Source of the DNA: a virus
Lineage: Duplodnaviria > Heunggongvirae > Uroviricota > Caudoviricetes
Reading direction: 5' to 3' (one strand)
Virus record (IMG/VR): IMGVR_UViG_2690316028_000006
Coordinates: 1 to 4,505 of that record
Length of the DNA stretch: 4,505 bases
Both the position numbers and the translations under genes were made by a program. Of this stretch, positions 1-4,505 are shown piece by piece (within the stretch, counting starts at the first letter, position 1; the number at the start of each line of letters is the position of its first letter). Below the pieces are notes generated by a model. That model was given only the letters and a program-made list of their open reading frames with translations, was not told where the DNA came from and searched no databases.

Positions 1-593
1 AACTTCCGGCGAAGTCCATCTGGTGGCAGGGGGAGGAGTATAAAGCCTGGCCGTGTCAGATTGAGGGGATCGAGGCTTCAACCTCGGGAAGTAGTGCCCA
101 GCCAAAACTTTCGGTTGCTAACCTCGACAGTTCGATCACCGCGCTTTGCCTGGCTTACGACGATATGCTGCAGGCGAAGGTGACGATACATGACACCCTT
201 GGTAAGTATCTCGATGCGAGAAACTTCACCGGAGGCAATCCGACAGCCGATCCGACCCAGGAGAAGCTGAAGGTTTTCTACATCGATGCAAAGAGCAGTG
301 AAACCAATGAAGTTGTTGAGTTCACACTATCCAGCCCTATGGATCTGCAGGGGCTGATGATACCTACCCGCCAGCTTCATTCTCTGTGCACATGGTGCAT
401 CCGGAACAAGTACCGAACCGGCGACGGCTGCGACTATGCTGGTACGCGCTATTTCGACAAAAACAACAACCCGGTAAGCGATCCGTCGCTGGATGAATGC
501 AACGGCACGCTGACGGCCTGCAAACTCCGATTCGGCGAAGATAACGAACTCTCGTTTGGTGGCTTCCCGGGCACGTCTTTGATCAGGAGTTGA
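1..593 (+). CDS. L: Minor tail protein L (lambda gpL-like), 5'-partial; reading frame is open from position 3 to the TGA at 591-593
   Basis: Frame 3 has no stop from the window edge to 593. The translation (…SIWWQGEEYKAWPCQIEGIE…KLSVANLDSSITALCLAYDDMLQAK…CTWCIRNKYRTGDGCDYAG…DECNGTLTACKLRFG…NELSFGGFPGTSLIRS) matches the remembered architecture of lambda gpL, including the C-terminal cysteine cluster. The ORF-track entry 165..593 is only the part after an internal Met. Confidence 0.88.
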   Translation, partial: LPAKSIWWQGEEYKAWPCQIEGIEASTSGSSAQPKLSVANLDSSITALCLAYDDMLQAKVTIHDTLGKYLDARNFTGGNPTADPTQEKLKVFYIDAKSSETNEVVEFTLSSPMDLQGLMIPTRQLHSLCTWCIRNKYRTGDGCDYAGTRYFDKNNNPVSDPSLDECNGTLTACKLRFGEDNELSFGGFPGTSLIRS

Positions 594-594
594 T

Positions 595-1305
595 ATGCGT
601 CAGAAAACCATCGATGCGATTATGGCGCATGCTGCAGCTGAATATCCTCATGAGTGTTGCGGCGTGGTGGCGCAAAAGAGCCGGGTAGAGAAATATTTTC
701 CATGTAGTAACCTCGCTACCGAGCCGACAGAACATTTTCACCTGTCGCCAGAAGACTATGCCGCTGCTGAGGACTGGGGTACGGTGATCGCCATCGTTCA
801 CAGTCACCCTGACGCCACTACGCAGCCGAGCGAACTGGATAAAGCGCAATGCGACGCAACTCTTTTACCCTGGCATATTGTGAGCTGGCCGGAGGGGGAT
901 TTACGCACCATCCAGCCGCGCGGAGAACTGCCACTGCTGGAGCGTCCGTTTGTGCTTGGACACTTCGACTGCTGGGGGCTGGTAATGAGCTATTTCCGGC
1001 AAACGCATGGTATCGAGCTCCACGATTACCGGGTGGATTATCCCTGGTGGGAAAACGACTACCAGGACAATTTCTATCAGGAGTGCTGGTACGAGTGCGG
1101 ATTCAGGGAGTTTGATGGCCCGCCTCAGGAAGGGGACCTCATCATCATGCAGGTCCAGGCCGATAAGTGGAATCACGCGGGGATCCTGCTTGAGGGCAAT
1201 ATGCTACTGCATCATTTGTACGGTCATCTTAGCCAGCGCGTGCCATATGGTGGCTACTGGCAGGAAAGAACAATGAAAGTACTTCGGTACAAAGTATTTT
1301 GTTAA
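595..1305 (+). CDS. K: Tail assembly protein K (gpK-like), with an N-terminal MPN/JAMM metalloprotease-like domain and a C-terminal NlpC/P60-like domain
   Basis: 236-aa ORF starting 1 nt after the L stop, with CAGGAG 8 nt upstream of the ATG. Contains an exact JAMM motif HSHPDATTQPSELD (H-x-H-x7-S-xx-D, nt 799-840) and NlpC/P60-like Cys (FDCWG, nt 970-972) and His (NHAG, nt 1174-1176). Position after L fits lambdoid synteny. Confidence 0.9.
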   Translation: MRQKTIDAIMAHAAAEYPHECCGVVAQKSRVEKYFPCSNLATEPTEHFHLSPEDYAAAEDWGTVIAIVHSHPDATTQPSELDKAQCDATLLPWHIVSWPEGDLRTIQPRGELPLLERPFVLGHFDCWGLVMSYFRQTHGIELHDYRVDYPWWENDYQDNFYQECWYECGFREFDGPPQEGDLIIMQVQADKWNHAGILLEGNMLLHHLYGHLSQRVPYGGYWQERTMKVLRYKVFC

Positions 1306-1392
1306 TTCTATAGTGGTTAAGTTGTTAATTACTCACTCCATAACTTCATGTTAGTATTCCTCTGATATTTTCAATGAAAGGGAAGCTTAATT
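1306..1392 (+). promoter_or_regulatory. AT-rich leader of the lipoprotein cassette; probable moron promoter region plus Shine-Dalgarno (AAGGGAAG, about 1377-1384)
   Basis: Sharp drop in GC straight after the K stop codon. Several weak -35/-10-like hexamers are present (e.g. TTGTTA 1322-1327, TAGTAT 1352-1357, GATATT 1364-1369) but none forms a convincing pair with 16-18 bp spacing. Only the Shine-Dalgarno is reasonably clear. Confidence 0.3.
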
Positions 1393-1788
1393 GTGAAAAA
1401 AATATTGTTCTCTGGTCTTGTGGTGCTTGCCACCGCTGGATGTGCTGATAATAGGCCAATGCCGGTATTAGATACTAAGCCTGTCACATGTTCATCAGAG
1501 GCTGAATGTAGTTATCTTTGGTCGAAGGTTCCTCAGCATTTGGAGTTTGCAACAAAAATGAGAGTAGAATCAGCTAACGATACATTTATAACAACATTCC
1601 CACCTATTGATACAAGGCAACTTGCAGGACGGGCATCTAAGGTTAAACAGTCCGGCGATACGGCAATAAATGCTGAATTCCAATGCCATCGACATTATGG
1701 GCAGAAGGATTGTGAAAGGGCGGTAATTAATGCTACAAATTTCTTTAATCAAGCAATGAGCATTGAAAAGAAACATTTTAATAAATAA
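1393..1788 (+). CDS. Predicted lipoprotein, 131 aa, GTG start, function unknown (moron gene)
   Basis: N-terminus MKKILFSGLVVLATAGC has a basic n-region, a hydrophobic core and a lipobox-compatible ATAG|C with Ala at +2 (no Asp inner-membrane retention signal). The mature part has four Cys (C33, C39, C98, C107). Coding region is AT-rich relative to flanking tail genes, has its own Shine-Dalgarno and is followed by an intrinsic terminator. Confidence 0.75.
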   Translation: MKKILFSGLVVLATAGCADNRPMPVLDTKPVTCSSEAECSYLWSKVPQHLEFATKMRVESANDTFITTFPPIDTRQLAGRASKVKQSGDTAINAEFQCHRHYGQKDCERAVINATNFFNQAMSIEKKHFNK

Positions 1789-1812
1789 ACACCTAAATAA
1801 ATCAACCAAATT

Positions 1813-1834
1813 AAACCGCTTCGGCGGTTTTTTT
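1813..1834 (+). terminator. Rho-independent terminator of the lipoprotein cassette
   Basis: Perfect 7-bp stem AAACCGC/GCGGTTT with a TTCG tetraloop (1820-1823), followed by a T-run through 1834; located 25 nt after the lipoprotein stop codon. Confidence 0.75.
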
Positions 1835-1849
1835 ACGTGGGGGGATTAT

Positions 1850-2437
1850 ATGCAAGAGGTCATGAGTCGAATTGAATTAGGCAGTGTTCTTGGAAAAACG
1901 TTTGGCAAAGTTCACTACCGTCTGATATCCCGCGTAAGCGAAGCAGGCGTTGCACTCGCAAAAACCATTCCTGGATTTGAGCAGTTTATGATTTCCAGCC
2001 AACGCCGTGGGCTCACATACTCCGTGTTTAAGGGTAAAAAAAACATCGGTGTGGATGACCTTGGCTTCCCGATTACCGGCGAGGTTATTCGCATTGTTCC
2101 GGTAATCATCGGGAGTAAAAAAGCCGGTTTGATTCAAACTATCCTGGGCGCAGTATTAGTGATTGCATCGATCTGGATGCCAGGTCTGAGTATAGCTGCC
2201 AGCAATATGATGTTTGCTGCTGGTGCGTCCATAACGCTGGGGGGGGTAGTTCAGATGTTATCCCCTCAGGCTACAGGGCTGGCCAGCAAACAGAGCTCAG
2301 ATAACCGCGCCTCATACGCGTTCGGCGGGGTAACCAACACTGCAGCGCAAGGCTACCCAGTGCCTCTGCTTTATGGTAAGCGTCGAATCGGCGGAGCGAT
2401 TATTTCTGCCGGAATTTATGTCGAAGATCAACAGTAA
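1850..2437 (+). CDS. I: Tail assembly protein I (gpI-like)
   Basis: C-terminal region (…SITLGGVVQMLSPQATG…YPVPLLYGKRRIGGAIISAGIYVEDQQ) resembles the lambda gpI C-terminus as remembered (…GGVAQMLAPKA…VLPVLYGEMRVG…). Start chosen at ATG 1850 (a G6 run at 1839-1844 serves as Shine-Dalgarno, 5-nt spacer) rather than the track's 1763, which would overlap the lipoprotein gene and span the terminator. Confidence 0.8.
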   Translation: MQEVMSRIELGSVLGKTFGKVHYRLISRVSEAGVALAKTIPGFEQFMISSQRRGLTYSVFKGKKNIGVDDLGFPITGEVIRIVPVIIGSKKAGLIQTILGAVLVIASIWMPGLSIAASNMMFAAGASITLGGVVQMLSPQATGLASKQSSDNRASYAFGGVTNTAAQGYPVPLLYGKRRIGGAIISAGIYVEDQQ

Positions 2438-2474
2438 ATTAATTAACTTATTAGCTGATAGGCAGGAGAAAACT

Positions 2475-2792
2475 ATGACTTTAGAAGAGCGCATGAGCAT
2501 GCTTGAGGCAACCATCGCGAGCCTGCAGGTGGAGATAGCAGAGCTGCATAACCCGGCAATCGTCAATTCCGCCATTCAGAACGCACTACGGCCAGGTGGC
2601 GCTATTCATTCGATCATCACCGGTAATGGCTGGAGTTTGCGAGTAAAGGAGGGAAAGATTTCGCAGGGTGATGCAGGGGTTTTCGGTGGAACGGTAACAG
2701 CGGCCCAGAATGAGGCCGCTAAAACTCATGAAGAAATATTCAATGAAAAGCTCGATTTAATTATTTCTTTGATGCCACCTCTAAAACTTTAA
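2475..2792 (+). CDS. Hypothetical small protein, 105 aa, helical/coiled-coil-like N-terminus
   Basis: Strong Shine-Dalgarno AGGAG (2464-2468) with a 6-nt spacer to ATG 2475. Translation MTLEERMSMLEATIASLQVEIAELHNPAIVNSAIQNALRPGG…LMPPLKL. Start trimmed from the track's 2373, which begins inside gene I. No homolog recognised. Confidence 0.6.
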   Translation: MTLEERMSMLEATIASLQVEIAELHNPAIVNSAIQNALRPGGAIHSIITGNGWSLRVKEGKISQGDAGVFGGTVTAAQNEAAKTHEEIFNEKLDLIISLMPPLKL

Positions 2793-3021
2793 GGATGCGC
2801 GTGAACGCATCAATTGTGTGCGGATCATTACGTGCAGCTGATTCTGGGATTTTTGCTTGCCCTGCCTGATAGTTTTTAGTCAGAGCATCGAGTGCGCCTG
2901 GCCGGGCAATGTCCAGTAATTTCACAATGTCCGATAGAATCAGGCCAGTTGCAATTTCATGCGTAAGCAGCTTTTGTTTAAGCTCTGCCACTTCTTTTTC
3001 CAGTTCTAACATCGAACCCAT
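2761..3021 (-). CDS. Hypothetical small protein, 86 aa, convergent with and overlapping the 3' end of the 2475-2792 ORF
   Basis: Minus-strand ORF with a near-consensus Shine-Dalgarno (AAGGAG, 6-nt spacer, reverse complement of 3022-3040). Translation MGSMLELEKEVAELKQKLLTHEIATGLILSDIVKLLDIARPGALDAL…VASKK. No homolog recognised. Confidence 0.65.
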   Translation of the reverse strand: MGSMLELEKEVAELKQKLLTHEIATGLILSDIVKLLDIARPGALDALTKNYQAGQAKIPESAARNDPHTIDAFTRILKVLEVASKK

Positions 3022-3105
3022 TTACTTCTCCTTTTTCCAGAGGTAATCAGCCATTCCACCTGTTATGAGTTCACCAGCGTCCCACCGCTGGCGGGCTGAA
3101 TCCAC

Positions 3106-3132
3106 AACATAACCAGGTATTTAGATTTGTAA
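3106..3132 (-). promoter_or_regulatory. Candidate sigma70-like promoter for the minus-strand 86-aa ORF
   Basis: On the minus strand, TTACAA (complement of 3127-3132) and TATGTT (complement of 3106-3111) are separated by 15 nt. The match is weak and the spacing suboptimal. Confidence 0.2.
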
Positions 3133-3152
3133 CATCCTGATATTCAGACAGT

Positions 3153-3176
3153 AGCCACCTTTGGGTGGCTTTTTTA
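3153..3176 (+). terminator. Rho-independent terminator on the + strand, immediately upstream of the J start
   Basis: 7-bp stem AGCCACC/GGTGGCT with loop TTTG, followed by TTTTTT (3170-3175). The U-tract is on the + strand only; the minus-strand flank is not T-rich. Confidence 0.6.
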
Positions 3177-3186
3177 TGGGCGCAAT

Positions 3187-4505
3187 ATGGCTACAGATAA
3201 AGTGTTAAAAGGCCGCAAGGGCGGCAGCTCAAGTTCCCGAACCCCTACCGAACAGCCTGATGATCTGCAATCTGTAGCGAAGGCAAAAATCCTCGTTGCG
3301 CTTGGGGAAGGGGAGTTTGCTGGACAGCTCACCGGCAAAGATATCTACCTGGACGGAACAGCGCTGGAGAATGCTGACGGCTCCCAAAACTTCAGCGGGG
3401 TAACGTGGGAGTTTCGCGCGGGAACGCAGGCGCAAAAATATATTCAGGGTATTCCCGGTACCGAAAACGAGATCAGCGTAGGAACTGAGGTATCAAGTGC
3501 CACAGCCTGGACGCGCACGTTTACCAATACGCAGCTTTCAGCAGTTCGCCTGCGTCTTAAATGGCCCTCGCTTTTCAAACAGGAAGACGACGGCGATCTG
3601 GTGGGTTACTCGGTCAATTATGCGATTGACCTGCAGACTGACGGCGGCACATGGCAGACGGTACTCAATACCAGCGTGACCGGCAAAACGACGTCTGGTT
3701 ATGAGCGCAGCCACCGTATCGATTTACCGCAGGCTGGCAGCACATGGACAATACGTCTGCGTAAGATTACCTCTGACGCCAACAGCGCGAAGATCGGCGA
3801 CACGATGATGCTGCAGAGCTTCACCGAGGTGATTGACGCCAAACTGCGCTACCCGAACACCGCGCTGCTCTACGTCGAATTCGACTCAAGCCAGTTCAAC
3901 GGCTCTATTCCTCAAATTTCATGCGAACCGCGCGGCCGCGTTATCCGCGTTCCAGATACCTACGACCCTGAAACCCGCACTTATAGCGGTACATGGACCG
4001 GTGCGTTTAAGTGGGCATGGACGGATAACCCTGCGTGGATTTTTTACGACCTGGTTGTTTCTGACCGGTTCGGCCTTGGGCACCGTTTGACCGCTGCGAA
4101 TATTGATAAATGGACGCTTTATCAGGTTGCTCAGTATTGTGATCAGATGGTACCAGACGGCAAAGGGGGCAACGGTACAGAACCACGCTATACCTGCAAC
4201 GTGTACATTCAGGACCGGAACGACGCCTACACAGTCCTGCGTGATTTTGCCGCTATCTTCCGTGGCATGACCTACTGGGGCGGGGATCAGATTGTGGCCC
4301 TGGCTGACATGCCGCGCGATGTTGATTACAGCTATACGCGCGCTAACGTTGTTGGCGGTCGCTTCACCTATTCGAGCAGCACCACGAAAATCCGCTACAC
4401 CACAGCGCTGGTTTCATGGTCAGACCCGGGTAACGCTTATGCCGACGCGATGGAGCCGGTATTTGAGCAGGCGCTGGTGGCGCGGTACGGCTTCAATCAG
4501 CTGGA
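3187..4505 (+). CDS. J: Host specificity / tail tip protein J (gpJ-like), 3'-partial; runs off the window end
   Basis: Frame is open from ATG 3187 to the window end (about 439 codons). The translation (MATDKVLKGRKGGSSSSRTP…NTALLYVEFDSSQFNG…RGRVIRVPDTYDPETRTYSGTWTGAF…NPAWIFYDLVVSDRFGLG…DKWTLYQVAQYCDQMVPDG…) parallels the remembered lambda gpJ N-terminal region (…YPNTALVGVQVDSEQFG…RGRILQVPSNYNPQTRQYSGIWDGTF…DKWALYVIGQYCDQSVPDG…). Absent from the ORF track only because it has no stop in the window. Confidence 0.9.
   Translation, partial: MATDKVLKGRKGGSSSSRTPTEQPDDLQSVAKAKILVALGEGEFAGQLTGKDIYLDGTALENADGSQNFSGVTWEFRAGTQAQKYIQGIPGTENEISVGTEVSSATAWTRTFTNTQLSAVRLRLKWPSLFKQEDDGDLVGYSVNYAIDLQTDGGTWQTVLNTSVTGKTTSGYERSHRIDLPQAGSTWTIRLRKITSDANSAKIGDTMMLQSFTEVIDAKLRYPNTALLYVEFDSSQFNGSIPQISCEPRGRVIRVPDTYDPETRTYSGTWTGAFKWAWTDNPAWIFYDLVVSDRFGLGHRLTAANIDKWTLYQVAQYCDQMVPDGKGGNGTEPRYTCNVYIQDRNDAYTVLRDFAAIFRGMTYWGGDQIVALADMPRDVDYSYTRANVVGGRFTYSSSTTKIRYTTALVSWSDPGNAYADAMEPVFEQALVARYGFNQL

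Follow-up and report, generated by a model that had tools for sequence, protein, structure and literature searches.

The tail genes K and I are neighbours in bacteriophage λ, and the prophage locus described here raises the question of what an extra stretch of DNA between them is, and what the protein that it encodes might do. The DNA that we analysed, referred to throughout as the window, is a stretch of 4505 bp corresponding to positions 1–4505 of the IMG/VR record IMGVR_UViG_2690316028_000006. Open reading frame (ORF) calls, together with comparisons to Pfam and PHROGs, indicated that its gene content is the lambdoid tail-tip block of an HK97/HK022-like prophage (Table 1). The closest sequenced phages are HK022, HK97, HK140, mEp235 and mEpX2, in which the flanking tail genes are 91–97% identical to those of the window; these phages nevertheless cover just 62–66% of the window, because the cargo between the genes differs. 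K ends at position 1305 and I starts at position 1850, so that positions 1306–1849, which the initial annotation had singled out as an insert, are the exact K–I interval (544 bp). It had also held that K and I are adjacent in λ, and the two genes do overlap or abut both there and in phage mEp237. A search of Rfam returned no RNA families in the window at E ≤ 1.

Table 1 Features of the tail-tip block in the 4505-bp window.
Feature	Position	Strand	Match or property
L, C-terminal part	165–593		PF05100
K, tail tip, JAB/MPN and NlpC/P60 domains	595–1305	+	PF14464, PF00877, phrog_30
AT-rich leader	1306–1392	+	GC 0.30
ORF131, 131-aa prolipoprotein	1393–1788	+	phrog_16082, E = 7.8e-9
Intrinsic terminator	1813–1837	+	7-bp stem, UUCG loop, U7 tail
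I, tail assembly	1850–2437	+	phrog_32, E = 6e-72
gp22-like gene (HK97 gp22)	2475–2792	+	phrog_22477
gp23-like 'reverse moron' gene	2761–3021	−	phrog_23209
J, N-terminal 439 codons	starts 3187		FNIII-A_GpJ; phrog_31, phrog_2589

The K–I interval stands apart from its surroundings in base composition. Its GC content is 0.38 and the GC3 of the one gene that it carries, here called ORF131, is 0.30; the corresponding GC and GC3 values are 0.53 and 0.60 for K, 0.50 and 0.49 for I, and 0.55 and 0.62 for J. Within the AT-rich leader, a Shine-Dalgarno-like sequence, AAGGGAAG, occupies positions 1378–1385, 10 nt ahead of the GTG with which ORF131 begins, a spacing that is slightly long and usable. The ATG at position 1374 was considered as an alternative start and rejected, as it is out of frame and opens a frame of only 24 codons. 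We note that an antisense ORF of 79 aa (1570–1809) lies opposite ORF131, a gene under purifying selection. Downstream of the coding sequence, the stem-loop AAACCGC-TTCG-GCGGTTT (1813–1830) is followed by a run of seven T residues and folds with a z-score of −2.5; this is the UUCG-loop terminator initially proposed for this position. The same stem-loop is found unchanged in the copy of this cassette in Enterobacter (positions 5421–5438 of locus L034). Separately, a terminator-like hairpin with nine pairs and a loop of seven nucleotides lies at 2388–2412, within the 3′ end of I; the T-run after it is weak, and the hairpin probably reflects chance.

A strict scan for σ70 promoters over positions 1200–3250 gave no matches. 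The leader does contain a weak candidate promoter, the extended −10-like sequence TGTTAGTAT at 1349–1357, and an alternative candidate, GGTACA-17-TATAGT, lies at 1286–1314. When the leaders of homologues are aligned, TGTTAGTAT falls opposite the tool-called promoter TTGCCT-16-TATGAT, which has a TG in front, of the Enterobacter homologue, and opposite TAGATT of the Citrobacter homologue. This alignment is suggestive only, and TGTTAGTAT is the best of the candidate promoters of ORF131. Extra DNA between genes that are otherwise adjacent, a deviating base composition and a terminator of its own are marks of a moron, a phenomenon reportedly described in 2000. As defined for HK97 and HK022, a moron also has a promoter of its own that is active in the repressed prophage, and for this the leader offers the weak candidate just described.

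Comparison with related phages indicates that the K–I junction is an established site for such insertions. In both HK022 and HK97 a gene called gp20 sits between K and I, and the HK022 copy is named 'moron gene product' in its GenBank record. Its product spans the membrane once and is YebO-like, as judged from a 47.7-bit match to PF13974 and from the name assigned by PGAP, and the gene too is closed by a similar hairpin. The view that the insert splits a K–I gene pair thus holds relative to λ but not relative to HK022 and HK97, in which the junction was originally annotated as a moron site. Given the gp20 moron at the same place, the position of ORF131 is expected and not surprising.

Other relatives carry other cargo in this slot. 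In HK140 it is occupied by a 113-aa lipoprotein gene, HK140_019 (MKKTLLTLSLIIMAGC...; 1535–1876 of locus L027), which starts 29 bp after K. In Escherichia coli VREC0864 (1571–2582 of locus L030) it holds a KilA-N gene together with a gene for a 137-aa lipoprotein (MKRILVFTSILMVAGC...). Both of these lipoproteins have canonical lipoboxes, they are unrelated to one another, and neither belongs to a Pfam family. We considered them as distant relatives of ORF131 and rejected this, as the similarity is limited to the signal peptide. The slot is empty in λ and in mEp237, whose flanks are 81% identical to those of the window. Thus, the K–I junction has accommodated no fewer than four unrelated cargos directed to the envelope, of which one is a YebO-like membrane protein and three are lipoproteins.

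The edges of the slot suggest how this diversity may have arisen. On the left, the break occurs inside the final ~10 codons of K, and an alignment of K 3′ ends reveals that these codons differ by cargo type. On the right, HK140 has nearly the same terminator as the window (at ~1885–1920 of L027) even though its cargo gene is unrelated, and the G-rich ribosome-binding site of I (GGGGGG), directly 3′ of the terminator, is alike in the two. This pattern suggests that cargos are exchanged through recombination at the two edges, namely the end of K and a shared junction made up of the terminator and the I ribosome-binding site. It also qualifies the notion of a self-contained unit. The insert does come with its own terminator, as that description requires, but nearly the same terminator closes the unrelated HK140 cargo. 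The further proposal of a horizontally acquired accessory gene is borne out by the contrast in GC and GC3 and by relatives that carry other cargo or none. Relatives whose flanking tail genes are 91–97% identical lack ORF131 and have other cargo in its place, and from these comparisons ORF131 is, as far as can be read from sequence, dispensable for the tail.

A second moron slot is present in the window between I and J (2438–3186). There the gp22-like and gp23-like genes are convergent, with 3′ ends that overlap by 32 bp, and a terminator lies ahead of J at 3153–3170. In other prophages that carry an identical ORF131, the I–J slot holds a reverse ORF of 71 aa or 210 aa or a forward ORF of 88 aa, or is empty.

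ORF131 has the features of a prolipoprotein, as the initial annotation had claimed from its GTG start and its 131-aa reading frame. The N-terminus, MKKILFSGLVVLATAG followed by Cys17, matches both the PROSITE entry PS51257, through the stretch SGLVVLATAGC, and the G+LPP lipoprotein pattern. It comprises an N-region charged through Lys2 and Lys3, a hydrophobic core with a mean Kyte-Doolittle value of 2.2, and the lipobox LATAG, after which Cys17 would become the first residue of the mature protein. The signal peptide is 16 aa long and the mature part 115 aa, with a pI of 8.3. Residue +2 is Ala, and beyond the lipid-anchoring Cys17 the mature part contains four further cysteines (Cys33, Cys39, Cys98 and Cys107), both as first described. 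Sorting of lipoproteins by the Lol pathway follows an avoidance rule in which Asp at +2 retains a lipoprotein and otherwise it goes on to the outer membrane. Since ORF131 has Ala and not Asp at +2, the Lol pathway should deliver it to the outer membrane, with a putative location on the periplasmic side. An AlphaFold2 model built with the family alignment is a confident one (pLDDT 92.1, pTM 0.81) and predicts an α/β protein in which a flexible linker extending to about residue 28 precedes a domain of order β-α-β-β-β-β-α. As the protein would be exported, its four invariant cysteines beyond Cys17 probably pair in two disulfides.

The sequence is also carried and conserved as a gene. Of 5426 complete E. 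coli genomes, two carry it, at 99.8% DNA identity, and in both of them the same ORF is annotated by RefSeq. The exact protein is present in ~300 blocks of the assembly collection, and the order K–ORF131–I was found in all eight of the displayed places (24 contigs read). Comparison with the Enterobacter copy gives a dN/dS of 0.14, and both copies begin with GTG. Purifying selection, membership in a family, conserved cysteines and a confident model together establish that ORF131 is a real gene. In one E. coli prophage (L012, 10397–12700), a reverse-strand insertion sequence (IS) with an rve-family transposase stands in place of I, which is not called there, and the ORF131 upstream of it is intact and identical. 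This prophage is probably tail-defective with its lipoprotein gene preserved.

The only library match of ORF131 is to phrog_16082, a PHROG to which no function is attached, over residues 1–118. No match was obtained in Pfam (E ≤ 0.1) or NCBIfam, and none of the defence models of PADLOC-DB matched at E ≤ 1. When 51 family members were compared with Pfam, stray PDZ and FliN matches appeared, in single members only. Searches of PDB chain sequences with 6- and 51-sequence profiles gave matches at the level of the signal peptide only, and Foldseek returned nothing from the BFVD viral structures at E ≤ 1e-3. An exhaustive profile search recovered 67 cluster representatives (E ≤ 1e-3), almost all with lengths of 110–180 aa. 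Seven positions do not vary in the 51-sequence alignment: C17, C33, C39, W43, T68, C98 and C107. Of 84 family members, 70 have a strict lipobox, with Ala at +2 in 50 of these 70 and Asp in none; among the remaining 14, several are N-terminally truncated and others fall narrowly outside the pattern. We note that in a protein of 4104 aa (P0008) the segment C-x5-C-x3-W (profile positions 29–63) is matched eight times (E = 1e-17); this may be a repeat protein with the same Cys motif, or an artefact.

These data bear on whether the product of ORF131 is a structural or assembly protein of the tail, or else a non-functional ORF that has merely hitch-hiked with the tail genes. The location of ORF131 inside the tail-tip block is what such readings have in their favour. 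Yet closely related tail modules lack the gene, no tail family in Pfam or PHROGs matches it, and its signal for export as a lipoprotein is incompatible with tail assembly in the cytoplasm, which a protein leaving by this route could not easily join. The initial annotation had itself named clear homology to a tail structural component as evidence against its interpretation, and neither Pfam nor PHROGs revealed any. A non-functional ORF is likewise hard to reconcile with a dN/dS of 0.14, with residues that are invariant over ~70 representatives and with a model of pLDDT 92. We therefore regard both of these readings as very remote, and take ORF131 not to be a component of the virion or of its assembly.

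Members of the family are found in a variety of settings. The K–I slot itself is held by homologues in Enterobacter hormaechei (84% identity) and Citrobacter (63%). In a short metagenomic contig, a homologue with 34% identity (P0009) has a tape-measure-like gene on one side and gpM on the other, and another with 37% identity (P0007) comes directly after the tape-measure gene of an apparently truncated prophage. A more distant homologue (P0025, 28%) is encoded, together with a co-oriented gene for an Mrr-like nuclease (Mrr_cat), in a reverse-strand insert in a siphophage tail module of Burkholderiales (L025, 6001–6937), just upstream of a probable tape-measure gene of 1150 aa; this insert may be a small defence-type island within a tail operon. 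At the edge of a Serratia prophage remnant, the homologue P0081 follows a tail-fibre fragment, and that of phage vB_EcoS-689R5 (30% identity) lies in a nin-like region. Three members (P0006, P0076 and P0080) are chromosomal and have no phage genes nearby, one of them being beside integrase fragments and genes for a type VI secretion system (T6SS) and the other two downstream of a two-component system. Surroundings were read for 11 distinct homologues, and 6 of these are located within siphophage tail clusters or immediately next to them. Such a distribution is that expected of a mobile accessory gene. The family probably originated in cells and was then captured repeatedly by siphophage tail operons; with several chromosomal, non-phage members, its ancestral role may be unrelated to phages. 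As a separate observation, the E. hormaechei homologue is encoded on CP143743.1 (L034), a sequence of 45,670 bp; this may be a whole replicon of its own, perhaps a phage-plasmid or a phage that has excised.

The distribution speaks to the idea that ORF131 is a helper of the lytic cycle, made from the late tail transcript, that acts as a periplasmic partner or inhibitor of the NlpC/P60 domain of K or guards progeny against loss on cell debris. Such a role would suit a gene that is co-oriented with the late operon, that directly follows the NlpC/P60-bearing K and for which the σ70 scan found no strong promoter; moreover, the HK140 cargo, starting 29 bp after K, has little space for a promoter of its own. 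Homologues are, however, found in slots away from K, in a nin-like region and outside phages, and an intrinsic terminator combined with an AT-rich leader suits an independent unit. On balance, we consider a lytic-cycle helper to be very unlikely.

Another possibility is that ORF131 is a factor of host fitness or lysogenic conversion in the manner of Bor or Lom, one that benefits the lysogen, for example through resistance to serum or stress, through adhesion or through homeostasis of the outer membrane. Several observations point in this direction: the moron architecture and a slot of the same kind as those of other conversion genes, the members that lie after a two-component system or by a T6SS island, the intact ORF131 in the prophage in which an IS takes the place of I, and the finding that the fold closest to the ORF131 model is that of a domain from BamC, an outer-membrane lipoprotein with a housekeeping role. 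The N-terminal helix-grip domain of BamC and other small helix-grip lipoproteins (Flpp3/DUF3568) are among the closest known systems. Another known system is λ Bor (PF06291), which like ORF131 is an outer-membrane lipoprotein encoded by a moron of a lambdoid prophage; unlike ORF131 in its K–I slot, bor adjoins the lysis genes. That Bor does not resemble ORF131 in sequence had been noted initially, and we find the same: there is no match to the Lambda_Bor family of Pfam, and hhalign aligns the two over residues 1–21, the signal peptide, only. Against a fitness role stand this lack of homology to Bor or to annotated virulence or fitness families, the rarity of the gene (two carriers among the 5426 complete E. 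coli genomes) and the location of more than half of the homologues with read surroundings in or beside siphophage tail clusters. Although we rank a Bor-like fitness role second among the explanations for ORF131, it appears rather unlikely.

Phage exclusion proteins provide the other set of precedents. HK97 gp15, the founding moron, is expressed from the prophage and is proven to act in superinfection exclusion, and it belongs to the same family as gp20 (PMC3594210). The gp20 and ORF131 cassettes are laid out alike in the K–I slot, each with a leader, a small envelope-targeted protein and a hairpin terminator followed by the start of I. The cargos differ, gp20 and gp15 being single-pass inner-membrane proteins of ~70 aa whereas ORF131, a lipoprotein of 131 aa, has a folded domain of 100 residues, and the sequences of gp20 and ORF131 are unrelated. 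A second precedent is set by Llp, which acts on FhuA, and Rtp45, which acts on LptD, both of which are periplasm-facing disulfide lipoproteins that block phages (PMC9586334, PMC12685063). Lipoproteins of the Cor/Llp/Rtp45 type bind the periplasmic face of the receptor used by their own phage (PMC9586334, PMC12685063). Cor (of φ80, HK022 and T1), Llp (of T5) and Rtp45 resemble ORF131 in being small phage lipoproteins that are encoded near tail or receptor-binding genes and that have outer-membrane sorting signals and cysteines which form disulfides, as those of ORF131 probably do.

The initial annotation had raised the possibility, by functional analogy to Cor and Llp, that ORF131 masks a receptor. 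If so, ORF131 would bind the periplasmic face of the receptor recognized by J and lock it in a state that J cannot bind, a mechanism that is documented for Llp with FhuA and for Rtp45 with LptD and that would suit a small lipoprotein of outer-membrane type with conserved cysteines encoded in a tail-tip cluster. The comparisons to Cor, Llp and Bor exclude homology past the signal peptide. In particular, the Cor and Llp PHROGs do not match ORF131; hhalign of the family profile with HK022 Cor is confined to residues 1–32, which are the signal peptide and a short stretch beyond it (P-x-C); and the PDB chain search, made in a version of the PDB expected to contain Llp and Rtp45, gave nothing above signal-peptide noise. 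The mature domain of ORF131 is about twice the size of Cor (the Cor precursor has 77 aa and its mature domain ~60 aa), and its predicted fold differs from those of Cor, Llp and Rtp45.

A further argument comes from J. Identical copies of ORF131 occur with at least three different C-terminal receptor-binding domains of J, which appear unrelated: only ~49–59 residues can be aligned between the C-terminal domains, while the N-terminal 900 aa are 91–94% identical. That one ORF131 accompanies several J ends indicates that ORF131 is linked to the conserved core of the tail tip (K and I) and not to receptor specificity, which makes it less likely that the phage's own receptor is what ORF131 masks. 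We accordingly consider a Cor/Llp-type mechanism directed at J's receptor to be improbable. What the J data leave are receptor-independent exclusion, as for gp15, exclusion by way of receptors that other phages use, or host fitness.

Taken together, these findings lead us to the following explanation. Positions 1306–1849 constitute a horizontally acquired AT-rich moron in a known slot, the K–I junction of HK97/HK022-type tail operons, and we are confident that its product is an accessory envelope lipoprotein. ORF131 would be expressed from the prophage, the prolipoprotein would be exported by Sec, lipidated and cleaved at Cys17, and the Lol pathway would then move it to the outer membrane, where its 115-residue α/β domain (β-α-β4-α, probably with two disulfides) would face the periplasm. 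There it may alter the envelope of the lysogen or of the infected cell, and our best guess is that it most likely hinders other phages or protects progeny. We would expect its target to be something that many hosts and phages share, and not the specific receptor of J. By analogy with the known moron and lipoprotein systems, an exclusion or envelope role is plausible, and an envelope-modifying lipoprotein, most likely acting in exclusion, ranks first among the explanations considered. The whole of this explanation, a K–I moron whose outer-membrane lipoprotein changes the envelope and most likely hinders phages, falls a little short of an even chance in our judgement, and phage exclusion as the function of ORF131, taken by itself, is a tentative proposal that we hold less firmly still.

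A more specific version of the exclusion hypothesis, and one that we think unlikely, is that the ORF131 family represents a new class of receptor-independent exclusion lipoproteins of siphophage tail operons. A disulfide-braced, helix-grip-like domain would in that case intercept a conserved part of the incoming tail tip as it crosses the envelope, candidate targets being the tape-measure protein and the NlpC/P60 peptidase of the K type. Such a mechanism would differ from those of Cor, Llp and Rtp45 in that no outer-membrane receptor would be masked. It fits the recurrent insertion of family members beside tape-measure and tip genes, the independence of ORF131 from the J end and the precedent of gp15.

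The architecture, position and class of cargo of the ORF131 cassette are textbook for HK97-like phages and already known. What is new is modest: a family of lipoproteins with four conserved cysteines (phrog_16082), which is predicted to fold well and recurs in tail operons, and a K–I junction that, from the sequences compared, appears to cycle unrelated envelope proteins behind a shared terminator. If the preferred role in exclusion or envelope remodelling is true, ORF131 and its relatives would make up a new and structurally distinct family of phage lipoproteins on the periplasmic side of the outer membrane, beside Cor, Llp and Rtp45. The K–I junction of HK97-like tails, as a swap site, is a handy place to mine for envelope-acting prophage genes.

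Follow-up and report, generated by a model that had tools for sequence, protein, structure and literature searches.

Related loci in temperate phages

According to the definition given in PMC3594210, quoting Juhala et al. 2000, morons are recognised by extra DNA between genes that are adjacent in relatives, by a base composition unlike that of the neighbouring genes, by a dedicated promoter and terminator, and by expression from the repressed prophage. They are where temperate phages store genes that alter the lysogen (exclusion, defence, virulence), and most of the small ones are unnamed. The HK97 gp15 moron is expressed from the prophage and acts in superinfection exclusion, protecting the lysogen (PMC3594210). 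Independently transcribed antisense units opposing lytic or structural genes and expressed in lysogeny have been described in the Salmonella prophages BTP1 (STnc6030) and ST64B (STMMW_20121), and one of these two loci functions in superinfection exclusion (PMC7067206). In the Pseudomonas phage JBD26, the prophage expresses tab, a minus-strand gene (83 aa) located within the late operon, from its own promoter, whereas atab, located on the plus strand directly after the upstream late gene, is made in the lytic cycle only and counteracts Tab there (PMC10884400). Tab stops invading phages from assembling tails, its target being the tape measure protein, and anti-Tab binds and neutralises it; target and binding were shown by experiment (PMC10884400).

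The locus reported here lies in a tailed-phage sequence of 4,505 nt (positions 1 to 4,505 of IMG/VR record IMGVR_UViG_2690316028_000006; hereafter the window) and comprises two small convergent genes, ORF105 and ORF86, between the tail genes I and J. The GenBank records of HK97 (genes 22/23), HK022 (22/23, 'srb') and ES18 (24/25) depict the same layout of a forward and a reverse moron, in the same order as here: a forward ORF after a tail gene, a convergent reverse ORF, a plus-strand terminator and the next tail gene. The HK97 and HK022 morons also occupy I/J, whereas the ES18 pair is found at M/L. All three phages have in common with the window a conserved stretch of 130–150 nt upstream of the reverse gene, and HK97 gene 22, which is unrelated to ORF105, displays a near-identical ribosome-binding-site context (AGGCAGGAGAGCGTTATG). 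The annotation of these genes as morons reportedly goes back to Juhala et al. 2000 and to the ES18 genome paper. BLASTP of ORF86 against HK97 gp23 and HK022 srb, and of ORF105 against the gp22 proteins of HK97 and HK022, gave E-values of 2.6 or worse or no alignment at all. A literature search for functional studies of srb, DUF2594, HK97 gp22/gp23 and the mEp phages returned none. The initial annotation of the window had singled out the cassette as the best candidate for an undescribed system, a view that is not supported as it stood, since I/J is a known moron site and the HK97, HK022 and ES18 loci were annotated years ago. The kind of cassette is already known; its two proteins are uncharacterised, and the leader found across unrelated cargo genes (see below) is the main new point.

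The remaining systems resemble the cassette to different degrees. Like ORF86, HK97 gp15 is the product of an accessory gene that separates two tail genes in a phage of the HK97 type; gp15, however, is an inner-membrane protein encoded in forward orientation, whereas ORF86 is soluble, reverse-oriented and without similarity to gp15. STnc6030 is a non-coding antisense RNA, in contrast to the protein gene ORF86, and no sequence relation of STnc6030 or STMMW_20121 to the cassette was found. The ST64B antisense locus was also considered as a copy of the same platform and rejected, its record showing a Mu-like tail region without the leader. The tab/atab pair, in turn, is convergent as well, with a reverse small gene in the late operon and a forward partner following a late gene, and the proteins of both pairs range from acidic to neutral and are soluble. 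The 3′ overlap of tab and atab measures 47 nt in the JBD26 record, compared to 32 nt here. The promoter of tab is reported in PMC10884400, whereas that of ORF86 is deduced from sequence. JBD26 furthermore differs in its Pseudomonas host, its Mu-like type and the position of the pair between terminase genes, and the forward partner of the cassette, unlike that of Tab, reassorts among cargo families. An hhalign comparison of the ORF86 profile with Tab yielded a probability of 0.1%, and BLASTP of ORF105 against anti-Tab no alignment. By analogy, the geometry is that of Tab/anti-Tab; membership is without sequence support.

Organization of the I/J cassette

Gene I (phrog_32, E 6e-72) ends at 2437 and J (FNIII-A_GpJ, E 1.6e-51) starts at 3187, with the following features in between:

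2438–2474, plus strand: left flank of the insertion, containing the Shine-Dalgarno sequence of the forward slot
2475–2792, plus strand: ORF105, 105 aa, from ORF listing and translation
2761–2792, both strands: 3′ overlap of the convergent ORF105 and ORF86, 32 nt
2761–3021, minus strand: ORF86, 86 aa, from ORF listing and translation
3153–3176, plus strand: I/J intrinsic terminator, hairpin AGCCACC-TTTG-GGTGGCT followed by a T-run

The arrangement agrees with the initial annotation, which had noted extra DNA between I and J, tail-to-tail ORFs of 105 aa (plus) and 86 aa (minus), each with a strong Shine-Dalgarno sequence, and a plus-strand terminator. The AGGAG of ORF105 is located at 2464–2468, 6 nt from the ATG, and that of ORF86 on the minus strand (CTCCT at 3029–3033 of the plus strand), 7 nt from the ATG. 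The 32-nt overlap is seen again in most related loci. The terminator hairpin (3153–3170) ends 16 nt ahead of J. As for a terminator of ORF86 itself, reading past its stop on the minus strand revealed a GC hairpin without T-run, which was not called by the scan.

In phage mEpX1 the I stop codon is followed by only 52 nt containing the terminator, and then by J; the approximately 715 bp present here are therefore regarded as an insertion. The same short two-piece match is obtained for HK75, HK106, HK140, HK446, mEp234, mEp235 and mEpX2, so that, together with mEpX1, eight phages carry as neighbours the genes that are separated here. The flanks of close cassette-free relatives are approximately 96% identical. 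Since the terminator is present in cassette-free mEpX1, where it is annotated as such, and in HK97, it belongs to the backbone and not to the insertion. The base composition differs modestly from that of the neighbouring genes, with a GC content of 0.44–0.47 in the region 2600–3200, whereas J has 0.53–0.56 and gene I reaches 0.57 where it ends. Among 5,426 complete E. coli genomes only three contain the cassette; E. coli VREC0864 (NZ_LR536431) is a carrier. Judged by these sequence comparisons and in agreement with the initial annotation, the cassette is an accessory insertion and not core tail machinery; the pair is absent from I/J in mEpX1 and like phages rather than being shared by all relatives.

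The two proteins

ORF86 codes for a soluble protein without transmembrane segment, for which AlphaFold2 predicts three helices (residues 2–39, 43–56 and 67–85) with a pLDDT of 93. Its conserved motif is ARNDPHT.DAF, and it belongs to phrog_23209 (function unknown). A search of 1.8 billion representatives gave 11 clusters at 50% identity, and the relatives are under strong purifying selection (median dN/dS 0.11). On the strength of this dN/dS and the confident three-helix model ORF86 is a real gene. A Foldseek search of the model against the PDB retrieved generic helical matches only (best E 1.2). That neither protein could be recognised from the sequence was confirmed by the database searches: both ORF86 and ORF105 were without match in Pfam, NCBIfam and PADLOC, only PHROGs of unknown function were assigned, and tblastn of both against 50,697 phage records gave nothing. 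ZapB, TraT, RskA_N and YbaB appeared in the domain scans as sub-threshold noise and were discarded.

ORF105 is likewise predicted to be soluble and free of transmembrane segments, with an acidic pI of 5.25. Its model consists of N-terminal helices, a glycine-rich middle of low confidence and a C-terminal helix, and is poor overall (pLDDT 58, with residues 42–81 below 50). It is assigned to phrog_22477 (function unknown, E 1.9e-72). Its family is tiny: in a search of 5.8 billion proteins, only 4 clusters at 90% identity came up. The reading frame is open from 2373, and the PGAP product is 124 aa long, starting at the ATG at 2418 and overlapping the end of I; a Shine-Dalgarno sequence is found only at the ATG at 2475, where all relatives begin with MTLE. 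Scans against Pfam/NCBIfam and PHROGs matched ORF105 to no tail family.

The forward ORFs of related loci are mosaics in which modules recur, namely a coiled coil at the N-terminus (MTLEQRVEALE), the motif RPGG and a domain that HK97 gp22 also has (phrog_11851). The motifs RPGG and GDAGVFGG.VTAA recur at the protein level on diverged DNA. Lengths lie between 53 and 134 aa, the middles are unrelated, and the length variants stay in frame. The median dN/dS among forward-ORF relatives is 0.38, with 0.14–0.3 in phrog_11851-type members and values above 1 in some pairs. ORF105, with a dN/dS of about 0.36 against the forward ORF of locus L007 (see below), is probably a real gene and a member of this mosaic family. 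One forward-ORF relative showed a match to the Pfam family Phage_Tail_Tip that is below the cut-off (E 0.0015).

Putative promoter and structured leader of ORF86

The conserved elements upstream of ORF86, all on the minus strand, are listed with plus-strand positions:

3022–3099: conserved structured 5′ leader of ORF86, approximately 78 nt, from alignments, pair counts, genome scan and fold
3094–3099 with 3047–3052: leader stem P1, UCAGCC with GGCUGA, from alignments
3074–3091: leader hairpin P2, from alignments and pair counts
3029–3033: Shine-Dalgarno sequence of ORF86
within the leader: candidate P4, AGAGG-like with CCUCU, from alignments and pair counts
3106–3111: putative −10 hexamer TATGTT, from TAnnnT conservation
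3129–3134: weak −35-like TGTTAC, from the sequence
3112–3152: conserved upstream part of the putative promoter (blocks TACTG, TATCAGG.TGTT and CCTGG), from nearly invariant alignment columns

A TAnnnT hexamer is located 6–7 nt upstream of TCAGCC in 47/48 genome copies and 77/77 IMG/VR copies, compared to 21% of shuffled controls, in which any of 10 positions was accepted. The −35 region matches at only 2–4 of 6 positions, and a consensus scan of the whole window called no promoter. From the conserved hexamer, a weak sigma-70-type promoter belonging to ORF86 itself is inferred. A LexA box was rejected by eye, the spacing being CTG-N9-CAG instead of CTG-N10-CAG, as was a sigma-54 promoter, the copy in the window having no GC element.

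Compensatory changes are found at 5/6 pairs of P2 in an alignment that includes genomes retrieved by the anchor alone. G-U pairs are frequent in this hairpin; read from the opposite strand, they would become C-A mismatches. P1 gains no support from covariation because this stem never varies, an invariance that in the IMG/VR set was imposed by the search pattern; in the genome scan, which was anchored on the 3′ part only, the 5′ box TCAGCC was present in all 52 genuine matches. The folding energy of the leader in the window is not unusual (z = −1.46), and cmscan of the whole window against Rfam gave no match at E≤1 on either strand.

The 165 nt upstream of ORF86 are conserved in HK022, HK97 and mEp506 despite unrelated reverse genes. 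A complete ORF with Shine-Dalgarno sequence begins approximately 20–28 nt past the leader in 141 of 143 copies, and the ORFs following it form 21 BLASTP families, located at several tail-gene junctions across Enterobacterales; ORF86 is family F1, srb F2 and gp23 F20. Comparison of the 21 families and Tab by hhalign yielded weak links only (F1–F8 66%, F17–F18 57%, F3–F14 54%; F1–F2 1.2%) and none to Tab, and therefore no cargo superfamily is claimed. Promoter and leader, which recur ahead of about twenty small genes unrelated to one another, would constitute a portable unit for expression from an otherwise silent prophage. That they form an undescribed cis-acting RNA element, a platform by which any small gene put behind it in reverse within a tail operon would be expressed in the lysogen and shut off by late transcription, is a rather unlikely interpretation.

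Reassortment of forward and reverse genes

The exact ORF86 protein is recorded in 907 collection blocks, and at all ten places among the matches listed it lies between I and J beside a forward ORF; around it, at the places listed, the content of the K/I junction, J and the tape measure gene vary. At one locus, L007, an identical ORF86 is accompanied by a forward ORF only 56% identical to ORF105 (dN/dS 0.36). Relatives of ORF86 also occur at the M/L and tape-measure junctions with quite different forward ORFs, and forward ORFs of the MTLE type accompany ten different cargo families of reverse genes. Altogether 120 of 141 leader copies possess a convergent forward ORF, 21 do not, and an overlap of exactly 32 nt is frequent. 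The pair, for which the initial annotation had raised the question of joint gain and loss, is thus no fixed unit, its partners reassorting as in L007 and among the ten cargo families. Since forward ORFs and cargo genes are found in changing combinations, a specific protein antidote is argued against; at the same time, the convergent layout and 3′ overlap, often of exactly 32 nt, kept in most copies suggest some coupling of forward and reverse gene.

Proposed mechanism and alternatives

On balance, the cassette probably represents a modular moron of approximately 715 bp with a lysogen-expressed ORF86 and a late-operon ORF105, following a Tab-like logic. The insertion would have been placed between the I stop codon and the pre-existing I/J terminator, creating two expression slots. 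The putative weak sigma-70-type promoter of ORF86 would drive transcription in the direction opposite to the late operon, starting within a few bases of 3099, so that the ORF86 mRNA begins with the conserved leader, in which P1 is predicted to close around the covarying hairpin P2. ORF105 has a Shine-Dalgarno sequence, lacks a dedicated promoter and is co-oriented with the late operon, and would therefore be made in lytic growth only. The ORF86 protein, made in the lysogen, may benefit it, most likely by interference with phages entering the cell. Once the prophage is induced, anti-terminated transcription of the late operon would cross the cassette, collide with the ORF86 transcript, to which it is antisense, and silence it; ORF105 may in addition neutralise the ORF86 protein. 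The same lysogen/lytic logic has been demonstrated by experiment for Tab/anti-Tab of JBD26 (PMC10884400). A defence role of the cassette is plausible.

An unlikely reading, yet one of some weight, is that two independent morons share a hot spot, ORF86 being a host-acting lysogen factor, e.g. a small regulator or a protein inhibitor unrelated to phage defence, and ORF105 a late accessory of tail tip or tail assembly. The free reassortment of forward and reverse genes, the separate mosaic family with recurring modules formed by the forward ORFs and the sub-threshold Phage_Tail_Tip match of one relative are in line with it, whereas ORF105 itself matches no tail family, the convergent overlapping layout is kept in most copies and cassette-free phages make tails without ORF105. 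Improbable is the reading in which only ORF86 is functional and ORF105 a by-product, its conserved left flank (Shine-Dalgarno sequence and about 12 codons) being a recombination joint from which a frame happens to continue without stop through the terminator region and 3′ UTR of ORF86. The tiny family, the poor model, the unrelated middles, the pairs with dN/dS above 1 and the 21 copies devoid of a forward ORF would be explained in this way; the median dN/dS of 0.38 and the lower values of phrog_11851-type members, the protein motifs recurring on diverged DNA, the strong Shine-Dalgarno sequence and the frame-preserving length differences would not.

A toxin-antitoxin or abortive-infection module, in which one product is toxic and restrained by the other under antisense pairing of the convergent transcripts, had been suggested in the initial annotation and is very improbable. 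Small convergent genes with overlapping 3′ ends would suit it, but neither protein has a transmembrane segment or resembles the hydrophobic peptides of type I toxins, Pfam, NCBIfam and PADLOC revealed no toxin or antitoxin domain, the partners reassort, and the convergent layout misfits the classical co-directional operon of type II systems. Least probable is a role as core genes of tail structure or assembly specific to this phage lineage: the location within the tail-tip gene block is what such genes would have, but phages with nearly identical flanks do without them, HK97, HK022 and mEp506 carry unrelated genes at the same site, and ORF86 runs opposite to the late operon.

Reach of the leader

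Two uncharacterised proteins added to a known hot spot are ordinary by themselves. The leader with its −10-like hexamer at a fixed distance, however, provides a handle for small genes that lie in reverse orientation where prophage tail genes adjoin, and since it marks these genes, candidate lysogen-expressed effectors can simply be listed. If promoter and leader were such a platform, the approximately twenty cargo families across Enterobacterales, ORF86 included, would be largely unexplored prophage inhibitors of competing phages, and many of them would have a late-expressed counter-protein as partner, as Tab has in anti-Tab, a parallel that makes the idea concretely testable in E. coli. The leader covers the genera Escherichia, Salmonella, Enterobacter, Citrobacter, Pantoea, Erwinia, Pectobacterium, Xenorhabdus and Photorhabdus, and among cultured phages the same platform is present in HK97, HK022, ES18, mEp043, mEp213 and HK633.

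Gene organization of the tail-tip region

The window contains the tail-tip block of a lambda/HK97-like siphovirus with the following features (coordinates refer to the window):

165-593: L, C-terminal part
595-1305: K (JAB and NlpC/P60)
1393-1788: lipoprotein-like low-GC ORF, 131 aa
1813-1830: terminator after the lipoprotein-like ORF, a hairpin called on both strands by the scan
1850-2437: I
2475-2792, + strand: ORF105, AGGAG 6 nt upstream of the ATG
2761-3021, - strand: ORF86, AGGAG 7 nt upstream of the ATG
3153-3170, + strand: terminator-like hairpin with T-run
from 3187: J

ORF105 and ORF86 are convergent and overlap by 32 nt. The initial annotation had described 2438-3186 as two small ORFs with Shine-Dalgarno sequences (SDs) in a tail-to-tail layout plus a plus-strand terminator, which is accurate. 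A second moron, i.e. an accessory gene inserted between genes adjacent in related phages, is located at the K/I junction (1393-1830), its 131-aa ORF having a GC content of 0.36-0.42 and a lipoprotein signal (MKKILFSGLVVLATAGC). This ORF gives no Pfam match, its sole match being phrog_16082 of unknown function. In related prophages the K/I junction is empty or occupied by a KilA-N protein, by ORFs of 111-141 aa or, in locus L008, by a group II intron reverse transcriptase.

The cassette at a known moron site

In a megablast comparison of positions 2300-3300 with phage records, mEpX1, HK75, HK106, HK140, HK446, mEp234, mEp235 and mEpX2 align at the end of I and the start of J only, with about 96% identity. 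In mEpX1 the stop codon of I is separated from J by 52 nt bearing an annotated terminator only; hence about 715 bp (2438 to ~3150) are additional in the window, and the terminator at 3153-3170, being present in this cassette-free phage, belongs to the backbone and not to the insert. The I/J junction is also occupied by inserts in HK97, HK022 and mEp506, recorded in HK97 as gene 22 ("moron product") and gene 23 ("reverse moron product") and in HK022 as genes 22 and 23 ("srb"), both labelled "moron gene product". ES18 harbors the same forward and reverse pair as genes 24/25 ("possible moron"), but at the M/L junction. By BLASTP the insert proteins of these phages are unrelated to ORF105 and ORF86, and the cassette itself is found in just 3 of 5,426 complete E. 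coli genomes. The earlier proposal of an accessory cassette of unknown function is borne out, while that of an undescribed type of locus is not, as the cassette is an additional member of the HK97 22/23-type moron class.

A conserved leader with exchangeable cargo

The most informative part of the cassette is the 165-nt non-coding region upstream of ORF86. Alignment with HK022, HK97, mEp506 and the loci of ORF86 relatives reveals about 130-150 conserved nt, which precede unrelated downstream genes and in some copies lie at other junctions. A scan of IMG/VR with a pattern derived from the conserved blocks returned at least 120 contigs. Among the matches listed, 141 of 143 copies of this leader are followed, after approximately 20-28 nt, by a small complete ORF with an SD that is oriented against the tail genes, and the leader-linked ORFs of these listed copies form 21 BLASTP families. 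Two of the families (42 and 56 aa) may be miscalls; just two contain a Pfam domain (DUF1883 and aspartic-protease-like).

As this pattern fixed several bases, a second scan employed a single 17-mer taken from the leader's 3′ portion and covered one genome per species (596 Gb). Of its 108 matches 52 are genuine and 56 are not, about 70 chance matches being expected for a sequence of this length in that amount of DNA. Enterobacterales account for essentially all genuine matches (Enterobacter, Citrobacter, Kluyvera, Pantoea, Erwinia, Pectobacterium, Xenorhabdus, Photorhabdus and others), and all 52 possess a TCAGCC box upstream. Rfam gives no match within the window at E≤1, and the leader is without annotation in all phage and E. 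coli records examined. What exceeds a routine annotation is this platform of a putative promoter and a leader, shared by exchangeable cargo genes across Enterobacterales, for which no description was found in Rfam, the records examined or the literature searched.

In a subset of IMG/VR contigs (e.g. L029 4609-5799, L032 2629-3966, L041 3013-4350) the gene preceding the cassette is not of the lambda tail type but one of 396-445 aa that is glycosyltransferase-like by eye, so that the platform also occurs outside L/K/I/J-type tail blocks. Two leader copies separated by about 2 kb (2272-2323 and 4324-4375) lie within a single tail region of the viral contig L032; a 154-aa aspartic-protease-like gene follows one of them and an srb-like gene the other.

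Putative promoter and leader RNA structure

In 47 of 48 genome copies, and in 77/77 IMG/VR copies among the matches listed, TCAGCC is preceded at a distance of 6-7 nt by a TAnnnT hexamer, compared with 21% of shuffles at any of ten positions. Judged from sequence, this fixed distance is the signature of a -10 element, and transcription would then start at TCAGCC or directly beside it (3099, - strand). The -35 region is poor (2-4 of 6 positions matching), and a consensus promoter scan called none. Upstream of the putative -10 (3112-3152, - strand) near-invariant blocks TACTG, TATCAGG.TGTT and CCTGG are observed, including an imperfect inverted repeat ATCAGG ... CCTGGT across the -35 to -10 spacer, which could be a regulator binding site. 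A LexA box in this segment was rejected, its spacing being off by one.

On the ORF86-sense strand, RNAalifold predicts a helix P1 (UCAGCC/GGCUGA) enclosing a hairpin P2. P1 is invariant and thus displays conservation without covariation. The stems of P2 differ by genus (CAGUG/CACUG, CCAUG/CAUGG, CCUGUG/CACAGG, UCCAC/GUGGA), with compensatory changes at five of six pairs. At one P2 position U-G is the most frequent pair, and G-U pairing is repeated elsewhere; the + strand would have C-A mismatches at these pairs, which assigns the structure to the ORF86 transcript. Pairing in a third helix, P4 (AGAGG-like with CCUCU), reaches 84%, and double changes occur at four pairs. In the minimum-energy fold of the window copy P1 and P2 form, and CCUCU pairs with the SD; the alternative between this pairing and P4 might, speculatively, constitute a translational switch. 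Copies from Xenorhabdus and Photorhabdus (L147-L234; e.g. L148 400-466) have a short leader in which the TCAGCC box and a GGAUGGCUGAUUACCUC block are retained and an A-rich stretch of ~18 nt takes the place of P2.

Proteins of the reverse and forward slots

Within the assembly collection, 907 blocks contain the identical ORF86 protein. At each of the ten places among the matches listed it lies at I/J beside a forward ORF, while the K/I content, J type and tape-measure type of these places vary. The family is small, with 13 clusters in a word-indexed search and 11 clusters at 50% identity in a profile search among 1.8 billion representatives. Synonymous changes greatly outnumber non-synonymous ones (median dN/dS 0.11 among relatives). 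AlphaFold2 yields a confident three-helix model (pLDDT 93; helices 2-39, 43-56 and 67-85) of a near-neutral protein without membrane segments, for which the best Foldseek match in the PDB has an E-value of 1.2. Pfam, NCBIfam and PADLOC scans returned no match, and the PHROGs match is to a family of unknown function.

For the forward gene, PGAP sets the start at ATG 2418 (124 aa); the MTLE start at 2475 is common to all ORF105 relatives, which form only four clusters, and is the only one with an SD. The frame is open from 2373 and overlaps the last 65 nt of I in a different frame. No frameshift fusion of ORF105 with I was seen, the PHROG families 29765 and 13555, whose C-termini match the ORF105 N-terminal region, not being among those matched by I. 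The AlphaFold2 model is poor (pLDDT 58) and shows helices at the N-terminus, one helix at the C-terminus and, between them, a Gly-rich segment of low confidence.

Among the matches listed, a convergent forward ORF of 45-180 aa accompanies 120 of 141 leader copies; 77 of these 120 have an MTLE(Q/E)R(V/M)E.LE-type coiled-coil start, and this type occurs with ten different cargo families. Forward ORFs are mosaics of recurring pieces, namely this N-terminus, an RPGG motif (present in ORF105) and a phrog_11851 domain, which HK97 gp22 matches at E 3.7e-5. In locus L007 the identical ORF86 stands beside a forward ORF just 56% identical to ORF105 (dN/dS 0.36). The forward-ORF median is 0.38, with lower values for the phrog_11851 type and values >1 for a few pairs. 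By sequence comparison, ORF105 probably encodes a genuine late protein that evolves fast, and it is not a fixed partner of ORF86.

Proposed working of the cassette and alternatives

In the lysogen, ORF86 would be transcribed from its own putative promoter through the leader, with the first stem at the 5′ end. In E. coli, 5′-terminal stems protect mRNAs from 5′-end-dependent decay. ORF105 is without a promoter of its own and sits in the late operon, so that its synthesis would require anti-terminated late transcription to pass through the cassette. Such transcription would converge on ORF86 and yield RNA antisense to its message, silencing any reverse-slot gene upon induction.

The closest tested system of the same geometry is Tab/anti-Tab of Pseudomonas phage JBD26, the 3′ ends of tab and atab overlapping by 47 nt in its record. 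The prophage expresses Tab (83 aa, encoded on the minus strand with a promoter of its own), which stops tail assembly of invading phages; atab is a plus-strand gene of the late operon whose product neutralises Tab during the lytic cycle (PMC10884400). Neither protein resembles ORF86 or ORF105 in sequence, and the parallel is proposed as a hypothesis of similar working, not of membership. A forward product acting as a specific protein antidote is made less likely by the free reassortment of forward ORFs. The shared platform makes a Tab-like function directly testable.

The two genes may instead be independent morons using one hot spot, and ORF105 may be a non-functional by-product ORF. For a toxin-antitoxin or abortive-infection module, the presence of two small genes is the sole argument, and a core tail role is contradicted by the phages in which the site is empty.

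Diverged ORF86 relatives are also found between the tape measure and the next gene (L018, L019) and between M and L (L020-L022). In L020 (4566-5325; likewise L021 and L022) the relative is 80% identical and is accompanied by a convergent forward ORF, beyond which two tandem genes of the Rap1a family (type VI secretion immunity) follow on the strand of the ORF86 relative. These neighbours suggest lysogen-protective cargo travelling with the cassette.

Follow-up and report, generated by a model that had tools for sequence, protein, structure and literature searches.

Introduction

Genes 22 and 23 of phage HK97 were reportedly described by Juhala et al. in 2000 (J Mol Biol 299:27). In the genome record (AF069529), gene 22 ("moron") and gene 23 ("reverse moron") are located between the tail genes I and J, where they converge and overlap by 123 bp, and the reverse terminator lies on the last codons of gene 23. 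The same slot of HK022 (AF069308) is occupied by gp22 and srb (gp23), which are also convergent and overlap by 81 bp, with a canonical reverse terminator 7 nt past the stop. A literature search returned nothing relevant on "reverse moron" or on srb of HK022. In T4-type phages, the PeSL cassettes consist of a conserved promoter and stem-loop flanking variable non-essential genes, and are associated with modular shuffling (PMC2839356). STnc6030 of the Salmonella prophage BTP1 is an antisense RNA in late structural genes, which is expressed in the lysogen and excludes superinfecting BTP1 (PMC7067206). The product of the HK97 moron gp15 is made from the prophage and acts in superinfection exclusion (PMC3594210).

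Here, a window of 4,505 nucleotides, the whole stretch of viral DNA under study (IMG/VR record IMGVR_UViG_2690316028_000006, positions 1 to 4,505), was analyzed around a pair of convergent ORFs. This overlapping pair is part of a mobile accessory-gene cassette within a prophage tail operon, a layout already annotated in HK97. The window and HK97 shared the left end of the cassette (GCCGAAAGGCAGGAGA), the - strand leader of the reverse gene (61.9 bits in HK97 with leader model R2) and the + strand terminator before J; the leader (95 bits with the same model) and the + strand terminator were also found in HK022. In contrast, neither gp22 nor gp23 of HK97 was detectably homologous to the proteins of the window, and gp22 and srb of HK022 had no homology to them either, the annotated forward ORF of HK022 being outside the MTLE family to which the forward protein of the window belongs. 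The reverse hairpin of the window lay 39 nt past the stop, as against 7 nt in HK022. The reverse unit resembled STnc6030 in having an independent (here putative) promoter and in being antisense to the late structural genes of a prophage; STnc6030 acts on the late mRNA of the incoming phage and is non-coding, whereas the reverse unit carries a conserved ORF, the expression of which is putative. Like the genes of the window, HK97 gp15 is an accessory gene placed in a tail operon of this phage group, and one homologous cassette (L013) occupied the very slot of gp15, flanked by the chaperone and tape-measure genes. However, gp15 is a co-directional membrane protein without sequence relation to the genes of the window, and this leader was not reported for it.

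Location of the cassette in the tail operon

The L-K-I-J tail operon that makes up the window belongs to a lambdoid prophage of the HK97 type, and the flanks matched HK97-like phages in megablast searches. Tail gene K (595-1305, + strand) contained the JAB/MPN and NlpC/P60 domains (PF14464 and PF00877; phrog_30). The tail assembly gene I (1850-2437, +; phrog_32, E 6e-72), which aligned with gene I of HK97 and HK022, was upstream of the cassette, and the 5' part of the tail tip/host-specificity gene J (3187-4505, +; PF24801, E 2e-51; phrog_31) was downstream. The ORF pair was placed between I and J, where the spacer was 749 bp in the window compared with about 50 bp in the cassette-free HK75, whose I-J gap held only a terminator hairpin. 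The GC content was 0.44-0.47 over most of 2400-3200, with an exception of 0.545 inside the cassette at 2501-2700, and 0.53-0.58 in the tail genes K and J. Two of the features by which phage morons are recognized were observed here, namely extra DNA between adjacent conserved genes relative to close relatives and a base composition unlike that of the flanking genes.

Another low-GC gene (0.36-0.41) was located between K and I (1393-1788, +). It is a second, co-directional moron and encodes a lipoprotein (signal MKKILFSGLVVLATAGC; match to phrog_16082, unknown function), which is a candidate exclusion lipoprotein. The hairpin 3' of this gene (1813-1830) had a terminator-like score on both strands. 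The K-I gap of HK97 (13512-13834 of sequence L334, 322 bp) was unannotated and ended in a putative + strand terminator; it could be a remnant of another moron, and a scan of this gap with leader model R2 gave no leader.

The reverse gene and its putative transcription signals

The reverse ORF (2761-3021, - strand) is the cargo of the reverse moron and encodes 86 aa from the ATG at 3021. The protein matched phrog_23209 (E 6e-59) and had 13 homologues of 43-100% identity, in which the motifs MGSMLELEK..KQKLLTHE and ARNDPHT were conserved. Outside the overlap, the variation of the ORF peaked at third codon positions. AlphaFold2 confidently predicted a three-helix protein (pLDDT 86.7). Foldseek comparison of this model with PDB and BFVD revealed no match at E < 0.001, and profile searches against solved structures gave noise only. 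For both the forward and the reverse protein, the PHROG families matched were of unknown function, no significant match was found in Pfam, NCBIfam or PADLOC, and tblastn against 50,697 phage records gave no match. The toxin-antitoxin and regulatory-switch analogy of the preliminary description was not supported by these domain searches, and the reverse protein is a predicted three-helix protein, not a small hydrophobic toxin. For a type I toxin-antitoxin system in particular, neither the scan nor inspection by eye revealed a promoter for an antisense small RNA; the RNA antisense to the reverse gene is the mRNA of the late operon.

A putative sigma-70 promoter of the reverse gene was located at 3106-3133 (-), with GTTACA as the -35 (3133-3128) and TATGTT as the -10 element (3111-3106), from which transcription would start at about 3098. 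Only 8 of the 12 consensus positions were matched, which was below the threshold of the scan. Nevertheless, among 117 distinct upstream regions of cassettes, 88% had a TAnnnT hexamer at a fixed distance of 6 nt 5' of the leader, and in the variant L031 the upstream DNA was replaced by TTGAAA-17-TATGCT in the same register. Between the + strand terminator and the putative -35 element, a conserved inverted repeat, ACTG(T/A)nnGAATATCAGG (CTG-N9-CAG; 3136-3152, -), could be an operator or an UP-like element; a LexA box was rejected at this position, the CTG-N9-CAG spacing being wrong by eye.

At the other end of the reverse gene, a terminator-like hairpin was found 39 nt past the stop (2698-2721, -). 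As - strand RNA, it formed a 9 bp stem including two G.U pairs and was followed by a weak tail, UUACCGUU; with this poor U-tail it failed simple terminator criteria and was not flagged by the scan. Among 118 distinct cassettes, 55, which covered 10 cargo families, carried a hairpin of the form GCGGYC..GGCCGC 3' of the reverse stop, at distances of 5-81 nt (median 41 nt) and often with a U-rich tail. In these hairpins, G.U pairs outnumbered A.C pairs by 68 to 0, and for 50 of the 55 the RNA of the reverse strand was the more stable one. Read from the + strand, the hairpin DNA of the window (2721-2698) encodes AAQNEAA of the forward ORF.

An intrinsic-terminator-like hairpin with a T-run was identified by the simple scan on the + strand at 3153-3176, 10 nt 5' of J. 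Terminators of this type carry a putative terminator annotation in HK97 and HK75, and the one in HK75 was present at the cassette-free I-J junction. The scan found no + strand terminator between 2412 and 3153, in agreement with the earlier claim that none lies between the + ORF and this hairpin; a hairpin with a terminator-like score at 2388-2412 (+), in the final part of gene I, probably scored by chance. No + strand promoter was found by the promoter scan within 1250-3300, the promoter of the late operon being outside the window. A small + strand RNA ending at 3153-3176 was considered and rejected, since no promoter for it was seen by eye or by scan and the leader helices favored the - strand.

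A conserved structured leader

The region between the putative promoter and the reverse gene was a conserved structured 5' leader of 77 nt (3022-3099, -), which was recognized from alignments, covariation and the bias of G.U over A.C pairs, and which scored 87.6 bits with leader model R2. The SD sequence AGGAG was located just 5' of the ATG at 3021. Helix P1 (3099-3094 with 3052-3047) was essentially invariant, whereas helix P2 (3093-3086 with 3079-3072) was 96.6% paired with four doubly changed pairs. Helix P4 (3061-3056 with 3043-3038), which was interleaved with P1, was 88% paired with three doubly changed pairs, as measured in a leader set picked without reference to P1 or P4. The covariation score of the whole tested structure was reached by none of 500 shuffles. 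Across the leader helices, 124 G.U pairs were counted against 6 A.C pairs, which indicates that the helices were selected in the - strand RNA. P1 was uninformative because it never varied, and was thus neither supported nor refuted.

In P4, an SD-like GGAGG or GGUGG was paired with CCUCU. The simultaneous formation of P1 and P4 is sterically doubtful, because the two helices are interleaved and have 3-nt connectors; as judged from the sequences, they would form a strained pseudoknot or, more likely, alternative conformers. When only nested folding was allowed, the CCUC box paired with the true SD region in 74 of 117 leaders, and this pairing would be compatible with a translational switch.

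The leader also contained a uORF, MADYLWKKEK (AUG GCU GAU UAC CUC..; 3054-3022, -), whose TAA abutted the main ATG. Its AUG was present in 107 of 118 distinct leaders, and the uORF was in frame with the cargo ORF in 12. A conserved leader peptide was rejected, since the length, frame and stop of the uORF varied and the AUG was replaced elsewhere by AAG, ACG, CUG, GCG or AUA; the conservation of the AUG is better explained by conservation of the RNA. A cmscan of the whole window against Rfam 15, on both strands and with E up to 1, gave no match. Over the whole HK022 genome, leader model R2 found the srb leader only. An antitermination RNA of the put type of HK022 was likewise rejected, as no second leader-like copy was found in HK022 or HK97 with this model.

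The leader common to these cassettes is thus a candidate for a new cis-regulatory RNA. Together with the promoter and the hairpins, it may constitute, as we tentatively propose, a portable and so far undescribed module that expresses antisense accessory genes within the tail operons of enterobacterial siphophages, acting as a cis-regulatory RNA switch between P1 and P4. In such a switch, CCUCU would pair with either the SD mimic or the true SD, and the response could be to temperature, to a ligand or protein, or to the late antisense transcript. As a portable module, the leader may serve more than 20 unrelated cargo genes and may have moved between operon junctions.

Cargo and spread of the cassette

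Diverged homologues of the two genes were always found as a pair, with the forward gene along the tail operon and the reverse gene opposed to it. Homologous pairs occurred at five junctions: I-J, tape-measure gene to M, M-L, chaperone to tape-measure gene, and tape-measure to next gene, the last of which belonged to a DUF6950-type tail module (another tail type). In these loci, the distance from the reverse ATG to the next operon gene was 165 to 175 bp, and this spacer was the most conserved part, with 76% mean column identity among ten cassettes, HK97 and HK022 despite unrelated cargo. A degenerate leader pattern was found in at least 120 viral contigs, and a second pattern that was blind to P1 and P4 again matched at least 120; in all, the leader was present in more than 190 viral-contig cassettes, which were spread over five or more junctions of tail operons. 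A 16-mer search of genome contigs produced chance matches only, with the leader in 0 of 120 among the matches listed.

The cargo ORFs behind the leader encoded 63-211 aa and started about 13-21 nt past the conserved leader core. Clustering gave 25 families, two of which were chance matches of the pattern in coding sequence, so that at least 23 are real, with a DUF1883 protein and a retropepsin-like protease among them. A single superfamily for the reverse cargo families was rejected because the hhalign probabilities were below 5%. In L026, two leader copies were located about 2 kb apart (2265-2323 and 4317-4375, both -), one with an srb-like gene and the other with a retropepsin-like protease as cargo, which shows that cassettes can hold two sites in one phage. 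At the M-L cassette locus of L014/L015 (3566-4325), two Rap1a-domain genes adjoined the cassette and were oriented against the tail genes. The leaders of L263, L310, L311 and L316 were truncated after GGCTGATTA or GAGGAG and joined to unrelated sequence, and are apparent products of recombination or decay.

This distribution bears on the strongest alternative to a regulatory leader, in which the conserved 165 bp (leader, promoter and hairpin) and the left end would serve mainly as recombination anchors in the manner of PeSL, the RNA fold being secondary. Conserved ends around variable cargo would be expected of such anchors, and at least 23 reverse families were found behind one leader, the same forward N-terminus was combined with at least 10 reverse families, and mosaic joints lay inside the forward ORF. 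The presence of the same cassette at five junctions and the truncated, fused leaders such as L263 and L316 point in the same direction, and the PeSL cassettes provide a precedent (PMC2839356). The likeness to PeSL is one of behavior only, without sequence relation: the window cassette also has mosaic joints, a conserved unit and variable genes. It differs in that it occurs in other phages, adds a covarying 5' leader RNA and sits antisense in an essential late operon, and no mini-circles are known for it. However, anchoring predicts neither the compensatory base changes nor the one-strand bias of 124 G.U to 6 A.C pairs. A mainly recombinational role is therefore possible but somewhat doubtful, and it is compatible with a role of the RNA fold.

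The forward gene and the convergent overlap

The forward ORF (2475-2792, + strand) encodes a protein of 105 aa, which matched phrog_22477 (E 2e-72) and contained an N-terminal MTLE(E/Q)R coiled coil, an NALRPGG motif and a TAAQNEAAK motif. The mechanically listed ORF started at 2373, and in RefSeq the start is the ATG at 2418, within gene I, giving 124 aa (L004 14979-15353). The ATG at 2475 is favored over ATG 2418 because the SD and the MTLE start are conserved throughout the family; the SD, AGGAG (2464-2468), ends 6 nt before this start. It is preceded by a mini-hairpin, GCTGATAGGC (GCCGAAAGGC in most cassettes), and the two together form the conserved left end of the cassette (2454-2468, +), which was found in cassettes at different junctions and in HK97.

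The forward family was a mosaic of 73 distinct protein variants over 111 loci, which shared the SD, the MTLE(Q/E)R coiled-coil N-terminus, the RPGG motif and an AAQNxAA motif. Its indels were in frame, and its variation by codon position was highest at the third (9417 versus 6322 and 4898). The mosaic joints lay within the ORF, and the tail type switched with the subtype of the reverse gene. Some cassette forward proteins belonged to the same PHROG family as HK97 gp22. The structure model of the forward protein was poor (pLDDT 54.8). Part of the forward proteins of the L287 and L047 types (GGQVFIDDAKINxG..AAQ) resembled, weakly and below threshold, the Phage_Tail_Tip domain found in J (PF09327, E 0.0035).

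The forward ORF stops with TAA at 2790-2792 and the reverse ORF with the complement of 2761-2763, so the 3' ends of both share 32 bp (2761-2792). The coordinates of this overlap, which the preliminary description had pointed out, were reproduced. In RefSeq, both CDSs are annotated, again overlapping by 32 bp, in an E. coli prophage of 99.9% identity; the cassette is also carried in identical form by E. coli NZ_LR536431. The condition under which that description would have failed, namely that one of the ORFs is non-coding or not conserved, was not borne out, as both were conserved and varied in the manner of coding sequence. The proposal that the + transcript may run antisense across the whole minus-strand gene also held for the geometry, and in a stronger form than had been stated. 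Because J lies downstream, at 3187, the antisense overlap is unavoidable and far wider than 32 bp: a late transcript that expresses J must be antisense to the entire reverse gene, its leader and its promoter, and then cross the terminator at 3153-3176. The overlap of the transcription units thus follows from the gene order, the activity of both promoters being putative.

Among 50 distinct cassettes, which are related to each other and hence not 50 independent events, 47 had a forward frame beginning with MTLE that remained open up to a point within the reverse ORF. The other two frames were open over the span of the forward ORF in 0 of 100 cases, whereas roughly half of all frames were open when the last 45 nt were taken by themselves; a single stop-free run of 23 codons is unsurprising alone. 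Over the final 11 codons of the reverse gene, the least variable codon position came to be the third. The length of the overlap was 32, 35, 41 or 53 bp among the fetched homologous loci of the window's family and ranged from 4 to 65 bp across cassette families.

These data allow the overlap itself to be judged as a regulator, through which pairing of the mRNA 3' ends or collision of polymerases within the 32 bp would tune one or both genes. Such a role is unlikely. It would fit the 47 of 50 open frames against about 50% expected in the last 45 nt, the overlaps of the non-homologous pairs of HK97 and HK022 (123 and 81 bp), and the quiet third position in the last reverse codons, which is expected if both frames are constrained. 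However, the transcripts overlap far past the ORFs, since the reverse stop and its hairpin are 39 nt apart and the late transcript spans the unit, so that 32 bp add little. The variation of the overlap from 4 to 65 bp by family also speaks against it, as do the lack of toxin, antitoxin or defence domains in Pfam, NCBIfam and PADLOC searches and the 3 of 82 scored MTLE-type instances in which the forward stop fell short of the reverse ORF. The 32-bp overlap may instead be a by-product of the + ORF reading into an inserted reverse unit, and is perhaps functionless. It is most improbable that the + ORF is merely an open frame tolerated antisense to the 3' region of the reverse unit: the DNA for its C-terminal third comes from the terminator, 3' UTR and ORF end of the reverse unit, its tail follows the reverse subtype, its model is of low pLDDT and HK022-type cassettes are without this forward ORF, but against this stand the SD, start, coiled-coil N-terminus and RPGG motif conserved across 73 variants, the in-frame indels, the variable third positions, the PHROG matches and the other two frames that are never open over the same span. 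The + ORF is a real gene of the late operon.

Proposed model and implications

The locus is best explained as a mobile two-gene moron cassette between I and J, with a self-contained reverse moron and a forward gene of the late operon, and we consider this explanation probable. Starting from the observed anatomy, conservation, coding status, RNA covariation and strand bias, we infer promoter activity, expression timing, interference, the mode of action of the leader and protein function as follows. The reverse moron would consist of four parts, a weak sigma-70-type promoter, the 77-nt structured leader, the gene of the 86-aa three-helix protein and the terminator-like hairpin. The forward ORF reads in frame through the reverse hairpin (as AAQNEAA) and the reverse 3' UTR and stops 32 nt inside the reverse ORF. 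In the lysogen, the reverse unit alone would be transcribed and supply an accessory function; that the gene is expressed in lysogens is suggested by analogy with other morons (PMC3594210, PMC7067206). Once the prophage is induced, Q-modified transcription of the late genes would have to reach J by crossing the reverse unit in the antisense direction and then the terminator at 3153-3176. The reverse promoter would be occluded by this passage, which would also yield an RNA fully complementary to the reverse mRNA, as a result of which the forward and reverse genes are proposed to be expressed at different times. The leader probably sets the translation or stability of the cargo, with CCUCU pairing either with the SD-like GGUGG/GGAGG in P4 or with the true SD.

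The 32-bp overlap is an instance of the HK97 moron/reverse moron layout and adds little alone. Its value lies in its surroundings, where at least 23 unrelated small genes are served by one unit of promoter, leader and hairpin, seen in over 190 cassettes from viral contigs, and where the genes borne by this leader are antisense within essential late operons at several junctions. If the leader is a working regulator, it would provide a sequence handle for candidate phage accessory genes expressed in lysogens, which are otherwise hard to predict, and a compact RNA element whose helices are amenable to compensatory mutation. It would also offer a natural system for the expression of genes against a strongly transcribed, antiterminated operon.

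Follow-up and report, generated by a model that had tools for sequence, protein, structure and literature searches.

The DNA analysed here, a stretch of 4,505 nucleotides that is called the window in the following, comes from the tail-tip region of a lambdoid prophage of the HK97/HK022 type, as judged from the list of its open reading frames and from Pfam matches (Table 1). Gene J, of which the window holds the 5′ part, is named as such in the records of HK97 and of Escherichia coli. The stretch from 2400 to 3260 is found in three complete E. coli genomes with 99.8–99.9% identity; its annotated products there are a tail assembly protein, two proteins called hypothetical, and the host specificity protein J. 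An exact copy of the spacer between the cargo gene and J is present, for example, in the E. coli chromosome VREC0864 (NZ_LR536431). The GC content over 2400–3200 is 44–47%, as compared to about 55% in K, in the 3′ part of I, and in J.

Table 1. Genes and features of the window, with positions counted from its first nucleotide
Feature	Position	Strand	Remarks
L, 3′ end	to 593		window begins inside L
K	595–1305
Low-GC lipoprotein ORF	1393–1788		with own terminator
I	1850–2437
Small ORF, 105 aa	2475–2792	+	position of HK97 gp22 ("moron product")
Cargo gene, 86 aa	2761–3021	−	position of HK97 gp23 ("reverse moron") and of HK022 Srb
Spacer, 165 bp	3022–3186		between cargo gene and J
Helix P3	3038–3062	−	3057–3062 with 3038–3043; loop includes the 3′ arm of P1
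Candidate long-range helix P1	3047–3099	−	UCAGCC (3099–3094) with GGCUGA (3052–3047)
Hairpin P2	3072–3093	−	8-bp stem 3086–3093/3072–3079; loop GUGGGA (3085–3080 on the − strand)
Predicted weak sigma-70-type cargo promoter	3106–3133	−	−35 GTTACA 3133–3128; 16-nt spacer; −10 TATGTT 3111–3106
Conserved dyad	3112–3152		ACCAGG (3112–3117)/CCTGAT (3136–3141) bracketing the −35 and the promoter spacer, then block CTGATATTCAGACAGTA
Intrinsic terminator	3153–3175	+	stem AGCCACC/GGTGGCT 3153–3170; loop TTTG; six T (T-run 3170–3175)
J translation initiation region	3176–3186	+	ATGGGCGCAAT; only GGG at −9 to −7
J, 5′ part (tail tip/host specificity gene)	3187–4505	+	Pfam FNIII-A_GpJ, E = 1.6e-51

Between I and J lie two small ORFs of opposite orientation, which overlap tail-to-tail by 32 nt (2761–2792). 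The one on the + strand belongs to phrog_22477 (PHROGs search) and has a strong Shine-Dalgarno (SD) sequence with an anti-SD pairing energy of −7.4 kcal/mol; its RefSeq start lies earlier, within gene I. A + strand ORF is annotated at the equivalent place in the records of HK97, HK022, and ES18 and is missing from the module of E. coli MSB1_9D. From module to module these ORFs are mostly unrelated and vary in length from 49 to 120 amino acids. The sole similarity among those of three modules (window, 2475–2792; locus L008, 1139–1297; locus L010, 1097–1303), in which the neighboring cargo genes differ, is an N-terminal MTLEER..LE. Just past the stop codon of the + strand ORF, in the 3′ part of the cargo ORF, there is a perfect 6-bp inverted repeat, GATGCG-CGTGAA-CGCATC (2794–2811), which is flanked by a T-run on neither side. 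The gene on the minus strand, here referred to as the cargo gene, is preceded by the SD sequence AGGAGA (3027–3032, minus strand; anti-SD duplex of −8.7 kcal/mol). Its product belongs to phrog_23209 (PHROGs search), is 27–30% identical to HK633_067 and mEp213_072, and has no detectable relation to HK97 gp23. No clear terminator of its own was found for the cargo gene.

Morons, as defined by Hendrix and Juhala, are extra DNA between genes that are adjacent in relatives; they have a deviant composition, their own terminator, and a promoter of their own that works in a repressed prophage. Between I and J the window exceeds HK75 and more than 20 other phages by about 700 bp, and its cassette deviates in GC content and carries its own terminator. 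A second moron (1393–1836) is found at the K/I junction. It comprises a 131-aa lipoprotein ORF of 36–41% GC, whose signal peptide ends in ...LATAGC, and is closed by a + strand terminator (stem 1813–1830, T7), the last T of which lies 13 nt before the ATG of I. The K/I junction thus obeys the same rule as the I/J junction, since in both a terminator T-run abuts the start of the next tail gene. At this junction HK97, HK022, and HK75 have another small gene (gp20) and another hairpin.

The spacer between the cargo gene and J had been described in the original prediction as untranslated and as ending in a + strand terminator directly before J. Indeed, there is no ORF of 30 or more amino acids reading through 3047–3173 on either strand, and the terminator is a canonical intrinsic one. 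A consensus scan found a 7-bp stem with five G-C pairs (hairpin energy −12.2 kcal/mol), and what is characteristic of intrinsic terminators, namely a G+C-rich stem, a short loop, and at least five U, is present with a loop of 4 nt and U6. The T-run ends at 3175 rather than at 3176, which is an A, so that the ATG of J at 3187 comes 11 nt after the last T and 10 nt after position 3176, the latter being the distance that had been given. In the whole window there are seven terminator-like sites where 4.3 ± 2.2 are expected, a number that is not significant alone, and the functional case for 3153–3175 therefore rests on position and conservation. Across the 47 related elements that include a T-run, compensatory changes preserve the stem (GCCACC/GGTGGC to GCCGC/GCGGC), and its G.U pairs number 13 in the + sense vs. 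2 in the minus sense; judged from these pairs, the terminator folds on the + strand.

A "terminator, putative" is annotated at the same place in the records of HK97, HK75, mEp234, mEpX1, and ES18; the one in the HK97 record (15107–15129), directly before J, is the same hairpin. A cassette is missing from HK75, mEp234, mEpX1, and more than 20 further phages, in which only about 50 nt separate I from J. These HK75-type junctions nevertheless retain the identical hairpin, the T-run, and ATGGGCGCAAT-ATG, and in several of the records the terminator is annotated. Taken alone, the terminator is thus ordinary moron biology, already known and annotated. Because it persists in cassette-free phages, it may functionally be no part of the cassette. 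For the same reason the proposal that it could insulate J from transcription of the cassette has to be qualified: there is a real terminator before J, but insulation cannot be its whole role, since it is also found between I and J where there is no cassette.

It had also been pointed out that J has no obvious SD sequence, and this is borne out: between the J leader and the anti-SD of 16S rRNA the pairing energy amounts to only −2.4 kcal/mol and is the weakest among the starts of the window that were compared, the other five (K, the lipoprotein ORF, I, the + strand ORF, and the cargo gene) having values of −5.3 to −9.3 kcal/mol. The sequence ATGGGCGCAAT before the J start codon is identical or nearly so (one or two substitutions) in HK75, HK022, and HK97.

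The larger part of the spacer, that beyond the terminator (about 3026–3152), was found by sequence comparison to be a conserved, portable non-coding element. In HK97, HK022, and mEp506 a + strand ORF, a minus-strand ORF, and a homologous spacer are likewise found between I and J. The spacers of these three phages and of the window are 75–80% identical, whereas the adjoining minus-strand genes barely align, their products being 25–30% identical or unrelated. A search with a 17-base core pattern yielded at least 120 matching contigs in IMG/VR. With an extended pattern (the core plus three further specified bases) the element was found in 14 species genomes, all of Enterobacteriaceae (Citrobacter, Enterobacter, Kluyvera, Atlantibacter, Dryocola, Phytobacter); a single archaeal match was dismissed as chance. 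In every case the element is bordered on one side by a minus-strand cargo gene and on the other by the following late gene, which is on the + strand. It is co-oriented with the late genes, and its distance to the start codon of the late gene that follows hardly varies.

At least eight different junctions are occupied by the element. For example, it is found after Rz in HK633, mEp213, and mEp043, between M and L in ES18, Oslo, and SPN3UB, before M in E. coli H6, before the holin gene in E. coli N18-04097, after the lysis genes and before a hypothetical ORF in E. coli ET846, and again between I and J in E. coli MSB1_9D, there with a cargo of 210 amino acids and no + strand ORF. Since it recurs with unrelated cargo at many junctions, the spacer is a portable non-coding unit that is conserved more than anything accompanying it.

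The cargo genes are indeed diverse. For the matches listed, BLAST grouped the 86 distinct cargo proteins into 26 clusters. Two of these (L044 and L086) go back to chance pattern matches and one (L049) is an IS3 insertion; this leaves more than 20 unrelated clusters among these matches. They include a DUF1883 protein, an aspartyl-protease-like protein, the 210-aa protein already mentioned, and several PHROGs annotated as of unknown function; functional assignment of the cargo proteins by Pfam and PHROGs is limited to unknown-function families. Between I and J, mEp506 has a "DUF2594 containing protein", and HK022 has gp22 and the "srb protein". In L049 (about 1158–1333) the orfA of an IS3-family transposase is in the place of the cargo, and the 3′ arm of the leader helix P3 is replaced.

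Some loci depart from the usual arrangement. One IMG/VR contig (L024) has two copies of the element about 2 kb apart (2305–2323 and 4357–4375), each with its own cargo gene. In Stx-type lysis cassettes (L019, L057) a variant without terminator abuts the start codon of the SAR endolysin gene. In E. coli O157:H7 (L150, 901–1007) only the promoter-proximal part is left, between ydfR (DUF1327) and the endolysin gene. Where the element lies after Rz, the next gene starts with ...GCTGGTGGCTGAAGA (L006, about 1700–1720, and many IMG/VR loci, e.g., L022 and L027), and the Chi octamer (GCTGGTGG) is thus located at the start of this gene.

The strand on which the element acts could be approached via the base pairs of its helices, which were counted in both senses in an alignment of 66 copies (less than 93% mutual identity; 63 distinct sequences). 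In P2 98.5% of the alignment cells are paired. One of its pairs is UA in 48, CG in 12, and UG in 3 sequences, and another is UG in 38, CG in 12, and UA in 12; the CG variant with its 12 sequences could stem from few events. The G.U pairs of P2 number 52 in the minus sense vs. 1 in the + sense. In P3 both sides have changed at 4 of the 6 pairs among the 63 distinct sequences, G.U pairs number 34 in the minus sense vs. 9 in the + sense, and the copy in the window forms 5 of the 6 pairs. These strand-specific G.U pairs assign P2 and P3 to the minus-strand RNA, which would be the leader of the cargo mRNA.

The third helix, P1, would enclose P2 and interleave with P3. In the modeled structure P1 is a candidate that would form either a pseudoknot with P3 or a fold that excludes it. 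As both arms of P1 are invariant or nearly so in the 63–66 sequences, covariation speaks neither for nor against it. For the whole leader the covariation score is 0.126 vs. 0.092 in shuffles (0 of 500 reach the observed value), and 93% of the cells of the leader pairs are paired vs. 28–48% when the partners are slid. The RNAalifold consensus recovers P1 and P2, the covariation term being small (−0.73 kcal/mol), and the structural support for the leader fold is for this reason only moderate.

An imperfect hairpin around 3080–3096 had been noticed before. Its sequence, CCCACCGCTGGCGGG, is present at 3081–3095; the conserved helix is, however, a different one, namely that of P2. The pairing previously put forward (CCCGCC/GGUGGG) is an alternative to it that has an A.C mismatch on the + strand but a G.U pair on the minus strand, and it is complete only on the latter. 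A scan of the window and seven related loci against Rfam 15 gave no notable minus-strand match to a curated cis-regulatory RNA. A leader peptide was considered and rejected: the AUG in GGGAUGGCUGA is missing in 12 of the 66 copies, and the peptides would be 3–20 amino acids long with scattered stops. Sequestration of the cargo SD sequence by CCUCU, which pair in some single-sequence folds, is not a conserved feature either, since the L019/L057 variant has CUCGC instead of CCUCU and yet keeps P3 intact. Three GGA-type motifs in the leader resemble CsrA sites, which is a resemblance only: the P2 loop GUGGGA, a motif where P3 begins to join its neighbors (GGAAUGG in the window, for which the consensus of the family has GGGAUGG; minus-strand RNA, 3041–3062 region), and the cargo SD sequence.

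Upstream of the leader the only consistently promoter-like place on either strand, in a position-weight scan of the 66 copies, is a minus-strand TAnnnT with a weak −35 sequence 15–18 nt upstream. The T, the A, and the final T are invariant in all 66 copies and the inner bases vary, for which reason TAnnnT is read as a −10 element rather than as part of an RNA helix. In a strict sigma-70 scan of the whole window there was no site; the candidate scores 8 of 12, below the threshold. It is nevertheless the best candidate for the cargo promoter, a second possible −10 (TACTGT, 3153–3148) scoring worse. Transcription is predicted to start near 3099–3102, at the foot of P1, from which a leader of about 80 nt follows. 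Being weak, the promoter may depend on an activator, or transcription may in fact start elsewhere.

The sequence around the putative promoter is also conserved: in the dyad and the CTGATATTCAGACAGTA block the columns are invariant or near-invariant, and the loop of the dyad varies freely. The dyad and CTGATATTCAGACAGTA are candidates for an operator or an activator site, or, should transcription begin farther upstream, for a hairpin in the RNA; a minus-sense hairpin at 3112–3141, which would contain an invariant U.G pair, would indeed imply a start upstream of the predicted one. By eye, TACTGT...CAGG (CTG-N9-CAG) is one base short of the CTG-N10-CAG of a LexA box, and CRP and FNR half-sites are poor matches; these assignments were rejected.

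From this the spacer is probably best viewed as the control region of a mobile "reverse moron" cassette inserted between I and J; one of its two parts would act on the minus strand and the other on the + strand. The part from 3026 to about 3150 would serve the cargo gene on the minus strand. It would provide a weak sigma-70-type promoter flanked by conserved dyads, then a structured 5′ leader of about 80 nt (P2, P3, and the invariant P1 arms), presumably for stabilization of the mRNA or for control of its translation, and then the ribosome-binding site of the cargo gene. The other part, 3153–3175, would close the cassette about 11 nt before the start codon of J. In the lysogen it would stop unmodified rightward transcription before J, and in lytic growth Q-modified polymerase would pass it. 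Promoter, leader, and terminator together would form a portable unit of about 150 bp that has served a variety of unrelated cargo genes at numerous late-operon junctions.

The original prediction had considered another role, that of a small RNA or a long 3′ UTR antisense to the leader of the minus-strand gene. According to this explanation a + strand sRNA, or a stable 3′ fragment ending at the terminator, represses the cargo gene as OOP does cII or as type I antitoxin RNAs do. The + strand from about 3095 to 3176 does resemble the 3′ module of Hfq-type sRNAs (hairpin, A/U-rich linker, terminator, U-run), and the fold of the spacer has a z-score of −3.0 on the + strand vs. −1.7 on the minus strand. 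There are also full-length cmscan matches to isrK (22 bits; gathering threshold 50), rseX (22.8; 50), and MicA (20.5; 41). These are, however, sub-threshold and driven by the generic terminator: the sRNA families isrK, rseX, MicA, and isrD reach at best 20–23 bits vs. thresholds of 37–55, no family matches the whole window at E ≤ 1, and with the gathering threshold as well as with permissive ones, scans of the window and the seven related loci returned only such sub-threshold look-alikes. Moreover, the 66 aligned copies have no consistent + strand promoter, the 86 minus-sense G.U pairs of P2 and P3 would turn into A.C mismatches if the RNA were that of the + strand, and 19 of the 66 copies retain the leader without hairpin and T-run. 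This makes an antisense RNA quite improbable, and the corresponding part of the original prediction is not upheld.

There are two further explanations. In one the terminator does no more than end the transcript of the + strand ORF, as the ES18 record has it for gene 24, and the convergent, fully overlapping transcripts control each other through transcriptional interference or duplex RNA, spacer conservation reflecting only that. A + strand ORF does precede the cargo gene in most modules, with an N-terminus shared by three of them, and convergent terminators are assigned in this manner in the records of both ES18 and HK97. But the ORF is absent from some modules (MSB1_9D) and otherwise mostly unrelated in sequence, there is no promoter-like site upstream of 2475, and the invariant loops and minus-sense helices are left without explanation. 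We consider this reading unlikely as a full account, and it may be partly true. In the other, the hairpin and the spacer are mainly a recombination joint or a relic of cassette swapping with little regulatory role today. This would fit with the fact that homology at I/J breaks off exactly at the hairpin and just past the I stop codon, that two hairpin types recur over many junctions, and that the HK75-type phages keep the hairpin only. However, conservation is patterned (the stems, certain loops, and TAnnnT are invariant, and the linkers and the dyad loop are free), and compensatory changes keep the helices, whereas neutral homology would decay evenly. A mere joint or relic is therefore very improbable.

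The preferred reading, a control region serving both strands, can be taken a step further. The leader with P1, P2, P3, and the invariant loops GUGGGA and GAUGGCUGAUUA might be a new class of cis-regulatory RNA, a pseudoknot or a two-state switch answering to a protein, an RNA, or a small molecule, and together with the promoter and the back-to-back terminator it might constitute a portable "expression socket" inside late operons for more than 20 unrelated cargo genes expressed in lysogeny. This extension is speculative, and we offer it with more doubt than conviction.

Morons are the way in which temperate phages carry host-altering genes, be it for exclusion, virulence, or defence. To our knowledge, how morons are switched on in lysogens and how they leave the late operon undisturbed has mostly been assumed. 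If one unit is indeed shared by many cargo genes, it would be a sequence tag for accessory genes expressed in lysogeny in enterobacterial prophages and a defined RNA element that can be tested for regulation, and it would account for the invariable placing of the cassettes, which leaves exactly one ribosome-binding site between them and the late gene that follows. Rfam does not contain the element (scan of Rfam 15), and in the searchable literature, including that on "reverse moron", HK022 srb, and DUF2594/DUF1883, we found no paper describing it. What is new would thus be the spacer as a widespread mobile promoter/leader/terminator unit for backward-facing accessory genes, its mechanism being predicted from sequence.

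The closest known system is that of HK97 genes 22 and 23 with their flanking putative terminators (GenBank AF069529; Juhala et al., 2000, as cited in this record and in PMC3594210). As in the window, there is at the I/J junction a + strand ORF, a convergent minus-strand ORF, a spacer of about 165 bp, a hairpin with T-run, and then J. The spacers are 76% identical and the terminator hairpins identical, whereas no relation between the cargo proteins is detectable. In the HK97 record the annotation is confined to the terminators, with no feature for a conserved promoter or leader, of which there is also no description in the searchable papers. The annotations of the record call the product of gene 22 "moron product" and that of gene 23 "reverse moron product". 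The modules with ES18 genes 24/25, HK022 gp22/Srb, HK633_067, and mEp213_072 follow the window in the element and in the rules of orientation. Those of the M/L and after-Rz type differ from it in the junction and in having the hairpin variant GCCGCC-ATCG-TGCGGC.

The prophage sRNAs of the IsrK/anti-sRNA type (RF01394; PMC4104026) are also short terminator-ended units at lambdoid moron insertion sites. However, they lie downstream of PR′ (Tree et al., 2014, PMC4104026) and not in the tail operon, and the conserved helices of the window are on the opposite strand.

Read-through by Q-modified polymerase in lytic growth is the standard inference for terminators within late operons. As 3153–3175 lies directly before J and inside the late operon, late transcription has to read through it in order to reach J, as the original prediction had argued. 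This also agrees with the HK97-like layout, in which a terminator closes the unit just ahead of the late gene that follows. It is standard for morons to have a terminator that abuts the next tail gene (PMC3594210). The window, which ends inside L and J, carries neither a Q gene nor a qut site; its closest characterized relative, HK97, encodes a Q protein. Q would mediate the read-through. The situation is then like that of lambda-type Q read-through in that a terminator in the late operon has to be passed for J to be expressed, and unlike it in that the terminator before J lies a long way from PR′ and is associated with a mobile cassette.
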